A stretch of 58,631 nucleotides of DNA from Ilumatobacteraceae bacterium. GTDB taxonomy: Bacteria; Actinomycetota; Acidimicrobiia; Acidimicrobiales; Ilumatobacteraceae. Shown one piece after another: positions 1 through 58,631 of this stretch. The notes below the pieces were generated by a model. That model had not been told where the DNA came from. It was given only the letters and a program-made list of their open reading frames with translations, and did no database searches. A program made the translations under genes and the position numbers. How positions within the stretch are numbered: the first letter of the stretch is position 1; every line of letters starts with the position of its first letter. The stretch lies in NCBI GenBank assembly GCA_040401695.1, contig JBBANY010000002.1, forward strand, positions 1-58,631, read 5' to 3'.

Positions 1-474
1 GCGGTTGCCATCGATCATGGTGACGACGCCACGTATGACGCGACGCATCCCGGGTGGCGGAGCAGCATCGAGGTGAGTGAGTTTCTTCTCAGGTTTCGGG
101 CGGTTCAACCGCTTGATCTCGCGGATGCGCTCACGACGCTGTTTGTCGTCGAGCGTGCGGTGCGTGTTGGGCACGACCTGAACAATGCTGAATTCACTGC
201 GTCCGACCTCAACTTGGATCCGTAGCGTGTCGCACTCGCGCAGTTCACCGAGTCTCTCGAGATGTTCGGCATCGAGAACGCCACTCAACGAGCCATCAAG
301 TTCCACCCAATGCCAACCACCGTCGGCAGCGTGGCCACGTAGTTCCACCGTGGCGAACCGTCGACGGGGTTTGTCGGGTGTGTTGTCGGGCTGTCTCGGC
401 GCGCCGGAAGCCGGCAACGAGTCACGCAGCGCACGAAGCGCATCGTCGTTCGACTGTCGTGGCTTGCCGCCCAC
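1..474 (-). CDS. hypothetical protein (partial; 3' end runs off the window edge)
   Basis: The minus-strand frame is open from GTG at 474 to base 1 (158 codons). It is absent from the ORF track because no stop lies in the window. The translation looks like coding sequence with high GC3 (...FATVELRGHAADGGWHWVELDGSLSGVLDAEHLERLGELRECDTLRIQVEV...). No family recognised. Confidence 0.4.
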   Translation of the reverse strand, partial: MGGKPRQSNDDALRALRDSLPASGAPRQPDNTPDKPRRRFATVELRGHAADGGWHWVELDGSLSGVLDAEHLERLGELRECDTLRIQVEVGRSEFSIVQVVPNTHRTLDDKQRRERIREIKRLNRPKPEKKLTHLDAAPPPGMRRVIRGVVTMIDGNR

Positions 475-483
475 CTGCAGTGA

Positions 484-1398
484 CTACTCGGGAAGCGGGT
501 AGTGCACGCCCGGGATACCGGGGAGCAACGGAGTCGCCCACTCGGGCCGCGGCAGAAGGCCGGGGTAGGCACCCGGAGCCATCGGCGCGGTGGCGGCATT
601 CCACGCGTGGTGGATCGGCTGCAACTGGTAGTAGCCGTTCGCTGCGTTGGTACCGCCGTCGACGAGCAGGTCGTGGCCGGTGATGTAGCCCGCCATGTCG
701 GAGGCGAGGAACATGACCGGGGCGACGATTTCGGACACCTCACCCAGGCGGCGCATCGGCGTGCGCGACGCGATCCACTTGTCCATGCCCATGCCCTCGA
801 GTGCGACGCGGGTCATTTCGGTGATGATGAATCCGGGGCTGACGGCGTTGACGCGAACGCCGCGGTCGGCCCATTCGCAACCGAGCTGCTGGGTGATGTT
901 GCGCAGCGCGCCCTTCGCGGCGGTGTAGGCGATGATGTTCATCTCGTTTGCGCCACTGCCCATGATCGAGCAGATGTTGACGATGTTGCCGCTCTTCTTC
1001 AGCAGCATGTGGAGGCCGACCTCGCGCATGTAGAGGAACGCGCCGCGCAGGTCGACGGCCATGATCTTGTCGAAGGTGTCGGTGGGGAAGCGCTCGGCAC
1101 CGATGCCGAGGACGTCGGAGATGCCGGCGTTGTTGACGAGTGTGTCGATGCCGCCGAACTCCTTGATGGCAGCCGCGACGACGCGCTTCACGTCGTCTTC
1201 GACCGAGACGTCACCGGTCACGCACAGAACCTTTGCGCCGGCCTTCTTGCAGACTTCGCCGGTCTGCTCGAGGAGTTCCTTCGTGCGCGCCGTGAGGACG
1301 AGGTTCGCCCCGGCCTTTGCGAAGCCCTCGGCGAAACTGGCACCCAGGCCGTACGAGGCACCCGTGATGAGAACGGTTTTGCCCTTGAAATCGAACAT
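484..1398 (-). CDS. SDR-family oxidoreductase (short-chain dehydrogenase/reductase)
   Basis: N-terminal Rossmann motif TGASYGLG. The overall layout is SDR-like with a Pro-rich C-terminal tail. ORF of 304 aa. Confidence 0.85.
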   Translation of the reverse strand: MFDFKGKTVLITGASYGLGASFAEGFAKAGANLVLTARTKELLEQTGEVCKKAGAKVLCVTGDVSVEDDVKRVVAAAIKEFGGIDTLVNNAGISDVLGIGAERFPTDTFDKIMAVDLRGAFLYMREVGLHMLLKKSGNIVNICSIMGSGANEMNIIAYTAAKGALRNITQQLGCEWADRGVRVNAVSPGFIITEMTRVALEGMGMDKWIASRTPMRRLGEVSEIVAPVMFLASDMAGYITGHDLLVDGGTNAANGYYQLQPIHHAWNAATAPMAPGAYPGLLPRPEWATPLLPGIPGVHYPLPE

Positions 1399-1549
1399 GT
1401 CTGACCCCCTGCTTCGGATGCCCCTTGCGGGCTCGCGCCCCGAAAATAGTGGGTCTCCCGACCCTCATGCGAACGGGGCCCGTCGTGCCAGACCCCATGT
1501 GACACCCCGCGGTCACACTTGTCGTCTTCTTGGCGGAAAGAGGCCCACT

Positions 1550-1945
1550 TTGTCAACGACCAACCCGGCAACCAGCAACCCGAGCGGCGCTCCCGGGGAC
1601 GCGTCACCGGCCGTCTACCGCCGCCTCATGCGCGCCCTCGGCGACCTCGGCATCGTGCCGCAACCCGTCGGCGACGAGCCCCAGCGTTGGGCCAATCTCG
1701 ACGCCCGTGACGGCGAGCCGGTCGTTGTGTTCGGCGCATTGTCGCTCGACACGGCCGCACGTCTTGCGAACCTCCTCGAAGATCTCGCATCAGGAGCACC
1801 CGCGTCGGGAATCTCGCACACCGACGACGACATGCACGACCCTGACGGCGCCGCCGAATACACGCTGGCGCCGTTCGAGCCGGTCGCATCGCCACTCGAA
1901 CCGTTCCACTCGACGTCGCGTCACCATCCCCGGACGGCCTGGTGA
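1550..1945 (+). CDS. small hypothetical protein
   Basis: The frame of track ORF 1061..1945 only looks coding in its last third (...VYRRLMRALGDLGIVPQPVGDEPQRWANLDARDGEPVVVFGALSLDTAARLANLLEDL...). TTG at 1550 is preceded by GGAAAGAGG (1535..1543); ATG at 1628 is an alternative start. The stop lies 7 nt before the next gene. Confidence 0.4.
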   Translation: MSTTNPATSNPSGAPGDASPAVYRRLMRALGDLGIVPQPVGDEPQRWANLDARDGEPVVVFGALSLDTAARLANLLEDLASGAPASGISHTDDDMHDPDGAAEYTLAPFEPVASPLEPFHSTSRHHPRTAW

Positions 1946-1952
1946 GCCGACG

Positions 1953-3092
1953 ATGAGCCCGTTCAATCGCACCGGCCTCGGCGCCAACCCACAGTCGATT
2001 TCCTTCGATGAGTGGTGGCGGATGTGGCATTTCGTCAACGCCTTCGAGGCCAAGGACTCGCAGTTCTTCCGCGTCTGGATCGAGGTCGCGGGCGGTCGTC
2101 GTGTCTGGCACATTTCGTCGCCACGGTTCCATTTCGAGTTCTGTGCCGTCGACGAGGGCGCGTCGGGCACGTTCACGGTTCCGTTGCCTGTCCGCGTCAT
2201 CCATGCGATGACCGACATCGCAACGACCGGATTCGAGTCGACGTTGGCTCTGGCAGACAACGACTCGCTCACCGTCACGTCGGGTGATGCGAGTCTTGTG
2301 TTCGACATCCCTGCGCACCACCCGGGAACGTCGGTTGTTCTCGACTCCGTCGATTGCACTGCGGTCGTCTCGGCAAAGCGCCTTGCCGACGTTCTCGATG
2401 CCGCGCGCACACCACCGATCGGCATCGACATCATCGGTTACGGGCCACCCTTGTGGTGTGTCATCAGTGACGGAAGGATCACCTTTCACTCCGACTGGTC
2501 GTCGTACGACCACGGACGGGCGACGGTGTCGGTCGAGGCCGAGACGCGGGGTGAGTCACAGTTCCACAGCGCGGTCAGTCTCGTTGCCAAGGTGCTGCGC
2601 GACTTCACGATCGTCGACGAGGGTGATGAAACCGTGACGTTCGAAGTCGACGGACCGACGGGTTCGGGGTGTCGTGTGGTTGCATCCGACTGGGTTCTCA
2701 CATGCCCATTCATCGACCCGGTCGCCCAGGAATGGGGTGGGATGATGCGTCGCGAACTCATCTCGGCCGGCCACGAATACCAACGCGACGGTGAACGCGC
2801 CGTCGAGTTCCTGGTCGACGGGGTTCAGGTTCGTGCCCAATTGCACGGCGGCCGCCACCCGGTGTGTCGTCTCTCGGCCATCGTCGCCCGCAACGTCGCG
2901 AGCAGCGAATTTCTGCTCAGCGAACTGAACGACTGGAACATGTCGCATGCGGGCATGAAGTTCTGGTGGGAGGCCGGCAAAGTGGTCGCGGTGGTCGACC
3001 TCGACTCGAATCACATGTCCGACATCTCCGACGAGTCGATTCGGTTGGCCGTCGCTGTCTCGAACCTTTCGGCGGCAACGTCGGCGCTTTGA
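1953..3092 (+). CDS. hypothetical protein, C-terminal region resembling YbjN-like (sensory-transduction-regulator/T3SS-chaperone-like) domains
   Basis: In-frame ATG at 1953 (MSPFNRTG...) within track ORF 1530..3092. The upstream part of that ORF is Arg/Pro/Ser-rich and overlaps the better small ORF. The C-terminal part (...VEFLVDGVQVRAQLHGGRHPVCRLSAIVARNVASSEFLLSELNDWNMSHAGMKFWWE...) resembles a YbjN-type fold by eye only. Confidence 0.6.
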   Translation: MSPFNRTGLGANPQSISFDEWWRMWHFVNAFEAKDSQFFRVWIEVAGGRRVWHISSPRFHFEFCAVDEGASGTFTVPLPVRVIHAMTDIATTGFESTLALADNDSLTVTSGDASLVFDIPAHHPGTSVVLDSVDCTAVVSAKRLADVLDAARTPPIGIDIIGYGPPLWCVISDGRITFHSDWSSYDHGRATVSVEAETRGESQFHSAVSLVAKVLRDFTIVDEGDETVTFEVDGPTGSGCRVVASDWVLTCPFIDPVAQEWGGMMRRELISAGHEYQRDGERAVEFLVDGVQVRAQLHGGRHPVCRLSAIVARNVASSEFLLSELNDWNMSHAGMKFWWEAGKVVAVVDLDSNHMSDISDESIRLAVAVSNLSAATSAL

Positions 3093-3099
3093 GTCGGTC

Positions 3100-4368
3100 T
3101 CAGGGACGTTCGAGGATTGTGACGGCGCAGGCGGCTTCTTCGAGGCCGATCACGCCACCACCGTTTTCCGCCAACGCGAGGCGCGCGTTGGGCACTTGAC
3201 GTGGTCCTGCTTCTCCGCGTAGCTGGACGACCAGCTCATAAATCATCGATAGGCCGGTCGCGCCAACTGGGTGGCCCTTTGATACGAGACCGCCAGAGGT
3301 ATTGATGGGGATAGAGCCGCCGGGGCCGGTTTCCCCAGCTTCGACGAATGCTCCGCCCGAGCCGATGGGGCAAAAGCCCAGCATTTCGGTTTGGTAAATC
3401 TCGCAGAAAGCCGTCGCGTCGTGAACCTCGGCGACGTCGATGTCGGCGGGCTTGATTCCCGCGCGCTCGTATGCCCGCCGTGCTGCATGGTGCGACAGGG
3501 AGGGTTCGTCGTAGGCGCGGTACTTGCCGCCCGTCAATGCCGTGGCTGCGATGCGGATCGCGCGAGATCGCACTGACTCGGGGAGTGACTTCAAGTAGTC
3601 GTCCGAGCACACGATCGCAGCCGCACCGCCATCGCCGATTGGTGCACACATCGAACGCGTGAGCGGAAACGAAATCGGTCGATCACTCAACACTTCGTCA
3701 GTCGTCATCGGGAAGCGATACTGCGCCTTGGGATTGTCGACCGCGTAGGTGTGATTTTTGGCGGCAGCGTGGGCAATCTGTCGTTGGGTCGTACCGAACA
3801 ACTTCATGTGAAGGGCGGCCTGGATGCCATACGTCTCCATGAAAATGGTGTGACCTTCACCCTTGTCGAAACTGCACCCCGCGAATTGTGCTGCACGGTC
3901 GTATTCATCGAACAGTCGGTCGAGGTCGAAGTTGTCGACGCCCGAGTAGTAGGAATCAAACATCACCTGCCGTACGCCAGGGTCCTTGTCGGCGCCCGGT
4001 CGATAGATCTTTTCGACGCCGATGGCGAGGGACACCTTGGTCTCGCCGCTGAGAACGTCTTTCACGGCACCTTGGAGCGCCATCGAGGCGGTTGCGCAGG
4101 CGCCTTCGACATTGGTCATGGGGACGCGTTCGGGAAACAGTCCTTCGTCGACCATTTCGATGAAGCAGGTTTGCCCCCGCACGCCACCCTGACCCCACGT
4201 GTGCATGAGGCAATTGCCGAACCAGGCCGAGCCGATGTCGGCTCCGTCGGTCATCCCGACGTCAGCGAGGACACCCGTATAGGTCTCGCGGGCGAGCGAC
4301 TTGAGGGAGTCCTCCGGACGACGAGCAAATGCGCTGCTGTGGGCTCCGATAATCCAAACGTTCGTCAT
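3100..4368 (-). CDS. thiolase-family protein (SCP-x / non-specific lipid-transfer-type acetyl-CoA acyltransferase-like)
   Basis: 422 aa. Thiolase-like N-terminus (VEGACATASMALQGA active-site Cys region) and C-terminal GGGAAAIV and NTSGGLVSKGHPVGATG motifs. Confidence 0.85.
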   Translation of the reverse strand: MTNVWIIGAHSSAFARRPEDSLKSLARETYTGVLADVGMTDGADIGSAWFGNCLMHTWGQGGVRGQTCFIEMVDEGLFPERVPMTNVEGACATASMALQGAVKDVLSGETKVSLAIGVEKIYRPGADKDPGVRQVMFDSYYSGVDNFDLDRLFDEYDRAAQFAGCSFDKGEGHTIFMETYGIQAALHMKLFGTTQRQIAHAAAKNHTYAVDNPKAQYRFPMTTDEVLSDRPISFPLTRSMCAPIGDGGAAAIVCSDDYLKSLPESVRSRAIRIAATALTGGKYRAYDEPSLSHHAARRAYERAGIKPADIDVAEVHDATAFCEIYQTEMLGFCPIGSGGAFVEAGETGPGGSIPINTSGGLVSKGHPVGATGLSMIYELVVQLRGEAGPRQVPNARLALAENGGGVIGLEEAACAVTILERP

Positions 4369-4377
4369 TTCGTTGAC

Positions 4378-5010
4378 TCAGGCGGTCTTGCGCGCTGCGG
4401 CGCGGGGCTTGGAGGGCTTCGTGGCGGCAGCTGAACTTGTCCGGTTGATGAGTCCCGCGAGGAACATGTCACAAAACTGGTCGGCGATTGCATCGGCACG
4501 CAGCGGGCCTTCGGGGCGGTACCAATGTGTGAGCCAGTTGAGCGACCCGATGATGCCGAGTGTCGCAATGCGAGGGTTCGTCAGCGGGGCGAATTCACCC
4601 TCGGCAATGCCGTCTCGGATGATCGATTCGAGAAGCTCAAGATACTCGCGGTCCATTGCGGACCACTCCTTCATTCTGCGTCGACCGGCGATTTCCTGCA
4701 GATACACCGAGGCGTAAACAAAGTTCGTCTCGAGCACCTTCAAGTGTGAGCGGGTGGCACGACGGATCTTCTCGGTGGGGGGAAGGTCCATCTGCGACAG
4801 TTCACGCAGACCGACCAAGATCTCTTCTGCCGGTTCGCGCACGACCGCGAATAACAGGTCTTCTTTCGTGTCGATGTAGTGGTAGAGGCTGCCCTTCCAG
4901 ATGCCCACGGCCGAGGCGATGTCCTCGAGCGACGTTGCGGCAAAACCCTTCGTTCGGAATGCTTCGGCTGCGGCTTCGACGATGTCGTTCCAGCGACTTG
5001 GACGTGGCAT
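4378..5010 (-). CDS. TetR-family transcriptional regulator
   Basis: N-terminal HTH (IVEAAAEAFRTKGFAATSLEDIASAVGIWKGSLYHYIDTKEDLL). ATG at 5010 is preceded by GGAGAGGGGA; the track start at 5031 is 7 codons upstream. Confidence 0.85.
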   Translation of the reverse strand: MPRPSRWNDIVEAAAEAFRTKGFAATSLEDIASAVGIWKGSLYHYIDTKEDLLFAVVREPAEEILVGLRELSQMDLPPTEKIRRATRSHLKVLETNFVYASVYLQEIAGRRRMKEWSAMDREYLELLESIIRDGIAEGEFAPLTNPRIATLGIIGSLNWLTHWYRPEGPLRADAIADQFCDMFLAGLINRTSSAAATKPSKPRAAARKTA

Positions 5011-5067
5011 GTTTCCCCTCTCCACGATCATCCCACCGCGGGCCGCGGCGCCGGATGAAATGAAACG

Positions 5068-5080
5068 ACCGTTTGGTTAT
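5068..5080 (+). promoter_or_regulatory. ACCGTTTGGTTAT motif in the TetR/VOC divergent promoter region (candidate operator)
   Basis: The motif lies 19 nt upstream of the VOC start, inside a near-palindrome AAACGACCGTTT. Related copies occur at 7246..7257, 11663..11684 and 19654..19667. Confidence 0.35.
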
Positions 5081-5098
5081 TATACGCAGAGGGGGGCA

Positions 5099-5608
5099 AT
5101 GGGCGTCACAGGGGTCAACCACACGGGAATCAGTGTCACCGACATGGAGCGCTCCCTCGGCTTTTACCGCGACGTGCTCGGTCTCGAACTCGTGATGGAC
5201 ATGGACGTCGAGAGGCACGCAGGCCTCGACACCGTCGTCGGGATGACCGACACGATCGGGCGGGTCGTCATGTTGGCGGCCGGCGACAGCCTTGTGGAGT
5301 TGTGGTGCTACGCGAATCCCGCTGGTCGGCCTCTTCCTGCCGACTACAAGCCCGCCGATCGTGGCGTGACGCACGTCGCGCTCGAGGTCAACGATGTCGA
5401 TGCGATGCACACGCGCGTGGTAGCGGCGGGCTTCCGCGCGACGTCAGCACCGGTTGATCTCGGCATTCACAAGACCTGTTACGTGCACGGCCCCGACGAT
5501 GAGATCGTCGAGCTCCTCGAAGACAGATCGGACCGGGAGATGCTTGCGAGGGTGACTCGCCGCACGATCGAACGGCGCCTCGCCGCCGAGGGCAAGAAGG
5601 GTTCGTGA
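5099..5608 (+). CDS. VOC-family (glyoxalase/bleomycin-resistance/dioxygenase fold) protein
   Basis: MGVTGVNHTGISVTDMERSLGFYRDVLGLEL... is a typical VOC N-terminus. ATG at 5099 follows AGAGGGGGG. The upstream part of track ORF 4901..5608 overlaps the TetR gene. Confidence 0.8.
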   Translation: MGVTGVNHTGISVTDMERSLGFYRDVLGLELVMDMDVERHAGLDTVVGMTDTIGRVVMLAAGDSLVELWCYANPAGRPLPADYKPADRGVTHVALEVNDVDAMHTRVVAAGFRATSAPVDLGIHKTCYVHGPDDEIVELLEDRSDREMLARVTRRTIERRLAAEGKKGS

Positions 5609-5643
5609 CCCTTTGCGGACACGAAAATCGAAAGGAATCGCAG

Positions 5644-7215
5644 ATGCCGAATCAATCAATCAAGGGCCTGACGGTCACGGGACTCATGCGCCAGGCGGCG
5701 CGGTACAACGCGAAGCGCGTCGCGGTGAAGCATGGCGACCGCACTCTCACCTTCGCTGAAGCGTGGGAACGTGGCACACGCATGGCAAACGGGCTCCTTT
5801 CGCTTGGGTTGAAGCCCGGTGACCGCGTGGGTGTGCTCGAAGACAACTCGATCGATGCGCAGGACTTCTTCCTCGGTGCGGCCATTGCGGGTTTGGTGCG
5901 CGTACCCCTTTACGCACGCAATGCGATCGAGAGCCATGAGCACATGCTTGGTCACACGGGGTGTCGGGCCATCGTCGTTGCCGACAAATACCGCAGCGAC
6001 ATGGATGGCATGACGACGAAGCTCGCCGACCTGCAGCACGTCGTGGTTCGCGACGCGGGCTACGAGAAATGGCTCGGTTCTTTCTCGGCCGACGATCCGA
6101 TGGTCGAGATCCAACCCGATGACTGGTACATCATCCGCCACACGGGCGGTACGACAGGAAAGCCAAAGGGCGTCGCGTACAGCCACCGTTCGTGGTTGGC
6201 GGCCGGCCGCGACTGGTTCTACAACTTCCCGCCGATGGATGCGGGCGAGGTGTGCATGCACGTCGGGCCCATCTCGCACGGAAGCGGCTATCTCTACACG
6301 CCCACGTGGCTGTCGGGCGGAACCAACTTGCTGCTCGACCACTTCGACGCCAAAGAGACGTTGCAGCTGATGGCCAGTGAACGGGTGTCGTTCATGTTCA
6401 TGGTTCCTGCGATGCTGAACGCTGTCGCGCGTGATCCACTTGCACGTGAGCTCGACTTTTCAGCGCTGAAGGTCATCCAAATCGGCGGTGCGCCGATTGC
6501 CGACGACACGGCCCTCTTGGCGCGCGAGGTGTTCGGCGACGTGCTGTACCAGGGCTACGGACAGACCGAGGCGTTGCCTGTGTGCATGATGGGTCCGAAG
6601 GAATGGTTCTCCGACGTGCCCGGTTCGAATCCACTGCGCTCGGCAGGTCGCGCACTGCCATTCGCCTATCTCGAAATCAGGGACCCGGAGGACTCGTCGG
6701 TCTCGCTGCCAATCGGTGACGAAGGCGAGATTGCCATCCGTTGCGATGGACAGATGCTTGGCTTCTGGGAAAACGAGGCCGCCACGAAGGAGCGCATGTC
6801 TGGTGATGGCTTTGTTCTCACCGGCGACATCGGCAAGCTCGACGAAAACGGGTACCTCTACGTTCTCGATCGCAAAGACGACATGATCATCTCCGGGGGC
6901 TTCAACATTTGGCCCGCCGAACTGGAGAATGCGATTCTTGGGCACCCCGAAGTCATCGAAGTCGCGGTCTTCGCGATTCCGCACGAGCGTTGGGGCGAGA
7001 GTCCGGCTGCGATGTGCGTGACCTCGGCGGGGGCGAAGGTTTCGGCCGACGACATCAAAGACCTGTGTGCCCGCGTTCTTGGCTCGTACAAGAAGCCTGC
7101 GGAGGTGTTCTTCCAGACCGACCCCCTGCCGAAGAGCCCGGTAGGCAAGGTTCAGCGCAAAGTGCTGCGTGAACCCTTTTGGGCGGGTCAAGAACGCCGC
7201 GTCGCCGGCAACTAG
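5644..7215 (+). CDS. AMP-dependent acyl-CoA synthetase/ligase (FadD-like)
   Basis: AMP-binding signature IIRHTGGTTGKPKGV, plus later YGQTE and GDIG..DENGYLYVLDRKDD motifs. ATG at 5644 follows AAAGGAA. Confidence 0.85.
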   Translation: MPNQSIKGLTVTGLMRQAARYNAKRVAVKHGDRTLTFAEAWERGTRMANGLLSLGLKPGDRVGVLEDNSIDAQDFFLGAAIAGLVRVPLYARNAIESHEHMLGHTGCRAIVVADKYRSDMDGMTTKLADLQHVVVRDAGYEKWLGSFSADDPMVEIQPDDWYIIRHTGGTTGKPKGVAYSHRSWLAAGRDWFYNFPPMDAGEVCMHVGPISHGSGYLYTPTWLSGGTNLLLDHFDAKETLQLMASERVSFMFMVPAMLNAVARDPLARELDFSALKVIQIGGAPIADDTALLAREVFGDVLYQGYGQTEALPVCMMGPKEWFSDVPGSNPLRSAGRALPFAYLEIRDPEDSSVSLPIGDEGEIAIRCDGQMLGFWENEAATKERMSGDGFVLTGDIGKLDENGYLYVLDRKDDMIISGGFNIWPAELENAILGHPEVIEVAVFAIPHERWGESPAAMCVTSAGAKVSADDIKDLCARVLGSYKKPAEVFFQTDPLPKSPVGKVQRKVLREPFWAGQERRVAGN

Positions 7216-7245
7216 CCGAGCCCAAAGGGGAGGATTGTCCCCTTG

Positions 7246-7257
7246 ATAACCAAACGC
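7246..7257 (-). promoter_or_regulatory. GCGTTTGGTTAT motif upstream of the cupin gene (candidate operator overlapping a TTGATA -35-like hexamer)
   Basis: The reverse complement of 7246..7257 matches 11 of 12 positions of the site at 5069..5080. It overlaps TTGATA (7243..7248). Confidence 0.3.
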
Positions 7258-7318
7258 TTGTTGTGGTAACGTCGCACTTGTCACACAGACCACGCAACCG
7301 ACGACAACTGGGGGGATT

Positions 7319-7864
7319 ATGGGTCTTAATTTGGCAACAATGGAAAAAATCACTGCGGACGTTCAGATGAACGATCTGGAGTGGGTGGAAGTGGCGCCGG
7401 GCTCCTACTTCAAGGTTCTCACGGTTCACGCTCCGACCAACACCGTGGCCTTCGGCTTCAAGATGGATGCAGGCGCGCCGGACTTCCCGTCGCACTTCCA
7501 CATCTGCCGCGCGATGGCATGGACCGTCAAGGGTTGGTTCGGATACCGTGAGGCTGAGAAGCCCGAGGAGAGCCGGATCATGAAGGGCATGTTCTCCTAC
7601 GAGGCTGCTGGTTCATTCCACACGCCGTTCAGCGACTGCCCGGAGGGCTTCGAGTCGGTCGGAATCTTCGAGAGCGACAATGAAGTCCTTCTCCAGAACC
7701 ACGCCGAGCCCGACCCGCGCTCCGAGCGCATCGGCGACCTCACGGTCAGCGACTTCATCTCGTGGGGTAGCAAGTCGACCCACATCGTGCACAAGGACGG
7801 CACCATCACCGGTGACCCGACCTACAAGTACGACTTCACGAGCGGTATCAACGCCTTCAGCTGA
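7319..7864 (+). CDS. cupin-domain protein (2,4'-dihydroxyacetophenone dioxygenase-like / ChrR-cupin-like)
   Basis: 181 aa with a cupin metal motif pattern (PSHFHICRAMAWTVKGWFGYRE ... GSFHTPF). RBS GGGGGGA precedes the ATG. Confidence 0.6.
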   Translation: MGLNLATMEKITADVQMNDLEWVEVAPGSYFKVLTVHAPTNTVAFGFKMDAGAPDFPSHFHICRAMAWTVKGWFGYREAEKPEESRIMKGMFSYEAAGSFHTPFSDCPEGFESVGIFESDNEVLLQNHAEPDPRSERIGDLTVSDFISWGSKSTHIVHKDGTITGDPTYKYDFTSGINAFS

Positions 7865-7888
7865 GGCGTCACAACCGAAATCTTCAAA

Positions 7889-7920
7889 AGAGGGGGAGGC
7901 GGGTAACCGCCTCCCCCTCT
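7889..7920. terminator. bidirectional intrinsic terminator hairpin between convergent genes
   Basis: Perfect 14-bp stem AGAGGGGGAGGCGG / CCGCCTCCCCCTCT with loop GTAA. It has a T-run on the minus-strand side (TTTTG) and a weaker one on the plus side. Confidence 0.65.
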
Positions 7921-7958
7921 TCGCTTGTCCCGGTTCTTTTCACTTGGCTTGGTTTGCG

Positions 7959-8711
7959 TCAGACGATCGACCAACCACCGTCGACCGGATAGGTCATGCC
8001 GGTGATGAAGTCCGCTTCGGGCGAGCACAGGTATGCAGCCATCGCGCCGATGTCACGCGGACTACCGAGACGTTTGATCGCGTGCGCCGCAGCAAACTGG
8101 TCGAGCATGTCGGGAGTGATGTCCTGGAGTATCGGAGTGTTGATCGTGCCGGGGGCGATGGCGTTAACGGTCACGCCGGTGCCTGCGTACTCCACCGCCG
8201 CCTGACGGGTCATTCCGGTGACACCGGCTTTGGCAGCGCTGTAAGAAAAGAGATTCGGTAGACCGCGTAGTGCCGCAAGTGATGCGATGTTCAGCACCCG
8301 ACCGAATCCGCCACGGATCATCACGGGCAGGACCGTCTTCATCCCGTACCAAACCGATGTGAGGTCGTGAGCGATCATTCGGTCCCATTGAGATTGCTCG
8401 AGGTCGACTGCAGTATCGGCCGTTGTCGCGACTACTCCTGCGATGTTTCCGAGGACGTCGATCTTTCCGTGATTTTCGTCGATTCGGCGTATCTCGGTCT
8501 TCCATTGGTTGAGATCAGTGACGTCCACCGTTGCGCGCTCGGCCGTGCCGCCCGCCGCTTTGATTGCCGCGACGGTGTCGTTGCAGTCCTTCAAGTCGAG
8601 GCATACGACGTGTGCACCTTCGGAACCCAGGCGCTCGGCGACGCCTCTGCCGATTCCCTGATGTGCACCAGTGATAACGGCCACCATGCCGCTGAAACGT
8701 TTCGTTGTCAT
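7959..8711 (-). CDS. SDR-family oxidoreductase (3-oxoacyl-ACP reductase-like)
   Basis: VAVITGAHQGIGRG Rossmann motif and YSAAKAG catalytic motif. 250 aa. Confidence 0.85.
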   Translation of the reverse strand: MTTKRFSGMVAVITGAHQGIGRGVAERLGSEGAHVVCLDLKDCNDTVAAIKAAGGTAERATVDVTDLNQWKTEIRRIDENHGKIDVLGNIAGVVATTADTAVDLEQSQWDRMIAHDLTSVWYGMKTVLPVMIRGGFGRVLNIASLAALRGLPNLFSYSAAKAGVTGMTRQAAVEYAGTGVTVNAIAPGTINTPILQDITPDMLDQFAAAHAIKRLGSPRDIGAMAAYLCSPEADFITGMTYPVDGGWSIV

Positions 8712-8770
8712 GAGTTTCCTTTGTGTCGAAACTGTGAGTTTGTTTTTCTCATCTGATGTCGGAAATGAAT

Positions 8771-8803
8771 AAGGGCGGGGCCGACCAAGTCGACCCCGCC
8801 CTT
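8771..8803 (-). terminator. hairpin downstream of the binding-protein gene (likely terminator)
   Basis: 10-bp outer stem AAGGGCGGGG / CCCCGCCCTT with an inner 4-bp stem. It lies 14 nt after the stop of the minus-strand gene ending at 8817. Confidence 0.55.
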
Positions 8804-8816
8804 ACAGGTAGGTGAT

Positions 8817-9923
8817 TTAGTTGAACAGGGTGAACGAACCCGGGCCGGTGGCGAAGCCGCTGGCAGGAACGTTCTTGTTCGTCACGAGTGGGCTGTCCAT
8901 CCAGTAGGTGGTCGCATCGGGCGTCTCGCCGGCGATCAGCTTGGCGAGGAGTTCACAACCGAGAGAGGCCGTGCCCTCGAGGTCGTTTGCTGCCGTTGCA
9001 GCGAAGCTCTTGCCTGCGCGGATCATGTCGAGTGCCGACGAGTCTCCGTTGAACGACACAACGAATGCCTTGTTGCCAAGACCATCGACTGCTGCCGCTG
9101 CACCCTGGCCGAGGCTGTCGAAGCTCGCGTAGACGGCCTTGATGTCGGGGTTCGCCTGGAAGGCCTGCTCGACCTTTGCCTGGGCGTCGGCCACCGCGTT
9201 GGCGAGGTCGACTTCAACCTCGGTCACCTTGATGTCCGGGTACTCGCTGCCCTCGCCGGTCATTGCCTTGAAGGCATCGGCGCGCTGACGGAGGCTCGGT
9301 GTCACGCGTGCGTTGACGATGAGAACATCGCCTGCTGCGGTTCCACCGTTCTCCGCTGCGATGCGGTCGATCACGTACTGTCCGACGCGGGCTGCGCTCT
9401 GGAATTCGAGACCCGTGATCGAGTACGAACCGGTGCGCTGTCCACCCCACACGGTGACAACCGGGCGACCTGCATCGCCGGCTGCCTTCAGAGCGGCATC
9501 AAGCGAGCCGTTGCCGATGTCGTTCGCAACGTTGTAAATGGCATCGACGCCGGCGTTGTTCGCCTGCTCGAAGGCCTGGACGGCCTCGGTGCCACCCTTG
9601 GCATCGAAAACCTGTGTGGATCCACCGTTGGCCTCGACACACTCGACGACTCCGGCCTGGAGGCGATCGACGGGCTCGAGACCCGGTGCGAGCGAGATGA
9701 TGCCAACTGCCTTGCCGCTGAGGGCCGAGAGGTCGGCTCCGGCGGGTGCGGCTTCTTCCGCTGCAACCGTGTCTTCGGTGGCTGCTTCTTCAGCGGTTGT
9801 TTCTTCGGCAACCGCCGTCGTGTCGGCAGTTGCGGTATCCGTGCTGTCGCTGTCGTCCCCACAGGCTGCGAGAGCGCCTGCGGTGGCGAGAACGACCGCA
9901 AGCGCAACGGCCTTGCTTTTCAT
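8817..9923 (-). CDS. sugar ABC transporter substrate-binding lipoprotein (PBP1/RbsB-like), copy 1
   Basis: ATG at 9923 (MKSKAVALAVVLATAGALAACGDD...) gives a lipoprotein signal peptide with a lipobox Cys, preceded by GGGGGAA. An acidic Thr/Ala-rich tether of about 40 aa follows, then a periplasmic binding fold. The track ORF extends 60 codons further upstream without support. Confidence 0.8.
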   Translation of the reverse strand: MKSKAVALAVVLATAGALAACGDDSDSTDTATADTTAVAEETTAEEAATEDTVAAEEAAPAGADLSALSGKAVGIISLAPGLEPVDRLQAGVVECVEANGGSTQVFDAKGGTEAVQAFEQANNAGVDAIYNVANDIGNGSLDAALKAAGDAGRPVVTVWGGQRTGSYSITGLEFQSAARVGQYVIDRIAAENGGTAAGDVLIVNARVTPSLRQRADAFKAMTGEGSEYPDIKVTEVEVDLANAVADAQAKVEQAFQANPDIKAVYASFDSLGQGAAAAVDGLGNKAFVVSFNGDSSALDMIRAGKSFAATAANDLEGTASLGCELLAKLIAGETPDATTYWMDSPLVTNKNVPASGFATGPGSFTLFN

Positions 9924-10106
9924 TCTCTTCACTGTTCCCCCTTTTGGGATTGGTTGTGGTGTTTGTTGGGTTGTTGCGGCTTTCGCCGCGTTCTTTCCGC
10001 AGTCGTCGGCCGCGTGTCGACCGACGACTAAGGAAGAGATTTTCTCTCGTCGCAAAGACCGAAGAAACTGTGTGGGTTGGCTGGTTGACGTGGGGTGGTG
10101 CACGAT

Positions 10107-11627
10107 TCAGACCGCTACGTCGTCGTGGCCATAGCACCCGCGCAGAATGTCGGCTTCGGTAATGGGTTGTTCGAGTTGTCCAACAACGCGCCCTTCGCGC
10201 AGTACGACGACTCGATGCGCAACCTGGGCCACTTCGTCGAGATCGGAGGACGCAATGATGACCGCCACGCCTTCGGCAGCGAGCTCTGCGACTTGGCGCA
10301 GAATCTCGCCACGGGCTCCGACGTCGACACCCTTTGTCGGTTCGTCGAGCAGCAGTACCTTCGTGTCGCGTCCTACGAGCCAGCGTGCCAGGAGGACCTT
10401 TTGCTGGTTGCCACCGGAAAGCTGACCGATGCGTTGATCGTGACCGGTCGTGACAACGCGCAAGCGTTCGATCTGGCGGTTCGTTTGATCGACTTCCTCG
10501 CCGCGATGGGGCAGTGGAAGGCGTGCGTGGCGTCTGAACTGCCTGAGGTGTGCGAGCACGGTGTTTTCGCGGATCGTCCGCATCGGATAAATTCCGGTTG
10601 ACCGTCGATCTTCGGGAATGAGGGCGAGGCCGTTGCGAATTGCATCGGCAGGCGAGCGGAACGAGACCTCTTTACCGCTCAGAGTGATCGTGCCGGCCGT
10701 GGGTTTCAGCTGCCCAAAGATGTTGAGAAGGATCGACGTGCGCCCCGACCCGACAAGTCCGCCGAGGCCGAGAATCTCGCCCGGTCGCACTTCAAAAGAA
10801 ACGTCTTTCAGTGGCCCACCCTCGAGCCCGCTTACCGACAGCACCGGCGCCGCTTCGGTGCGTGCCGTACTTGTGGTCACCTTCACGTTGTCGACCGACT
10901 TGCCCGTGATCGCCTCGATCAGGCGGTCACGCGTCAAATCCTTGCGGTCGATTTCGCCGACCGTCTCGCCGTCCTTCATGACCGTGACTCGGTCGGTGAT
11001 TTCGAGTACTTCACCCAATCGGTGCGAAACGAACAGCACCGCGACACCACGCTCTTTGAGGCGACGTGCAGCGGCGAAGACCTTCACGACTTCGCTGTCG
11101 GCGAGTGCGACGGTTGGCTCGTCCATCACCACGAGTTGCGGTTGACCGGCACACGCGCGGGCGATCGACACCATCCAGCGTTCCGCAACCGTCAGTGATT
11201 TCACGGGCGCGGTCGGATCAACGTCGACAAAATCCGCAAGGATTCGGCGGGACTCTTCGGTGAGAGCGGTCCAGTCGATGCGCAAACCGCGTCGGGGGAG
11301 ATCTTTGCCGAGAAACAGATTCTCTGCGACACTCAGCCGTTCAACGAGGGCGGCATCCTGGTGGATGAAGTGCAGTTCTAGGCGGCTCGCCTCGCGCTCG
11401 CTTTGCAACTCAACGGGTAGTCCGTCGACGAGAATCGTCCCGTTGTCACGTAGTTGCGCGCCTGCAAGAATCTTGATGAGCGTCGACTTGCCTGCGCCGT
11501 TTTCGCCGACAAGGCCGTGGATTTCGCCGGGCCGGATCTTGATCCATGCGTCGTTCAGTGCCTGAACTCCGGGAAACCGCTTCGACAATCCTGAAATCTC
11601 GACGATGAACGCTGTCGCGTTGGCCAT
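10107..11627 (-). CDS. sugar ABC transporter ATP-binding protein, duplicated ABC domains (RbsA/MglA-like, CUT2 family)
   Basis: Two ABC cassettes: GENGAGKSTL ... LSVAERWMVSIARA ... VMDEPT, and GLVGSGRT ... LSGGNQQKVLLARW ... LLLDEPT. 506 aa. Confidence 0.9.
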   Translation of the reverse strand: MANATAFIVEISGLSKRFPGVQALNDAWIKIRPGEIHGLVGENGAGKSTLIKILAGAQLRDNGTILVDGLPVELQSEREASRLELHFIHQDAALVERLSVAENLFLGKDLPRRGLRIDWTALTEESRRILADFVDVDPTAPVKSLTVAERWMVSIARACAGQPQLVVMDEPTVALADSEVVKVFAAARRLKERGVAVLFVSHRLGEVLEITDRVTVMKDGETVGEIDRKDLTRDRLIEAITGKSVDNVKVTTSTARTEAAPVLSVSGLEGGPLKDVSFEVRPGEILGLGGLVGSGRTSILLNIFGQLKPTAGTITLSGKEVSFRSPADAIRNGLALIPEDRRSTGIYPMRTIRENTVLAHLRQFRRHARLPLPHRGEEVDQTNRQIERLRVVTTGHDQRIGQLSGGNQQKVLLARWLVGRDTKVLLLDEPTKGVDVGARGEILRQVAELAAEGVAVIIASSDLDEVAQVAHRVVVLREGRVVGQLEQPITEADILRGCYGHDDVAV

Positions 11628-11662
11628 CCGCGCACCCCCCTTCGGCGAACATCTCCACCATA

Positions 11663-11684
11663 GTTAACCCAACGGTGGGTTGAC
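11663..11684. promoter_or_regulatory. palindrome GTTAACCCAACGGTGGGTTGAC in the divergent ABC promoter region (candidate operator)
   Basis: AACCCA-ACGG-TGGGTT inverted repeat. It contains ACCCAACGGT, the reverse complement of the ACCGTTGGGT motif at 19654. Confidence 0.4.
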
Positions 11685-11730
11685 TACCCCCAGGATTTGG
11701 TAGATACTGAAGGCGCTCGGAGGGGGACTC

Positions 11731-12939
11731 ATGGGTTCAGCAGTAGCGAAAATCCGCTCTGCCGTCGGCGGGATCATTCCCGGCCGAAGGGAGGTCGGAG
11801 CTGGCGCGGGGACGGCGTCGGGATCGAAGGGGATGGCCTTCGCGGCGCGTTATGGGACGATCGTCTTCCTTCTCGTTCTTGTTGTCGTCTTCACGATCCT
11901 CTGCGAAATTCGCCTTGGTGAGCAGCGGTTCCTGTCCGGCAACAACCTCACGCTGCTTCTGCGCCAATCCGCCGTTCTCGCGATTCTGGCAAGTGGTCTC
12001 ACGATCGCGCTGATCCTTGGTGAATTCGACCTTTCCATCGCCGCCGCACTCACACTGGGCGGCGGCATTTTTGCTCTCTTCTTGAGCGGCCAGTACGTCG
12101 TGACATGGCCGACCATTCCCTTCACCGACATCGGTGGAGGAGCCGTCGTGCCGGCCGACTGGCAGGACACTTTCCTCTTTGCGTTGATCGCTGCCGCTTT
12201 CTTCGGTCTCCTTGCCGGTGTCATCAACGGCATCGTCGTGTCGTATTTCGGTGTCAGTGCCTTCATCGGCACGCTCGGTCTCGCGGGAATCATCGAGGGT
12301 TACCTCATTCGTCTCACCGACGGCCGGTCGGTCGCTCTACCGAAGAACGTCACAGACACAGCGCAGGGAACCCTCTTCGGATGGAAGGCTCCGGAGAGTT
12401 GGGGCTGGGACCTGACCGTGGGCGGCCGAACCTTCAATCTCGATCTCGGCGGCTTGAGTCTGCCCATCATCGCCGTCACCGCCGCAGTCATTCTGTTTGG
12501 AATCTCTTTTTTCCTGCGCCAAACCGAAGCGGGTCGCCGTATGGATGCAGTCGGCGGCAACCCCGAGGCGTCGCGCCTGGCGGGCATCGACGTGAAGCGT
12601 TACCGACTCGCGGCCTTCATGATGTGCGCTGTCATTGCAGCGATTGCTGGCGTCGTCCTTGCCGCCGGTCGAACCGGTTCCGCCGTCACATTGGTGGGCA
12701 ACCAAGGTTCCTATCTCCTGCAGGCCTACACCGCGTGCTTCCTCGGGGCCGTGACATTGCGCGAGGGAGAATTCCACGTGCTCGGAACGGCCATCGGGGT
12801 TTTGCTGATGACGGTCACTTTCTCCGGTCTCATCATTCTCGGTGTGCCGGGTTATGCACAGACAATCGCCAACGGCGTGATCCTGATCGCCGCCCTGACA
12901 TTCGCGGGTCTTGCCCGCAGGGCGGCCAGGCGAACGTAG
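11731..12939 (+). CDS. sugar ABC transporter permease (RbsC-like, CUT2 family)
   Basis: Multi-pass hydrophobic protein with the layout typical of the branched-chain/ribose permease family. ATG at 11731 is preceded by GGAGGGGGA; ATG at 11833 is an alternative start. Confidence 0.85.
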   Translation: MGSAVAKIRSAVGGIIPGRREVGAGAGTASGSKGMAFAARYGTIVFLLVLVVVFTILCEIRLGEQRFLSGNNLTLLLRQSAVLAILASGLTIALILGEFDLSIAAALTLGGGIFALFLSGQYVVTWPTIPFTDIGGGAVVPADWQDTFLFALIAAAFFGLLAGVINGIVVSYFGVSAFIGTLGLAGIIEGYLIRLTDGRSVALPKNVTDTAQGTLFGWKAPESWGWDLTVGGRTFNLDLGGLSLPIIAVTAAVILFGISFFLRQTEAGRRMDAVGGNPEASRLAGIDVKRYRLAAFMMCAVIAAIAGVVLAAGRTGSAVTLVGNQGSYLLQAYTACFLGAVTLREGEFHVLGTAIGVLLMTVTFSGLIILGVPGYAQTIANGVILIAALTFAGLARRAARRT

Positions 12940-13039
12940 ACGACATCTCGGCGCCGGGTGTCGCCTGACGGACCGGTGGTGCGGCGCCACCAACCACAAC
13001 AACAGGGGGAGTCGGATTCGGATGACCCAAGGAGGAAAA

Positions 13040-14173
13040 ATGAGAAAGACCAAGAAGGCACTCGTGGTGCTTCCGCTCGTCGTCATGGCGCTGCTCTCAG
13101 CCTGTGGTGACGACAGTGGGGACTCCACGGCCGACACAACCGCAACGGCAGACACAACGGCAACCGGCGACACGACGGCTGCGACCGAAGAGACGACCGC
13201 ACCCGCCGATACGACTGCTGCAGCCGCATCTGATCCGTCGAAGGGCGAAATCCCCGAGGGTGGCGTTGAAGTCGCAATCGCAGGTGACGTCACGACCTGG
13301 TCCGGCAAGAAGGTCGGCATCGCCAACCTCGCACCGGTGCCCGGTGCAGAGCGCTGGTCGAAGCCGCTTCAGGCTTGCATCGAAAAGAACGGTGGAACGG
13401 TTGATTACCAGGACGTCGGTGGCGACCCGACCAAGCTGCCCGCACTCCTCGAGGGTTGGGCAAGCGCCAAGGTCGACGCTGTGTTCAACATCGGTATCGA
13501 CATGACCGGCCAGGAATCGCTGATCGCCGCGTTCACTGAGGCGAAGACCCCGGTCGTCATTTGGGGCGCCGGCAATCCCGAGGGCGTCGTCGCACTTGAT
13601 GCCAACCAGGAAGAGGACGGCCGCATTATCGGTCGTTACCTCGTCGAAAAGCTTGGTTCGGGTCAGGTCATCCTCGTGAATGCGAACAACCCTGCTCTCC
13701 AGAGCCGTGAAAAAGGCCTGAAGGAAGTGCTCGACGCTGCGGGTATCGAACTCGTCGTCGTCGGTGAGGCACTTGGCTTCACCGCCGAGTCGGCACAGAA
13801 GTCGGTCGAGGCCGCCCTCCAGGCGAACCCCGATGCGAAGGCTGTCGTCGGTGGCTTCGGCTCGCTCGGCGTCGGTGCTGCAGCAGCGGTGACTGCTGCG
13901 GGTAGCTCGGCCGTCGTTGTTTCGATGAACGGTGACCCCGAGGAGTACGCAGCGATCCGTGAGGGTGGCTCATTTGTCGCAACAGTGGCCGACGGCCACG
14001 AGTTCGGCGGTGAGGCTGCTTGTCAGATCGCGGCCGACATGATCGCAGGCAACGCTGCGCCCGGCACCGCCGGCAAGCAGATCCTTGCGACCTCGGTGCT
14101 CGTGACCGCCGACAACGTGCCCGCCGAGGGTTCGTCGGAGGCCACTCCGCGCAAGTTCTACCAGCTTCCCTGA
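13040..14173 (+). CDS. sugar ABC transporter substrate-binding lipoprotein (PBP1/RbsB-like), copy 2 (paralog of 8817..9923)
   Basis: ATG at 13040 is preceded by AAGGAGG. MRKTKKALVVLPLVVMALLSACGDD... gives a lipobox, followed by a Thr/Ala/Asp-rich tether. It is collinear with copy 1 (GK.VGI..LAP, C.E.NGG, QANPD.KAV, NGD...IR.G.SF.AT). Confidence 0.8.
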   Translation: MRKTKKALVVLPLVVMALLSACGDDSGDSTADTTATADTTATGDTTAATEETTAPADTTAAAASDPSKGEIPEGGVEVAIAGDVTTWSGKKVGIANLAPVPGAERWSKPLQACIEKNGGTVDYQDVGGDPTKLPALLEGWASAKVDAVFNIGIDMTGQESLIAAFTEAKTPVVIWGAGNPEGVVALDANQEEDGRIIGRYLVEKLGSGQVILVNANNPALQSREKGLKEVLDAAGIELVVVGEALGFTAESAQKSVEAALQANPDAKAVVGGFGSLGVGAAAAVTAAGSSAVVVSMNGDPEEYAAIREGGSFVATVADGHEFGGEAACQIAADMIAGNAAPGTAGKQILATSVLVTADNVPAEGSSEATPRKFYQLP

Positions 14174-14191
14174 TCCCCGGGTGGTGGTGAC

Positions 14192-14220
14192 GGTGTGGGT
14201 CGGCTCTGCCGACCCACACC
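14192..14220 (+). terminator. strong hairpin after the binding-protein gene (likely terminator, no U-tail)
   Basis: 13-bp perfect stem GGTGTGGGTCGGC / GCCGACCCACACC with loop TCT, 19 nt after the stop at 14173. Confidence 0.5.
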
Positions 14221-14290
14221 GGACACACCCCAGCCCCGGGTTCAGGACCCGATCGTCATGACTCCGAGGGAGAAGGTCAAGGGAGAAAGC

Positions 14291-15127
14291 GTGGTCCACG
14301 CGCGCCAAGTAGCTGTCGTCACCGGTGCTGGTCGTATGCGCGGTATTGGTCGCGCATGCGCACTGCGTCTGGCAAGCGATGGGTACTTCGTCGTTGTCCA
14401 CGGGCGCAGTGATTCACCAGCCTCGATGACGGAGACAGAGCGCGAGGCCGGTTGGCTCGGAGCGCAATCGGTGGCGGATGAAGTGGTGTCGAACGGGGGT
14501 GGCGCGGTGGCCATCGTTGGTGATCTGCGTGACAAAACCGTGATCGAAGCGTTCGCTGTTGCTTCCGAGCGTTCGGGTGATCTTGCAACCGTGGTCAACA
14601 ACGCTGGTACTCCCGGTGAGGCGAACACGTATGCAGCGCACGAGACGCCGGCCGAGTTGTGGAGCGATACGTTCCACGTCAACGTCGACACCATTTATGA
14701 CATGTGCCGGACCCTCGTTCCGTTGCTTCAGTCGTCGAAGTGCGAGAACAAGTCGATCATCAATTTCTCCTCGACCGCCGGCAAGCGTCCACTTGCTCGC
14801 TATGGCGCGTACAACGCATCGAAGGCGGCGGTGGAGGCCTTGACAATCCAACAGGCACTTGAACTCGCACGGTTCGGTGTCCGGGTCAATTGCATTGCCC
14901 CGGGAAGCACGACGACCGACATGATTGAAGGCACCTTGGATCGCGCGGCACGGTACGCCAAGATCACGCGTGACGAATTGATGAAGAGTGTGTTGCGCAC
15001 GATCCCGATGCGTCGGTTCGCGGATCCTTCCGAGATTGCATCCGTCGTTGGGTTTCTTGCCAGCCGCGACGCGTCATTTGTCACTGGTCAGATCATCACT
15101 GTGGACGGAGGAATGACGCTCTCATGA
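14291..15127 (+). CDS. SDR-family oxidoreductase
   Basis: VAVVTGAGRMRGIGRA Rossmann motif and YNASKAA catalytic motif. GTG at 14291 is preceded by GGGAGAAAG; ATG at 14258 is an alternative. The stop overlaps the P450 start (ATGA). Confidence 0.8.
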   Translation: MVHARQVAVVTGAGRMRGIGRACALRLASDGYFVVVHGRSDSPASMTETEREAGWLGAQSVADEVVSNGGGAVAIVGDLRDKTVIEAFAVASERSGDLATVVNNAGTPGEANTYAAHETPAELWSDTFHVNVDTIYDMCRTLVPLLQSSKCENKSIINFSSTAGKRPLARYGAYNASKAAVEALTIQQALELARFGVRVNCIAPGSTTTDMIEGTLDRAARYAKITRDELMKSVLRTIPMRRFADPSEIASVVGFLASRDASFVTGQIITVDGGMTLS

Positions 15128-16428
15128 CGAACAAGATTCCGAACGAAACGATAGAAACAGGGCAGATGAGCGAAGACGACGACACCTCGAGAAGTTCACT
15201 GTCGACAGCACGGTTCGACGACAATCTCGTGTGCGATGATGCCGTGCGAGATCCGTACGCGTTCTTCGGTCACCTGCGTGATACCGCACCGATCCACTGG
15301 AACACGCGCCACAAAGCGTGGGTGCTGACGACGCACGAACTGGTCACCGCGGCCCTCCGCAACGGAAGTCTCACGGCCGACCGGATGGAGCCGTTCCGCG
15401 CATCGGTGATGCGACAGACAAACTCAGCCGCAGTCGACGAAACATTCCGCATTCTCGCCAACTGGATGGTCTTTCTCGATCCGCCGAACCACACCCGTTT
15501 GCGTCGACTTGTTTCGCGAATTTTTGCTCCGCCCGTCGTGCGGGCCCAGACCGCCGACATCCAAGAAGTTGTTGGAAGCCTGATTGCAGATCTTCCCGAG
15601 GGTCGACCGGTCGACTTCATCGCCGAGTTTGCCGCACCACTACCCGCAATTGTCATTGCAAAGATGCTCGGCGTTCCACCGCAGGACCGCATCCTCTTCA
15701 AGGAATGGTCCGACCAACTGACATCGCTGGTGTTCGGTGCCTACGATAATCCTGATCGTTTCCACCAAGCAGCGCGCGGGATGCTCGATCTTCGCGACTA
15801 TCTCCTCGGCATGATCGAGAAGTTCGAGGTCGCCCCCGAAGAAAACCTCATCAGCCTGCTGCTCGAGCAGGAAGATGGTGACTCGTTGTCACGAGACGAG
15901 CTCATTTCCACCTGCACGCTGCTGTTGTTTGGGGGCCACGAAACAACGACCAATCTCATCACCAATGGCCTGCTCGCGCTTCTCGATTTCCCCGACCAGA
16001 TGGACGACCTGCGGCGTGATCCCGACATCATGCCGATGGCACTCGAGGAGATCACTCGCTTCGACGGCCCTGCTCGGTCGATGGTTCGTCTGGTGAAGGA
16101 AAATCATGAGTTCGGGGGCGTCGAGATGAAGGCCGGTGAGCGTGTTTTTCTCGTCAACCCTTCGGCAAACCGAGACCCCGTGGTCTTTGATGATCCCGAC
16201 GCGCTGAATCTTCGTCGCAACCCCACGAGCCACATTGGCTACGGGTTCGGTTTGCACTACTGCCTTGGGGCGCCCCTCGCCCGGCTCGAGGCAGACCTGG
16301 CCCTTTCGGCGGTTCTCCGCGAGTTTGGTTCGATCTCGATGGCCGTTGACCGCTCGGTGCTCGAATGGAACCCGACGATGCTGTCGCGGGGACTGAAGTC
16401 GTTGCCCGTCGTGCTTACTCGGGGATAA
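15124..16428 (+). CDS. cytochrome P450
   Basis: Heme-binding loop GYGFGLHYCLGAPLAR, I-helix LLLFGGHETT and EEITRF (ExxR) motifs. 434 aa. Confidence 0.9.
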   Translation: MTNKIPNETIETGQMSEDDDTSRSSLSTARFDDNLVCDDAVRDPYAFFGHLRDTAPIHWNTRHKAWVLTTHELVTAALRNGSLTADRMEPFRASVMRQTNSAAVDETFRILANWMVFLDPPNHTRLRRLVSRIFAPPVVRAQTADIQEVVGSLIADLPEGRPVDFIAEFAAPLPAIVIAKMLGVPPQDRILFKEWSDQLTSLVFGAYDNPDRFHQAARGMLDLRDYLLGMIEKFEVAPEENLISLLLEQEDGDSLSRDELISTCTLLLFGGHETTTNLITNGLLALLDFPDQMDDLRRDPDIMPMALEEITRFDGPARSMVRLVKENHEFGGVEMKAGERVFLVNPSANRDPVVFDDPDALNLRRNPTSHIGYGFGLHYCLGAPLARLEADLALSAVLREFGSISMAVDRSVLEWNPTMLSRGLKSLPVVLTRG

Positions 16429-16432
16429 CCGA

Positions 16433-17542
16433 TCAGAGATTCCACAAGCGGGAGAGAGATCGTGCTCGTTCCCGATCGCTGAGGCCCCGGAGATCAACCA
16501 CTCCGTTTTCGTTGACGACAACATCGATGTCGGATCGCTGGGTCGTCACGTTTTCTGTCAGTTTCTCCACAAGCGTGGGTGTCGAACCGCGACGACTGGG
16601 CAGTGCGACGATGCTGAGACCGTGACGACTGGATGCCGCAGAGAACGCAAAGTCGGCATGCCCCCCGAGTCCTGCGACGGTCGTGCCGCGGATGTTCTCG
16701 ACGTTCACTTGTCCCGACAGGTCGATCTCGAGCGCCGTGTTGAGGGCGAAGAAGGTGTCGTCCGAGAGTGAGCGGTGATCGTGGGTTTTTTCAACGCGGT
16801 CGACCCAGCCACGTTCTGCGATTTCGGCGTAGAAGGAAGCGGTGCCGATGGCGTAGGAACCGACGGGCGTTCCCGTGACGACGCCTCGCCTTGCCGCCTC
16901 GACGACCGCGTCGCTGACGATGCCCGATCGAATTCGCGTTGGTCGGTTGAGGAGTTCGACGCACGCCGCGCCGATTGGCCCGGGGCCGTACTGAATCGCG
17001 GCATTGTCGGGAAGGAGTGCAACGATTCGCTCGGCGATGGCGCGGGAAACATCGTCAACCACGGGGGGAGAGATCACCTCTGGCGGCGCCGTCGACCCTT
17101 CATCGATTGACATGCGGGGGCCAAGGTCGATGTTGCCCAGTGACGTTGTCGCGGGCAGTCTCGGATTCGGCCGGACGATGACTTGACTTGCGTTTTCAAT
17201 GGCGGCGGGAATCCAGCCCGCTTCGGTGCCGAGGTGCCACGTCGACCCGCGTTGCAGTGCCGACACCAACAGCGTGTAGGGCTGGAGCCAAGTGGTCATG
17301 GCGCGGGGCAGATGTGAGAACCGGACCGGAACGTAGTTGAAGTGGGGAGACGTCGCCAGGTGTCGTGATCCGTTGCCGCCCATGAACGACCGCACGGTGA
17401 TGTCGGGCGACGCCTCGAGCCACTTCAGTCCGTCAGAGAGGCACCAACCAACGAAGACCTCGCAGGCTTCACCGCGGCGGCGGACCTTTTCGACTTGGTC
17501 GTGCAAAAGATCCCATGGAGCGCCGACACCGTCGGCCACCAC
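16433..17542 (-). CDS. acetyl-CoA hydrolase/transferase-family protein (4-hydroxybutyrate CoA-transferase-like)
   Basis: The C-terminal two thirds of track ORF 16433..18343 reads like this family (...NTALEIDLSGQVNVENIRGTTVAGLGGHADFAFSA...). The upstream part of that ORF overlaps the ACAD gene and is discarded. There is no in-frame ATG near the ACAD stop; GTG at 17542 is my best guess for the start and is uncertain. Confidence 0.7.
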   Translation of the reverse strand: MVADGVGAPWDLLHDQVEKVRRRGEACEVFVGWCLSDGLKWLEASPDITVRSFMGGNGSRHLATSPHFNYVPVRFSHLPRAMTTWLQPYTLLVSALQRGSTWHLGTEAGWIPAAIENASQVIVRPNPRLPATTSLGNIDLGPRMSIDEGSTAPPEVISPPVVDDVSRAIAERIVALLPDNAAIQYGPGPIGAACVELLNRPTRIRSGIVSDAVVEAARRGVVTGTPVGSYAIGTASFYAEIAERGWVDRVEKTHDHRSLSDDTFFALNTALEIDLSGQVNVENIRGTTVAGLGGHADFAFSAASSRHGLSIVALPSRRGSTPTLVEKLTENVTTQRSDIDVVVNENGVVDLRGLSDRERARSLSRLWNL

Positions 17543-17559
17543 GATGCGGGCGGTTTGGC

Positions 17560-18708
17560 TCAGCCGAAAACCTTCTTCGCGATGACCATGCGCTGGATCT
17601 GGTTCGTGCCTTCGTAGATCTGGGTGATCTTGGCATCGCGCATCATGCGCTCGACGGGGAAGTCGTTCGTGTAGCCGTAGCCGCCCAACAGTTGGACGCA
17701 GTCGGTGGTGACTTTCATCGCGACATCCGAAGCGAAGCACTTCGCCATGGCGCCGAGTGTCGACAGTTCGCCGTACGGGTCGTCGGCATCGACTGCGGCG
17801 CAGGCACGGTAGACGAGGGTGCGTGCGGCTTCGACCTGCATTTGCGCCTCGGCCACCATCCATTGCAGGCCCTGGCGCGTGGAGAGTGCCGCGCCGAAGG
17901 TCTTGCGTTCTTTCATGTAGCCGACGGCATAGTCGATGGCACCCTGCGCGATACCGACGGCCTGTGCGCCGATCGTCGGCCTGCTGCGGTCGAGTGTGTG
18001 CATCGCGATGGCGAATCCCTGACCGACGTCCCCGATCCGATTGGCGTCGGGCACCCGCAGATTGTCGAAGCGAATGACACCGGTTGGCGAGCCCTTGATT
18101 CCGAGCTTGTGTTCGATTTTGTCGACGTGCACGCCCCAGCTCGCTTCGACCAGGAATGCGGTGATTCCCTTGTGGCGATCGTCGCTCGTACGTGCGAACA
18201 CCGTGTAGAGATCGCTGATGCCCGCGTTCGTGATCCAGATCTTCGAACCATCGATGATCCAGTCGTCGCCGTCGCGCACGGCGCGCGTGGTCATCGACGC
18301 GACGTCGCTGCCGGCGTCGGCCTCGGACAAGCCGTAACTGCACTGCGACTCACCGGTACAAATTCGCGGCAGGTACTTCGACTTCAGTTCGTGGCTGCCG
18401 AAGTTGATGACGGGCAGCATGCCCAATTTCGAGATCAGGAACATGAGGCTGGTGCTGGCACAGACGCGCGCGAGTTCCTCGGCCACCATGGCCTGTGTGA
18501 CGAGCGAAGCACCGGTGCCGCCGTATTCGGCGGGGTAGGAGAGCGCCGTGAGTTCCATCTGCTGCAGTGCCTTGAATGCATCCCACGAGTACTCGCCGGT
18601 GCGGTCGGTTTCGGCAGCGAGAGGCGCGATCTTGTCTTCGGCGAACTTGCGCATGACGTCGCGAAAGGCGATCTGTTCGCCATCGAGTGAAAACAGTTGT
18701 TCGGTCAT
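17560..18708 (-). CDS. acyl-CoA dehydrogenase (short/medium-chain type)
   Basis: 382 aa. ACAD motifs are present (GLSEADAGSD, WITNAG, GGYGYTNDFPVERMMRDAKITQIYEGTNQIQ). Confidence 0.9.
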   Translation of the reverse strand: MTEQLFSLDGEQIAFRDVMRKFAEDKIAPLAAETDRTGEYSWDAFKALQQMELTALSYPAEYGGTGASLVTQAMVAEELARVCASTSLMFLISKLGMLPVINFGSHELKSKYLPRICTGESQCSYGLSEADAGSDVASMTTRAVRDGDDWIIDGSKIWITNAGISDLYTVFARTSDDRHKGITAFLVEASWGVHVDKIEHKLGIKGSPTGVIRFDNLRVPDANRIGDVGQGFAIAMHTLDRSRPTIGAQAVGIAQGAIDYAVGYMKERKTFGAALSTRQGLQWMVAEAQMQVEAARTLVYRACAAVDADDPYGELSTLGAMAKCFASDVAMKVTTDCVQLLGGYGYTNDFPVERMMRDAKITQIYEGTNQIQRMVIAKKVFG

Positions 18709-18734
18709 CTCGTTCCTTCCTTTACTTTCCGCTG

Positions 18735-19607
18735 TTACTTCTTGGCATAGTCGTAGAAGCCGCGTCCGGCCTTGCGGCCGAGAAGGCCGGCGTCGACCAT
18801 CCGCGACAGCAGCGGTGGTGCGGCGTACAGCGGTTCCTTGAATTCGGCGTACAAGCTTTCGGCGATCGCACCGATCGTGTCGAGGCCGATGAGATCGGCG
18901 AGGCGCAACGGGCCCATCGGGTGGGCGCAGCCTTCGACCATGCCGAGGTCGATGTCTTCCGCCGACGCGTAGCCCGACTCCATCATTCGCACAGCCGAGA
19001 GGATGTAGGGCACGAGCAGGGCATTCACGATGAACCCGGCACGGTCGTTCGAACGGATGACTTTCTTGTGCAGTGTTCCTTCGGCGAACTCGACGGCCCG
19101 CGAGATGGTGTCGCCCGAGGTGAGAAGCGAAGGGACAAGTTCGACCAGTTTCAACACCGGCACCGGGTTGAAGAAGTGAACGCCGACGACTTGGGACGGC
19201 CGCTGTGTGGCCATGCCGAGTTTCATCACAGGAATCGACGAGGTGTTCGTGGCGAGGATCGCGTTGTCGTCCTCGACGTATTTGTCGAGATGCGAGAAGA
19301 CCTCGGTCTTCAAGCCTTCGTCTTCGATGACGGCCTCGATGACCAATTGGCGATCCGCAAAGTCGGCGAGGTCGGTGGTGAAGCTGAGGCGTGAGAGAGC
19401 CGAGTCACGCTCGTCCTCGGTGATTTTGTTCGCCCCGAGAGCACGGTCGAGCGACGCTGTCAGGCGCTTCTGGCCCGCCTCCATCGCCGCGGGGTTGATC
19501 TCGCGGACCATCACGTCGAGGCCGGCTTTCGCGCACACCTCGGCAATACCCGAGCCCATGAGACCACAACCGACTACTCCGACTCGGGTCACCTGGCTTG
19601 CTGGCAT
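18735..19607 (-). CDS. 3-hydroxybutyryl-CoA / 3-hydroxyacyl-CoA dehydrogenase
   Basis: NAD-binding VGVVGCGLMGSGIA. HFFNPVPVMKLVE-type and DRAGFIVNALL motifs. 290 aa. Confidence 0.9.
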   Translation of the reverse strand: MPASQVTRVGVVGCGLMGSGIAEVCAKAGLDVMVREINPAAMEAGQKRLTASLDRALGANKITEDERDSALSRLSFTTDLADFADRQLVIEAVIEDEGLKTEVFSHLDKYVEDDNAILATNTSSIPVMKLGMATQRPSQVVGVHFFNPVPVLKLVELVPSLLTSGDTISRAVEFAEGTLHKKVIRSNDRAGFIVNALLVPYILSAVRMMESGYASAEDIDLGMVEGCAHPMGPLRLADLIGLDTIGAIAESLYAEFKEPLYAAPPLLSRMVDAGLLGRKAGRGFYDYAKK

Positions 19608-19653
19608 CTTCTCAACCTGTGCTTTCTCTTCGACCGTCTATCTTGCCTCACCT

Positions 19654-19667
19654 ACCGTTGGGTAACC
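19654..19667 (+). promoter_or_regulatory. ACCGTTGGGTAACC motif in the hbd/ACAD divergent promoter region (candidate operator)
   Basis: A 10-nt exact match (as reverse complement) to the core of the 11663..11684 palindrome. It is embedded in the imperfect palindrome CACCTACCGTTGGGTAACCGATGGGAGGTG. Confidence 0.35.
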
Positions 19668-19717
19668 GATGGGAGGTGCTTTCGGAGACCGTGAAACCCG
19701 TCGCCTACCCTCGGGCC

Positions 19718-20974
19718 ATGGACTTCGCGATCCCGAAGGAAATTCAGACCACACTCGACGAGCTCGATGCCTTCATCGAGCGCGAGATCAAGCCTCTCGA
19801 ACAGCAGGACGACAACATCCGCTTCTTCGACCATCGTCGCGAATGGGCGCGCACCGACTTCGACAACGGTGGCGTGCCCCGTGAGGACTGGGAAGCATTG
19901 TTGCGCGAGATGCGTCGTCGTGCAGATGCTGCGGGTTGGTTGCGGCTCGCGTTGCCGAAAGAGTACGGCGGCCGCAGCGCGACGAACCTCGAGATGGCGA
20001 TCATCCGCGAGCATCTCGCGACAAAGGGTCTCGGCCTGCACAACGACCTGCAGAACGAATCGAGCATCGTGGGCAACTTCCCGACGGTTCTCATGATGCG
20101 TGATTTCGGCACCGACGCCCAGAAAGCCGAGTGGATGCCAGGGTTCCTCGACGGTACGCGTCGCCTGGCCTTTGGCCTCACCGAACCGAACCACGGCAGC
20201 GATGCCACGTACATGGAAACCACCGCGTATCGCGATGGCGACGAATGGGTGTTGAACGGCATGAAGCGCTGGAACAGTGGCCTGCACCACGCCACGCACG
20301 ACATCATCTTCGCACGCACCAACGGCAAGCCCGGCGACCCCGTCGGCATCACTGCGTTCCTCGTGCCGACCAATTCGCCCGGCTTCAAGGTCGAGTTCTT
20401 CTGGTGGACGTTCAACATGCCGACCGATCACGCGGAAGTGAGCATGAAAGACGTGCGCGTCGGTGCCGACGCCGTCTTCGGTCGTGTCGATCACGGGTTG
20501 GAACTTGCGCAGCACTTCGTCCACGAGAACCGGATCCGCCAGGCAGCATCGTCGCTTGGCGCAGCCCAGTTCTGCATCAACGAGGCCGTGAAGTACTCGA
20601 ACACCCGCGTGACGTGGGGCAAGAAACTGTCGACGAACCAGGGGATTCAGTTCCCGCTTGTCGAACTGCACACCGAAGCCGCCATGTTGCGCCAGTTGGT
20701 GCGCTACACCGCGTGGTCACTCGACAACAAACACCACATGGAGGTCACGCACCTCGTCGCGATGTGCAACTACCGCGCCAACCGACTGGCCTGCGATGCC
20801 GCTGATCGCGCGATGCAGACCTGCGGTGGGGTCGGGTATTCGCGTCACATGCCCTTCGAGCACATCTACCGACACCACCGTCGATACCGCATCACCGAGG
20901 GCAGCGAGGAAATCCAGATGCGCAAGGTCGGCAGCCAACTCTTCGGCTTCGGCGCGTCGGCCGACCGTCGTTAG
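19718..20974 (+). CDS. acyl-CoA dehydrogenase family protein
   Basis: ATG at 19718 (MDFAIPKEIQTTLDELDAFIEREIKPLE...) is a typical ACAD N-terminus. Later motifs include FGLTEPNHGSDA and GGVGYSRHMPFEHIYRHHRRYRITEGSEEIQ. Confidence 0.85.
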   Translation: MDFAIPKEIQTTLDELDAFIEREIKPLEQQDDNIRFFDHRREWARTDFDNGGVPREDWEALLREMRRRADAAGWLRLALPKEYGGRSATNLEMAIIREHLATKGLGLHNDLQNESSIVGNFPTVLMMRDFGTDAQKAEWMPGFLDGTRRLAFGLTEPNHGSDATYMETTAYRDGDEWVLNGMKRWNSGLHHATHDIIFARTNGKPGDPVGITAFLVPTNSPGFKVEFFWWTFNMPTDHAEVSMKDVRVGADAVFGRVDHGLELAQHFVHENRIRQAASSLGAAQFCINEAVKYSNTRVTWGKKLSTNQGIQFPLVELHTEAAMLRQLVRYTAWSLDNKHHMEVTHLVAMCNYRANRLACDAADRAMQTCGGVGYSRHMPFEHIYRHHRRYRITEGSEEIQMRKVGSQLFGFGASADRR

Positions 20975-21014
20975 GTTTCTTCCGCCGGGAGGTTGTCGGC
21001 GGGTGTTTGGTATG

Positions 21015-21030
21015 CCTAACATAAGTTAGG
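21015..21030. promoter_or_regulatory. AT-rich palindrome CCTAAC-ATAA-GTTAGG upstream of the iron permease gene (candidate operator)
   Basis: Perfect 6-bp inverted repeat with a 4-nt spacer in an AT-rich patch, 34 nt upstream of the GTG start at 21064. Confidence 0.35.
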
Positions 21031-21063
21031 TAGTCCTTACACCCCAAGTCTCTGGAGGTCCCC

Positions 21064-21912
21064 GTGGGAGCGAGCTTCCTCATCACACTGCGCGAAGGCC
21101 TGGAAATCGCGCTGGTTCTTGCGATTCTCGTCGCGTATCTCGCCAAGAGCGGTCGGCGTTCCGAGATCGCAACCGTGTGGAAGGGCGCCGGACTGGCGGC
21201 CCTGTTGTGCCTCGTTGGTGGCATTGCCTTCCATGTCTTCGTCGGTGAGTTCGAGGGCAAGCCCGAACAGTTCATCGAAGGCACGATCGCCCTGGTGGCC
21301 GCGGGTGTTCTCACGTGGATGATCTTCTGGATGCGTCGCCACTCCCGCGGTCTTGGCGCCGAGTTGCGTGCGCAGGTCGACTCGGCAACGACCGACCGCG
21401 CGCTCGCGACCATCGCGTTCGTCGCCGTCGTGCGTGAAGGACTCGAGACCGTTCTGTTTCTCATTTCGGCCGAGACGGCGTCGTCGGGCGGTTCGTACGT
21501 CGTTGCGGGCGGCCTGCTCGGGCTCGTGGTTGCCGCGGTGCTCGGTCGCCTCGCGTACGTGGGCGGCAACCGGGTGAACCTGCGCGTCTTTTTCAACGTC
21601 ACGGGCGTGTTGTTGATTCTCTTCGCAGCGGGGCTGTTCGGCAAGTTCTTCCACGAATATCGCGAACTCCTCGGTTTCGAATCCGGTTGGTTGGTCGAGC
21701 CGACGTGGAGCATCGCCACGGGTGCGTGGGCATCGGGCACCTTCTATGACTTCATGAAGGGCCTCTTTGGCTGGCACAACGAGGCCGAGCACGTGCGTGT
21801 CATCGCATATTTCGCCTATCTGATCCCCATTGGCTGGGCGTTTTTGCACGGTGGTCGCGATGGAACGACGACGAAGACCGCCGTCGACGAAAACGCGCCG
21901 AGCCACGCCTGA
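21064..21912 (+). CDS. efeU: FTR1/EfeU-family high-affinity iron permease
   Basis: Two REGLE motifs (ITLREGLEIALV and VVREGLETVLFL) in a seven-TM-like hydrophobic protein. GTG start. Confidence 0.85.
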   Translation: MGASFLITLREGLEIALVLAILVAYLAKSGRRSEIATVWKGAGLAALLCLVGGIAFHVFVGEFEGKPEQFIEGTIALVAAGVLTWMIFWMRRHSRGLGAELRAQVDSATTDRALATIAFVAVVREGLETVLFLISAETASSGGSYVVAGGLLGLVVAAVLGRLAYVGGNRVNLRVFFNVTGVLLILFAAGLFGKFFHEYRELLGFESGWLVEPTWSIATGAWASGTFYDFMKGLFGWHNEAEHVRVIAYFAYLIPIGWAFLHGGRDGTTTKTAVDENAPSHA

Positions 21913-21940
21913 AATCGGGTGGGGCGAATAGCCTTGCCGC

Positions 21941-23647
21941 ATGTCTCCGACTCCTGACGGCACACCAGTCGACATCAAACCGCGCAGCCGCGACGTCACC
22001 GACGGCCCACAGAAGGCGCCCGCGCGAGCGATGCTCCGCGCGGTCGGTCTCGGCGACGGTGACTGGGACAAACCTCAGATCGGCATCGCGTCCGCGTGGA
22101 ACGAGGTCACGCCCTGCAACATGACGCTGCGCAAGTTGGCGCAGTTCGCCAAGATCGGTGTTCAGCAGGCGGGTGGCATCGGCCTCGAGTTCGGCACCAT
22201 CACCGTCAGCGACGGCATCTCGATGGGCCACGAGGGAATGCGCGCATCGTTGGTCAGCCGCGAGGTCATCACCGACTCGGTCGAGACCGTGGTGCACGCC
22301 GAGCGTTTCGACGGTTTCGTTGGCCTCGCCGGTTGCGACAAGAGCATTCCGTCGATGCTGATGGCCGCTGCCCGCCTGAATTTGCCGTCGGTGTTCGTCT
22401 ACAACGGGTCGATCATGCCCGGCCAGTTGCGCGGCAAGGCGCTCGACATCACGAGTGTCTTCGAAGCAGTCGGCGCGCACGCGCTCGGCACGATCGACGA
22501 TGCCGAACTGAAGGCGATCGAAGAGCACGCATGTCCGGGCGAAGGAGCCTGTGGCGGCATGTTCACCGCGAACACGATGTCCTCGATCGCCGAGGCGTTG
22601 GGCATGAGCCTGCTCGGTACCGCCTCGCCGCCCGCCATCGACCCACGTCGCGAAGACGATGCTCGCCGTGCCGGTGAGACGGTCGTCAACATGCTGCGAC
22701 TGGGCTTGCGCCCGCGCGACATCATGACGAAGAAGGCGTTCGAAAACGCGATCGCAATCACCAACGCTCTCGGCGGTAGCACGAATGCGGTGCTGCACCT
22801 GCTCGCCATCGCCCACGAGGCGGGCGTCGAGTTGAGCCTCGACGACTTCAACCGCATCGCTGCAAAAGTGCCCCACTTCGCCGACCTGAAGCCCGGCGGC
22901 AAGTACCACATGTCCGACGTCGATCGCATCGGTGGCGTTCCGGTGGTGCTGAAGGCACTGCTCGACGCGGGCCTGTTGCATGGCGACGTCATGACAGTGA
23001 ACGGCAAGACAATGGCTGAGAACCTCGCCGAGATCAATCCGCCGGCGCCGGACGGCGACGTGATTCACCCCGTCTCTCAGCCGATCCACTCCGAAGGCGG
23101 AATCAACATCCTCACCGGTTCACTTGCGCCGAAGGGCTCGGTCGTCAAGGTTGCTGGCCTCACCCACGATCAGATGCATTTCGAGGGAACCGCGCGTGTC
23201 TTCGACGGTGAGGACGGTGCGATGGCCGAGATTCTCGCGGGGAAGATCAAGCCCGGCGACGTGTTGGTCATTCGCTACGAAGGCCCGAAGGGTGGACCGG
23301 GAATGCGCGAGATGCTCGCGATCACCGGCGCACTAAAGGGCGCGGGTCGCGGTGCCGACTGTGCGTTGATCACCGACGGCCGCTTCAGCGGCGGCACGTG
23401 GGGTTTTTGCATCGGCCACGTTGCGCCCGAAGCCGTCGACGGTGGCCCGATCGCATTCGTGCGTGACGGCGATCGGATTCTCATCGACGTTCACGAGAAG
23501 CGTCTCGACCTGTTGGTGAGCGACGAGGAAATGGCAAAGCGCAAGGTCGGCTGGAAGCCGAACCCGCCGCGCTACACGATGGGCGTGCTCGGCAAGTACG
23601 CCAAGCTCGTGCAGGGTGCCGAGACCGGCGCCATCACCAACTTCTAG
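21941..23647 (+). CDS. ilvD: dihydroxy-acid dehydratase
   Basis: 568 aa with hallmark IlvD sequences ([78 protein letters not shown]). Confidence 0.95.
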
Positions 23648-23703
23648 CCCAAGGGTTCTCGGTGCGTAGCTACTCGCTTTTCGCGACGTCGTGCACCGGG
23701 AAG
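23648..23703. repeat. palindromic intergenic repeat, copy A (GGGTTCTCGGTG...CACCGGGAAG)
   Basis: It fills exactly the 56-nt gap between the convergent ilvD and phnZ-like stop codons. The first 19 nt (CCCAAGGGTTCTCGGTGCG) are identical to copy B. The interior CGCTTTTCGCGAC is the reverse complement of copy C's interior. Confidence 0.6.
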
Positions 23704-24255
23704 TCAACCGATGTTGATGAGTTGCTCCATCATCGGGATGTAGGACAAAAATGGCGCGACCTCGAGTTCACGCACCTTGGATTCGTCGTCCCAACGTCGC
23801 AGCGCGACTGCGGAGGCGAAGTGCGGCATGCGCTCGAAACGGGTGGCTTCGTCGCTAGGCATCGGGCCACCCTGGATACGAAGGCTCGCCACTGAAGCAG
23901 GAGAGAGAACGTCGAAATACCCGCTCTCAACCGCGCACAGGTACCGTTTCGCGGCAACATGCAAGGCAATCGGCGCCGCAACGCGTGGGCCGAAGAGCTG
24001 CGCAATCCACCGTGCGCCCGTGGCCTCGTGTTCGTCGTCCGTATCGAGTTGAGATTGCCCGCCGGTGTTCTCGAGCACAAGAAGATGACCCACGTCGTGC
24101 AACAGAGCGGCAACGACGAGGTGGTCGTCGGAACCGGCCTTCCGCGCGAGAGCGGCGCACTGTTCCGCGTGGGCGACTTGGGAGACCGACTCGCTGTACG
24201 TGTCACCGCCCCACGTATCGAAGAGATTGATGATGTCGGAAATCGAGAGCGTCAC
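23704..24255 (-). CDS. phnZ: HD-domain phosphohydrolase-superfamily protein, PhnZ-like (oxidative C-P bond cleavage) candidate
   Basis: 184 aa with the HD motif (AALLHDVGHL). GTG at 24255 overlaps the stop of the upstream dioxygenase (GTGA). It is paired with a PhyH-type dioxygenase and a phosphonate-type ABC importer. Confidence 0.7.
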   Translation of the reverse strand: MTLSISDIINLFDTWGGDTYSESVSQVAHAEQCAALARKAGSDDHLVVAALLHDVGHLLVLENTGGQSQLDTDDEHEATGARWIAQLFGPRVAAPIALHVAAKRYLCAVESGYFDVLSPASVASLRIQGGPMPSDEATRFERMPHFASAVALRRWDDESKVRELEVAPFLSYIPMMEQLINIG

Positions 24256-25013
24256 GTGACGGGCCTTCCTTGGAAATCCCCGATGAGGGAGAGTTGAACT
24301 GTTGAACCTTGTTTCTTCGATGCGGCCAACTCGCTGGCCTTCTGCTCGTAGTAGCGATCTCGGAGATCGCCCTCGCTCAGCGCGTTGTAGGTGGGATAGA
24401 GCGCGCGGCGATCGTGGCCCGACAGATTTGGGCCGCTGCGGTGCGGCGTTCGTGAATGGAACCACAGCACTTGGCCTGCATCCAGTTCGGCTGGCTCCCA
24501 CGTGAAACTTTCCGCGAGTTCACTACGGATGCAACCGACATCGTCCATCGGAAGAATTTCGGCGTACATACCCGAGACAACTTCGAGGCAGCCGTTTAGC
24601 GTCGTCGACGGATCAACTGCAACCATGCAGCTGATGTGAGTATCGACGAAGCGGTACGCGGGGGCATCTTGATGGGGGGCGAAACCGGCACCGCCAGTCA
24701 ATTTGTAATTGATCTTCTCCTTGTAGAGAACTGCAGGCTCGCCGAGAAGATCCGCCGCAGCTGCGACGAGGCGCCCGACTCTCAGGAGCTGATACATACC
24801 CGCGTGGTAGGGAGTGAAATTTTCTGTGCGACAGATCTTTGGGCCGAAGTCAGTCATCTCTCGGTAGTTCAGCCACGGGCCGTCGTCGGGCCAGGTCGCG
24901 ATATCCGTGACCCATCGCTGGAGCTCGCGCACGGTCGTGTCGTCGAGCAGGTCCGTGACGACCCATCCGAGGCGCCGGAAGGTGTCGACGTGGTGCTCAG
25001 ACAGGACGTTCAT
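24252..25013 (-). CDS. phnY: phytanoyl-CoA dioxygenase (PhyH) family Fe(II)/2-oxoglutarate dioxygenase, PhnY-like candidate
   Basis: GFAPHQDAP (HxD) and a distal SRTPHRSGPN His, typical of PhyH-family enzymes. ATG at 25013 is preceded by GGAGAGGG; the track start at 25028 is a TTG. Confidence 0.7.
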   Translation of the reverse strand: MNVLSEHHVDTFRRLGWVVTDLLDDTTVRELQRWVTDIATWPDDGPWLNYREMTDFGPKICRTENFTPYHAGMYQLLRVGRLVAAAADLLGEPAVLYKEKINYKLTGGAGFAPHQDAPAYRFVDTHISCMVAVDPSTTLNGCLEVVSGMYAEILPMDDVGCIRSELAESFTWEPAELDAGQVLWFHSRTPHRSGPNLSGHDRRALYPTYNALSEGDLRDRYYEQKASELAASKKQGSTVQLSLIGDFQGRPVT

Positions 25014-25971
25014 GTTTGCCCTCTCCAATCTTCACTTTCACCCGAGTCCCTGCCGCCATGCCTGAACCGGGTGTGTGCTTGGCAACCGCAGTGACAACCT
25101 GTCCATCGTCGAGCCGCACCTGATAACGCATGAACGAGCCATGGAACGACACTGCGGCTATTTCGCCCCCTGTGTCCGCGGTGTGGCTGTTGTCCAAGAT
25201 CACCTGTTCGGGGCGAACGACGAGATCCACCCCGCCAACGTGGATACGGTTGAGTTCACCAACAAAGTCCGCCACGAATGATGACTTTGGGTGGTCATAG
25301 ATCTCGGTTGGTGATCCGACCTGTTCGACGATTCCTTTGTTCATCACGCAAATCCGGTCCGAAATCCCGAGCGCTTCCTCTTGGTCGTGAGTAACAAAGA
25401 TGGTCGTGGTGCCGAGACGAGTCGTCAATGTCCTGATTTCGTCACGTACCTCTGCGCGAACCTTGGCGTCGAGGGCACTCAAGGGCTCGTCGAGGAGCAA
25501 TACATCCGGTTGTGTTGCCAAGGCACGGGCAAGGGCAACACGTTGCTGCTGGCCGCCTGAAAGTTGGTGGGGTAACCGATCCGTCAGGCCCTCCATTCTC
25601 ACCAGTTCGAGCATCTGCAGCCCGCGCACGCGTCGTTCATTTGGAGCAACGCGTTGCATTCTCAGCCCGAACGTGACGTTGTCGATGACCGACAAGTGTG
25701 GAAAAAGACTGTAGCTCTGGAAGACCATTCCCATCTGACGAAGGTGCGGAGGTTGATTCGTGATGTCGACCGCGCCGACGCGTACCCGCCCCGTGTCTGG
25801 CCGTTCGAACCCGGCAGCGATTCGAAGCGCGGTAGTTTTGCCGCAGCCGCTTGGACCAAGAAGCGTGAGTAATTCGCCCGATCTGACCGTGAGCGAGAAG
25901 TGCTCAAGTGCAACAGTGGCGCCGAAGGTCTTGGTGACCAACTCGAAGCACATGTCCTTCGATTGACTCAT
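24997..25971 (-). CDS. ABC transporter ATP-binding protein (PotA/Fe3+/2-aminoethylphosphonate-type importer)
   Basis: GPSGCGKTT Walker [15 protein letters not shown] signature and [11 protein letters not shown] Walker B, with a C-terminal TOBE-like tail. 324 aa. Confidence 0.9.
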
Positions 25972-26804
25972 GGCATCGCTCCAATTCTGAAGGTGTTTCT
26001 TTCCGCTCCTCGGCGCCGTAGGCGAATAGCCCCGAAGAAGAGGAGTGTCGTCAAGGCCAGGAGAAGGACGGCCAATCCAAGTGCACCCTGGGGATTTCTC
26101 CCTTGTGAGTACGACATGTAGAGCGGCAGCGTGGGCTTGAGCAAAAGCGAGGCGATCGTGAACTCGCCGAGCACCACGGTGATCGTGAGGAAGACAGTGC
26201 CCGATAGTGCGCTGCTGATGTTGGGAACGACTACGCGCAGGAGTGTCGTGGTCAGCGATGCCCCAAGAGAACGGGAGGCTTCGATGAGGGTCTTCAGGTC
26301 AATCGATCTCAATCCTGTATCGAGCGAACGAAATGTGAATGGCATTGCCAGCACGGCGTAGAAGGGAACGAGGCAGTAGTCGCTACGGAGGAACCACGGT
26401 GCAAGATCGCGGAATGCGCCACCTGCGCCCACTACCAAAGCGATCGGTGGCACGACATAGGGAAGGAGCGTTGCGGTTTCGACCATCGAGCGAAGGCGCG
26501 GTGCTTGGACGTTCACCCACAGAGCTGTCGGGAGCATGACGAGGAGAGTGAGGGCGACTGTCAGAACCGAAATCCGCAGGCTCAACCAGAGTGCAGGTCG
26601 AAAGTCCGGATCGCGGAACATATCGACGAGGCCATCGAGTGTCCAGCGATCAAAGAGCGTGTTGCGTCCGAGAAGTGCGACCGGCACTCGTTGGAAAGCG
26701 AATCGAGCCATCGCCAACATGGGGAGGACGAAGAAGATTGCTGCAAGAGTGATGACAACCCATGCCCAGAGAGGTGTCTTGGGTCGATTGGTCAACGTTG
26801 CCAT
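25968..26804 (-). CDS. ABC transporter permease (binding-protein-dependent transport inner membrane component)
   Basis: Hydrophobic 278-aa protein with an EAA-like loop (LIEASRSLGASLTTTLLRVVVP). The start overlaps the upstream gene and the stop overlaps the ATPase start. Confidence 0.85.
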   Translation of the reverse strand: MATLTNRPKTPLWAWVVITLAAIFFVLPMLAMARFAFQRVPVALLGRNTLFDRWTLDGLVDMFRDPDFRPALWLSLRISVLTVALTLLVMLPTALWVNVQAPRLRSMVETATLLPYVVPPIALVVGAGGAFRDLAPWFLRSDYCLVPFYAVLAMPFTFRSLDTGLRSIDLKTLIEASRSLGASLTTTLLRVVVPNISSALSGTVFLTITVVLGEFTIASLLLKPTLPLYMSYSQGRNPQGALGLAVLLLALTTLLFFGAIRLRRRGAERNTFRIGAMP

Positions 26805-27736
26805 TGTTCAGACCTCTTGCGCAGAAGAAGATAAGCGCCCATGACGGCGATCATGATGATGATCATCCACGCCGCCATTGCGTAGCCAAGGTTGTCCTTG
26901 CCCGTAATGGTGTTTCCTTGCAGAAAAAACCGAATCTGGACGGGGATCAAACGTGCGCCACCTGATGACAAGGCATAGGCCGTTGCATATGCGCTGAAGG
27001 CATTGGCGAAGAGCAGCAGGAATCCGCCGAGGAGAGCGGGGGCAAGTATCGGAAGGCCAACGTGTCGCCAGTAGCGCGTGGTGCTCGCACCAAGATTTGC
27101 GGCTGCTTCACGCCACGTAGGTCGAAGACCTTCGAACGCTGGAAGTGTGACGAGAAACATCAACGGAATTTGGAAGTACAGGTAGACGATCGTGATTCCG
27201 GCGAAATTTGAAATCGTGAAACCCGCACCAATGAGGTCTATCCCAAACCAGCTGAGCGCCTTTGTTACGAGACCTTGCGTGCCAAGTGCCGCAAGAAATG
27301 CAAATGCGAGAGGAATGCCGCCGAGATTGGCAGCTACGCCCGCAAAGCTCGAAACGGCCTGTCGTACCCACGTTGGGCGCTCGACTCGCATGACTGCGGC
27401 GGTCAAGAAGGTTCCGCAAATCGCACCGAGCAACGCTGAGAGAAAACTCAGCTTGATGGTGTAGAGAAATGAGTTGAGGTATGAGCCTGTGACGGCTTCT
27501 CGCATCGCGGAAATGTTCGTGTTCCGCGTCGGGCGAACCGCGAGTCTGAACAACGAAACTGCCGGCCAGATGAGAAAGAGCCCGACGAACGCTGCAAACG
27601 GGACGAGTCCTACGATGCCCGACAAAGCGGAACGGGGAGTCCGCCGAAGCGGACTCCCCGACCGAGGAATACCTGAAAGGGGGACAACAGGCATCTTCGA
27701 TTTCGCCCAGTCGATCAGCCGACGAGCGTCGGCCAC
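26792..27736 (-). CDS. ABC transporter permease (second membrane component)
   Basis: Hydrophobic, with an EAA-like loop (WREAAANLGASTTRYWRHVGLPIL). The start is uncertain: 27736 overlaps the binding-protein gene by 22 nt, and ATG at 27694 is an alternative. Confidence 0.8.
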   Translation of the reverse strand: MADARRLIDWAKSKMPVVPLSGIPRSGSPLRRTPRSALSGIVGLVPFAAFVGLFLIWPAVSLFRLAVRPTRNTNISAMREAVTGSYLNSFLYTIKLSFLSALLGAICGTFLTAAVMRVERPTWVRQAVSSFAGVAANLGGIPLAFAFLAALGTQGLVTKALSWFGIDLIGAGFTISNFAGITIVYLYFQIPLMFLVTLPAFEGLRPTWREAAANLGASTTRYWRHVGLPILAPALLGGFLLLFANAFSAYATAYALSSGGARLIPVQIRFFLQGNTITGKDNLGYAMAAWMIIIMIAVMGAYLLLRKRSEQWQR

Positions 27737-28938
27737 TGCTCGGCCAGTACTTCCTTGGCTTTGGCGATCTGATCCTGTGAGGGGAAAGCAACCTTGGCAA
27801 CGAGATCGTCGGCAGGCATGTTCTTCTTCATCGCGTCGGTGACCTTCCCGGTGGCGACGAGTGCTGCGTAACGAGCCGGCACGGCGCCACCCTCGATGTA
27901 GCCGAGCGCACCTTCGTCAGAGACGATGTGATCAATCCACAGTTTCGCTGCGTTCGGGTGCGGGCTGTCCTTGACAACGCCCTGGGCGTAGTAGCCGCCG
28001 TAGACGCCGTCACTTGGAACGTTGATTTCCCAAGTGATGCCGTTCTCGGTAAGGGTCGGCGCGAGACCCGGATAGTTGTAGGTCCAGTCGAGCCAAATCG
28101 GCGTTTCACCTGAGATCACGGTGGCCTCGGTGACATCGGTACCCGCGAGGTTTCCGCTCTGCTTCAACTCGGCGAAGTATTCGATACCGGGAAGGATGTC
28201 GTCGAATGAGCCACCGTTGGCGATCGACGCCGCCATCACTGCAGCGAACGCGGCGCCGGCTTCACGCGGGTCACCATTCAACGAAATTTTGCCCTTGTAC
28301 TTGGGGTCCTTGAGGTCGGCGAAGGACCTCGGTGCACCGTCAGCGACGACCGTCGTGTTGGTTCCAATCGCCATGATGCCGTAGTACGCCGCGACCCACT
28401 TACCGTCCGGGTCCTTCATGTTCGTCGGGATTTCGTCCCAGCTGCAGGGCTTGTATGGCTCCCATAGACCCTTGGTATCGACTTCCTGGGCGATAGCTGG
28501 CGAGACGTCGAGCGCGTCCGGCATGTCGGGCTGGCCCTTCAGCGTTTCGACGGCGGTTAGTTCGTCGGCCGAAGAAGCGTCCGGGTTGGCAACCGGATTC
28601 TTGATCTCCGGGTACTTGTCGCGGTAGGCCGCCAAGATGCCTTTGTAGTTGGCCCAGTTGTCGGGAAGTGCGATCAGGTTGACCTGACCTTCGGACTTTC
28701 CGGCATCGATGATCTCCTGATCAGGGGTACAGGCGTCGGTCGTTGAGGCGTCCTCCGCCATTGTGGTTTCGGTCTCTTCGGCGATCGTCGACGCTGTGTC
28801 GGCAATTGTCGCGGTGTCAACGGTGGTTTCTTCGACATCGGATGAGTCGTCGCCACCGCATGCTACGAAGAGCGATGCGGCGATCAACAACGAACCGACA
28901 AGTCGAAAACGTTTTGGGGTGTGGATTTTTGTTCTCAT
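27715..28938 (-). CDS. ABC transporter substrate-binding lipoprotein (family-1 solute-binding, Fe3+/polyamine/2-aminoethylphosphonate type)
   Basis: ATG at 28938 gives MRTKIHTPKRFRLVGSLLIAASLFVACGGDD... (lipobox). An acidic Thr/Glu-rich tether follows, then the binding fold. The track ORF extends 37 codons upstream without support. Confidence 0.8.
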   Translation of the reverse strand: MRTKIHTPKRFRLVGSLLIAASLFVACGGDDSSDVEETTVDTATIADTASTIAEETETTMAEDASTTDACTPDQEIIDAGKSEGQVNLIALPDNWANYKGILAAYRDKYPEIKNPVANPDASSADELTAVETLKGQPDMPDALDVSPAIAQEVDTKGLWEPYKPCSWDEIPTNMKDPDGKWVAAYYGIMAIGTNTTVVADGAPRSFADLKDPKYKGKISLNGDPREAGAAFAAVMAASIANGGSFDDILPGIEYFAELKQSGNLAGTDVTEATVISGETPIWLDWTYNYPGLAPTLTENGITWEINVPSDGVYGGYYAQGVVKDSPHPNAAKLWIDHIVSDEGALGYIEGGAVPARYAALVATGKVTDAMKKNMPADDLVAKVAFPSQDQIAKAKEVLAEQWPTLVG

Positions 28939-28995
28939 GGAATTCCGAAAATAGGAAAGCGAAGTGAACCACTGGGAGCCGACAAGTGAATCTGG

Positions 28996-29011
28996 TTCGA
29001 CTGGAGTCGAA
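28996..29011. promoter_or_regulatory. palindrome TTCGACT-GG-AGTCGAA upstream of the phosphonate operon (candidate operator)
   Basis: Perfect 7-bp inverted repeat, 58-73 nt upstream of the binding-protein start codon. Confidence 0.3.
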
Positions 29012-29165
29012 ATGTTGGGTGCGAATTTGGTGCTCCTGCTTGAAGCCAAAACAGTTCGCCCTCCGGAAGGGTGTTCGTTACGGTGCGTTCACCTTGAATC
29101 ACGGCGCTCTCGCGAATTGTGGGACATCATCAAAGTGTGCAGCACAGTCGTAGAACGGTCGGTTG

Positions 29166-30533
29166 ATGGAACTCACACGTCACGGTGATCACCTCCACGT
29201 ATCGCGACGATCTTTGTTGAAGTTCGCTGACTTTCGTCGGGTGGTCACTGCACAGTTCGTTTCACAAACGGCGGATGCGTTGATGCTGGTGGTTCTCGCA
29301 CGAGCACTCCTGTTCGCCGATTCCGAGGGGCCGACACCGGTTCTCCTCGCACAGGCCGCCATGACCGGCGCCGCGCCGCTCGTTCTTGCGGGGCCGATCG
29401 GTGGATTTGTCGCAGACCGCTGGCCCAGAAGACAGATTCTAGTGTCAGGTCAAGCCCTTCGGGCATGTCTCGCAATCTGTGCGGCGGTGGCAGTTGCGTT
29501 CAGCTCAAAGCCGGCAACGTTTGTCGTCTTCGTCTGTGCGCTTTGCGCGACGCGGATTCTCTTCACTGCGCGCATCGCCTCGGTCCGTCACTTGGTTCGC
29601 CAGCACGAACTCGTCGCGGCTGATTCCTTGATGCTAATCGTCGGCGTCGTCGCGGGGGCGTTAGGCGCGGGGTTGTTCGGCGCATCTCTGGTATTCGGCT
29701 CCGTGGGACAACTCGTGATCGTATCGATCGGTCACTTTGCGGCGGCCTACGGTTTCGATCGAACGAGAGCTTGGTTGGGTGGCGAGGGTGAGACGAAGGC
29801 CATTAGGTGGCGTGCAGTAGCCGCTCAGCTCGCTTGTGGAAAAACTCGCTACGCGCTTGCATCAACAAGTACCCATCGACTGCTCGTCGGTCTCATCGTC
29901 GCAACCGTTGCACTCGACGTAGATGGACGAACGGACGGTTCGGCGTCGGGCTACGCGCTGACACTTGCGATCGCTGGTGTGGCGGCTTTCGCTGGGAGTG
30001 TCACATCTGAATGGGTCAACGAACGCATTCCACGTCGACCGCTGACGGTTGGGTGCTTCGCTAGTTCATTCTGTGCAGTGTCGCCGTTGGCATTTGTCCC
30101 CGGCCCTGCGCCGCGTCTTGTAGTAGTCGGAATTCTTGTCTTTCTCTTCCAAAACTTACGGGTGGCATCGGATGCGACGATCCAGGCCAACGCGGCACCC
30201 GGGTCGTGCGGGCGTGTGTTTGCTGCCTACGACATCGCCTTCAATCTGGCTTACGTTGTCGGCCTCGTTGGTGGTCTAGCGATCGCCTCAAACTTTTCGG
30301 TTGAGGCCGCTCTCGGTGTCGTCGGCCCGTTGTACCTCGTCGGCGCCGTCGCCTTCTCGCTCCTCGAACGCGAGGGATTTCGGCGCGCTCAGGTGCAGCT
30401 TGTGTCAGATTTTGCGCCGAGAAACGATGTTTTCTCGCACGACGCGCCATCCGACGAGCGTAAACGCGTTGAAGACGGTCGCAACAACGATGAATGCGCC
30501 GGCGGTTCCGCGATCCCACGCGAAGTGGCGTAA
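29166..30533 (+). CDS. MFS transporter
   Basis: About 12 predicted hydrophobic segments. ATG at 29166 (MELTRHG...) lies one codon inside the TTG of the track ORF. The hydrophilic C-terminal tail overlaps the convergent gene. Confidence 0.75.
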   Translation: MELTRHGDHLHVSRRSLLKFADFRRVVTAQFVSQTADALMLVVLARALLFADSEGPTPVLLAQAAMTGAAPLVLAGPIGGFVADRWPRRQILVSGQALRACLAICAAVAVAFSSKPATFVVFVCALCATRILFTARIASVRHLVRQHELVAADSLMLIVGVVAGALGAGLFGASLVFGSVGQLVIVSIGHFAAAYGFDRTRAWLGGEGETKAIRWRAVAAQLACGKTRYALASTSTHRLLVGLIVATVALDVDGRTDGSASGYALTLAIAGVAAFAGSVTSEWVNERIPRRPLTVGCFASSFCAVSPLAFVPGPAPRLVVVGILVFLFQNLRVASDATIQANAAPGSCGRVFAAYDIAFNLAYVVGLVGGLAIASNFSVEAALGVVGPLYLVGAVAFSLLEREGFRRAQVQLVSDFAPRNDVFSHDAPSDERKRVEDGRNNDECAGGSAIPREVA

Positions 30534-30767
30534 CGGCATTCCAACTGCGACCGTCGAAACCCAGATGGCAACTCCCGTCGACACTGCGACCGGCGTCTTC
30601 CATGCACGCAAACCGATCCAACCGACAATGAGGCCGATCAGAAATGGCGCGACGGTCGAAGCGACACCGGCCGCGTTTTCGTCGGTGTCGTGATTGCGCG
30701 TTCCGATGAACACGAACAGGACGACAAACGCGACATCGACGGTGAAGGGGAGAACTCGGTTCTTCAT
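30405..30767 (-). CDS. small integral membrane protein (DUF3054-like)
   Basis: 120 aa with four hydrophobic helices (FTVDVAFVVLFVFIGTRNH ... APFLIGLIVGWIGL ...). Family assignment by eye only. Confidence 0.65.
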   Translation of the reverse strand: MKNRVLPFTVDVAFVVLFVFIGTRNHDTDENAAGVASTVAPFLIGLIVGWIGLRAWKTPVAVSTGVAIWVSTVAVGMPLRHFAWDRGTAGAFIVVATVFNAFTLVGWRVVRENIVSRRKI

Positions 30768-30774
30768 CTGTCAT

Positions 30775-30824
30775 TTCCCGGTGTGTAGAGGTTCAAAAAG
30801 CGGGTAGTTACACACCGAGAACCC
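30775..30824. repeat. palindromic intergenic repeat, copy D
   Basis: Read on the minus strand it starts 2 nt after the ino1 stop: GGGTTCTCGGTGTGTAACTACCCGCTTTTTGAACCTCTACACACCGGGAA. This is collinear with copy A. Confidence 0.55.
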
Positions 30825-30826
30825 TC

Positions 30827-32158
30827 TCAGTTTTCGTAGTACTCGCGGCCGAGGTGGGTGATCTGGTCTTCGCCCATCATCCAGCGCAGCGTGTTCTTCA
30901 ACTTCGTCAGCTGAATGAACAAGTCGTGTTCCGGATAGAGACCCGGAGCAACCTGCGGGCTCTTGTAATAGAAGCTCAGCCACTCTTGGATGCCGCCGAG
31001 TCCGGCGCGCTGCGCAAGGTCTGAGTACAGCACCAAGTCGAGTGCGAGCGGCGCGGCGAGAATCGAGTCGCGGCAGAGGAAGTTGACCTTGATCTGCATC
31101 GGGTAGCCCATCCATCCGAAGATGTCGATGTTGTCCCAACCCTCTTTGTTGTCACCGCGCGGCGGGTAGTAGTTGATCTGAACCTTGTGGAAGACATCGC
31201 CGTAGAGATCGGGATTCTTCGTTGGCTCGAGGATGTCCTCGAGCACTCCGAGCTTCGACTCTTCCTTGGTCTTGAAGTTCTCGGGCGCGTCGAGAACCTC
31301 GCCATCGCGGTTGCCGAGAATGTTCGTGCTGTACCAACCCGAAAGACCGAGCTGACGTGCCTTCACCATCGGCGCGAGAACGGTCTTCATCAGCGTTTGG
31401 CCGGTCTTGAAGTCCTTGCCCGAAATCGGGATGTTGCGCTCGGTGGCGAACTGGCGCAGGCACGGCATGTCGACCGCGAGGTTCGGCGAACCGTTTGCGA
31501 ACGGAACGCCCTCGAGCAACGCGGCGTACGCATAGAGCATGGACGGAGCGATGCGTTCGTCGTTTGCGTCGATGGCCTTTTCGAACGCCTCGATGGTGGC
31601 ATGCACCTCGCACGGCTCGATGTAGACCTCGGTGCTGGCGCACCAGATCATGACGAGGCGACTGACGCCCTTTTGGTCGCGGAAGCGGTTGATGTCCTCG
31701 CGGATGGCGTTCAACATGGCGCGCTTACCGATGTCACCCATTGTGTGCTCGCCTGTCAGGTTGCGGGCGTACTTGCGCTCGAATGCAGCCTTCATCGGAC
31801 GGATGTCGCGCAGAACCTCGGAGATGGCCTCGATATGCTTGCCCTGTTCCAACACGCCGGCGCGCGAGGCGGCAACGTAGGCGTCGTCGGGGAACACGTC
31901 CCATGCGCCCCACACGACGTCCTCGAGCTTGGCGAGCGGCACGAAGTCCTTGATGAGGGGCGAACGGCCGTCGGTGCGCTTGCCGAGACGGATCGTGCCC
32001 ATCTGGGTCATCGAACCGATGGGTAGTCCCTGGCCGCGCTTGGCCAGTTCGACGCCGGCGATGAGCGTGGTGGTGACGGCGCCGAGGCCGATGACGAGAA
32101 CGCCGAGCTTGCCGTCTGCGGGGGCGATGGCTGCGGGCGATGGGGTGGTGGTCGACAT
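30827..32158 (-). CDS. ino1: myo-inositol-1-phosphate (inositol-3-phosphate) synthase
   Basis: 443 aa. N-terminal GVLVIGLGAVTTTLIAG NAD-binding region and overall similarity to bacterial/archaeal MIPS (…SGWYSTNILGNRDGEVL…). Confidence 0.9.
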   Translation of the reverse strand: MSTTTPSPAAIAPADGKLGVLVIGLGAVTTTLIAGVELAKRGQGLPIGSMTQMGTIRLGKRTDGRSPLIKDFVPLAKLEDVVWGAWDVFPDDAYVAASRAGVLEQGKHIEAISEVLRDIRPMKAAFERKYARNLTGEHTMGDIGKRAMLNAIREDINRFRDQKGVSRLVMIWCASTEVYIEPCEVHATIEAFEKAIDANDERIAPSMLYAYAALLEGVPFANGSPNLAVDMPCLRQFATERNIPISGKDFKTGQTLMKTVLAPMVKARQLGLSGWYSTNILGNRDGEVLDAPENFKTKEESKLGVLEDILEPTKNPDLYGDVFHKVQINYYPPRGDNKEGWDNIDIFGWMGYPMQIKVNFLCRDSILAAPLALDLVLYSDLAQRAGLGGIQEWLSFYYKSPQVAPGLYPEHDLFIQLTKLKNTLRWMMGEDQITHLGREYYEN

Positions 32159-32241
32159 GTGACAGGCCTCCTGGGGCTCAGGGTAGACAGGCTAGGGGAA
32201 TGGCTCGGGGCCGCATGGTTCCCGCCCGTATCGTGTCCCGC

Positions 32242-33108
32242 ATGCCCGCCGCCGCCGATCCCCTGATTCTCGACGGCATTGCCCTGCGCGACCTGATGGT
32301 GAAACAAATCGCAGCGCGCATGGCTGCCGCGGGCCACCCGGATGTCTGCCTGGCCACCGTCCTCGTCGGAGACGACGGCCCGAGCCACACCTACGTCCGC
32401 AACAAGCACAAGTTCGCTGCCGCAGCAGGCCTGCAGAGTAAGAACGAAGTTCTCCCCGCGACCGCTTCCCAGACGCAGGTCGAAGATCTTGTTGGTCGGT
32501 TGGCCGCTGACCCGGCTGTGCACGGCATCCTCGTTCAACAGCCGCTGCCCGCGCATCTCGACAACGACGCGGTGCTGCGTCTCCTCCCTGCAGAGAAAGA
32601 TGTCGATGGTTTGACCACGGGCTCACTCGGACGCCTGGTGCGTGGTGAACCCGGCCTCGTGCCGTGCACGCCACTCGGCGTGTTGCGCCTGCTCGAGCAC
32701 TACAAGATTCCCACCGCCGGCCGTCACGCGGTGATCGTCGGTCGTTCGACTCTCGTCGGCACTCCGCTCGCACTTCTGTTGTCGCGCAAGGGAGTCGACG
32801 CAACCGCGACGATCGCGCACAGTCGCACGTCGAACCTTGCCGAACTGTGCAGGTCGGCCGACATCGTCGTTGGCGCGAGTGGTCAGGCACGCATGATCGG
32901 CGCCGAACACTGCAAGCCGGGTGTGACGCTCATCGACGTCGGCATCTCGCGCACCGAATCAGGCATTGTGGGCGACATCGACTTTGACGCGGTGAAGGGC
33001 ATCGCCGGAGCAATCACGCCCATGCCGGGTGGAACCGGGCCGATGACGATCGCATGTCTGCTCGAGAACACCCTCACCGCCGCCACGCTGCAAGGCGTTC
33101 AGCTCTGA
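32242..33108 (+). CDS. folD: bifunctional methylenetetrahydrofolate dehydrogenase / methenyltetrahydrofolate cyclohydrolase
   Basis: ATG at 32242 (MPAAADPLILDGIALRD...). Motifs VLVGDDGPSHTYVRNKHK, GILVQQPLP, VIVGRSTLVGTPLALLL and PGGTGPMTIACLLENT. Confidence 0.9.
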   Translation: MPAAADPLILDGIALRDLMVKQIAARMAAAGHPDVCLATVLVGDDGPSHTYVRNKHKFAAAAGLQSKNEVLPATASQTQVEDLVGRLAADPAVHGILVQQPLPAHLDNDAVLRLLPAEKDVDGLTTGSLGRLVRGEPGLVPCTPLGVLRLLEHYKIPTAGRHAVIVGRSTLVGTPLALLLSRKGVDATATIAHSRTSNLAELCRSADIVVGASGQARMIGAEHCKPGVTLIDVGISRTESGIVGDIDFDAVKGIAGAITPMPGGTGPMTIACLLENTLTAATLQGVQL

Positions 33109-34002
33109 TCAGTCGAGACTTCCGACCAGTTTCTTCAGGGCTTGTTGAGATTCATCGTCGGCGTATGCACGCAATTTTGCCAACGACTTACGGCGAGCAT
33201 GACGCCTCACCTCATCGATGGGGTTGAGAACGATTCCGATGGAGATAACTGTGTCGGGGACGTCGCTGTGTGCAAGACGTCGACCCACCGACCACAACTC
33301 GTTCGAGAACATCACAGCATCTTGGTGCCGGCCGATAACTGATTGTAGTTCAGCAACTGTCTCTACGAATTTTTCCAATTGTCGTGAGTGGAAGTGATCG
33401 CGAGTCATCTCGAGTGAATAGCGCAGCTTCTTCAGGTCCTTGCGCGCTTGATGCAGTACTTCGTCGGGCGCCAAGTCGGACAGTGAGTTCGATACTGCGA
33501 GCACGCGCTTGTTGATCCGTCGAATCGCTTTGCGAACCACATCGTCGGCCTTCGCTGACGTACCGGGCAGCGACGCGAGAGCCCGGAGTGCATCCGCAAA
33601 AGTCTCGGACTCCTCACCCTGTAGGAACTCTCGGATGATTTTGTACTCAGCCAGTCGGTTCTCGTTCACACGCGAGAGAACCGGTCCGAGGTTGACCACG
33701 ACCTCGGGATCCAGACCGAACGTGATGTCCCTCCAGTGCTCGATGAATACGTCGAGGTTGCGAGCGCGTCCCGTGAGATACGACAGGCGCGCCCCGGCGT
33801 GGCGGGCTTCGTTCAATTGTTCGGTTGCGTACGAGTCCCTCGTCAAGACCAGCAGCGATCGAGCAGACCGCACCGCGACACGCAGTTCGTGCAACTTCTC
33901 GGGGCTCGGTTCCGAAACGAATGACCGGCGACGACCCTCGACCAAATCTCCCAAATGAGCGCACAAGCCGCGCAGTTCCTCAATTGTCAGTGGATTCACC
34001 AC
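33109..34002 (-). CDS. CHAD-domain protein
   Basis: Helical 297-aa protein with CHAD-type repeats of conserved His/Arg (LHELRVAVRSARSLL, LHQARKDLKKLRYSLE). It is visibly AT-richer than its neighbours. Its stop abuts the folD stop. Confidence 0.75.
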   Translation of the reverse strand: MVNPLTIEELRGLCAHLGDLVEGRRRSFVSEPSPEKLHELRVAVRSARSLLVLTRDSYATEQLNEARHAGARLSYLTGRARNLDVFIEHWRDITFGLDPEVVVNLGPVLSRVNENRLAEYKIIREFLQGEESETFADALRALASLPGTSAKADDVVRKAIRRINKRVLAVSNSLSDLAPDEVLHQARKDLKKLRYSLEMTRDHFHSRQLEKFVETVAELQSVIGRHQDAVMFSNELWSVGRRLAHSDVPDTVISIGIVLNPIDEVRRHARRKSLAKLRAYADDESQQALKKLVGSLD

Positions 34003-34076
34003 GATCCAACCCTAAGCGCCGGAAGTAAACGGGCGTTGAACACTTGGCATGCGAGAAATGTACGTGTTGCGCCGCC

Positions 34077-34688
34077 TCAGGTGGCAACGAGCGAGATCAC
34101 TAAGCCAGCGAGGTGACCGCGTGCCGCCGCACGCGTCAATCCGTGCTGAGAGGTGAATTGGTCCCACGACTCGAACGACAGGCACACGTCGATTTGTGCG
34201 AGCAGTCGTTCATCGCCGGACACTTCGCGCGGGAACGTCGCGGCGACTTGTTCACGCATCGCTCTGTGCAGGCGGTTCAGGTTGTTTCGGACGAGTGGTG
34301 AGGTTCGTGCCGTGCGATGTACGTTCACGGCTCGGCGGACCGGAGCGATGATCGAATACATCTCGTCACGTGCGGCCACGAGTCGGTCGACACGTTCCGC
34401 AATCGGGATGAGAGGGTCGAGCGGTGCAAGATGAGGATTGATCGCATGTTCTTGTCGTGCGGCCACCTCGGCATAAACCGTTTCGAGGTCCTCGAAATGC
34501 TGGAACACCGACCGTGTCGACACGCCCGCACGCTCGGCGATCGCGCGCGCACCGGTGTCTCCGTGACCTTCGCGCAGGAGGTCGTACAACGCGTCGATGA
34601 TGGCTTCGCGAGTGCGCGCACCGCGCGCGGTACGACCGTCGATTCGTTCGATTTGTTCGTCGACCGACATCGAGTTGTCAGGCGCCAC
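34077..34688 (-). CDS. TetR-family transcriptional regulator
   Basis: HTH region TREAIIDALYDLLREGHGDTGARAIAERAGVSTRSVFQHFEDLETVY. It overlaps the upstream hydrolase gene by 11 nt. Confidence 0.85.
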   Translation of the reverse strand: MAPDNSMSVDEQIERIDGRTARGARTREAIIDALYDLLREGHGDTGARAIAERAGVSTRSVFQHFEDLETVYAEVAARQEHAINPHLAPLDPLIPIAERVDRLVAARDEMYSIIAPVRRAVNVHRTARTSPLVRNNLNRLHRAMREQVAATFPREVSGDERLLAQIDVCLSFESWDQFTSQHGLTRAAARGHLAGLVISLVAT

Positions 34689-35592
34689 GTGCGATGAAGT
34701 CGTTGACGACTGCGGCCAACTCTTCGCCTTTGTCTTCCTGGATGAAGTGTCCGCCGCCGGCGATGGTGGTGTGCGGCTGGCCGGTTGCGCCCGGAATCAA
34801 CTTCTGGAAGTGGCGATCTGCGCCGGCAGTGATCGGATCGCTGTCACCGAACGCGGTGAGGAACGGCTTGTTCCATTCCATCAAGGCCGTCCACGCCGCG
34901 CGGTTCGGTTCGGCCGACGGATCATCGGGGGATGCAGGAACGAGCGTCGGGAAAATTCGCGCACCGGCTTTGTAGGAATCGTCGGGGTAGGGGGCGTCGT
35001 ATGCGGCGACGTTGTGCGAGCCGATGGGTCGCGATGCGCAACCACCCTGCACGATGTTGCCGACGTTGAAGTCGGGCGTCGTCTGGCTGTACTCGCGCCA
35101 CGCGCGGAACGCGGCGCCCGGGTCGCGGTCCCCCGTGGGGAGAAACGTGTTTGCGGTGACGACGCGCGCGAACCGATCGGGAAACGCGGCGACCAGTCGC
35201 AGGCCGATGAGGCCGCCCCAGTCCTGACAGACCAACGTCAGGTTCGACAGGTCGTTCGCGACGAGCCAATCGGACATCCATGCAACGTGGCGTTCGTAGG
35301 TGTAGTCAGCCATCGCAGCTGGTTTGTCGCTGCGGCCGAAGCCGACGAGGTCGGGGGCGATGACGCGATGGCCCGCCGCAACGAAGCTGCGAATCATTTT
35401 GCGGTAGAGGTACGCCCACGAAGGTTCGCCGTGCATGCACAAAATCGTGTGCGCCGCGGTTTTCGGACCTTCGTCGATGTGGTGAACCCGCAGCACCGAC
35501 CCGTCACCTGACGGAACATCGGTGTAGACGGGGGGATAGGGCCACTCGGCCAATCCTTCGAAGCGGCTGTCGGGTGTGCGCAGGATTTCCAT
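34678..35592 (-). CDS. haloalkane dehalogenase-like alpha/beta hydrolase
   Basis: MEILRTPDSRFEGL..., HGEPSWAYLYRKMI and nucleophile elbow VCQDWGG (Asp nucleophile, as in haloalkane dehalogenases). ATG at 35592. Confidence 0.8.
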   Translation of the reverse strand: MEILRTPDSRFEGLAEWPYPPVYTDVPSGDGSVLRVHHIDEGPKTAAHTILCMHGEPSWAYLYRKMIRSFVAAGHRVIAPDLVGFGRSDKPAAMADYTYERHVAWMSDWLVANDLSNLTLVCQDWGGLIGLRLVAAFPDRFARVVTANTFLPTGDRDPGAAFRAWREYSQTTPDFNVGNIVQGGCASRPIGSHNVAAYDAPYPDDSYKAGARIFPTLVPASPDDPSAEPNRAAWTALMEWNKPFLTAFGDSDPITAGADRHFQKLIPGATGQPHTTIAGGGHFIQEDKGEELAAVVNDFIARGA

Positions 35593-35672
35593 GAATTTGC
35601 ACCGTAAGTGCAAGAACATCCCGAGTCAAGAGCCGGTTGCGCAACGCCGTCGGGCGTGGCAGACTCATCTTC

Positions 35673-35726
35673 GTGACAAACGGACGCGCGCTTCGCCCTG
35701 AAATTCAGGTGGTAGTAACTCCGTAG
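35673..35726 (+). CDS. candidate ilvBNC leader peptide (M)TNGRALRPEIQVVVTP
   Basis: 17-codon ORF (GTG start, TAG stop) with Ile plus three consecutive Val codons. It lies about 30 nt upstream of an intrinsic terminator and 150 nt upstream of ilvB. No clear RBS. Confidence 0.45.
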   Translation: MTNGRALRPEIQVVVTP

Positions 35727-35753
35727 GCGCACGTCCCATATCACGTACGCCTG

Positions 35754-35777
35754 GGCTCCCTGCGGGGGGCCTTTTTT
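35754..35777 (+). terminator. intrinsic terminator in the ilvB leader (attenuator)
   Basis: Stem GGCTCCC / GGGGGCC (7 bp including one GU), loop TGCG, followed by TTTTTT. It is preceded by a possible alternative hairpin GGCGCACGT...ACGTACGCC (35727..35752). Confidence 0.6.
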
Positions 35778-35874
35778 GTTGCCCAAAAATCCCCGGTTTT
35801 CGCAGATTTTTTGCCGAAACCAACCGAAATCTCCCGCCAGCCAATTGACTTAACCAAATTCCGAGGAGGAACAC

Positions 35875-37619
35875 ATGAAGATCACCGGCGCCGAGGCCCT
35901 CATCAAGGCCCTCGAAATGGAAAAAGTCGACGTCATGTTCGGCTACCCGGGCGGCTGCATTCTGCCCGCCTACGACCCGCTGCTTCAGTCGCCGATTCGC
36001 CACATCCTCGTGCGTCACGAACAGGGCGCCGGTCACATGGCCGAGGGCTATGCCCACGTCACGGGCCGCCCGGGCGTCGCCATGGTCACGAGTGGCCCCG
36101 CCGCGACGAACCTTGTCACGCCCCTGTGCGATGCGTACATGGACTCGATTCCGATGGTTGCGATCACCGGCCAGGTGTCGACGACCGCGATCGGAACCGA
36201 CGCGTTCCAGGAATGCGACACGGTCGGGATCACGCGCAGCATCACGAAGCACAACGAGCTCGTCATGTCACCTGCCGACATTCCACTCGCCGTGCGTCAG
36301 GCCTTTCACATCGCCACCACTGGCCGCCCCGGCCCGGTGTTGTTGGATCTGCCGAAAGACGTGCTGCAGAACACGATGACGTGGCACTGGCCAACCGACG
36401 ACGAAGTCGCCGCAAGTCTGCCCGGCTACAAGCCGAACACGAAGGGTCATCCGCGCATGATCAAGGAGGCGGCGAAGTTGATGCTCGCCGCCGAACGCCC
36501 GGTTCTCTATCTCGGTGGCGGTGTGTTGAAGGCGCGCGCCGCGGAGCAGGTCAAGCAAATCGCCGAACTGTTGAACATCCCCGTCGTCACGACGCTGATG
36601 GCGCGCGGCGCATTCCCCGACAGTCATCCGCTGAACCTCGGCATGCCCGGCATGCACGGAACCGCTGCCGCCGTCACCGCTCTGCAGAAGAGTGACCTGT
36701 TGATCGCGCTCGGTGCGCGCTTCGACGACCGAGTGACCGGCAAGGTCGCAACGTTTGCACCCGAGGCGAAGATCATCCACGTCGACATCGACCCCGCCGA
36801 GCAGGGCAAGGTGCGCAAGCCCGACGTTCCGATCGTCGGTGACTGCCGCGAGGTCACGAAAGAACTCGTGAAGGCATTGCGCGAACTGCTCGACGGTGGC
36901 GAGAAGCAGGCCGACGTCGGTCCGTGGCGCAGCCGCGTGTCGGGATGGCGTGAGCAATTCCCGCTCACCTACGAACAGTCCGAACCGGGCGAAGCGTTGA
37001 AGCCGCAGTACTGCCTCGAAATGCTGCGCGACAATGCGCCCGAAGACACGATTCTCGTGTCGGGCGTCGGCCAGCACCAGATGTGGTCGAGTCAGTACTG
37101 GAAGTTCGAAAAGCCATACACCTGGGTCAACTCGGGCGGCCTTGGCACGATGGGCTTCTCGGTTCCGGCGGCCATCGGTGCGAAAGTCGGCTGCCCCGAC
37201 AAGACCGTGTGGGCGATCGATGGCGACGGTTGTTTCCAGATGACCGCGCAGGAACTGATCACTGCGACGCTCAGCAACGTTCCGATCAAGGTCGGCATCC
37301 TCAACAACTCGTACCTCGGCATGGTGCGTCAGTGGCAGGAAATGTTCTACGGCGAGCGTTACAGCGAGGTCGACCTCGGCGGTGGCGTGCCCGACTTCGT
37401 CAAGTGGGCCGAGTCCATGGGTTGCGTCGGCATTCGCGTCGATTCGCCCGAAGAGGTCGAGCCCGCCATCGAGAAGGCAAACTCGATCAACGACCGTTCC
37501 GTCGTCGTCGACTTCCGCGTCGCCGAGGGCGAGAAAGTGTTCCCGATGGTGCCGGCAGGTGCCAGCAACGACGACATTCTTCTGCCACCGTCGCAGACCC
37601 CAAAGAGGGAGTTCCTCCG

Positions 37620-37623
<4 letters not shown>
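35875..37623 (+). CDS. ilvB: acetolactate synthase (acetohydroxy-acid synthase) large subunit
   Basis: 582 aa with a ThDP-enzyme layout ([22 protein letters not shown]-like [40 protein letters not shown]). RBS GAGGAGGA. Confidence 0.95.
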
Positions 37624-39175
<1,552 letters not shown>

Positions 39176-39180
39176 CGAAC

Positions 39181-39238
39181 CCCAAGGGTTCTCGGTGCGA
39201 AAAGACTCGGAAAACGGGTAATCGCCCACCGAGAAACC
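39181..39238. repeat. palindromic intergenic repeat, copy B
   Basis: CCCAAGGGTTCTCGGTGCGAAAAGACTCGGAAAACGGGTAATCGCCCACCGAGAAACC. It begins 6 nt after the ilvC stop and lies upstream of the true terminator. Confidence 0.6.
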
Positions 39239-39275
39239 TGATGGGAATTCTGAGGTAATACGCGAACGGAAAATC

Positions 39276-39315
39276 GAAGAGGCCCCGCCGTGTGGCGGGG
39301 CCTCTTCTTTTTGTT
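39276..39315 (+). terminator. intrinsic terminator of ilvBNC
   Basis: 14-bp perfect stem GAAGAGGCCCCGCC / GGCGGGGCCTCTTC with loop GTGT, followed by TTTTTGTTG. Confidence 0.8.
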
Positions 39316-39347
39316 GTGCACCTGATAGGGGCAGGTGATCGTGATCC

Positions 39348-39995
39348 TCAGCAGGTGACGCCGGGGATGCAGAGCTTCGGAAGGGTCACGGGCGAGGTGA
39401 GCTTCGTCAGGTCGGTGCCGGAGAGGTTCGAAGCGAGGCTCGGCGTGCCGGTGATCTTCGGGATGTTGCTCCAGTTCGCGGTGTTCGTCGCGGTCGTCGA
39501 CGCGGCAGGCTGTTGTGCGGCGGTTGCTGCTTGATCGGCGGCGGGCTGATCGACCGCGGGCTGTTCGGCGGGAACCGAGACAACCGAGGTCTCGCTCGTC
39601 GCGGGTGCCGGGGCGACCGCAACATCCTGCGTCGGGCTCGGCTCTGCGACCGTCGGTGCGGCCGGGGCAGTGTCCTGACTGGTCGAAGCCGGCTTCTTCT
39701 TCGTCGCCTTGGCCACCTTCTTCGTGGTTTGCGTCGTGGACTCAACTTTCGTTGCGACGACCGGTGCAGGCTGTGCTTCGGTGGCGACGATTTCGTCAGT
39801 CGCGGGGATCGCCTCGGCCGCGAGGTTCTGGAGAACATCTGCGACATTCGCAACCTGGGCCGGGGTGACGACTTTGTCGCCGGCCTTTCCGTCGCAGGCC
39901 ACGAGGCCCGCGGAGAGGAAGAGGGCGGCGGCGGTGGTGCCGGCGGCGATTGCGATGCGCTTCAGGTTCTTGTTGTTGATCCGGTTCGTGTTCAT
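39348..39995 (-). CDS. low-complexity secreted lipoprotein, function unknown
   Basis: ATG at 39995 is preceded by AAGGAGAAAA. It has a signal peptide with a lipobox (ALFLSAGLVACDG), an Ala/Pro/Thr/Gln-rich body, and a C-terminus ...LPKLCIPGVTC with two Cys. Confidence 0.65.
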   Translation of the reverse strand: MNTNRINNKNLKRIAIAAGTTAAALFLSAGLVACDGKAGDKVVTPAQVANVADVLQNLAAEAIPATDEIVATEAQPAPVVATKVESTTQTTKKVAKATKKKPASTSQDTAPAAPTVAEPSPTQDVAVAPAPATSETSVVSVPAEQPAVDQPAADQAATAAQQPAASTTATNTANWSNIPKITGTPSLASNLSGTDLTKLTSPVTLPKLCIPGVTC

Positions 39996-40141
39996 TGTTT
40001 TCTCCTTGTGTGGTGGGCCCCTTGTGGGCTTCGTTGCCGTACAGAGCCGCGACCCCCGCTGGCGCGGACACTTTTCTCCTGACTTTTTTGGAAATCCCTG
40101 AAACCCATGCAGCGCAACGGTTTCCGGGTGCATGCCGGTCC

Positions 40142-40193
40142 GGTTCTCGGTGCGAGATGTCGCGAAAAGCGGGTCAACACACACCGAGAACCC
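40142..40193. repeat. palindromic intergenic repeat, copy C
   Basis: GGTTCTCGGTGCGAGATGTCGCGAAAAGCGGGTCAACACACACCGAGAACCC has 11-12-bp perfect terminal inverted repeats. It lies in the 300-nt divergent region between the lipoprotein gene and metY. Confidence 0.6.
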
Positions 40194-40295
40194 GGGGGTT
40201 TTCGGCGCGGATCTTGACGAAAACTGCACCTGGAGGCGCCGAGAATCCAAAACCTGAGTTGATGAGTCGGGAATTGGGGCGTAGCGTCACCCGCC

Positions 40296-41606
40296 ATGAG
40301 CAACGCTTCCTGGGGTTTTGAAACCCGCCAAATCCACGCCGGCCAAAGCCCCGACCCCGCGACCGGTTCGCGCGCGGTGCCGATCTACCAGACCACCTCG
40401 TACCAGTTCCGTGACTCGGCGCACGCGCAGAACCTTTTCGCGCTCGCAGAGATCGGCAACATCTATACGCGCATCATGAACCCGACGCAGGCCGTGCTCG
40501 AAGCGCGCGTCGCAGATCTCGAAGGCGCAGTCACCACCGCAGTTGGTTTGCCCGGTGCCCTCGTCGTCAGCTCGGGTCAGGCCGCCGAGACGCTTGCGAT
40601 TCTCACGCTCGCAGAAGCGGGCAGCCACATCGTCGCGTCGCCGTCGCTGTACGGCGGCACGTACAACCTGTTGCACTACACGCTGCCAAAGATGGGAATC
40701 GAAGTGTCGTTCGTCGACGACCCGCACGACCTGCAGCAGTGGAAGAGCGCGGTGAAGCCGAACACGAAGGCCTTCTACGGTGAAGTTCTCGCCAACCCGA
40801 AGAACGACGTGTTCGACATCGAAGGTGTGTCGAAGGTTGCCCACGACGTCGGAGTGCCGCTCATCATCGACAACACGGTCCCGACCCCGTACGGCATTCG
40901 TCCGCTCGAGTGGGGTGCCGACATCGTCGTGCATTCACTCACCAAGTTCATGGGTGGCCACGGTTCGAGCATCGCCGGTGCGATCGTCGACGGCGGCAAG
41001 TTCGACTTCTCGGCGAGCGGTCGCTTCCCGAACTTCACCGAGCCCGACCCGTCGTACCACGGCCTCGCGTACTGGCCGGCTCTCGGACCGGGCAGCTACA
41101 TCATCAAGGCCCGCGTGCAGATGCTGCGCGACCTCGGCGCTGCCGTCAGCCCGTTCAACGCATGGACGATCCTGCAGGGAATCGAAACGTTGTCGCTGCG
41201 CATGGAGCGTCACTGGTCGAATGCGGCACAGGTCGCCGAGTACCTGACTAAGAACCCGAAGGTCGAAAGCGTGTCGTGGGCGGGACTCCCGTCGAGCCCG
41301 TGGAACGAGCGCGCGAAGAAGTACTTCCAGGGTCGCGGCTTTGGTTCGATCATCGCGTTCAACGTGAAGGGCGGCCGCGATGCGGGCCAGAAGTTCGCCG
41401 AGGCGCTGAAGTTGCACAGCCACGTCGCGAACATCGGTGACGTGCGCAGCCTCGTCATCCACCCTGCATCGACGACTCACAGCCAGTTGACCGAAGCAGA
41501 GCAACTTGCATCGGGTGTGCACCCGGGCATGGTTCGCCTCTCCGTGGGTCTCGAGACGATCGGCGACATCCTCGCCGACCTCGACCTCGGCTTCGCTGCG
41601 ATCTAA
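40296..41606 (+). CDS. metY: O-acetylhomoserine aminocarboxypropyltransferase (sulfhydrylase), PLP-dependent
   Basis: WGFETRQIHAGQSPDPATGSRAVPIYQTTSYQF, HSLTKFMGGHGSSIAG (PLP Lys) and the C-terminal RLSVGLETIGDILADL are typical of MetY/Cys-Met PLP enzymes. Confidence 0.9.
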   Translation: MSNASWGFETRQIHAGQSPDPATGSRAVPIYQTTSYQFRDSAHAQNLFALAEIGNIYTRIMNPTQAVLEARVADLEGAVTTAVGLPGALVVSSGQAAETLAILTLAEAGSHIVASPSLYGGTYNLLHYTLPKMGIEVSFVDDPHDLQQWKSAVKPNTKAFYGEVLANPKNDVFDIEGVSKVAHDVGVPLIIDNTVPTPYGIRPLEWGADIVVHSLTKFMGGHGSSIAGAIVDGGKFDFSASGRFPNFTEPDPSYHGLAYWPALGPGSYIIKARVQMLRDLGAAVSPFNAWTILQGIETLSLRMERHWSNAAQVAEYLTKNPKVESVSWAGLPSSPWNERAKKYFQGRGFGSIIAFNVKGGRDAGQKFAEALKLHSHVANIGDVRSLVIHPASTTHSQLTEAEQLASGVHPGMVRLSVGLETIGDILADLDLGFAAI

Positions 41607-41651
41607 CGCGGCTTTGCCGCCGTCCGGCACGGCATCAACTAACTTGGTCGC

Positions 41652-42188
41652 GTGAGCGACAGCATCGATACGCGTACGGGCTGGATGTCCAACGACGTCC
41701 TGAATGACGTGCGCGATCGGGTTCCCCTCGTTTACGTCGACGCGGTTCCCGTGCGCGTCGACGAGGCGGGAAACGTCACGCACGTTGGCATGCTGCTGCG
41801 TCAGGCCGCTGACGGTTCGATCAGCCGAATGGTCGTGTCGGGTCGTGTGATGCTGAATGAACGCATTCGCGAGGCGCTCATCCGCCACCTGGAAAAAGAC
41901 CTCGGCCCGCTCGCTCTGCCGCGTGTTCCTCCCGAGCCGGCACCATTCACCGTCGTCGAATATTTCCCGGACCCGACCGTGAGTGGCTTCCACGATCCGC
42001 GTCACCACGCGGTGTCGCTTGCCTATGTGGTGCCCGTGTCGGGGGAGTGTCAGCCAACGCAGCAAGCGTTGGAGCTCACGTGGTTCACGCCCGTTGAAGC
42101 AGTGAGTGACCGGGTGCGCCGCGAGATGACGGGCGGCCACGACCGCCTCATCCGCCTTGCGCTTGCTTCAGTCGGCCAACTGCCCTAG
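41652..42188 (+). CDS. NUDIX-fold-like protein (DUF4916-like), function unknown
   Basis: 178 aa (...VPLVYVDAVPVRVDEAGNVTHVGMLLRQ...GRVMLNERIREALIRHLEKDLG...). Family assignment is tentative and by eye. Confidence 0.55.
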   Translation: MSDSIDTRTGWMSNDVLNDVRDRVPLVYVDAVPVRVDEAGNVTHVGMLLRQAADGSISRMVVSGRVMLNERIREALIRHLEKDLGPLALPRVPPEPAPFTVVEYFPDPTVSGFHDPRHHAVSLAYVVPVSGECQPTQQALELTWFTPVEAVSDRVRREMTGGHDRLIRLALASVGQLP

Positions 42189-42601
42189 CCGCGACGGCGT
42201 CGGCGTACGACGCGCTTGTTCCCCGGGCGCAGGTGCGGCGCGGGGGAGATGACCGTGGTGTTGTCGTCGAGGGGAATTTGGATGCCGTCTTTGTCGATGT
42301 CGGTCGGTTCGCCCGAGAACTCCGACACCGCGGCGGGCTGTTCCTTTGGGCGGCGGCCCAACACCTGGTCGATGGCAAGCATGCCCCCTGCAACGATCGC
42401 CCCGGCGAGTCCGTGCTTGCGGTGGGCGCGGGCGACCATGCTCTCGCGTGCCTCGGCATTGCGGGCCTCGAGACGCGCTATGTCATCGTCGATCGTGTCA
42501 TCGTCGACCGCATCAAAGTCGACTGCACCACCGGCGACGGGATCATCTTCGACCGGCGCGTCGTGATCGACGGCGTGTTCGTCGTCGCGCTCGTCGGACA
42601 T
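42185..42601 (-). CDS. hypothetical acidic protein with one hydrophobic segment and an Arg-rich C-terminus
   Basis: 138 aa with coding-like codon usage: an Asp-rich N-terminus, then GLAGAIVAGGMLAI, ending RRRRRG. 4-nt convergent overlap with the previous gene. Confidence 0.5.
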   Translation of the reverse strand: MSDERDDEHAVDHDAPVEDDPVAGGAVDFDAVDDDTIDDDIARLEARNAEARESMVARAHRKHGLAGAIVAGGMLAIDQVLGRRPKEQPAAVSEFSGEPTDIDKDGIQIPLDDNTTVISPAPHLRPGNKRVVRRRRRG

Positions 42602-42659
42602 GAGTCGAGCGTACCGTTCATGTGACGGTCGTATTCGTCGGTGCGTCTAACATTCCGTC

Positions 42660-43583
42660 ATGCCAGAGGGCGACACGATCCATCGAGCAGCAGCGGCCCT
42701 GCGCACGGCGCTCGTGGGTCGTCAGATGGTCGGATTCGAGGCTCCGCGTCTGGCAGGTCCGGCACCTCGCGTGGGTCGCACGATCGAATCGGTCGATGTG
42801 CACGGCAAGCATCTCGAAATCGTGTGGGACGACAATGTCGTTCTGCACACGCACATGCGCATGACGGGCAGTTGGCATCTCTATCGACGCGGCGAGCGTT
42901 GGCGCAAGCCGAGGCGTCTCGCCCGTGTCGTCATCGAAACCATCGAGTGGGTTGCCGTGTGTTTCAGCGCACCCGTTGTCGAGACCTACCGTGCCGACAG
43001 CTTCGTACGTCATCCGAACTTTGGTCGGCTCGGTCCCGACTTGTGCAAGGCCGATGTCGACGTCGACGAATGCGTGCGCCGCATGATGTCGTACTCCGAC
43101 CCTTCGCGTTCGATCGCAGAAGTGATGCTCGACCAACACGTGATGTGTGGAGTCGGCAACGTATACCGATGCGAGGTGTTGTGGGCGTGCGAAGTTCATC
43201 CGCACGCCACGGTTGGTTCATTGCCACAGTCGGCATGCGTCGAGCTCGTGCGCACCGCCGCCGACATGCTGCAGGCGAATCTGCAGCACACCGCACGCAT
43301 CACCACGACGACGACACCCGGCGGTCTCGCGGTGTACGGCCGGAACCATCAGCGTTGTGAACGCTGCCAGGGAATCGTCGCCGTCGAACAGCACGGCCAA
43401 CCACCGCGCCTGTTGTACTGGTGTCCCGAATGCCAGACGCGCTGTCAGCCTGCTCCGAAGCGCGACGATTCGAACCCGCTCGCCCGACGTACCGACCCGC
43501 ACCCTGCCGGTTCGCAATTCATCGCCGAACTGATCGACGACCACGATCGCTTCAGCGATGTCGACGAACTGGAAGCCAGTTAG
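42660..43583 (+). CDS. nei: Fpg/Nei-family DNA glycosylase / AP lyase (endonuclease VIII-like)
   Basis: N-terminal MPEGDTIHR (catalytic Pro2/Glu3), an H2TH region and a C-terminal zinc finger CERCQG...YWCPECQ, followed by an extension of about 40 aa. Confidence 0.85.
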   Translation: MPEGDTIHRAAAALRTALVGRQMVGFEAPRLAGPAPRVGRTIESVDVHGKHLEIVWDDNVVLHTHMRMTGSWHLYRRGERWRKPRRLARVVIETIEWVAVCFSAPVVETYRADSFVRHPNFGRLGPDLCKADVDVDECVRRMMSYSDPSRSIAEVMLDQHVMCGVGNVYRCEVLWACEVHPHATVGSLPQSACVELVRTAADMLQANLQHTARITTTTTPGGLAVYGRNHQRCERCQGIVAVEQHGQPPRLLYWCPECQTRCQPAPKRDDSNPLARRTDPHPAGSQFIAELIDDHDRFSDVDELEAS

Positions 43584-43608
43584 TCACACGGAAGCCAGCT
43601 AGTCACAC
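43571..43608 (+). repeat. 19-bp tandem duplication spanning the nei stop codon
   Basis: GGAAGCCAGTTAGTCACAC is followed directly by GGAAGCCAGCTAGTCACAC (18/19 identical), then a partial GGCAGCC. Confidence 0.7.
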
Positions 43609-43628
43609 GGCAGCCGGTCGGCAGGTGA

Positions 43629-44033
43629 CTAATCCCCGAGCAGGCTGCGCGAGGCCAACACGCGGTCGACTGTGATCACCAGTGCGACGCGGTCGGGGCG
43701 TTCCTTGGGCTGTTGGTATCGGGCTGCGTAGCCGGCCACCGCGGCGGCAACGTCCCCCGGGTCGGTCGTCGCGCGAATGACGCCTTCGAGGGTGACCCAA
43801 CGGCCTCCGTCGACCTGCGAAACCGCGGCACGGCCGCCACGGCGGGCGTTGGCGACCTTCTGGCAGCCGTCGAAGGTGATGATGCGCACTTCACCCGCTG
43901 ACGCGTCGTAGCTGAACCCCACCGGCACGACGTGCGGGCTACCGTCGGCGCGCAGGGTGGTGAGCGACGCGAGATGGCGTTCGGCGAGGAAGTCGGCGAG
44001 CGCGGCCGAAAGGTCAGACGGTCGTGATGGCAT
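43629..44033 (-). CDS. PPOX-class (pyridoxamine 5'-phosphate oxidase-like) probable F420/FMN-dependent protein
   Basis: ATG at 44033 (MPSRPSDLSAALADFLAERHLASLTTLRADGSPHVVPVGFSYD...) shows a typical split-barrel PPOX family pattern. 135 aa. Confidence 0.75.
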   Translation of the reverse strand: MPSRPSDLSAALADFLAERHLASLTTLRADGSPHVVPVGFSYDASAGEVRIITFDGCQKVANARRGGRAAVSQVDGGRWVTLEGVIRATTDPGDVAAAVAGYAARYQQPKERPDRVALVITVDRVLASRSLLGD

Positions 44034-46593
44034 GGAGGATGTCCAACTTGGCGGCGCGTCGCGCGGGACCAATGGCAGCGATGATGCCGACGACGATCGA
44101 TGCCAAGAGGATGGTGACGATCGTGCCGAACGGAATCTGCAGGGTGCTGACGAAGGTTTCGGGAAGTGCAGTTGCGACTGCCATACCGAGGGGAACGCCA
44201 ACGACGACACCGAGCGTCGCGCCGAAGACCGAAACGATGATGGCCTCCCAACGCACCGAACGCTTCAGCTGGCGTCGCGTCATGCCCACGGCGCGCAACA
44301 AGCCGAACTCGCGCGTGCGTTCGAAGACGGAGAGCGCCATCGTGTTGGCGATGCCGAGCACGGCAATCGCGATCGCGAACACGAGCAACGAGTAGACGAT
44401 GAACAGCAACTGATTCAGCTGGTCTTCCTGGCTCTGCTGGAACTCGACTCGGTCCTGCACCTCGGCACTCGGGAACTCCGTCGCCACGGCTTCGACAGCG
44501 GCACGTGCAACATCCGCATCGACGCCGTCGGCGATCTTTGCACCGATGAAGAAGTCGAGCGGAGGAGCCGACGATGCCGCGTTCAGTGTGTCGAGACTGA
44601 CGAGCCAGTTGCCGACGATCGACGAGTCGCCGTAGATCGCGCCGACTTGCAACGCAGTGACTTTGCCGTTCTGCCAGGTCATCTCGATGGTGTCGCCCAC
44701 CGACACCCCGAGGTCGCGTGCCGGGTCCTTGTGCAAGAGCACCGCACCATCGGCAATCGAATCGAAGCTGCCGCTTTGGATGTCGGCGTCGACGAGCTCA
44801 CCCATCGACGGGTCGACCGCACCGATCGACTTCGATTCGCCCTCGACCTGTGCGTTGGCGGCGCGGAACGGCGAGACGGCGCCCAGCTCGGGCAATTGGG
44901 CGAGTTTGTCGGCGAACGCGACGGGCAGGCCCTGGAAGCCGCTGTTGGTGACGTAGAAGTCGGCGGTGATCGAGGTGCCGAGCGCCTTGCGCAACGTCGC
45001 CTGAACCGATGCCGCGACGACGGCGATCGTGCTGACGAGCGCGAGGCCGATCATCAGCGCCGATGCGGTCGAGGCGGTGCGTCGCGGCTGGCGCTGCGCA
45101 TTGCGGCTGGCGATGCGGCCGGGGGTCTTCCTGTTCATCGACCGACCGGGGAAGGGAAGGATGTTGCTGACGATGCGGCTGACGGGCGCGGCGACCGACT
45201 GCGAGAGGCTGGCGACGCCGAGGAAGATCATCACCGCGCCGACGGCACCTGCGAGGAGAATGCCGACCGTGCCGCCGGGCTGTGCGAAGAGACCCACGAC
45301 GAAGAGCACGATGCCGACAACCAGAGTCGTCGTCGCAACGACGAGGCGTTTGTTGCGCTGCAGGCTCGAGAAGCCGACCTCGGGCCGCATTGCGGCGACC
45401 GGGGGAATGCGTCCGGCGCGAGCCGCCGGAACGAACGCTGCGAGCAGCGTGACGCCGACACCGACCAACAGCGACACCGCAATGGTGCGGGCCGAGATGA
45501 CCGTCGACGCCGACGGGAACGCCGCGCCGGTCGCATTGAACAGTGCGGTGATGCCCTTCGAGACGAGAACGCCGCCCGCGATGCCAAGGGCAGTCGCCAG
45601 CAGACCGATGATTCCCGACTCGCCCAGGATCATCATGCGGATCTGACGGATGTCGGCGCCGATCGCGCGCAGCAATGCGAGCTCGCGCAGGCGCTGGCTG
45701 ACGATGATGGCGAAGGTGTTGAAGATGAGGAACGCACTGACGAAGAGCGAGATGGCGGCAAACCCGAGCAGCACCTTGCCGAAGATGTCGATGATGTCGT
45801 TGATCGCGCCCGCGGTTTCCTTCGCCGACTGGTCGCCGGTGATGACCTCGTAGGGGGAGCCGGAGGCGTCCGCGCCGATCGCAGCGGCAACGGCGTCTTG
45901 CACCGCGCCTTGCGAGGCACCGGCGGCAAGTCCGATGAAGATTGAGTCGACGCGGCCGTTCGTGCCGAGGAACTCGTCGGCCGTCGCGGGATCGAACGCG
46001 CTGACGCTGGCACCCCCGCCGCCTTCGGTGGTCTTCGTGCCGGTGAGCCCGACCAGGGTGAAGTCAGCGCTGCCGTTCGGGCCGACGATCGGCACCGTCT
46101 CGCTGAGTTCGTACCCGGCGCGCTCGGCCGACTTCTTGTCGATCGCCACTTCGCCCGCACCGCGGGCCTCGCGACCTTCGAGAACGAGACGGCCGTCGAG
46201 GCCCTCGGTTCCGTACCACGCGATGCCGAACGACGGCCCCGAGGTTTGCAGTGGCTTGCCGTTCTTCTTGATGATCGTCGCCTGACGCAGGATGTTCACC
46301 TCGACGGTTCGAACACCTTCGACCTTGGCGATGTCGGCAACGAGCGAGTCGGGAACGGGGTCGCGCTGCGCCGTGGCCTCGTCGCCGAACGCGATGCGCG
46401 CGCGAACCTCGAGGTCGACGTCACCCTGGAGTTCGTCGAACAGGCCGTTGATCGCGCCCTTCACGCTGTCGGTGAGCATGAACGCGCCCGATACAAAGGC
46501 GACGCCGAGAACGATTGCGAAAGCGGTGAGCAGAACGCGGAACTTGCGTGCCAGCACACCGCGGATGGTCAGTCGAACGACGGGGGAGGACAT
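44014..46593 (-). CDS. ABC transporter permease with two FtsX-like domains (MacB/YbbP-type)
   Basis: 859 aa with an N-terminal TM, a large extracytoplasmic domain and an FtsX 4-TM block, all duplicated. Confidence 0.9.
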   Translation of the reverse strand: MSSPVVRLTIRGVLARKFRVLLTAFAIVLGVAFVSGAFMLTDSVKGAINGLFDELQGDVDLEVRARIAFGDEATAQRDPVPDSLVADIAKVEGVRTVEVNILRQATIIKKNGKPLQTSGPSFGIAWYGTEGLDGRLVLEGREARGAGEVAIDKKSAERAGYELSETVPIVGPNGSADFTLVGLTGTKTTEGGGGASVSAFDPATADEFLGTNGRVDSIFIGLAAGASQGAVQDAVAAAIGADASGSPYEVITGDQSAKETAGAINDIIDIFGKVLLGFAAISLFVSAFLIFNTFAIIVSQRLRELALLRAIGADIRQIRMMILGESGIIGLLATALGIAGGVLVSKGITALFNATGAAFPSASTVISARTIAVSLLVGVGVTLLAAFVPAARAGRIPPVAAMRPEVGFSSLQRNKRLVVATTTLVVGIVLFVVGLFAQPGGTVGILLAGAVGAVMIFLGVASLSQSVAAPVSRIVSNILPFPGRSMNRKTPGRIASRNAQRQPRRTASTASALMIGLALVSTIAVVAASVQATLRKALGTSITADFYVTNSGFQGLPVAFADKLAQLPELGAVSPFRAANAQVEGESKSIGAVDPSMGELVDADIQSGSFDSIADGAVLLHKDPARDLGVSVGDTIEMTWQNGKVTALQVGAIYGDSSIVGNWLVSLDTLNAASSAPPLDFFIGAKIADGVDADVARAAVEAVATEFPSAEVQDRVEFQQSQEDQLNQLLFIVYSLLVFAIAIAVLGIANTMALSVFERTREFGLLRAVGMTRRQLKRSVRWEAIIVSVFGATLGVVVGVPLGMAVATALPETFVSTLQIPFGTIVTILLASIVVGIIAAIGPARRAAKLDILHAITTV

Positions 46594-46599
46594 GGCTGG

Positions 46600-47388
46600 T
46601 CAGGCGAGACGCTTCATGCGGTCGAGCACTCGCTCGGCAGTGGGCTCGCTGATCTCATCGACGACCTTGCCGTCGGCGAGGAAGATGACTCGATCGGCGT
46701 ACGAGGCCGCATTCGGGTCGTGGGTGACCATGACGATGGTCTGGCCGAATTCGCTGACGGCGCGACGCATGAATCCCAACACGTCGGAACTGGACTTGCT
46801 GTCGAGGTTGCCCGTCGGCTCGTCGGCGAAGATGATCTTTGGCTTGCTTGCCAGCGCGCGTGCCACGGCGACGCGCTGCTGCTGGCCACCCGACAGTTCC
46901 GCCGGTTTGTGGTCGAGACGATCACGCAGACCGACTGCGTCGATGACGCGGTCGACCCACGGCGCATCGGGCTCGACGTCGCCCAAGTCGAGTGGCAGTT
47001 CGATGTTCTCGCGCGCAGTAAGCGTGGGAATGAGGTTGAAGGCCTGGAAGACGAATCCCACCTGTTCGCGGCGCACGTGCGTGAGTTGGCGTTCACTCAG
47101 GGTCGCCAGATCGACGTCGCCGATGAACGCACGCCCCGACGTGAGCGAATCGAGTCCCGCGAGACAGTGCATGAGGGTCGACTTGCCCGAGCCACTGGGG
47201 CCCATGATCGCGGTGAATTCACCGCTGCGGAATTCGACCGAGATACCGTCGAGGGCGCGCACTTCGCTGTCACCCTTGCCGTAGATCTTCGATGCGTCGA
47301 CGGCGCTGGCCGCTGCCGTGTGTGCCGTGTGTGCCGTGTGTGCCGTGTGGGCCGTGTGTTCTTGGGGAACCGAGGGGGTTGAGTTCAC
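46600..47388 (-). CDS. ABC transporter ATP-binding protein (MacB/LolD-type) with an N-terminal (HTA)x5 repeat
   Basis: [25 protein letters not shown] and IIFADEPTGNLD motifs. GTG start at 47388. The N-terminal extension contains HTAHTAHTAHTAHTA. Confidence 0.9.
   Translation of the reverse strand: MNSTPSVPQEHTAHTAHTAHTAHTAAASAVDASKIYGKGDSEVRALDGISVEFRSGEFTAIMGPSGSGKSTLMHCLAGLDSLTSGRAFIGDVDLATLSERQLTHVRREQVGFVFQAFNLIPTLTARENIELPLDLGDVEPDAPWVDRVIDAVGLRDRLDHKPAELSGGQQQRVAVARALASKPKIIFADEPTGNLDSKSSSDVLGFMRRAVSEFGQTIVMVTHDPNAASYADRVIFLADGKVVDEISEPTAERVLDRMKRLA
47314..47358. repeat. 9-bp tandem repeat (TGCCGTGTG x4 + GGCCGTGTG), in-frame within the ABC ATPase 5' end
   Basis: Read directly from the sequence at 47314..47358. 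It encodes (His-Thr-Ala)x5 on the minus strand. Confidence 0.9.
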
Positions 47389-47425
47389 TAGTCTGTTCTA
47401 CAAGGCACACGACGGGGGTGACAAC

Positions 47426-47758
47426 GTGAGAGTTGATCCGGCAGCAAATGAGCATCTGCATCCGTACCTCACGTCGCTCGGTGAGAAAGTCGAGACCGCG
47501 TGCCCGGGCCGCACCGCAGAAGTGATCAGCAACGCAATTCGTGGCGCCCTCGGACTGCCGCGCGTTGACGTCGACGAACTCACTGCTGCCGAGTCGACCG
47601 TGCACATGATTGCCGAGCAGTTCGTGATCGACGTGCACGGGGTCACCGACCAGCAGTTCGCCGCGTTGAAGCAGCATTACGCCGAACCGGAAATCGTTGC
47701 GATGCTTTTCCGCATGGCGCTCGCCGACGGCCTGGGCAAGTTGGAGAAGGTGGCCTGA
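47426..47758 (+). CDS. small hypothetical protein, possibly CMD/AhpD-like helical domain
   Basis: GTG at 47426 is preceded by GACGGGGG. 110 aa with coding-like usage. The stop overlaps the next ATG (TGATG). The upstream part of track ORF 47318..47758 lies in the 9-bp repeat and is not credible. Confidence 0.5.
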   Translation: MRVDPAANEHLHPYLTSLGEKVETACPGRTAEVISNAIRGALGLPRVDVDELTAAESTVHMIAEQFVIDVHGVTDQQFAALKQHYAEPEIVAMLFRMALADGLGKLEKVA

Positions 47759-48282
47759 TGTCGACAACACCGCGTCTCGCGCCGGTCGATCCGAATGCCC
47801 GCTCGGTATTCGGGTCGATACTCGCTCACCAGCCCGGTCTCGCGGCCGCGTTTTTCGAACTGTACGGAGAGTTCTGGAACCGCGGTGTCCTCGACCATGC
47901 GTCGAAGGAGACCGCGCGTGTGCGCAATGCGCGCATCACCGACTGCGGGTATTGACGCAACGTCCGCTTCACGGTCGTGGAGCAGCGCAACCTGACGGAA
48001 GACGAAGTCGACCTCATCGACGACGATTACGCATCGTCACGTCTTGCCGAACGCCAGAAGCTCGCCATCACGTTCGCCGACGCGTTTCTTTCGGCGCAGG
48101 GCCCTCCATCGGCTGACGTGCAGACGCGCATCGAAGAAGAGTTCAACCCCGCCGAACTTGCCGAACTGGGTATCGGCCTCGCCCTCTTCCACGGCTTCAG
48201 CAAGATGCTCATCATCTCGGGCTGTGAACCCGAAGAGATGGACACCACGGTGCTGGCCGCCCCCGGCAGCCAACCCCGCTGA
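47758..48282 (+). CDS. carboxymuconolactone decarboxylase/AhpD-like protein with in-frame TGA at codon 66 (candidate selenocysteine, C-G-Y-U; alternatively a nonsense pseudogene)
   Basis: Track ORFs 47758..47955 and 47977..48282 share one frame and are separated only by TGA at 47953..47955. The TGA falls at the second Cys position of the family CxxC motif (RVRNARITDCGY*RNVR). A SECIS-like hairpin follows. Confidence 0.5.
47961..47987 (+). other. SECIS-like stem-loop downstream of the in-frame TGA
   Basis: Core stem GCUUCAC (47966..47972) pairs with GUGGAGC (47977..47983), with apical loop GGUC (47973..47976) 17 nt after the UGA. A possible interrupted lower stem runs 47961-47964 / 47985-47987. 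Confidence 0.45.
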
Positions 48283-48287
48283 CGCGT

Positions 48288-48896
48288 CTACCAACCGTCG
48301 TAGTGGACGACTTCGGACACGTCCTTGCGTGACACCGGCCCCGTCGGACCGTCGGGGAAGCCGAGGGGAATGGTCGTGCCGATGAACACCTCATCGGGGA
48401 TGCGCAGGATGCGACGAATGTCGGCTTCGAACATGCCGTGCAGCGTGGTGAAAGCGGCACCGAGACCCAGTGCGCGCGCAGCGACGACGAGGTTCTGGCT
48501 CGCCGCATAGACGGCTGAATACATGAAGGTCTCGCGCGGCGCGCCGGGCGGATAGATGTTGTGTCCGCACACGAAAATGATGCACGGGAAGTTGCCCATG
48601 TTCGCGCCGAGATTCTTCGCGCCGGCAAGGGTGCGACGGTCGACTGCACTTTCGGGTACCGGCATCGCCGCAACGCGATCGGCGAACGGCTTGAACAGGT
48701 CGCCCAGTTCCTTTCGCACGGCCGGGTCGGTGACGACGACGAAGTCCCACCCCTGTGTGTTGTTCGGGCTGCTGGCCCGTGTCGCGGCCCACAGCACCTT
48801 GTCGAGCAATTCCTGGGGCACGGGGTCCGGCTTGAAGAAGCGCATCGCGCGCGCGGTTCCCATTGCTTCGAATACGTCCATCGAGCCTTTGTCCAT
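48288..48896 (-). CDS. nitroreductase-family protein
   Basis: 202 aa. RAMRFFKPDPVPQELLDKVLWAATRASSPNNTQGWDFVVV is a typical nitroreductase N-terminus. Confidence 0.85.
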   Translation of the reverse strand: MDKGSMDVFEAMGTARAMRFFKPDPVPQELLDKVLWAATRASSPNNTQGWDFVVVTDPAVRKELGDLFKPFADRVAAMPVPESAVDRRTLAGAKNLGANMGNFPCIIFVCGHNIYPPGAPRETFMYSAVYAASQNLVVAARALGLGAAFTTLHGMFEADIRRILRIPDEVFIGTTIPLGFPDGPTGPVSRKDVSEVVHYDGW

Positions 48897-48960
48897 GGCC
48901 CTATCGTGACACTTCCCACACGGGGCGGCGACACACGCGTCGACAACACGGAAGAATGGG

Positions 48961-49458
48961 GTGATGGAGGTGATCGAAACCGGGTTGATCGTGGGTCGAT
49001 TCCATCCGCCCCACCTTGGTCACTCCTGGTTCATCGACGAAGCCTCACAGCGTTGTCGTCGGCTCGTGGTGTTCGTCAACACCCGCGACGGAGAAACCGT
49101 GCCGGGCGAATTGCGCGCTCAGTGGCTGGCCGGTCTGCACCCCAAGGTCACGGTCAGGCAGGTTGCGCACGACCTCGACACCGACTGGAACGACGAAGAA
49201 CTGTGGGCGAAGTGGATCGCATTGTTCCGTGCGCACTGGCCGCACGAATCGGGCCCGCACGTGGTGTTTTCGTCGGACTCGTACGTGAGTGAACTTGCGC
49301 GTCGGCTCGGTGCGCAGGCGGTCGTTGTCGACGAGCCCCGCGTGAACGTACCGATCAGTGCCACCCAGATACGCAACGACCCACTCGGCAACCTCGGGAT
49401 GCTTGCTCCCGTGGTACGCGAGTGGGTCGAGTCGAATCACCGGCTGTTCGGCCGGTGA
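48961..49458 (+). CDS. cytidylyltransferase-fold nucleotidyltransferase (NadR/NMN adenylyltransferase-like)
   Basis: GRFHPPHLGH (HxGH motif) near the N-terminus and ISATQIR near the C-terminus. The start is GTG at 48961 or ATG at 48964. Confidence 0.7.
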   Translation: MMEVIETGLIVGRFHPPHLGHSWFIDEASQRCRRLVVFVNTRDGETVPGELRAQWLAGLHPKVTVRQVAHDLDTDWNDEELWAKWIALFRAHWPHESGPHVVFSSDSYVSELARRLGAQAVVVDEPRVNVPISATQIRNDPLGNLGMLAPVVREWVESNHRLFGR

Positions 49459-49461
49459 CGG

Positions 49462-50100
49462 CTACTTCTTGTTGGGCTGGGGGAGAACCCGCAGGTACGG
49501 CTTCACTGCCTTCCAACCACCGGGGAAGAGCGTCTTGGCTTCTTCGTCGCTGACGGCTGCGCCGATGATGACGTCGTCGCCGTCTTTCCAGTTGGCCGGC
49601 GTCGCAACCTTGTAGTTGGCGGTCAACTGCAGCGAGTCGATGACGCGCAGCACTTCGTCGAAGTTGCGTCCCGTCGAAGCGGGATACGTGATCGTCAACT
49701 TGACCTTCTTGTCGGGGCCGATGACGAACACCGAACGCACGGTGAGGGTGTCGTTCGCGTTCGGGTGGATCATGTCGTAGAGATCGCTGACCTTGCGATC
49801 GGGGTCGCCGATCATCGGGAAGTTGACGGGCGTGCCCTGCGTTTCGCCGATGTCGCCTTCCCACTTCAGGTGCGAATCGACGGGGTCGACCGACAGGCCG
49901 ATCACCTTCACGTTGCGCTTGTCGAACTCGGGCTTGATGCGTGCCACGTAGCCGAGCTCGGTGGTGCACACCGGGGTGAAGTCCTTCGGGTGGGAAAAGA
50001 GGACGCCCCACGAGGTGCCGAGCCACTCGTGGAAGTTGATCGTGCCCTGGGTGGTCTCTGCGGTGAAGTCGGGAGCGGTATCGCCAAGTCGTAGTGCCAT
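49462..50100 (-). CDS. 1-Cys peroxiredoxin (Prx6-type)
   Basis: MALRLGDTAPDF..., FSHPKDFTPVCTTELG (peroxidatic Cys). ATG at 50100; the track start at 50109 is a GTG three codons upstream. Confidence 0.9.
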   Translation of the reverse strand: MALRLGDTAPDFTAETTQGTINFHEWLGTSWGVLFSHPKDFTPVCTTELGYVARIKPEFDKRNVKVIGLSVDPVDSHLKWEGDIGETQGTPVNFPMIGDPDRKVSDLYDMIHPNANDTLTVRSVFVIGPDKKVKLTITYPASTGRNFDEVLRVIDSLQLTANYKVATPANWKDGDDVIIGAAVSDEEAKTLFPGGWKAVKPYLRVLPQPNKK

Positions 50101-50127
50101 GCGCGGCACGATAACGCTGTTTCGCCC

Positions 50128-50152
50128 AATCCCGACAACTTTGGTCGGGATT
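50128..50152. promoter_or_regulatory. perfect 9-bp inverted repeat AATCCCGAC-N7-GTCGGGATT between prx and the MFS gene
   Basis: Read directly from the sequence. It lies 28 nt upstream of the prx ATG (minus strand). It could be an operator or a 5'-UTR hairpin. Confidence 0.35.
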
Positions 50153-50166
50153 TATATTCAGATAGT

Positions 50167-50198
50167 TGACATTGTCTAGGAAAAGGTAGACACTGTCA
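50167..50198. promoter_or_regulatory. 12-bp inverted repeat TGACATTGTCTA-N8-TAGACACTGTCA overlapping a TTGACA -35 hexamer (candidate operator/promoter of the MFS gene)
   Basis: 11/12 complementary arms. TTGACA lies at 50166..50171. The right arm ends 3 nt before the ATG at 50202, which suggests a leaderless or very short-leader transcript. Confidence 0.45.
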
Positions 50199-50201
50199 GG
50201 T

Positions 50202-51749
50202 ATGAACGTTTCCGACTCCCGCGTCCATGAGCGTCGCTGGCTCATCCTTGCCGTCCTGTGTCTGTCGTTGTTCCTCGTCGTCGTCGACAACCTCATCGTC
50301 AACGTCGCGATTCCCACCCTGTCGCGCGAACTCAACGCGGGCACGTCGGCCCTGCAGTGGATCGTCGACTCGTACAGCCTCGTCTTTGCCGGCTTGCTTC
50401 TCGCAGCGGGCGGCGTCGGTGATCGCTTCGGCCGGAAGGGCACCCTGCAGATCGGTCTCGTTCTCTTCGCGATCTGTTCGACGTTCGCTGCGTTTTCCGG
50501 GTCGACCGGTTCGCTCATCTTCTGGCGCGGCGCAATGGGAATCGGTGCGGCGCTCGTGTTCCCCGCAACGCTTGCGATCGTCACCAACGTGTTCACCGAT
50601 CCGGTGGAACGGGCCAAGGCAATCGGAGTGTGGTCGGCCGTGTCGGGTGCAGCCGTTGCGTTCGGCCCCGTTGCCGGTGGACTTCTCCTCGAACATTTCT
50701 GGTGGGGTTCGGTCTTCCTCATCAACGTACCGATCGTCGCCGTGGCCCTGTTGCTCGGTGCGCGGTTCGTGCCGACGTCGAAGGATCCTTCGGGTCATCA
50801 CATCGAGCCGCTCGGTTTCATCCTGTCGATCGCGATGATCGGCTTGCTCGTCTTCACCGTCATCGAGGGGCCACACCGCGGTTGGGCGTCGGCGGCGACA
50901 CTCGGTGGGTTTGCCGCCTCTGCGGCGTTGCTTGCGGCGTTCATCGCATGGGAACTGCGCGTCACCAATCCGTTGCTCGACGTGCGCACGTTCCGCAACG
51001 CACGATTCAGCGCCGGGTCGACCGCGATCTTCATCGCCTTCTTCGCACTGTTCGGTTTCACCTTTCTCGTCACGCAGTACTTCCAATACGTCCGTGGCTA
51101 TTCCACGCTCAGTTCGGGCCTGCACACCCTGCCCTTTGCCATCGGTGCCGGTATCACCGGTCCTTCGGCCGCACGCCTCGCCCTGCGGTTCGGAACGAAG
51201 CGCGTCGTCAGTTGGGGGTTGTTCTCGATGGCGCTCGGTCTCGCGCTCGCTTCGCAGTTCGAAGCCGACACCAGCTACTGGGCGTTCGTCGTTCCGTCGA
51301 TGGTGCTGCTCGCCTCCGGTCTCGGTTGCGTGACATCACCCGCCACGGAGGCCGTGATGGGTTCTGTCACCAGGGAAAAAGCGGGTATCGCCTCGGCGGT
51401 GAACGACACCGCTCGTGAAGTCGGCGGAACGCTTGGCGTCGCCGTCGTCGGCAGCGTGTTCGCGTCGCTCTACGGACCGAAAATCCTCGACAACCTCGCC
51501 GGGCTGCCGATTCCCAAAGAGGGCCTCGACGCCGCCGAAAGTTCGATGGCCGCCGCACTCATCGTCGCCGAACGCGCACCCGCTGCCGGTCAGGGCGCCA
51601 TCGTCACCGCGGCCCGCGACGCGTTCATGAGCGGCTGGATGTCCGCGTCACTCGTTGCCGCGGGGATTGCGATCGCTGGAAGCGTGCTGACGCTGGTGTT
51701 CCTGCCGAACCGCGCCGCTTCACACGACATCTCTAGCGCAGCGGCCTGA
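50202..51749 (+). CDS. MFS transporter, DHA2 (EmrB/QacA, 14-TMS) type
   Basis: 515 aa. N-terminal RRWLILAVLCLSLFLVVVDNLIVNVAIPTLSREL and LQWIVDSYSLVFAGLLLAAGGVGDRFGRK motifs are typical of DHA2 exporters. Confidence 0.85.
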   Translation: MNVSDSRVHERRWLILAVLCLSLFLVVVDNLIVNVAIPTLSRELNAGTSALQWIVDSYSLVFAGLLLAAGGVGDRFGRKGTLQIGLVLFAICSTFAAFSGSTGSLIFWRGAMGIGAALVFPATLAIVTNVFTDPVERAKAIGVWSAVSGAAVAFGPVAGGLLLEHFWWGSVFLINVPIVAVALLLGARFVPTSKDPSGHHIEPLGFILSIAMIGLLVFTVIEGPHRGWASAATLGGFAASAALLAAFIAWELRVTNPLLDVRTFRNARFSAGSTAIFIAFFALFGFTFLVTQYFQYVRGYSTLSSGLHTLPFAIGAGITGPSAARLALRFGTKRVVSWGLFSMALGLALASQFEADTSYWAFVVPSMVLLASGLGCVTSPATEAVMGSVTREKAGIASAVNDTAREVGGTLGVAVVGSVFASLYGPKILDNLAGLPIPKEGLDAAESSMAAALIVAERAPAAGQGAIVTAARDAFMSGWMSASLVAAGIAIAGSVLTLVFLPNRAASHDISSAAA

Positions 51750-51834
51750 TTGCCTCGAGTCATGTTGCGCGGCGCACTCGGACGACACGCGGGCAACAGA
51801 GCGCCGGGTACTGGCCCCTCGCTCGAACGCCTTG

Positions 51835-53985
51835 TCAGTGACTGAACTCGACCTTGGGAAGAATGCGGTCGAGCCACTTCGGCAGGTACCACGTCTTGTC
51901 GCCGAGAAGACCGAACAGTGATGGCACGAGCATCATTCGGATGAGCGTCGCGTCGAGCAGAACTGCGACGGCGAGCGTGATGCCGAGTTCGGTCGGCGGA
52001 ATCGGGCCGGTGACACCGAAGGCGATGAAGACCACGATCATGATGAGCGCGGCGTTCGTGATGGGGCGGCCGGTACGGGCAATTCCTTCGCGAATCGCCA
52101 ATTGCGAATCGCCCGTTGCGTCGTGGTGTTCCTTGATCGAAGCGAGCAGGAACAGCTGGTAGTCCATGGACAAGCCGAAAAGAAGTGCAAAGAAGAAGAG
52201 TGGTGCCCATGCGTTGATGAAGCCCTGTTCCTCGATACCGATCAGATTGGCGCCGATTCCGTACTGAAAGACGATGGTTGCGAAGCCGAAGCTCGCGGCG
52301 ACGGAGATGAGGTTCATCACGACTGATGCGAGGGCGATGGTGATGCTGCGGAACACGACGAGCAACAGAACGAATGCAACGATCATGATGAGCGCCACGG
52401 CGAGCGGGAACGATCCGATGAGTGCATCGGTCAGGTCGCCATTTTGTGAGCCGGGTCCGCCGACAAGTGCTTCGGGCGACACGTCGTTCACGGCGTTGCG
52501 GAGGCGTGTGACGGTGTCGTCGGTTGCGTTGTCGGACGGTCCAGTCTTCGGGAACGCACGAATGGCAAGACGCCCACTTTCAGCGGGTTCGGTCACGATC
52601 CCGACCTGAACGATGTTCGGGTCTCGTCCGACAACGTCGACGATCGCCTGGGCATCGGCGGCGGGAGCCGTGATGAACAGCGGTGCGACTCCTCCGTCAC
52701 CGAATGCGGCAACTGCGGCGTCGTAGCCGTCACGGCTCTGCGCGCCCTTGTCGACGACGCGCGCATCGGGCATGCCGAGGTCCATGCCTATGGCCGGAGC
52801 CGCAAGGCCAAGGAGCAAAAAGAGACCGAGCGCGAGAGTGCGTCGTGGTTTCCAGAGAGCCTTCGAAGTCCAGCGGGCCCATCGTCCTTCGGCCGCGCGA
52901 TCGGGGTCTTCTTTTGCGCGGCTGACGAGCACCCTGTCACCCATCGCAGCAAGCACGGCGGGCAGCAACGTGAAGCTGGCGAGCGACACCGCAACGACCG
53001 AAAGGATCATGCCGAGCGCCATCGAACGGAACACCATGATCGGCACGAGAAACAGAGCGGCGAGCGACAGAACAACCGCGAGAGCGGAGAGAAAAACAGC
53101 CTTGCCGGCAGTACCCAGCGCACTCGCCGTCGCTTCGGGCAGCGTCTTTCCTTCCTCGCGCTCCTCGCGATAGCGCGTCGTGATGAAAAGGCTGTAGTCG
53201 ATGCCGACCGCGAGACCGATCATCATCGAGAAGTTCATCGACCACACCGACAGGGGAGTGATGTTGCTCAGCAGGTTGATCGATGCCCAGCCGATGAAAA
53301 TGCCGGCAACGGCAAGTATCAAGGGAACGCCCGCGGCGATCGCGGATCCGAATGCAACGAACAACAGGATCAGCGTCGGCAACCCCGACAACAACTCTGC
53401 CTTGTGCAGGGCCTTCTCGTTCGACTCGTTGAAGTCGTGCCACACGGCCCACTCGCCGGTGACGTTCGCACGGGTTCCTTCCGGCAGCTCCTGTTCGGTG
53501 ACGAAGTGCATCAGTTTCCCAGCGGACTCCGGTCGGTCTGCGTCGACTCCGGCTGCCAGCGCCACCGGGATGAGGGCGGTCTTGCCATCGGGAGAAATGA
53601 GACCGGCTTCAGCGGGCATCATCGTCGGGTCAATCGCGCCGGCCGCACCCGGGGCGTCCATCAACGAGGCGGCAAGCGCTCGGACTGTTGCCGGCGAGTC
53701 CATGACGGCCACTTCCTGCACGACGACGACCATCGCGGCTTCAGCGCCCGCCTGTGGGAAGTCGCGACGCAATTCGTCGCGTACGTCGACGGCCGTCGAA
53801 CCCTGTGCTTCCCAGCCGGCGCCTGACAAGGCACTCGTCAGTGTGAGGGCCAGAGGTGCTGCCGCAAGGGTGACGATCGCCCAGAGGGCGATCATCGCCC
53901 AACGGTGGCGTACGGAGAATCGTGCGGTGGCGGGCAAGAGGCCGTGGGCATGTTCACGAGACTGTGCATTGGCATACGAGGTCAA
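51835..53985 (-). CDS. MMPL-family (RND-superfamily) membrane transporter
   Basis: 716 aa with two 6-TM bundles, each following an extracytoplasmic domain. Shows typical MMPL sequence (...MMIGLAVGIDYSLFITTRYREE..., ...LLFGLSMDYQLFLLASIKEH...). Confidence 0.9.
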   Translation of the reverse strand: MTSYANAQSREHAHGLLPATARFSVRHRWAMIALWAIVTLAAAPLALTLTSALSGAGWEAQGSTAVDVRDELRRDFPQAGAEAAMVVVVQEVAVMDSPATVRALAASLMDAPGAAGAIDPTMMPAEAGLISPDGKTALIPVALAAGVDADRPESAGKLMHFVTEQELPEGTRANVTGEWAVWHDFNESNEKALHKAELLSGLPTLILLFVAFGSAIAAGVPLILAVAGIFIGWASINLLSNITPLSVWSMNFSMMIGLAVGIDYSLFITTRYREEREEGKTLPEATASALGTAGKAVFLSALAVVLSLAALFLVPIMVFRSMALGMILSVVAVSLASFTLLPAVLAAMGDRVLVSRAKEDPDRAAEGRWARWTSKALWKPRRTLALGLFLLLGLAAPAIGMDLGMPDARVVDKGAQSRDGYDAAVAAFGDGGVAPLFITAPAADAQAIVDVVGRDPNIVQVGIVTEPAESGRLAIRAFPKTGPSDNATDDTVTRLRNAVNDVSPEALVGGPGSQNGDLTDALIGSFPLAVALIMIVAFVLLLVVFRSITIALASVVMNLISVAASFGFATIVFQYGIGANLIGIEEQGFINAWAPLFFFALLFGLSMDYQLFLLASIKEHHDATGDSQLAIREGIARTGRPITNAALIMIVVFIAFGVTGPIPPTELGITLAVAVLLDATLIRMMLVPSLFGLLGDKTWYLPKWLDRILPKVEFSH

Positions 53986-54040
53986 GGTGAAGTCACTTTC
54001 ATCAGGTGTGAGATGTCGGAAAACGAGCGCGACGAACGAG

Positions 54041-54310
54041 TCAGGCGAGCTTCAGGAACATCTTCTGGACGTCGTCGATCGAATAGCCCTCGCGGCGTGA
54101 GCGTTCGGGGTTGCCGACGCACCAGGTGAGCCCGGCTGCCACGAGGTTGAACCCGACCTGCTCGAGAGCCTTACCCGCCGCGGAGATCTGATTGACGACT
54201 TCGCGGCAGTCGCGTTCCTCTTCGAGCATTTGCTGGATTCCACGCACCTGGCCTTCGATGCGGCGAAGTCGCTTTTGCAGGTCGGCGATGGTGTCCTGTG
54301 GAATTTCCAT
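54041..54310 (-). CDS. CsoR/RcnR-family (DUF156) metal- or thiol-sensing transcriptional repressor
   Basis: ATG at 54310 gives 89 aa: LQKRLRRIEGQVRGIQQMLEEERDCREVVNQISAAGKAL... It has Cys35 and Cys64 but Gly at the position of the CsoR His ligand. Confidence 0.85.
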   Translation of the reverse strand: MEIPQDTIADLQKRLRRIEGQVRGIQQMLEEERDCREVVNQISAAGKALEQVGFNLVAAGLTWCVGNPERSRREGYSIDDVQKMFLKLA

Positions 54311-54321
54311 GTCGACACCAT

Positions 54322-54337
54322 ATACCCCTGGGGGTAT
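54322..54337. promoter_or_regulatory. CsoR-type operator ATACCCC-TG-GGGGTAT
   Basis: Perfect 7-bp GC-tract inverted repeat, 12 nt upstream of the repressor start codon. It has the same architecture as described CsoR operators (ATACCCC...GGGGTAT). Confidence 0.65.
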
Positions 54338-54350
54338 GCAAAACAAGACC

Positions 54351-55031
54351 TCAGGGGGTCTTTGCCGGCAGCGGCAGATGGTCGCGCAACAGGGCAAAGC
54401 GCAGCCCCGCCCGCGAGGCCTCGCGCATGACCACCTCGAGGCTCGCCGGCAACGAATCGAGGTAGTGCAGCAACACGATGTCGCCACGACGCAGCCCGGT
54501 TCCGCCGTCGGCGCGGATGATGCGTCCGCCATCGGCCATCACGTTCCACAACACGATCCGCGACAGACCACATGACTTCGCCGCACGCACGGTGTCGGAG
54601 TTCCAACCGCCACCAGGAGGGCGAAAGAACGCCGGGCGTCGGCGAATGACACGCTCGACCTCGCGGTTGCCCGCGCAGATTTCGGCTCGTTGATCCTTGT
54701 AGTTCATCGCGCTGACAATGCGGTGGGTCTGGCTGTGGTTCTCGAACGTCATTCCGGTCTGGCGCAGCAGGTTCACGAACCGGCGTCTGTGGCGGTTGAT
54801 TTGTTCGGGCAGCGCGAAGGTCGTGATCGGTATCCGGAGGTTGCGGATGTACTGGTTTGTCTCGCGCGACAGATGCGAGCCGTCGTCGACGGTGAGAAAC
54901 ACGACGGGTTCCTTCGTGGCCACATGGTCGATCACGTAGCCATCAGTCCGACCGGCGGCGTGCGCGGCGACGGGGGCAACCCCGAGAACGAACAGGCCGA
55001 CGGCCACACAACCCATTACTCGTCGACCCAT
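54351..55031 (-). CDS. secreted polysaccharide deacetylase (NodB homology domain) family protein
   Basis: Signal peptide MGCVAVGLFVLGVAPVAAHA. FLTVDDG (Asp-Asp metal/catalytic motif), HSQTH and RPPGG motifs. Confidence 0.8.
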   Translation of the reverse strand: MGRRVMGCVAVGLFVLGVAPVAAHAAGRTDGYVIDHVATKEPVVFLTVDDGSHLSRETNQYIRNLRIPITTFALPEQINRHRRRFVNLLRQTGMTFENHSQTHRIVSAMNYKDQRAEICAGNREVERVIRRRPAFFRPPGGGWNSDTVRAAKSCGLSRIVLWNVMADGGRIIRADGGTGLRRGDIVLLHYLDSLPASLEVVMREASRAGLRFALLRDHLPLPAKTP

Positions 55032-55086
55032 GTACTGTCACTATTGCAGACGCCACCGGTACGGGGTGGGGGCTGCTTCCGACGGG

Positions 55087-55128
55087 AAAGTGTCCGCCAA
55101 ACGCACCCGCGTGACTCTGTTCGGCATG
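55087..55128 (+). promoter_or_regulatory. promoter-like motif AAAGTGTCCGCC-N16-CTCTGT-N2-GGCATG upstream of the sigma-fusion gene
   Basis: It shares 24 nt at identical spacing with the site at 56807..56848, and ends 45 nt upstream of the sigma start codon. Confidence 0.5.
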
Positions 55129-55172
55129 CGTCGAAGACGGTCACGAGGCAGCAGGGGGGCCGACGGAGCGAG

Positions 55173-56783
55173 ATGGTGGAACAAAACGAACACAGTGCGA
55201 TCGTCGAAGGACTGCGCGCGGGTACCAACGAGGGTCTCGCCGCGTTCTACGACCTGTACGCCGACAAGCTCTACGACTTTGCCCGTCGCCAGTTGCGTGA
55301 CGCAGCGCTCGCTGCCGATGTCGTGCACGACACGGTGCTCATCGTGAAGAGCCGCATCGGCCAACTTCGCGACGAGTCGAAGTTCCGCGCCTGGGTGTAT
55401 GCCATCGTGCGCAATGAAGTACGCGCGAAGGCCCGTGCAAGGTCGCGGCACGTGCGCGAGGAGTACGCCCCCGAGCAATCGGTCGACCCCGACTTCGCCG
55501 GTGACCACGATCGCCGCGAACTCGCCTCGCTCATCAACGAAGCTGTCGCAGGCCTGACCGAACGCGAGCAAGAGGTGTTCCACCTCTTTGCCCGACAGGG
55601 GCTGTCGAACGACGAAATCGCGGCCAGCCTGGAACTGACCTTCGCCAACGCGCAAAAGCTGGTGCAGCGCGTGCGCGACCGCATCGCCCGCTCGGCCGGC
55701 GCCCTTCTTGTCGCCCGTCAAGGCCGCAAGGACTGCAGTGATCTGAACGTTCTTCTCGTCGACTGGGACGGCACGTTCTCGCCGCTGTGGCGCAAACGCA
55801 TCGCCCGCCACGTCGACGAATGCAGCGCATGTGAACGCAAGCGCGCCGTTCTACTGCAGCCCGGTGGCGCCGTCATGGCCGCGCCGTACTTCGCGGCACC
55901 CGAGTCGCTGCGCTCGCGCATCTTCGACTCCATCGCCGCCGGTGTCGACCTCGGCCTCAGTGCGATGCCCAAACCGCCGTTCCTGCGCCGGCCCGCGGTG
56001 CTGTCGTCGGTGGCGGGCATCGCCTTCGTTGCAATCGTCGGGGTGGTGGCGAACAACGGAACGCAGGCGCCGCGGTTCGTCGAGTCGTCGTCCACGTCGT
56101 CTTCGCCGGCGAGCACCGTCGACTCGACTGCTTCCGCTGACGCTGCAGCAACTGTCTCGTCGACGGTCCCGCCGTCGCCTGACTCCACTGTCTCGTCAAC
56201 GGTCCCGCCGGCGCCTGACACCACTGTCTCGTCGACTGCACCTGTCGCGCCGGCGACCACCGTCGACTCGACTGCGCCTGTCGCGCCGGCGGTGACCGTC
56301 GACTCGACTGCTTCCGCTGACGCTGCAGCAACTGTCTCGTCGACGGTCCCGCCGTCGCCTGAGGCCACCATCTCGTCGACGGTGCCGCCGGCGCCTGAGA
56401 CCACCATCGCGCCGGTGGTGGCGCCGGCGTCGCAGGCGTCCTCGACCGTTGCCCCGGTGGCGACAACCACGACGGCAAAGCCGGGGTCGAATTCGCCGTC
56501 CAAGTTCGGTGTTCCACAGTGTTCGGGTTTCGGCAACACGAAGCTGAAGGCCTTCACCCTGAAGATCCCGGTGACCGACCCCCAAGGCGTGGCCTCGGTG
56601 CGGATGCGGTTGACCACCGCGGCCGTGTGGCACGCCGCGGCGTTCCAGACCTCGGTGTGGTCGGCAAGCGTCGACAAGGTCGACATCGCGGCAACCAAGG
56701 CCACGGTCGCCGTCGAGGCCACCGACAAAGACGGTGCGGTGACCTCCACGCAGGTGGCCGTCTACGCCTCCACCTGCCCCTAG
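55173..56783 (+). CDS. ECF sigma factor fused to a zinc-finger (HxxxCxxC) anti-sigma motif, one TM helix and an extracytoplasmic Ser/Thr/Pro-rich repeat plus C-terminal domain
   Basis: ATG at 55173. Sigma region 2 (AFYDLYADKLYDFARRQLRDAALAADVVHDTVLIV) and region 4 HTH (LTEREQEVFHLFARQGLSNDEIAASL) are followed by KDCSDL...HVDECSACE and the TM AVLSSVAGIAFVAIVGVVA. The rest is an S/T/P/A repeat region and a two-Cys terminal domain of about 110 aa. The upstream part of track ORF 54690.. is unsupported. Confidence 0.8.
   Translation: MVEQNEHSAIVEGLRAGTNEGLAAFYDLYADKLYDFARRQLRDAALAADVVHDTVLIVKSRIGQLRDESKFRAWVYAIVRNEVRAKARARSRHVREEYAPEQSVDPDFAGDHDRRELASLINEAVAGLTEREQEVFHLFARQGLSNDEIAASLELTFANAQKLVQRVRDRIARSAGALLVARQGRKDCSDLNVLLVDWDGTFSPLWRKRIARHVDECSACERKRAVLLQPGGAVMAAPYFAAPESLRSRIFDSIAAGVDLGLSAMPKPPFLRRPAVLSSVAGIAFVAIVGVVANNGTQAPRFVESSSTSSSPASTVDSTASADAAATVSSTVPPSPDSTVSSTVPPAPDTTVSSTAPVAPATTVDSTAPVAPAVTVDSTASADAAATVSSTVPPSPEATISSTVPPAPETTIAPVVAPASQASSTVAPVATTTTAKPGSNSPSKFGVPQCSGFGNTKLKAFTLKIPVTDPQGVASVRMRLTTAAVWHAAAFQTSVWSASVDKVDIAATKATVAVEATDKDGAVTSTQVAVYASTCP
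56115..56405 (+). repeat. in-frame tandem duplication (180-bp period) within the extracytoplasmic linker of the sigma fusion
   Basis: 56115..56182 is identical to 56295..56362 (68 bp), and the next 45 bp or so are about 85% identical. The sub-repeat ACCGTCGACTCGACTGC occurs at 56115, 56259 and 56295. Confidence 0.85.
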
Positions 56784-56806
56784 ACCTGCCCCAATTCAGC
56801 CCGAAA

Positions 56807-56848
56807 AAAGTGTCCGCCCCGCGGGGGTTGGCGGCTCTGTAGGGCATG
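56807..56848 (+). promoter_or_regulatory. promoter-like motif AAAGTGTCCGCC-N16-CTCTGT-N2-GGCATG ending in the RCC1-gene start codon
   Basis: Same motif and spacing as 55087..55128. Here the terminal ATG is the start codon at 56846, which implies a leaderless transcript. Confidence 0.5.
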
Positions 56849-58531
56849 AAGCTCACATCGGCACTTGCCACCACAATCCTTGCCGCCTCAATTGCGGGAG
56901 GCCTGTCCATCGCCCAACCCGTTGCCGCGGCAACCTCAAGTCCCGTCGTGGCCCTGGCGGCAGGCGACGAACACACATGTGCCCTGTACGCCGACGGGGC
57001 GGTGCAGTGCTGGGGCGGCAACGACTTCGGTCAGTTGGGCAACCCCGACGTGGAGTCGTCGGCCGTGCCCGTGCGGGTGCAGTTGCCCGCAGACGCCGAG
57101 GCCATTGCGGTCGACACCGGTGCGTTCCACACGTGTGCGGTGACGCGCGACCACCGCGTCTACTGCTGGGGCTACAACGGATGGGGATCGATTGGCAACG
57201 GTACGTACACGAGCACGATCATTCCAGTCCTCGTCACCCTCGCGCCCTCGGCGGCCGTCGTCAGCGACGTGGCTGCAGGCGGGTTCACCACCTGTGTGTT
57301 GTTGTCGAACGGCACCGCACAGTGCTGGGGTCGCAATCAGTACGGCGAGGTGGGTGACGCCACGCGCACGATGCGCAACACCCCGACACCCGTCACCGGC
57401 GTCACCGATGCGCTCGACATCGATGCGGGAACGAACCACGTGTGCGTTCTGCGCAGCGTGGGCCGCGCGCAGTGTTGGGGTCGCGCCGCCGATGGCCGCA
57501 CCGGGGATCCGACCTTCGCCGACGTCGCAGAGATCAGCGCGGGCGGTGCCCACACCTGCATGCGCACCACCGTCGGCGGTCTGCGGTGCTGGGGTCTCAA
57601 CAACTACGGCCAACTCACGCCGAACAACATCGATGCAGGAATCGTTCGTGTCTCGGCCGGCGGTGCGCACACCTGTGTCGCAACGGATGGTGGCATCGTG
57701 CGCTGTTGGGGTGATGCGAGCTTTGGCCAACTGGGACTCGCGAACGTCGTCGTCGAAGGACGTTCGGTTCTCGAAGCGGTCGCCGGTACCCGCCACACCT
57801 GTGCCCGCCTCGACGACTCGTCGGTGTGGTGTTGGGGCGACAGCGTCGCTGGCCAGGCGGGCGACCATTCACTCACGCTCTCGGCAAGCCCCGTGAACCT
57901 GATCGTCGGTGTGCCACCCGCACCGCCGAGCCCCGAGCCGTCACCGGTCGATCCCGAGCCGATGCCGTCGCAGCCGGAGACTCCTGCGCCGGTCGAGCCC
58001 GCACCGTCGACACCCGACACCGTCATTGAGACGCCCGTTGAAGCACCCGTCCGGGTCGACCCGGTCGCGCCGCAGCCCGTCGAGAAGCAGGTCGCCGGCA
58101 CGCCATCGGAATCGGTGACGCTCGAAGCACCCGCAGTGACGCCGCCCGTCACAGCGAGCCCGCTCGCCATCGCCAAGCGCGGGGTATTGGAACTGCGCCT
58201 CGGTCGTGAGGCGAACCTGGTGCGCATCGCCCGCGCTGCAGGCGTGCGCCTGCCGGGGTCGTTGATCGCAGGTTCCCTCAGTCGTGCACGCAGCGTGAGC
58301 GCTCACCCGTTCACCCGGTTGCGCGTCGAGATGAAGGTCAGCCACCCGCGCAACTGCCGCAACGTGTTGACACCCGTGCTGGGCGCTGCCGTGCGTGCGA
58401 CGCGCGTGGGGGAGTGCCGTGTGACGCTGCGCATCTCGCGTGCCGGACGCCCCGACATCCTCCGCACGGTGCTCGTGCAAACCGTTGCAGCGGTGGTGCC
58501 CGTCAACAACCCGGCTCGCAACACGCGCTGA
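56846..58531 (+). CDS. secreted RCC1-repeat (beta-propeller) protein with Pro-rich linker and basic C-terminal domain
   Basis: Signal peptide (ILAASIAGGLSIAQPVAAA). About 7 repeats carry the H/T-xC-A/V...V-xCWG-xN-xxGQLG pattern. A PxP-rich linker (PPAPPSPEPSPVDPEPMPSQPETPAPVEPAPSTP) follows, then an Arg-rich domain of about 150 aa. Confidence 0.8.
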   Translation: MKLTSALATTILAASIAGGLSIAQPVAAATSSPVVALAAGDEHTCALYADGAVQCWGGNDFGQLGNPDVESSAVPVRVQLPADAEAIAVDTGAFHTCAVTRDHRVYCWGYNGWGSIGNGTYTSTIIPVLVTLAPSAAVVSDVAAGGFTTCVLLSNGTAQCWGRNQYGEVGDATRTMRNTPTPVTGVTDALDIDAGTNHVCVLRSVGRAQCWGRAADGRTGDPTFADVAEISAGGAHTCMRTTVGGLRCWGLNNYGQLTPNNIDAGIVRVSAGGAHTCVATDGGIVRCWGDASFGQLGLANVVVEGRSVLEAVAGTRHTCARLDDSSVWCWGDSVAGQAGDHSLTLSASPVNLIVGVPPAPPSPEPSPVDPEPMPSQPETPAPVEPAPSTPDTVIETPVEAPVRVDPVAPQPVEKQVAGTPSESVTLEAPAVTPPVTASPLAIAKRGVLELRLGREANLVRIARAAGVRLPGSLIAGSLSRARSVSAHPFTRLRVEMKVSHPRNCRNVLTPVLGAAVRATRVGECRVTLRISRAGRPDILRTVLVQTVAAVVPVNNPARNTR

Positions 58532-58558
58532 CATTCGTGTGACTGTGGTGGGCACATG

Positions 58559-58596
58559 AAAAGAGCCCCGGCCATGTGGCCGGGGCTCTTTTGTAT
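58559..58596 (+). terminator. intrinsic terminator
   Basis: 15-bp perfect stem AAAAGAGCCCCGGCC / GGCCGGGGCTCTTTT with loop ATGT, running into TTTTGTATT. It lies 28 nt after the stop at 58531. Confidence 0.8.
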
Positions 58597-58631
58597 TCCG
58601 TATTCGTGGGCTTCGGGCTAGTGCCCTCCGC

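Follow-up and report, generated by a model that had tools for sequence, protein, structure and literature searches.

The window analysed here (the whole 58.6-kb stretch of DNA) carries two open reading frames that share a reading frame on the forward strand with an offset of 219 nt. In the ORF listing, the first (47758..47955) starts with ATG and encodes 65 aa, and the second (47977..48282) starts with GTG and encodes 101 aa; these coordinates, given in a preliminary description of this DNA, were verified. Translation of 47758..48282 as a single unit gives 174 codons and a terminal TGA (48280..48282), with a TGA at 47953..47955 as the sole internal stop. As previously claimed, this TGA is all that separates the two frames, and the codons that follow it are open in translation (RNVRFTV). 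The peptide reads RNARITDCGY up to the stop and RNVRFTVVEQ after it. The codon for C63 lies at 47944-46 and is followed by those for Gly and Tyr and then by the TGA as codon 66, giving a C-G-Y-TGA motif (TGC GGG TAT TGA) at 47944..47955 on the forward strand.

Immediately upstream on the same strand, a GTG-initiated ORF of 110 aa (47426..47758) has a stop codon that overlaps the ATG of the downstream gene (TGATG). On the reverse strand lie a convergent nitroreductase gene (48288..48896; PF00881, E 7e-25) and a gene for a 1-Cys peroxiredoxin (49462..50109; PF00578 and PF10417). The redox context described earlier thus stands, the two downstream genes being identified by Pfam and the upstream ORF as CMD-like by hhalign and a PDB profile. 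Elsewhere the window has the gene content of an unremarkable actinobacterial chromosome, with ilvD, an acetolactate-synthase-type TPP enzyme, ilvC, myo-inositol-1-phosphate synthase, MMPL and acyl-CoA dehydrogenase genes.

The joined product, with Cys in place of the TGA, reaches 19.9 bits against the Pfam CMD model, short of its gathering score of 23. The family profile matches AhpD/CMD structures in the PDB (2ijc and 2o4d, both PA0269; 7xw1, Pseudomonas aeruginosa AhpD; 2gmy; 2prr) with a best E value of 9e-12. An AF2 model built from the family alignment has a pLDDT of 86.3 and a pTM of 0.82, and when it was searched against the PDB with Foldseek the top 34 matches were all AhpD/CMD-family proteins, including 2prr, 2gmy, 7xw1 and 2ijc (target-normalised TM 0.56-0.80 over the top 30 matches). 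By profile and by model, the product is a member of the AhpD/CMD superfamily (PF02627, COG2128), with the predicted all-helical AhpD fold. It shares this fold with the solved structures (PA0269/AhpD 2ijc, 2o4d and 7xw1; Atu0492 2gmy; 2prr), and their CxxC aligns with its own motif. The TGA had been placed at the position of the second Cys of a CMD/AhpD-like protein, and the alignment bears this out: C-G-Y-TGA falls on C-A-Y-C of PA0269 (2ijc) and on C-G-F/Y-C of the full-length homologs. Compared with the solved AhpD proteins, however, the window protein would have Sec for the second Cys, and an invariant Arg, R70, stands where they have the His of C-x-x-C-x-x-x-H (U-R-N-V-R versus C-V-N-M-H). 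This His belongs to the proton relay that marks AhpD in the strict sense, the M. tuberculosis-type alkylhydroperoxidase D, to which the window protein does not belong; with Arg at the site, chemistry of the AhpD type should not be taken for granted.

The protein search returned 87 nearest clusters, of which about 25 are full-length (155-184 aa, 41-57% identity) and about 60 are C-terminal fragments (95-110 aa, 55-98% identity) that begin just past the TGA position. This pattern is what gene callers produce at a stop, and it indicates that the stop is widespread. The named fragment relatives are MAGs labelled Actinomycetota bacterium. A conserved Cys in homologs had been proposed as a check, and Cys occupies the TGA position in 20 of 20 aligned full-length homologs, where the residues around it are invariably R-N-A-R-x-T-D/E-C-G-F/Y-C-R-N-V-R-F, and in all 70 distinct Cys-form DNA sequences. 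The latter come from 75 genome loci with TGY at the codon, which were collected by scanning genome contigs with a peptide pattern that holds Cys at the Sec position and hence retrieves Cys forms only; their sources are Erythrobacter/Porphyrobacter, Ilumatobacteraceae, other Acidimicrobiia and Desertimonas flava.

The TGA itself is retained among relatives. Syntenic loci L001-L009 all have it at the same codon, at 61-98% amino-acid identity and 52-64% GC; the nitroreductase gene is syntenic throughout them, and the peroxiredoxin is 93-100% identical in syntenic loci. Contigs examined for five fragment clusters at 60-88% identity share one gene order: a MacB-type ABC transporter, a small ORF, a 65-aa ORF, an ORF of about 100 aa, the nitroreductase, a cytidylyltransferase-like gene and the 1-Cys peroxiredoxin. 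A sixth cluster (54% identity), known from called genes alone, is split into 60 aa and 110 aa and has a different upstream context. In metagenomes, a DNA-pattern scan that required only D/E-C-G-F/Y-TGA-R-N-V-R-F matched at least 120 loci, nearly all with a homologous frame that stays open for about 65 codons before the TGA and for about 105-110 codons after it. The downstream peptides at these loci are very diverse (for example RNVRFTVVEQ, RNVRFAVARQQGL, RNVRFDSARAAGL and RNVRFAGARAEGL), and amino acids are conserved on both sides of the UGA in L001-L009 and in the metagenome loci.

A candidate SECIS hairpin begins 11 nt past the UGA (47966..47983, forward strand). Its core stem had been described as GCUUCAC (47966..47972) paired with GUGGAGC (47977..47983), with 7 bp including one U.G, and its apical loop as GGUC (47973..47976), lying 17 nt past the UGA; both descriptions were verified. 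The interrupted lower stem proposed with them (47961/47987, 47962/47986 and 47964/47985) can form in the window and is not kept in relatives. Seen in the single window sequence, the hairpin is weak evidence. A 51-nt stretch of the window has an MFE z-score of 0.18, and about 11% of window positions are followed at 8-24 nt by a hairpin with 7 bp or more (3.4% with GU in the loop). Since the single-sequence hairpin is unremarkable, its weight must come from comparison with relatives.

For this comparison, 123 extractable segments gave 83 distinct 48-nt sequences after the UGA. A hairpin is present in 83 of 83, positioned 11-18 nt past the UGA, with GU in every loop, and it falls into three classes. 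Class A (57 sequences, including the window) has the form GCUUC[A/G]C-GGUC-G[U/C]G[A/G][A/G]GC and begins 11 nt past the UGA. Class A' (4 sequences) has the form GGUUCGCG-GGUG-CGCGAGCC. Class B (22 sequences) has the form CUC[C/U]GCC-CGUG[A/C]-GGC[G/A]GGG and begins about 18 nt past the UGA. Pairing in class A extends to 99.2% of cells: one pair is G-C in 42 sequences and A-U in 15 with zero mismatches, a GC/AU switch that corresponds to Thr/Val versus Ala/Ala codons, and two further pairs alternate between U-A and U.G. None of 500 shuffles reached the observed score for class A, and controls in which the stem was slid were 32-58% paired. Class B, with 96.8% of cells paired and double changes at three pairs, likewise had its observed score reached by none of 500 shuffles; slid controls over classes A and B together were 32-60% paired.

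Codon usage across the class A hairpin is similarly constrained. Four-fold sites are frozen, with the third positions of CGC, TTC, ACG/GCG, GTC and GTG/GCG invariant or nearly so, and this freeze persists even in genomes of 52-53% GC, whereas all four bases occur at the third position of the GTN codon that directly precedes the hairpin. As a control, the 70 distinct Cys-form sequences were searched, and no fixed hairpin was found among them. Their longest perfect stem ranges from 0 to 9 bp and is mostly 4-6 bp, versus 7 bp in 70 of the 83 Sec forms (p = 1.7e-14); in overall folding energy the two forms lie close together. The preliminary description had named relatives with TGC or TGT and no hairpin as evidence against a selenoprotein; close and distant relatives in fact keep both the TGA and the hairpin. 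It is this conservation across relatives that places the hairpin far above chance. A search of Rfam at permissive thresholds gave no matching family, with two chance-level matches only (S6-S18 leader and sbcD).

Based on sequence comparison, 47758..48282 very probably constitutes one gene for a 174-residue selenoprotein of the AhpD/CMD fold, in which the UGA is a Sec codon served by a SECIS element. The selenoprotein interpretation put forward earlier is supported by the Sec/Cys pair, the retained TGA, the covarying hairpin and the AhpD fold. UGA codon 66 would be decoded as selenocysteine, with the hairpin at 47966..47983 acting as a predicted bacterial SECIS that binds SelB-GTP-Sec-tRNA(Sec). 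The hairpin-bound SelB complex would be delivered to the ribosome while the A site holds the UGA, and would there prevail over RF2. In the product, C63-x-x-U66 would form a selenylsulfide redox centre where AhpD-like proteins have CxxC. The protein is most likely a thiol/selenol oxidoreductase active in peroxide or disulfide reduction, and it probably works together with the CMD-like protein whose gene (47426..47758) is translationally coupled to its own.

Such decoding requires machinery that we infer for the source genome. ARAGORN identified no tRNA-Sec in the 58.6-kb window or in 205 locus sequences (2 Mb). When E. coli K-12 SelA, SelB and SelD were used as tblastn queries against the window and the 2 Mb of loci, the only match was a weak one to a GTPase. 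In a SelD homolog search, the best 120 clusters listed were all enterobacterial. A scan of the window for a second TGA-bridged selenoprotein candidate gave none, only adjacent genes and antisense frames.

The failure to find Sec machinery in the window and the 2 Mb of loci also bears on a reading in which the UGA is read through by a near-cognate tRNA (Trp, Cys or Arg) and stimulated by the hairpin. Hairpins located 3' of stop codons can promote read-through in other systems, which likewise counts in its favour. We nevertheless consider it improbable. The UGA replaces the catalytic Cys of a CxxC motif, forming a classic Sec/Cys pair, and the hairpin has the position of a bacterial SECIS and a GU loop matching that of fdhF; moreover, the family is among the listed predicted selenoproteins. 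Read-through by a near-cognate tRNA would also leave unexplained why the UGA coincides with the redox Cys and why a hairpin of SECIS type goes with it.

Slightly harder to sustain is a split gene, in which ribosomes terminate at the UGA and reinitiate farther on, the 65-aa product and one of about 101-108 aa assemble, and the hairpin serves termination-reinitiation. A GTG is present at 47977, and the family already has a separately encoded, translationally coupled CMD-like partner. The restart codon is unconserved, however: among the 83 distinct sequences, the first in-frame ATG, GTG or TTG is found at codon +3 in 24, at +8 in 12 and at +18 in 11, and 25 have none within 20 codons. The residues RNVRF directly after the TGA are invariant in Sec and Cys forms alike, and a split would give no reason why the stop should coincide exactly with the redox Cys. 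These observations make such an arrangement very unlikely.

That the TGA merely ends a broken CMD-family gene, as a pseudogene, a recent nonsense mutation or a base-call error, has a negligible chance of being correct. Automated callers do split the gene into ORFs of 65 aa and 101 aa, and the unsuccessful search for Sec machinery in the window and the 2 Mb of loci would fit a decayed gene as well. The same TGA, however, occurs in more than 120 independent assemblies that span at least 40% protein divergence and 52-64% GC, both halves are under amino-acid conservation, and homologs have Cys at the site. The retention of the TGA and of the coding sequence flanking it across relatives excludes a pseudogene, a recent nonsense mutation and a sequencing error. 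Genome-wide reassignment of UGA as a sense codon, for which the in-frame TGA itself speaks and nothing more, is excluded, as TGA is the commonest stop in the window (12 of 22 likely genes, including this one at 48280..48282) and the window contains no other TGA-bridged pair of coding ORFs.

The selenoprotein encoded here has known relatives. AhpD-like proteins had been cited as a described prokaryotic selenoprotein family, and the literature agrees: CxxU AhpD-like (COG2128) and CMD-domain (PF02627) selenoproteins were reported from the Sargasso Sea (Zhang, Fomenko & Gladyshev 2005, PMC1088965), and 'AhpD-like 1', with 299 sequences, ranked fourth in selenoprotein-family abundance in the GOS survey (Zhang & Gladyshev 2008, PMC2398784). 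In the part of Dataset S1 (PMC2398784) available to us, the 'AhpD-like 1' block includes a read, JCVI_READ_1095337016623, that is identical to the window protein at 84 of 88 positions and has U at codon 66; its sequence begins LAHQPGLAAAFFELYGEFWNRGVLDHASKETARVRNARITDCGYURNVRFTVVEQRNLTEDEVDLIDDGYESSQLAERQKLAIAFADA and continues from there. At least nine further reads in the same portion of the block contain RNARITDCG, and no SelD read from the library of this GOS read was found in that portion of the dataset. The window gene is a member of the GOS/Sargasso 'AhpD-like 1' family, with which it shares CxxU at the AhpD CxxC site, a SECIS hairpin directly downstream and Cys homologs, and from which it differs in nothing of substance. 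The published entries are read fragments that lack genomic context; the longer contigs used here add the upstream partner, the conserved gene order and the division of the SECIS hairpins into three classes.

The predicted SECIS can also be compared with that of E. coli fdhF, a likeness that had been pointed out in the preliminary description and is upheld by the sequences. With the U of the UGA taken as nt 1, the GGUC begins at nt 22 in E. coli K-12, where the UGA is codon 140, and at nt 21 in the window. The two elements therefore share the GGUC apical loop, a distance that agrees within 1 nt and a site inside the coding sequence just 3' of the UGA. Whereas the fdhF helix contains a bulged U, the 7 bp of the stem found here form an uninterrupted helix that includes a U.G or U-A pair. 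In contrast to the SelB-binding mini-helix of fdhF, the predicted element here has no conserved lower stem.

According to a 2026 review (PMC13188914), several AhpD-superfamily selenoprotein families now have NCBIfam models. The best-scoring curated models (NF053654, YciW-related (seleno)protein; TIGR01926; NF041047, GSU3128 family; NF041238) share the superfamily and the CxxU logic with the window protein, and all fall far below their cut-offs. The window protein scores 28.4 bits versus 310 for NF053654, 25.6 versus 81.8 for TIGR01926 and 16.8 versus 110 for NF041047; for NF041238 it is not listed, and a homolog (P0037) reaches 11.1 versus a cut-off of 175. Because none of the seleno-AhpD models covers this subfamily, PGAP-style annotation leaves fragments.

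The gene in the window thus belongs to a predicted selenoprotein family that was already catalogued in 2005-2008, its clade included, and the selenoprotein reading is correct and not new. AhpD-like CxxU families have been among the most abundant predicted selenoproteins of environmental metagenomes since that time, and the window gene adds little biology to them. Its practical worth lies in annotation repair. It had been anticipated that automated annotation would report fragments, and relatives in NCBI and JGI records are indeed present as pieces of 98-110 aa named 'hypothetical protein' or 'alkylhydroperoxidase family enzyme'; the 'hypothetical protein' pieces still stand in NCBI MAG and JGI records. 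As no curated NCBIfam model reaches its cut-off, automatic pipelines will go on splitting the gene. The comparison also brings out three points of modest use: one protein family uses three predicted SECIS hairpins, each of which partly dictates the peptide after Sec; a conserved CMD-like partner ORF goes with the gene; and Arg stands where AhpD has its catalytic His.

The partner encoded at 47426..47758 is a CMD-like paralog in which the CxxC region is missing. An hhalign comparison (probability 97.5%, E 8e-12) places it on residues 70-159 of the selenoprotein family, the part of the fold that follows the CxxC; its best PDB match is 2ijc (6.6e-8). Sec-form loci retain the partner, as do actinobacterial loci of the Cys form (L011, L044, L048 and L065), but it is absent beside the Erythrobacter Cys forms. 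It is coupled to the selenoprotein gene through TGATG in most Sec-form loci, the 1-nt overlap of stop and start being present in 38 of them. In one MAG (L009) the partner is fused in frame to the selenoprotein.

This separate, half-length CMD-like protein encoded upstream is a further difference from the AhpD proteins of solved structure. One possibility, which we put forward tentatively and hold to be rather doubtful, is that the selenoprotein is the catalytic subunit of a putative two-gene heteromer, in which the half-length partner has no redox motif, and not a classical homo-oligomeric AhpD. If this were true, the Arg that replaces the AhpD His would imply a chemistry or substrate other than the reduction of AhpC/peroxiredoxin. 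The comparison as a whole implies Sec decoding in abundant freshwater lineages of Actinomycetota. The two-gene module itself is widespread in uncultured freshwater members of this phylum. Some of these organisms have small genomes, and one relative lies on a 2.38-Mb contig.

Putative SECIS hairpins of three different classes occur within this one protein family, as seen in the 48 nt that follow the TGA in the metagenome loci (L085-L204). The classes differ in sequence, in the distance from the UGA to the start of the hairpin (11 nt or about 18 nt) and in the loop, which reads GGUC, GGUG or CGUG[A/C]. The peptide following Sec is specific to each class, and is F-[T/A]-V-[V/A]-[E/K/R], F-A-G-A-R-A, or F-D-S/L-A-R-A/E-A-G. 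Two Sec-form genes lie on contigs the size of a near-complete genome: one from a metagenome locus (L160; 4.65 Mb, WLWI01000001.1) and one from a syntenic relative (L001; 2.38 Mb, JGI Ga0620986_00029).

Unlike AhpD-type proteins, which have a catalytic His in the motif C-x-x-C-x-x-x-H, the selenoprotein family has Arg at the same position. In alignments A1 and A2, this Arg (codon 70; window 47965-47967) is invariant in Sec and Cys forms alike.

In the syntenic relative L009 (NCBI GCA_010030155.1, RGPY01000042.1, a MAG), we identified a single ORF of 191 aa (2307-2882) that joins the CMD-like partner to the N-terminal part of the selenoprotein (junction ...LFHIALCDGF|RLDPVDPTARS...). With L001 as reference, the stretch GKLEKVA/TGATG/MSSTP has apparently been deleted. 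This ORF may be either an assembly artefact or a natural fusion; a natural fusion would suggest that the partner and selenoprotein products act together. The CMD-like partner ORF also accompanies Cys-form genes in MAGs of Acidimicrobiia, Ilumatobacteraceae and Actinomycetes (L011, L044, L048, L065), whereas the Erythrobacter/Porphyrobacter Cys-form genes compared against these (L010, L012-L084) lack it upstream.

Two Rfam matches fall within coding sequence, both sub-threshold: an S6-S18-Chlorobi leader at window 47880-47948 on the plus strand (18.2 bits versus 47.4) and an sbcD RNA at window 47878-48053 on the minus strand (17.3 bits versus 40). Both most likely reflect chance.

The ABC-transporter ATPase gene on the minus strand (window 46600..47388) carries a 9-nt tandem repeat (unit TGCCGTGTG; window 47314-47359; 5.1 copies, 94% matches), whose minus-strand translation is (HTA)n, close to the ATPase N-terminus (MNSTPSVPQEHTAHTAHTAHTAHTAAASA...). 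The repeat may vary in length among relatives, since their ATPases have 241-250 aa compared with 262 aa in the window.

Follow-up and report, generated by a model that had tools for sequence, protein, structure and literature searches.

Gene organization of the locus

The window, by which we mean the whole 58.6-kb stretch of DNA analyzed, carries a gene for an ECF sigma factor fused to a presumed anti-sigma module, followed on the same strand by a gene for a secreted protein with RCC1 (beta-propeller) repeats. A lipoprotein gene on the opposite strand, 15 kb from the sigma gene, also enters the analysis. Table 1 lists these genes together with the regulatory elements that we predict around them.

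The sigma moiety comprises regions 2 and 4 only (amino acids 7-173; PF04542, PF08281, PF07638 and TIGR02937). Behind it come a zinc anti-sigma-like motif, C-X24-H-X3-C-X2-C (C188, H213, C217 and C220), which is invariant in an alignment of 18 homologues, and a transmembrane helix (amino acids 275-293, hydropathy peak 2.49). A Ser/Thr/Pro/Ala-rich linker encoded by 36-nt repeats then leads to a C-terminal domain of about 100 amino acids. This tail is presumed to be extracellular and sensor-like. The Pfam search of the fusion protein returned no carbohydrate-binding family; PF19190 or PF22076 is present instead in some of the sigma homologues. Translation of the sigma gene is served by a GGAG Shine-Dalgarno sequence (55164-55167) ahead of the ATG at 55173. 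No second ECF gene was found within the window.

The RCC1-repeat protein has a signal peptide, a linker rich in proline and, at its C terminus, a segment with two cysteines. The lipoprotein has no Pfam or NCBIfam match.

Table 1. Genes and predicted regulatory elements discussed in the text
Feature	Position	Strand	Basis and details
Putative promoter of the lipoprotein gene (third copy)	40033..40078	-	GTGTCC 40071-40066; CTC(TGT) 40046-40041; predicted +1 = A 40035
Lipoprotein gene	39348..39995	-	MNTNRINNKN..., 215 aa; lipobox LVAC; Ala/Pro/Thr-rich
Putative promoter of the sigma gene	55083..55128	+	A-tract and -35-like GTGTCC 55090-55095; 19-nt variable spacer; -10-like CTC(TGT) 55115-55120; predicted +1 = A 55126
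Candidate leaderless upstream ORF	55126..55347	+	73 codons and stop; ATG at predicted +1
ECF sigma factor fused to presumed anti-sigma module	55173..56783	+	Pfam, NCBIfam, alignment invariants
Putative promoter of the RCC1 gene	56803..56848	+	A-tract and GTGTCC 56810-56815; spacer; CTC(TGT) 56835-56840; predicted +1 = A 56846, first base of the RCC1 start codon
Secreted RCC1-repeat (beta-propeller) protein	56846..58531	+	Pfam RCC1_2 and RLD

A bipartite motif at three intergenic sites

The initial annotation had pointed to twin promoter-like sites upstream of the sigma and RCC1 genes, and both proved exact as described. Site 1 reads AAAGTGTCCGCC-N16-CTCTGT-tc-GGCATG (55087..55128, plus strand) and site 2 reads AAAGTGTCCGCC-N16-CTCTGT-ag-GGCATG (56807..56848, plus strand), with 24 identical bases at identical spacing. 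Site 3, AAAGTGTCCGCG-N16-CTCTGT-AC-GGCAAC, was retrieved at 40074..40033 on the minus strand by a pattern search of the window that allowed up to 3 mismatches, with 100 dinucleotide-preserving shuffles as background. It is absent from the initial annotation, and the motif set is larger than had been claimed.

One may ask whether such matches arise by chance in a GC-rich genome, the individual blocks being short and GTGTCCGCC alone, with one mismatch, showing no enrichment. Against this, the full pattern occurs three times in 58.6 kb and in none of the 100 shuffles, and dozens of independent assemblies retain it; we regard the chance explanation as practically negligible.

All three sites are intergenic, and each faces a gene. 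The sigma gene and a divergently oriented gene for a polysaccharide deacetylase (54351..55031, minus strand) are 141 nt apart, and site 1 is in this gap. Site 2 falls within the 62 nt that separate the sigma stop codon (56783) from the RCC1 ATG (56846), and from site 3 it is 39 nt to the lipoprotein ATG (39995) downstream. The consensus of the three sites can be written as AAA(A/T)GTGTCC in the -35 position, a free 19-nt spacer, and (G/A)CTC(TGT) in the -10 position, with a predicted transcription start at an A nine bases past CTC.

Similarity between the sites extends over about 44 nt only, beginning at the A-tract and ending at the predicted +1. In the pair formed by sites 2 and 3, a repeat finder placed the limits at 44 nt (56803-56846 against 40035-40078), and alignment of the flanks of the sites found no similarity beyond the motif. 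A longer dispersed repeat, which the initial annotation had named as an observation that would speak against a promoter, is thus not what the window contains. A related view would hold that the motif is a dispersed repeat of REP-like type, or an RNA-level element, for instance a hairpin or terminator in the sigma transcript, and has nothing to do with initiation. The spacers of sites 2 and 3 do contain inverted repeats (CCGCC...GGCGG and CCGCG...CGCGG), and these two sites are 82% alike over their 44 nt. However, the similarity stops at the block borders, the spacer hairpin is missing at site 1 and at loci L007 and L008, and conservation among orthologues is limited to the two blocks. Folding is indistinguishable from that of shuffled sequences (z = 0.15), and the motif region has no Rfam family match. 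We rejected a structured RNA or terminator on these grounds. Nor did we find a T-run, an intrinsic terminator or a sigma-70-type promoter in the interval 54900-57000. Taken as a whole, the view that the motif is a repeat or an RNA element appears very improbable.

Conservation of the motif and its association with the sigma family

Comparison with relatives lends support to a promoter common to the sigma and RCC1 genes, as had been proposed initially. AAA(A/T)GTGTCC-N19-CTC(TGT) is kept before both genes in every orthologous locus examined, down to 48% protein identity. The loci belong to clade 1 (67-96% protein identity) or clade 2 (about 48%). The sigma gene is preceded by the motif in 18 distinct orthologous upstream regions, 12 from clade 1 and six from clade 2. 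Across all clade-1 and clade-2 sites the distance from GTGTCC to CTC is invariant, and spacer and flank sequences diverge. The sigma-RCC1 gene pair is itself retained down to 48% sigma identity, and the orthologous site 3 is kept in the genomes of six other species (L108, L109, L114, L132, L133 and L138).

More distant sigma homologues (37-45% identity) have a variant of the motif, AAAGTGT(CC/GG)-N18-20-GCTC(C/T)TAC, adjoining the sigma gene (loci L038, L047, L061, L065, L068, L074, L075/78, L080 and L085); matches on the sigma strand number 17, against 0.9 expected. Many distant homologues have no recognizable motif. A comparison of GTGTCC with GTGTGG loci, aimed at co-variation of the -35 variant with sigma region 4.2, recovered few sequences.

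A pattern scan of 185,579 genomes returned 55 stretches, about 20 of them in metagenome-assembled genomes (MAGs) of freshwater Actinomycetota/Ilumatobacteraceae. Fifteen of these 20 or so sit 5-76 nt upstream of genes for exported proteins, namely orthologues of the RCC1 protein or of the lipoprotein described above, an FG-GAP/fn3 lipoprotein and a small secreted protein; one further stretch precedes a sigma gene (L122). The small regulon envisaged in the initial annotation is in line with these results: the motif tracks the sigma family and marks additional exported-protein genes elsewhere. A small RNA (locus L091) may belong to the same regulon.

We conclude that the motif most likely serves the sigma factor as its own promoter. 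That the ECF-type sigma domain of the 55173-56783 product recognizes all three sites as promoters seems to us quite probable, a dependence that we infer from the co-occurrence of motif and gene. Alternatively, the motif may be a genuine promoter or operator read by another factor, either an alternative sigma factor encoded elsewhere or a DNA-binding regulator, with the sigma gene as its target. Several observations would fit: the blocks are unlike the usual AAC/CGT signature of ECF promoters, the 58.6 kb of genome visible here exclude a second ECF gene within the window only, and it is co-occurrence that ties the motif to this sigma factor. However, the motif or its variants adjoin this sigma family across very different neighborhoods and taxa, which is the classic signature of ECF autoregulation, and two blocks at fixed spacing, lying at a fixed distance from presumably leaderless starts, fit a promoter and not a palindromic operator. 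We thus hold a different reader to be unlikely.

If the sigma factor reads its own motif, the copy at the sigma gene would provide positive autoregulation and the second copy would direct transcription of the downstream RCC1-repeat protein gene. The third would act on the lipoprotein gene, which makes the latter a candidate third member of the putative regulon, and the copies found in relatives would act on genes for other exported proteins.

Public RNA data, consisting of Logan unitigs from metatranscriptome runs, include relatives of all three genes and have no 5'-end resolution at the sigma and RCC1 sites. The lipoprotein gene is represented in eight metatranscriptomes, with RNA contigs extending to 40026 and none within 40040-40335. 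The edge at 40026 in these unitig-level data is consistent with the predicted start at 40035 as an upper bound only. The 39-nt leader downstream of site 3 has AAGGAGA as its Shine-Dalgarno sequence and, in addition, a small hairpin.

Comparison with known ECF systems

Autoregulated promoters of ECF (group IV sigma-70) factors are exemplified by those of E. coli sigma-E, B. subtilis sigma-W and M. tuberculosis SigE, SigH and SigL. The sites described here resemble them in having two short blocks at fixed spacing around a free spacer, a copy before the factor's own gene and further copies before a few genes for envelope or secreted proteins. The distance from the -10 block to the start point, here a predicted one, is also about 9-10 nt. 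They differ in the blocks themselves, AAAGTGTCC and (G/A)CTCTGT where (G)AAC and CGT(C) are frequent, in the 19 nt between GTGTCC and CTC, at the long end of ECF spacing, and in the anti-sigma module, which is part of the sigma protein and not the product of a separate gene. ECF groups differ in promoter motif (PMC7826278); the atypical blocks therefore lower the similarity to the common type of ECF promoter and do not exclude the class. A text search of the literature for GTGTCC returned primers only.

Actinobacterial ECF factors with a fused zinc-finger/transmembrane C-terminal extension form groups ECF48, ECF52 and ECF53. Release by regulated proteolysis and positive autoregulation have been proposed for these groups, of which SCO4117 of Streptomyces coelicolor is the sole studied member (PMC5826349, PMC8999054). 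The architecture of the present protein is similar: sigma2 and sigma4 regions, an HxxxCxxC zinc anti-sigma-like motif, a transmembrane helix, and a long Pro/Ser/Thr-rich extracellular extension leading to a C-terminal domain. The definition of ECF52 calls for a carbohydrate-binding domain in a long extracellular extension that is rich in Pro (PMC5826349); our protein has the Ser/Thr/Pro/Ala-rich linker, but no such domain was detected with Pfam. Two further differences concern the host, an uncultured freshwater lineage resembling Acidimicrobiia/Ilumatobacteraceae, and the motif proposed for SCO4117, CSGYN-17-SRHA, which bears no resemblance to the motif found here.

An autoregulated ECF factor with envelope targets is an ordinary, textbook type of circuit; the host group is one not yet studied. 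We know of no regulatory data for the abundant uncultured freshwater actinobacteria of Acidimicrobiia-like type. For a family of fused sigma/anti-sigma factors, the motif provides a putative promoter consensus and a first candidate regulon; the promoter signature of SCO4117, the lone studied member of its kind, is still disputed. So far this regulon would comprise a secreted protein with RCC1 repeats, a conserved lipoprotein, another lipoprotein of FG-GAP/fn3 type and a small secreted protein. The motif can also guide the annotation of leaderless genes and transcription units in MAGs of such organisms.

A probable leaderless mRNA for the RCC1 gene

The RCC1 start codon coincides with the predicted transcription start, as was suggested initially, and several features speak for a leaderless mRNA. 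No Shine-Dalgarno sequence was found at the RCC1 start, an in-frame TAG lies two codons upstream (56840), and the signal peptide contains no alternative start codon. The offset is fixed, with the ATG at +9 past CTC in all nine distinct clade-1 orthologous sites. An unrelated signal-peptide gene (locus L127) likewise starts at +9 past CTC without a Shine-Dalgarno sequence, and start codons so placed have the expected look of a leaderless gene after an ECF -10 element. With no Shine-Dalgarno sequence, a stop in frame shortly before the gene and an ATG at constant distance from the -10 block, the RCC1 mRNA is probably leaderless, its predicted transcript beginning at the AUG itself.

Lacking a Shine-Dalgarno sequence, the RCC1 gene would be translated well only from transcripts initiated at its own promoter. 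This need would explain why a second promoter is placed just 27 nt past the sigma stop codon. One RNA-derived contig crosses the putative RCC1 promoter (56733-57349), which means that there is also read-through from the sigma gene or else carry-over of DNA.

For translation in mycobacteria it is both required and enough that a transcript has ATG or GTG at its 5' end; short ORFs in this position, ahead of annotated genes, are numerous (Shell et al. 2015, PMC4633059). The RCC1 gene shares with leaderless actinobacterial mRNAs a start codon at the first base and the lack of a Shine-Dalgarno sequence, although the start sites here are predicted ones and the organism is not a mycobacterium.

A candidate upstream reading frame at the sigma promoter

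The predicted start of the sigma transcript also falls on an ATG. The out-of-frame ORF that the initial annotation described at this position, overlapping the sigma start, is correct in its coordinates and frame. Its ATG (55126) lies 47 nt before the sigma ATG. Read in frame +2 with respect to sigma, the ORF spans both the Shine-Dalgarno sequence and the start codon of the sigma gene. An ATG is kept at the predicted +1 of the sigma promoter in 12 of 12 clade-1 loci, and clade 2 has GTG; leadered targets of the motif have AAC or ATC where the sigma promoter has ATG.

A conserved peptide was considered as the product of this ORF and rejected, its first 16 codons varying at codon positions 1 and 2. 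The constant length of the ORF (73 or 68 codons) results from a leader free of indels together with a conserved sigma coding sequence, and conservation of the frame follows trivially from the lack of indels in the leader. Conservation of the start codon neither proves a function of the ORF nor excludes one. Given the ATG kept in clade 1, where leadered targets have AAC or ATC, a leaderless upstream ORF at the sigma gene is plausible.

More tentatively, and with considerable doubt, we may hypothesize that the sigma mRNA starts with a start codon whose out-of-frame translation would act as a brake or gate on the positive feedback of the sigma factor. Ribosomes engaged in leaderless translation of the upstream ORF would cross the sigma ribosome-binding site and thereby damp sigma synthesis. 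The leaderless small ORFs of mycobacteria (PMC4633059) offer a parallel, with the difference that the ORF here extends across the start of a presumably autoregulated sigma gene; our literature search found no description of such an arrangement. A start codon conserved at the predicted sigma +1 gives a simple handle on translational control of an ECF feedback loop. At the clade-2 locus L122, the GTG is followed immediately by a stop codon.

Three intergenic copies of a promoter-like motif

Three intergenic sites in the window, each oriented towards a gene, carry the same promoter-like motif, composed of a -35-like block (GTGTCC) and a -10-like block (CTC(TGT)). The initial annotation had likened sites 1 and 2 to an autoregulated extracytoplasmic-function (ECF) promoter, which would be shared by the sigma and RCC1 genes, and a re-reading of the window agrees exactly with the sequence and spacing given there. 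Site 3, upstream of a lipoprotein-like gene, was found by a search allowing three mismatches; the full pattern had no match in 100 dinucleotide-preserving shuffles. No enrichment in the window was seen for the short core GTGTCCGCC alone (one mismatch), so the signal depends on the blocks occurring together at a set distance. Within the window, a weight matrix derived from orthologous sites recovered only these three sites; source sites score 18-41 bits, versus 6-16 bits for the best matches in the shuffled window. We conclude that the motif is real.

Coordinates of the motif copies and associated features in the window
Feature	Position	Strand	Description
Site 1	55087..55128	+	AAAGTGTCCGCC-(16 nt)-CTCTGT-tc-GGCATG; between the divergent polysaccharide deacetylase gene and the sigma ATG (55173)
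Site 2	56807..56848	+	AAAGTGTCCGCC-(16 nt)-CTCTGT-ag-GGCATG; takes up the larger part of the 62 nt that separate the sigma stop (56783) from the RCC1 ATG (56846)
Site 3	40074..40033	-	AAAGTGTCCGCG-(16)-CTCTGT-ac-GGCAAC; 39 nt upstream of the lipoprotein-like gene's ATG (39995)
Polysaccharide deacetylase gene	54351..55031	-	PF01522
MMPL transporter, CsoR-like metal repressor and polysaccharide deacetylase genes	51835-55031	-	CsoR-like: PF02583; divergently upstream of the sigma gene
Sigma gene	55173..56783	+	ECF sigma fused to a presumed anti-sigma module
Tandem repeat in sigma gene	56068-56414		five 36-nt-phased copies (131-nt register, 63-89% identity), encoding the extracellular linker
RCC1 gene	56846..58531	+	signal peptide and seven RCC1 repeats
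RCC1 C-terminus	58160-58531		weak segment of about 58 aa in common with L112
Leader hairpin, lipoprotein-like gene	40003-40030	-	short, GC-rich

Could the motif belong to a longer dispersed repeat, as the initial annotation had also envisaged? This is ruled out: the flanks of the copies could not be aligned, and a repeat finder shows sites 2 and 3 to be alike over 44 nt only (40035-40078 versus 56803-56846), beginning with the A-tract and ending at the A of GGCA. A spacer hairpin at sites 2 and 3 was rejected as an RNA element, being absent from site 1 and several orthologues and folding no better than shuffles. No Rfam family was found in the window, and 54900-57000 contains neither a sigma-70-type promoter nor an intrinsic terminator.

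Conservation of the motif with the sigma family

We compared nine loci obtained by exact-protein look-up and 79 from a metagenome scan. Homologues come from MAGs of uncultured freshwater Actinomycetota, Acidimicrobiales and Ilumatobacteraceae; clade 1 denotes the loci with a sigma protein 67-96% identical to that of the window, clade 2 those at about 48% (L008, L021-L029). GTGTCC-N19-CTC, behind an A-tract, precedes the sigma gene in every distinct sequence of clade 1 (12/12) and clade 2 (6/6), and RCC1 in every locus of either clade extending to that gene. The spacer and flanks diverge, and the consensus reads AAA(A/T)GTGTCC(G/A)C-N17-(G/A)CTCTGT. The sigma-RCC1 pair is retained despite a changed neighbourhood, for example in L008 (48% identity). 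Comparative genomics thus supports the proposed ECF promoter of both genes, as the motif is kept at both places across orthologues.

A number of more distant homologues (37-45% identity), most of them from soil, display AAAGTGT(CC/GG)-N18-20-GCTC(C/T)TAC adjoining the sigma gene. One such locus, L075, has two sites: one precedes a gene for a small secreted protein, located immediately upstream of the sigma gene, and the other follows the sigma gene. Over 58 distant-homologue loci, a relaxed pattern gave 17 matches on the sigma strand and four on the opposite strand (0.9 expected). Such variants beside distant homologues show that the motif travels with this sigma family; a reading by a different trans-acting factor is less likely and fits poorly with this co-occurrence.

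The MMPL, CsoR-like and deacetylase genes are syntenic in clade-1 loci, not in clade 2, and none is preceded by the motif. Several locus-bearing MAG records (L102/L108, L112/L119, L114, L099/L133) carry the title 'uncultured Bifidobacterium sp.' or 'Acidobacteria bacterium'. The sequences are closely related to Ilumatobacteraceae/Actinomycetota MAGs, so these labels look wrong.

A predicted regulon of exported proteins

A wider motif search used AAAGTGTCCRC-N17-CTCTGT on one genome per species (185,579 species) and returned 55 stretches. About 35 are scattered over unrelated phyla and mostly intragenic, several stemming from one conserved Clostridia coding segment; about 20 occur in freshwater Actinomycetota/Ilumatobacteraceae-type MAGs. 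Sixteen of the latter have a clear downstream gene: RCC1 orthologues, either leaderless (L093, L099, L102, L119, L129) or leadered (L122, L125), lipoprotein orthologues whose 45-nt leader is conserved (L108, L109, L114, L132, L133, L138), a 717-aa lipoprotein with FG-GAP and fn3 domains (L112), a 154-aa secreted CarboxypepD_reg-like protein (L127) and one sigma gene (L122). The 15 classifiable products of these predicted targets are all exported, matching the expectation for an extracytoplasmic-function regulon.

The C-termini of the RCC1 protein and the L112 lipoprotein have in common a segment with two Cys, ending ..RT(V/L)(L/F)(V/I)QTV (pairwise E = 0.01), which may serve regulon members as a common module for anchoring or recognition. 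In L091 (2158-2300, +), from an Ilumatobacteraceae MAG, a perfect promoter copy has no convincing ORF behind it; the following 90 nt or so, with a hairpin and a GC stem plus T-run, may correspond to a sigma-dependent small RNA.

The window has no ECF gene besides the sigma gene. Its product combines an ECF core (PF04542, PF08281, PF07638; TIGR02937), a HxxxCxxC zinc anti-sigma-like motif (C188, H213, C217 and C220, each invariant across 18 homologues), a single strongly hydrophobic helix (aa 275-293), a linker rich in Ser/Thr/Pro/Ala, encoded by tandem 36-nt units and differing in length between orthologues, and a C-terminal domain of some 100 aa. Actinobacterial ECF groups 48, 52 and 53 have the same fused sigma/zinc-finger/transmembrane architecture, and regulated proteolysis is proposed to release them (PMC8999054; PMC5826349); the likeness is one of architecture. 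Unlike ECF52, the window protein lacks a Pfam match to the group's defining carbohydrate-binding domain, and the motif bears no resemblance to the one proposed for SCO4117 (PMC5826349). Functionally, the predicted circuit is of the classical autoregulated ECF type, with envelope and secreted targets; the kind is known, and this member is new.

Predicted transcription start and probable leaderless translation

At ECF promoters, transcription begins some 9-10 nt downstream of the conserved -10 C. Counting from CTC, the A of the RCC1 ATG is the ninth base in 9/9 distinct clade-1 orthologous sites, and the unrelated L127 gene shows the same offset. Given this distance, both genes fit leaderless mRNAs initiated at the motif promoter, with the start codon at the predicted +1. 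The leaderless reading of RCC1, already put forward in the initial annotation, also agrees with an in-frame TAG two codons upstream, and with the window sequence offering neither another start codon inside the signal peptide nor a usable Shine-Dalgarno sequence. In mycobacteria, a 5'-end ATG or GTG is necessary and sufficient for translation (PMC4633059).

As no terminator separates the sigma and RCC1 genes (54900-57000) and one RNA-derived contig crosses their junction, a read-through RNA probably exists. There, the RCC1 AUG would be internal and devoid of a Shine-Dalgarno sequence, which may be why a dedicated promoter lies right before RCC1. In clade 2, RCC1 is instead preceded by a leader, about 60 nt long, that has a hairpin at its 5' end and a Shine-Dalgarno sequence.

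The lipoprotein-like gene encodes 215 aa (N-terminus MNTNRINNKN, lipobox LVAC) and has an AAGGAGA Shine-Dalgarno sequence before its start. Contigs from eight metatranscriptomes reach 40026 and none lies in 40040-40335, consistent, at low resolution, with the predicted +1 at 40035. In leadered targets, the predicted +1 is followed within a few bases by a short GC-rich hairpin (also L008, 11670-11695; L075, 4886-4910), such as GCCC-ACAAG-GGGC or CGGCGGGG-TGG-CCCCTGCCG, which could be a 5' stabilising stem-loop.

A candidate upstream ORF ahead of the sigma gene

What is most novel is a conserved start codon at the predicted +1 of the sigma transcript. The ATG at 55126 occupies the same +9 position as that of RCC1 and is kept in 12/12 distinct clade-1 sequences, amid varying preceding bases and following codon; clade 2 has a GTG at +11 (6/6). 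Leadered targets (seven lipoprotein sites and L112) begin with AAC or ATC, hence a start codon is no requirement of the promoter. These points favour a role. Out of frame with the sigma gene, the ORF runs over 73 codons in clade 1 (68 in clade 2) and spans the sigma Shine-Dalgarno sequence and ATG. Its constant length and frame result from an indel-free 44-nt leader and a conserved sigma coding sequence.

Three points count against a specific role of this ORF, for which the initial annotation had considered an influence on sigma translation: the peptide is not conserved among the orthologues compared, the length and frame have the origin just given, and in L122 the GTG is directly followed by TAG. 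We consider a regulatory function possible, if somewhat doubtful; it would likely consist in translational damping of the sigma feedback loop.

A second GTGTCC (AAAAGCGTGTCCCGTAGC) is conserved in the sigma leaders of clade 2 (L008, 9985-10000; at the equivalent position in L021-L029 and L122), 12 nt ahead of the sigma ATG and with no -10 block to match; the leader in these loci has diverged less than the promoter spacer.

Follow-up and report, generated by a model that had tools for sequence, protein, structure and literature searches.

How can an ECF sigma factor be kept silent, and later be set free, when its own polypeptide also carries an anti-sigma domain of the zinc type, a membrane helix and an outside domain? 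The question is raised by one gene in the stretch of Ilumatobacteraceae DNA analysed here (58,631 nucleotides of contig JBBANY010000002.1, referred to below as the window), the product of which really does combine these four parts in a single chain. The reading that we moderately favour is that of a one-polypeptide ECF sigma/anti-sigma system, inhibited in cis, anchored in the membrane, released by proteolysis and driving promoters of the type AAGTGTCC-N18-RCTCTGT. The features on which the argument is built are collected in Table 1.

Table 1. Location of the fused gene, of its parts and of the predicted regulon elements in the window
Feature	Position	Strand	Basis
Fused gene (CDS; 536-aa product with ECF sigma, ZAS anti-sigma, TM and Ig-like parts)	55173..56783	+	translation, GC3, full-length homologues
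Sigma region 2, residues 26-92	55248..55448	+	Pfam PF04542 (Sigma70_r2), E 3.6e-8, above gathering score
Sigma region 4 HTH, residues 121-170	55533..55682	+	Pfam PF08281 (Sigma70_r4_2), E 2.1e-6, above gathering score
ZAS-type class I anti-sigma domain, residues 184-255	55722..55937	+	motif, family profile vs RsiW, TIGR03988, AF2
Single TM helix, residues 275-293, N-in/C-out	55995..56051	+	Kyte-Doolittle mean 2.49
Extracytoplasmic S/T/P/A-rich linker, residues 294-440	56052..56492	+	composition, repeat register, TRF
C-terminal Ig-like beta-sandwich domain, residues 441-536	56493..56780	+	AF2 pLDDT 86, all-beta fold
Putative ECF-type promoter of the sigma gene, AAGTGTCC-N18-ACTCTGT	55088..55120	+	exact copy, conserved 5' of orthologues
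Second promoter copy, with its end 5 nt short of the RCC1-repeat ATG	56808..56840	+	motif match
Secreted 561-aa RCC1-repeat (beta-propeller) protein	56846..58531	+	Pfam RCC1_2 E 6.9e-58, WD40_RLD E 1e-58
Third promoter copy, 5' of the lipoprotein gene	40041..40073	-	motif match
215-aa A/P/T-rich lipoprotein, signal peptide with lipobox L-V-A-C	39348..39995	-	sequence

The reading frame is translated without any internal stop, and the extension beyond the sigma part, which holds the zinc motif and one TM helix, amounts to 360 aa. The ATG at 55173 is the earliest in-frame start past the predicted TSS, and is preceded by a GGAG 8-11 nt upstream. A longer ORF, starting from the TTG at 54690, was rejected, as it overlaps the divergent deacetylase gene and begins 5' of the conserved promoter. 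The ORF at 5605..7215, which is also 536 aa long, encodes an acyl-CoA synthetase, the shared length being coincidental.

[quoted passage not shown] The joining is confirmed by the same continuous ORF in more than 100 independent assemblies, and an error of that kind is not borne out by GC3, by the stops of the other frames or by the ORFs of the homologues. GC3 is 0.71-0.94 in one frame across the junction, where the other two frames carry stops, and it is high in that frame along the whole CDS; moreover, of 120 homologues assembled independently, 119 have the fused ORF with the distance from region 4 to the first Cys unchanged, and this ORF is also found in the isolate genomes of Mycolicibacterium sp. 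P9-64, Aeromicrobium stalagmiti and Actinophytocola oryzae. A sequencing or assembly frameshift merging an ordinary sigma gene with an anti-sigma gene is thus ruled out for practical purposes, its probability being negligible. At 50% identity, the clusters matched by the whole-length profile number about 2,500, and GTDB species-representative genomes contain 462 loci. All relatives belong to Actinomycetota, many of them to Mycobacterium and Mycolicibacterium, and the clade is frequent in abundant freshwater Acidimicrobiia.

The N-terminal part has the composition of an ECF (group 4) sigma-70 factor, with a region 2 and a region 4 HTH joined by a short linker of about 28 aa and with sigma regions 1 and 3 absent. 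Both regions, already proposed from the letters of the sequence, score above the Pfam and NCBIfam cutoffs: in the 536-aa protein, PF04542 reaches 33.5 bits (cutoff 24) and PF08281 27.7 bits (cutoff 25.7), Pfam Sigma70_ECF also matches the core, and NCBIfam TIGR02937 (sigma70-ECF) covers residues 22-172 with an E of 2.9e-21 and 75.8 bits (cutoff 42.9). In the AF2 model the final helix of region 4 (residues 157-183) continues into the linker toward the anti-sigma domain. This continuity of the helix was counted against proteolytic release, no protease stop that would leave an intact sigma being evident.

The segment that follows contains the putative zinc ligands C188-x24-H213-x3-C217-x2-C220 (nt 55734-55832), in agreement with the ZAS signature H/C-x23-26-H-x3-C-x2-C. 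The Cys and the H-x3-C-x2-C that had been recognised initially are thus upheld and only the gap of about 28 residues has to be amended, the His lying 25 residues after the first Cys. Of 120 homologues (33-98% identical), 119 share both the motif and its exact spacing. When the family profile was compared with PDB sequences, the sole match was RsiW (5wuq_C, E 8.7e-4). Among NCBIfam models, the best for this segment is TIGR03988 (antisig_RsrA), which matches all 30 of 30 relatives and the window's own segment with an E of 4.8e-6 and 26.6 bits, below the curated cutoff of 62.5; in addition, the anti-sigma model NF052375 matches the segments of 25 of the 30 relatives. Pfam zf-HC2 matches 12 of the 30 homologous segments scanned; at E<=10 it gave no match to the whole protein of the window or to its isolated segment, nor did it match any of four distant homologues scanned whole, and PF13490 gave no match to the 536-aa protein at E<=10. 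The absence of a zf-HC2 match in the window's own protein and the score of the RsrA model, far under its cutoff, were both counted against the best explanation. AF2 predicts four helices for the domain (189-197, 204-216, 218-227 and 244-255) with a pLDDT of about 86-93, the loop between helices III and IV (231-240) having a mean of 60. Judged by its sequence, the segment is a divergent homologue of ZAS anti-sigma domains, and its CHCC site presumably binds zinc.

The same ligand pattern is found in RsrA of the Streptomyces SigR-RsrA pair, a ZAS redox sensor, and raises the alternative of a thiol/zinc redox switch, in which oxidation or zinc loss would unfold the anti-sigma domain and the membrane-tethered sigma would recruit RNA polymerase with no proteolysis. 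The first Cys of RsrA is the redox sensor (PMC5358783), and it is the NCBIfam RsrA model that provides the best HMM match to the segment. RsrA itself is a soluble, separate protein, whereas the window protein is membrane-anchored with an outside domain. Against the switch, RsiW, the only PDB sequence reached by the family profile, is a membrane-bound ZAS with the same CHCC ligands that is controlled by RIP (destruction by PrsW, RasP and ClpXP) and is insensitive to oxidation (PMC5358783). Furthermore, a signal from outside is suggested by the invariance of the TM helix and the conservation of the extracytoplasmic domain, and the predicted regulon described below comprises envelope and secreted proteins and no thiol-redox genes. 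A redox switch is hence regarded as unlikely.

As to inhibition in cis, the AF2 model of residues 1-301 (pTM 0.71; mean pLDDT 86-94 over residues 11-90 and 121-220) shows sigma2 and sigma4 in a compact arrangement, as in anti-sigma-bound structures, SigW/RsiW being the closest. The best superpositions of the sigma core are those with anti-sigma-bound sigmas (SigW in 5wuq, TMt 0.73; CnrH in 4cxf, 0.77; RpoE/NepR in 5uxx, 0.72), whereas those with holoenzyme-bound sigmas are poor (TMt 0.34-0.44, rmsd ~27 A). The Bacillus subtilis pair SigW-RsiW (PDB 5WUQ/5WUR), to which the core bears the closest structural resemblance, has in common with the window protein the CHCC site and a single TM, and also the four-helix anti-sigma domain and the compact sigma2-sigma4 that are predicted for the latter; nevertheless, SigW and RsiW are two separate Firmicutes proteins, while here there is one chain, with the anti-sigma domain placed on the C-terminus of region 4. 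On the basis of this model, the anti-sigma domain is predicted to fold onto sigma2/sigma4 in cis and to inhibit them. The extension could instead be mainly a positive or stabilising (pro-sigma) element, a role reported for FecR-type N-domains and for some portions of the ECF41/ECF42 extensions, which would be in line with the S. coelicolor SCO4117 mutant that lacks the sigma domain only and whose phenotype is weaker than that of the whole-gene deletion (PMC5826349), and with the cytosolic IutY fragments, which require the rest of the system for stability (PMC5411451). The predicted sigma2/sigma4 arrangement, however, fits inhibited complexes, unlike the holoenzyme, and the segment has its homologues in bona fide inhibitory anti-sigma domains, which makes a predominantly stabilising role improbable.

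Beyond the anti-sigma domain and about 20 low-confidence residues of the AF2 model, the chain enters the membrane. The one hydrophobic helix of the original prediction is indeed the single strong hydrophobic segment; it is flanked on its N-side by K267, R272 and R273, and a hydrophobic segment is present at the matching position in 110 of 110 homologues checked. The S/T/P/A-rich tandem-repeat region is likewise recovered, the low-complexity stretch being about 145 aa long and not 180 as first estimated: nine 12-aa tandem repeats occupy residues 315-422 of the linker (TRF: period 36 nt, 56154-56429, with x 7 at 56154-56405), the Pro content of which is 15%, and their copy number differs between close homologues. 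The terminal domain with its two Cys also stands, with a structured part of about 95 aa in place of the 110 residues suggested. It carries C450 and C535, invariant in 85 sequences, and an ATD..G motif; Foldseek returned only generic Ig/PKD/CBM-like matches for it (best E 7.8e-3), and Pfam gave no match. The Ig-like domain with its Cys pair occurs in 89 of 110 members of the window protein's clade, as opposed to 1 of 118 mycobacterial relatives. This disulfide-containing domain is likely to be the signal-input module outside the cell.

A ligand bound by the Ig-like domain might loosen the cis-inhibition through the TM helix without cleavage, as in a transmembrane one-component regulator. In favour of such signalling, the locus has no linked protease gene, and a crude screen of the window for HExxH gave no ORF resembling S2P. 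Mechanical coupling is nevertheless unlikely, because a flexible, variable-copy linker of about 145 residues separates the sensor domain from the membrane and some 20 low-confidence residues separate the anti-sigma domain from the TM helix, and signalling of this type is considered doubtful. The lack of a locus-linked protease was, for its part, counted against proteolytic release.

With regard to the genes under control, no separate anti-sigma gene was found close by, either at this locus or in the relatives. As had been noted before, none adjoins the sigma gene: its neighbours are a polysaccharide deacetylase gene, located 5' on the opposite strand, and the gene of the RCC1-repeat protein, for which 10 related loci show the same position immediately 3' of the sigma gene. 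The promoter consensus occurs in three exact copies in the window, compared with 0 in 100 shuffles, and is conserved at orthologous positions in 18 loci; no sigma70-type promoter was found at the 55088..55120 site. The motif is kept 5' of the orthologous sigma genes in loci L001, L003-L005 and L007-L016, and 5' of the RCC1 orthologues in L001, L005, L008, L010-L016, L141 and L161, the RCC1-repeat mRNA being probably leaderless. It also precedes homologues of the lipoprotein gene in L104 and L195, and in L017 a gene with the same 5'UTR that adjoins the sigma gene; the 215-aa lipoprotein itself gave no family match in Pfam. The motif is absent 5' of the distant relatives (L019-L080). Most matches of a metagenome motif scan lay in low-GC contigs and were discarded as due to chance; L104, L141, L161 and L195 alone were informative. 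Since the conserved promoter precedes all three genes, the sigma gene is predicted to be autoregulated and to form, together with the RCC1-repeat gene and the distant lipoprotein gene, a small envelope regulon. It is this promoter, AAGTGTCC-N18-RCTCTGT, that is new here.

The architecture itself is already classified, as ECF48, ECF52 and ECF53, and the window protein fits that class. These groups are reportedly treated by Huang et al. 2015, Pinto & Mascher 2016 and Casas-Pastor et al. 2021. The actinobacterial ECF48, ECF52 and ECF53 are fusions of sigma, zinc finger and TM for which activation by regulated proteolysis is expected (PMC8999054), and with the window protein they share the ECF core, a zinc finger (probably ZAS), one or two TM and a long extracytoplasmic tail. 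Judged by the published group description, ECF48 looks likeliest, the protein being an actinobacterial ECF with an extension below about 400 aa, a zinc motif, one TM and no separate anti-sigma; the actinobacterial ECF287, with a Cys-rich extension, is the alternative group. The genus of the ECF48 exemplar, Mycolicibacterium, also holds many relatives of the window protein, and one Mycolicibacterium homologue shares 44% identity with it across sigma and ZAS, although the mycobacterial relatives are without the terminal Ig-like Cys-pair domain of the window protein's clade; the exemplar (WP_048473130.1, Mycolicibacterium chlorophenolicum) is not among the mycobacterial homologues listed.

The only studied member of the fused groups is SCO4117 (S. 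coelicolor, ECF52), for which an autoregulatory promoter and proteolytic release were put forward, the processing being so far a proposal (PMC5826349), which was counted against the best explanation. SCO4117 resembles the window protein in its succession of sigma, zinc finger, TM, low-complexity extracytoplasmic linker and terminal binding-type domain. Its zinc finger, however, is matched by PF13490, unlike that of the window protein; its linker is Pro-rich, in contrast to an S/T/P/A-rich one with 12-aa repeats; it ends in an NPCBM-type carbohydrate-binding module and not in a generic Ig-like fold; and its promoter motif is CSGYN-17-SRHA, compared with AAGTGTCC-N18-RCTCTGT in the window. The window protein, lacking a PF13490 match and a Pro-rich linker with NPCBM, does not fit ECF52. 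Experiments on the Pseudomonas putida hybrid IutY (ECF243) have demonstrated that Prc and RseP set its sigma domain free (PMC5411451). IutY also unites ECF sigma, TM and an extracytoplasmic anti-sigma region in one polypeptide, but it is a proteobacterial protein of the FecR type, without a ZAS zinc motif and coupled to a TonB-dependent receptor. The window protein has no FecR domain, is encoded between a deacetylase gene and an RCC1 gene, and belongs to a Gram-positive lineage; it is not of the IutY type, and IutY is an independent origin of the same idea.

Self-inhibition followed by proteolytic release would agree with the published model for the fused class (PMC8999054), and the favoured sequence of events can be outlined as follows. 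Residues 1-176 would act as the ECF sigma, whose last region 4 helix would pass straight into the CHCC class I anti-sigma domain; in cis, the latter would keep the sigma domains compact and RNAP-incompetent. The TM helix would anchor the chain N-in/C-out, with the Ig-like domain held outside by the flexible repeat linker. In analogy to RsiW and IutY, site-1 trimming of the extracytoplasmic part may be set off by an envelope signal, after which a site-2 protease would cut within the membrane and cytoplasmic proteases would remove the anti-sigma segment, leaving free sigma. The proteolytic release and the nature of the signal are both suggested by this analogy. Free sigma would then transcribe its own gene, in a positive feedback, together with the secreted RCC1-repeat gene and the lipoprotein gene. 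A further idea, to which we attach very little probability, is that the protein stays in the membrane and works as a two-input switch made up of the RsrA-like CHCC and the Ig-like domain, the latter sensing a product of its own regulon (the RCC1 propeller or the lipoprotein); if true, the cell surface would have a feedback circuit complete in itself, in which the sigma is transcriptionally active while tethered to the membrane.

The fused sigma/anti-sigma protein is an uncharacterised example of a catalogued design and overturns no current view. The fused groups have been catalogued and yet are almost entirely unstudied, experiments having been limited to SCO4117 and to the unrelated IutY. The clean predicted promoter and the three-gene regulon would make this locus a compact test system for how an attached ZAS is removed or switched off, and the same system could address the role of bacterial secreted RCC1-repeat proteins.

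The product of the sigma gene joins in one polypeptide the parts listed in the table. Sigma regions 2 and 4, recognised in the original prediction, are supported by Pfam, whose Sigma70_ECF model also matches above its gathering score, and by NCBIfam TIGR02937 (75.8 bits for the sigma core). The single hydrophobic helix was correctly placed, and the K/R residues flanking its N-side argue for an N-in/C-out topology. The CHCC zinc motif is present, with the His 25 residues past the first Cys and not about 28, and so is the S/T/P/A-rich repeat linker, at about 145 aa instead of about 180. The terminal domain has the two Cys described, and no anti-sigma gene adjoins the sigma gene, as had been observed; these two lengths aside, both the observation and its interpretation are judged sound. 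The number of 12-aa repeats varies among homologues that otherwise share ~90% identity or more (protein lengths 453-552 aa), as expected if the linker is a spacer.

Features of the fused sigma protein, its predicted promoters and neighbouring genes
Feature	Position	Strand	Description
Sigma ORF	55173..56783	+	536 codons open (translation)
Sigma70_r2	residues 26-92		Pfam, above gathering score
Sigma70_r4_2	residues 121-170		Pfam, above gathering score
Zinc motif	C188, H213, C217, C220		C-x24-H-x3-C-x2-C, immediately past region 4
Membrane helix	residues 275-293		single strong hydrophobic segment
Linker			~145 aa, S/T/P/A-rich, includes nine 12-aa repeats
Tandem repeats in linker	56115-56438, residues 315-422	+	nine 12-aa (36-nt) units, TVSSTVPPAPDT-like
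Terminal region			~95 residues, contains C450 and C535
CsoR-type metal-sensing repressor and polysaccharide deacetylase	54041-55031	-	divergent, 5' of sigma gene
RCC1 gene	56846-58531	+	secreted 561-aa protein, 3' of sigma gene
Lipoprotein gene	39348-39995	-	215 aa, A/P/T-rich, lipobox LVAC, C-terminal LCIPGVTC
Motif copy 1	55088-55120	+	53 nt 5' of sigma ATG
Motif copy 2	56808-56840	+	5 nt 5' of RCC1 ATG
Motif copy 3	40041-40073	-	5' of lipoprotein gene, ~15 kb distant

That a frameshift or assembly error merged separate sigma and anti-sigma genes is extremely improbable. Across the ORF, every 150-nt block has a GC3 of 0.71-0.94 in the annotated frame, whereas both other frames are interrupted by stops where sigma meets anti-sigma. 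Moreover, a database search found 256 homologues, and in 119 of the 120 listed (identities 98% to 33%) the zinc motif lies at an equal distance from region 4. A single frame is thus kept across the junction and the fusion recurs, so the split gene that the original prediction had wished to exclude is not found. A full-length family profile matched 2,532 representative clusters at 50% identity (E<=1e-30), nearly end to end for most of the best 150. Relatives are encoded at 462 loci of GTDB species-representative genomes, including isolates of Mycolicibacterium, Mycobacterium, Nocardioides, Aeromicrobium and Actinophytocola; the nearest, with up to 98% identity, belong to freshwater Actinomycetota/Acidimicrobiia MAGs, Ilumatobacteraceae among them. 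A near-identical Acidimicrobiia-type locus also occurs in MAGs titled 'uncultured Bifidobacterium sp.', 'Acidobacteria bacterium' and 'uncultured Burkholderiales bacterium' (loci L005-L008, L016 and L072), titles which are probably taxonomic mislabels in public records.

Judged from its sequence, the segment past region 4 is a divergent ZAS-type anti-sigma domain. Pfam zf-HC2 gives no match to the 536-aa protein even at E<=10 and matches 12 of 30 homologous segments, while a generic NCBIfam anti-sigma model matches 25. An RsrA-like redox or zinc switch, which seems unlikely, has to be weighed here: the NCBIfam RsrA model TIGR03988 matches all 30 segments, and the window's own at E 4.8e-6 and 26.6 bits, below the equivalog cutoff of 62.5. 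Against the PDB, the segment profile matched one sequence, the anti-sigma RsiW (E 8.7e-4), in an alignment spanning H-x3-C-x2-C and helices 3-4. RsiW, the analogue nearest in both structure and sequence, is a CHCC ZAS protein that crosses the membrane once, is insensitive to oxidation and is removed by PrsW, RasP and ClpXP (PMC5358783).

An AlphaFold2 model of residues 1-301 (114 sequences, pTM 0.71) has pLDDT of 86-94, averaged over ten-residue blocks, at residues 11-90 and 121-220. The final helix of region 4 (157-183) continues into the linker toward the anti-sigma domain, whose four predicted helices (189-197, 204-216, 218-227 and 244-255) have, in the model, class I anti-sigma topology. 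The best Foldseek superpositions of the sigma core are anti-sigma co-crystals (SigW/RsiW, TMt 0.73; CnrH/CnrY, 0.77; RpoE/NepR, 0.72), whereas those on RNAP holoenzyme sigmas are poor (TMt 0.34-0.44, rmsd ~27 A). The core is therefore modelled in a compact, inhibited arrangement, in which the anti-sigma domain would contact the sigma domains in cis.

Outside the membrane, the terminal ~95 residues are predicted to form an eight-strand beta-sandwich (pLDDT 86), whose structural matches are confined to generic Ig/PKD/CBM-like folds, the best at E 7.8e-3. Across 85 homologues its two Cys and an ATD..G motif vary little or not at all. Cys pairs outside the cytoplasm are usually disulfide-bonded, and we infer a C450-C535 bond. 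The Acidimicrobiia, Nocardioides and Aeromicrobium branches have this domain (C-terminal Cys in 89 of 110 proteins), and the mycobacterial one, with an S/T/P tail only, lacks it (1 of 118); some relatives carry an additional inserted BACON/Ig-type domain.

On comparative grounds, the best-supported mechanism is that of a sigma factor which would be self-inhibited while membrane-anchored and released by regulated proteolysis. Besides the precedent of RsiW, release of the fused IutY of Pseudomonas putida by Prc and RseP has been shown experimentally (PMC5411451), and exactly this mode is assigned to ECF48, ECF52 and ECF53 in a review of non-canonical ECFs (PMC8999054). This reading has three weak points: no protease gene is linked to the sigma locus, the continuous helix from region 4 into the anti-sigma domain offers no evident place for degradation to stop at the sigma, and even for Streptomyces coelicolor SCO4117 processing is only a proposal (PMC5826349). 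Signalling by a ligand-induced conformational change without cleavage is improbable, and so, to the same degree, is a mainly positive role of the extension.

Exact copies of the 33-nt motif AAGTGTCC-N18-RCTCTGT number three in the window and zero in 100 shuffles. Each copy lies just 5' of a gene start and is conserved at orthologous positions, so the motif is probably that of the sigma's own promoters. The sigma and RCC1 sites recur at matching positions in relatives: 16 related loci (L001 and L003-L016) add 24 sites, for a total of 27 from 17 sources when the three of the window are included. The consensus is aaAAaGTGTCC.C-N14-tG.CTCTgT. The lipoprotein site also precedes homologues of the lipoprotein on the metagenome contigs L104 and L195, where the promoter motif and the 5'UTR (..CAAGGGGCCC..AAGGAGAAAACAATG) are both kept; in a further locus, L017, the motif precedes the corresponding gene, with the same 5'UTR, adjoining the sigma gene. 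Neither a sigma70-type promoter nor an intrinsic terminator was found around the sigma gene. Such a pattern is typical of an autoregulated ECF sigma that has a small envelope regulon, the arrangement predicted here. The motif is absent from distant relatives. With its ATG only 5 nt past the -10 element, the RCC1 mRNA is suggested to be leaderless.

Past the sigma -10 element, the bases at 55121-55131 are (T)TCGGCATG, with an ATG at 55126, and close relatives keep GGCATG in their sigma promoters. Were this ATG the transcription start, an out-of-frame AUG would stand at the very 5' end of the sigma mRNA; the ORF behind it, 73 codons long, overlaps the start of the sigma gene and is a possible leaderless uORF. 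Separately, a ~47-nt near-identical stretch, AAGTGTCCTCGGGCGAYGGAGGTTGGACTCTGTCYCGTCAGGG, occurs in three unrelated high-GC metagenome contigs (L137 at 8031, L157 at 1237 on the minus strand, L182 at 373); its match to the promoter pattern is due to chance, and it might belong to a conserved RNA or some other element.

Among the neighbours, the order CsoR-deacetylase-sigma is kept in the closest relatives (L003, L005, L008, L009, L015 and L016). The RCC1 protein comprises a beta-propeller of seven RCC1 repeats, a Pro-rich linker and, at the C-terminus, ~130 aa without assigned family; in 10 related loci its gene immediately follows that of the sigma, the pair being kept down to ~48% sigma identity. 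The lipoprotein matches no Pfam family. In the distant relative P0093 (L002, 7687-8929 of a 704-kb contig), a sortase gene and a 190-aa ORF, and no RCC1 gene, follow the fused sigma gene; the downstream partner thus differs between family branches.

Finally, whether this architecture had been classified, a question left by the original prediction, can be answered: the descriptions of ECF48, ECF52 and ECF53 cover sigma, zinc finger and membrane helix fusions, and the design is not new. [quoted passage not shown] Unlike ECF52, the window protein has neither a PF13490 match nor a carbohydrate-binding module. Its features agree with ECF48 as that group is described in general terms; the exemplar cited for ECF48 is from Mycolicibacterium (PMC8999054), a genus with many relatives, a homologue there being 44% identical over sigma and ZAS. 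Membership of ECF48 is probable, with ECF287 as the alternative. The new elements are modest: a widespread, uncharacterised subfamily whose Ig-like sensor domain is conserved and, for freshwater Acidimicrobiia, a predicted promoter with good support together with a predicted regulon of three genes.
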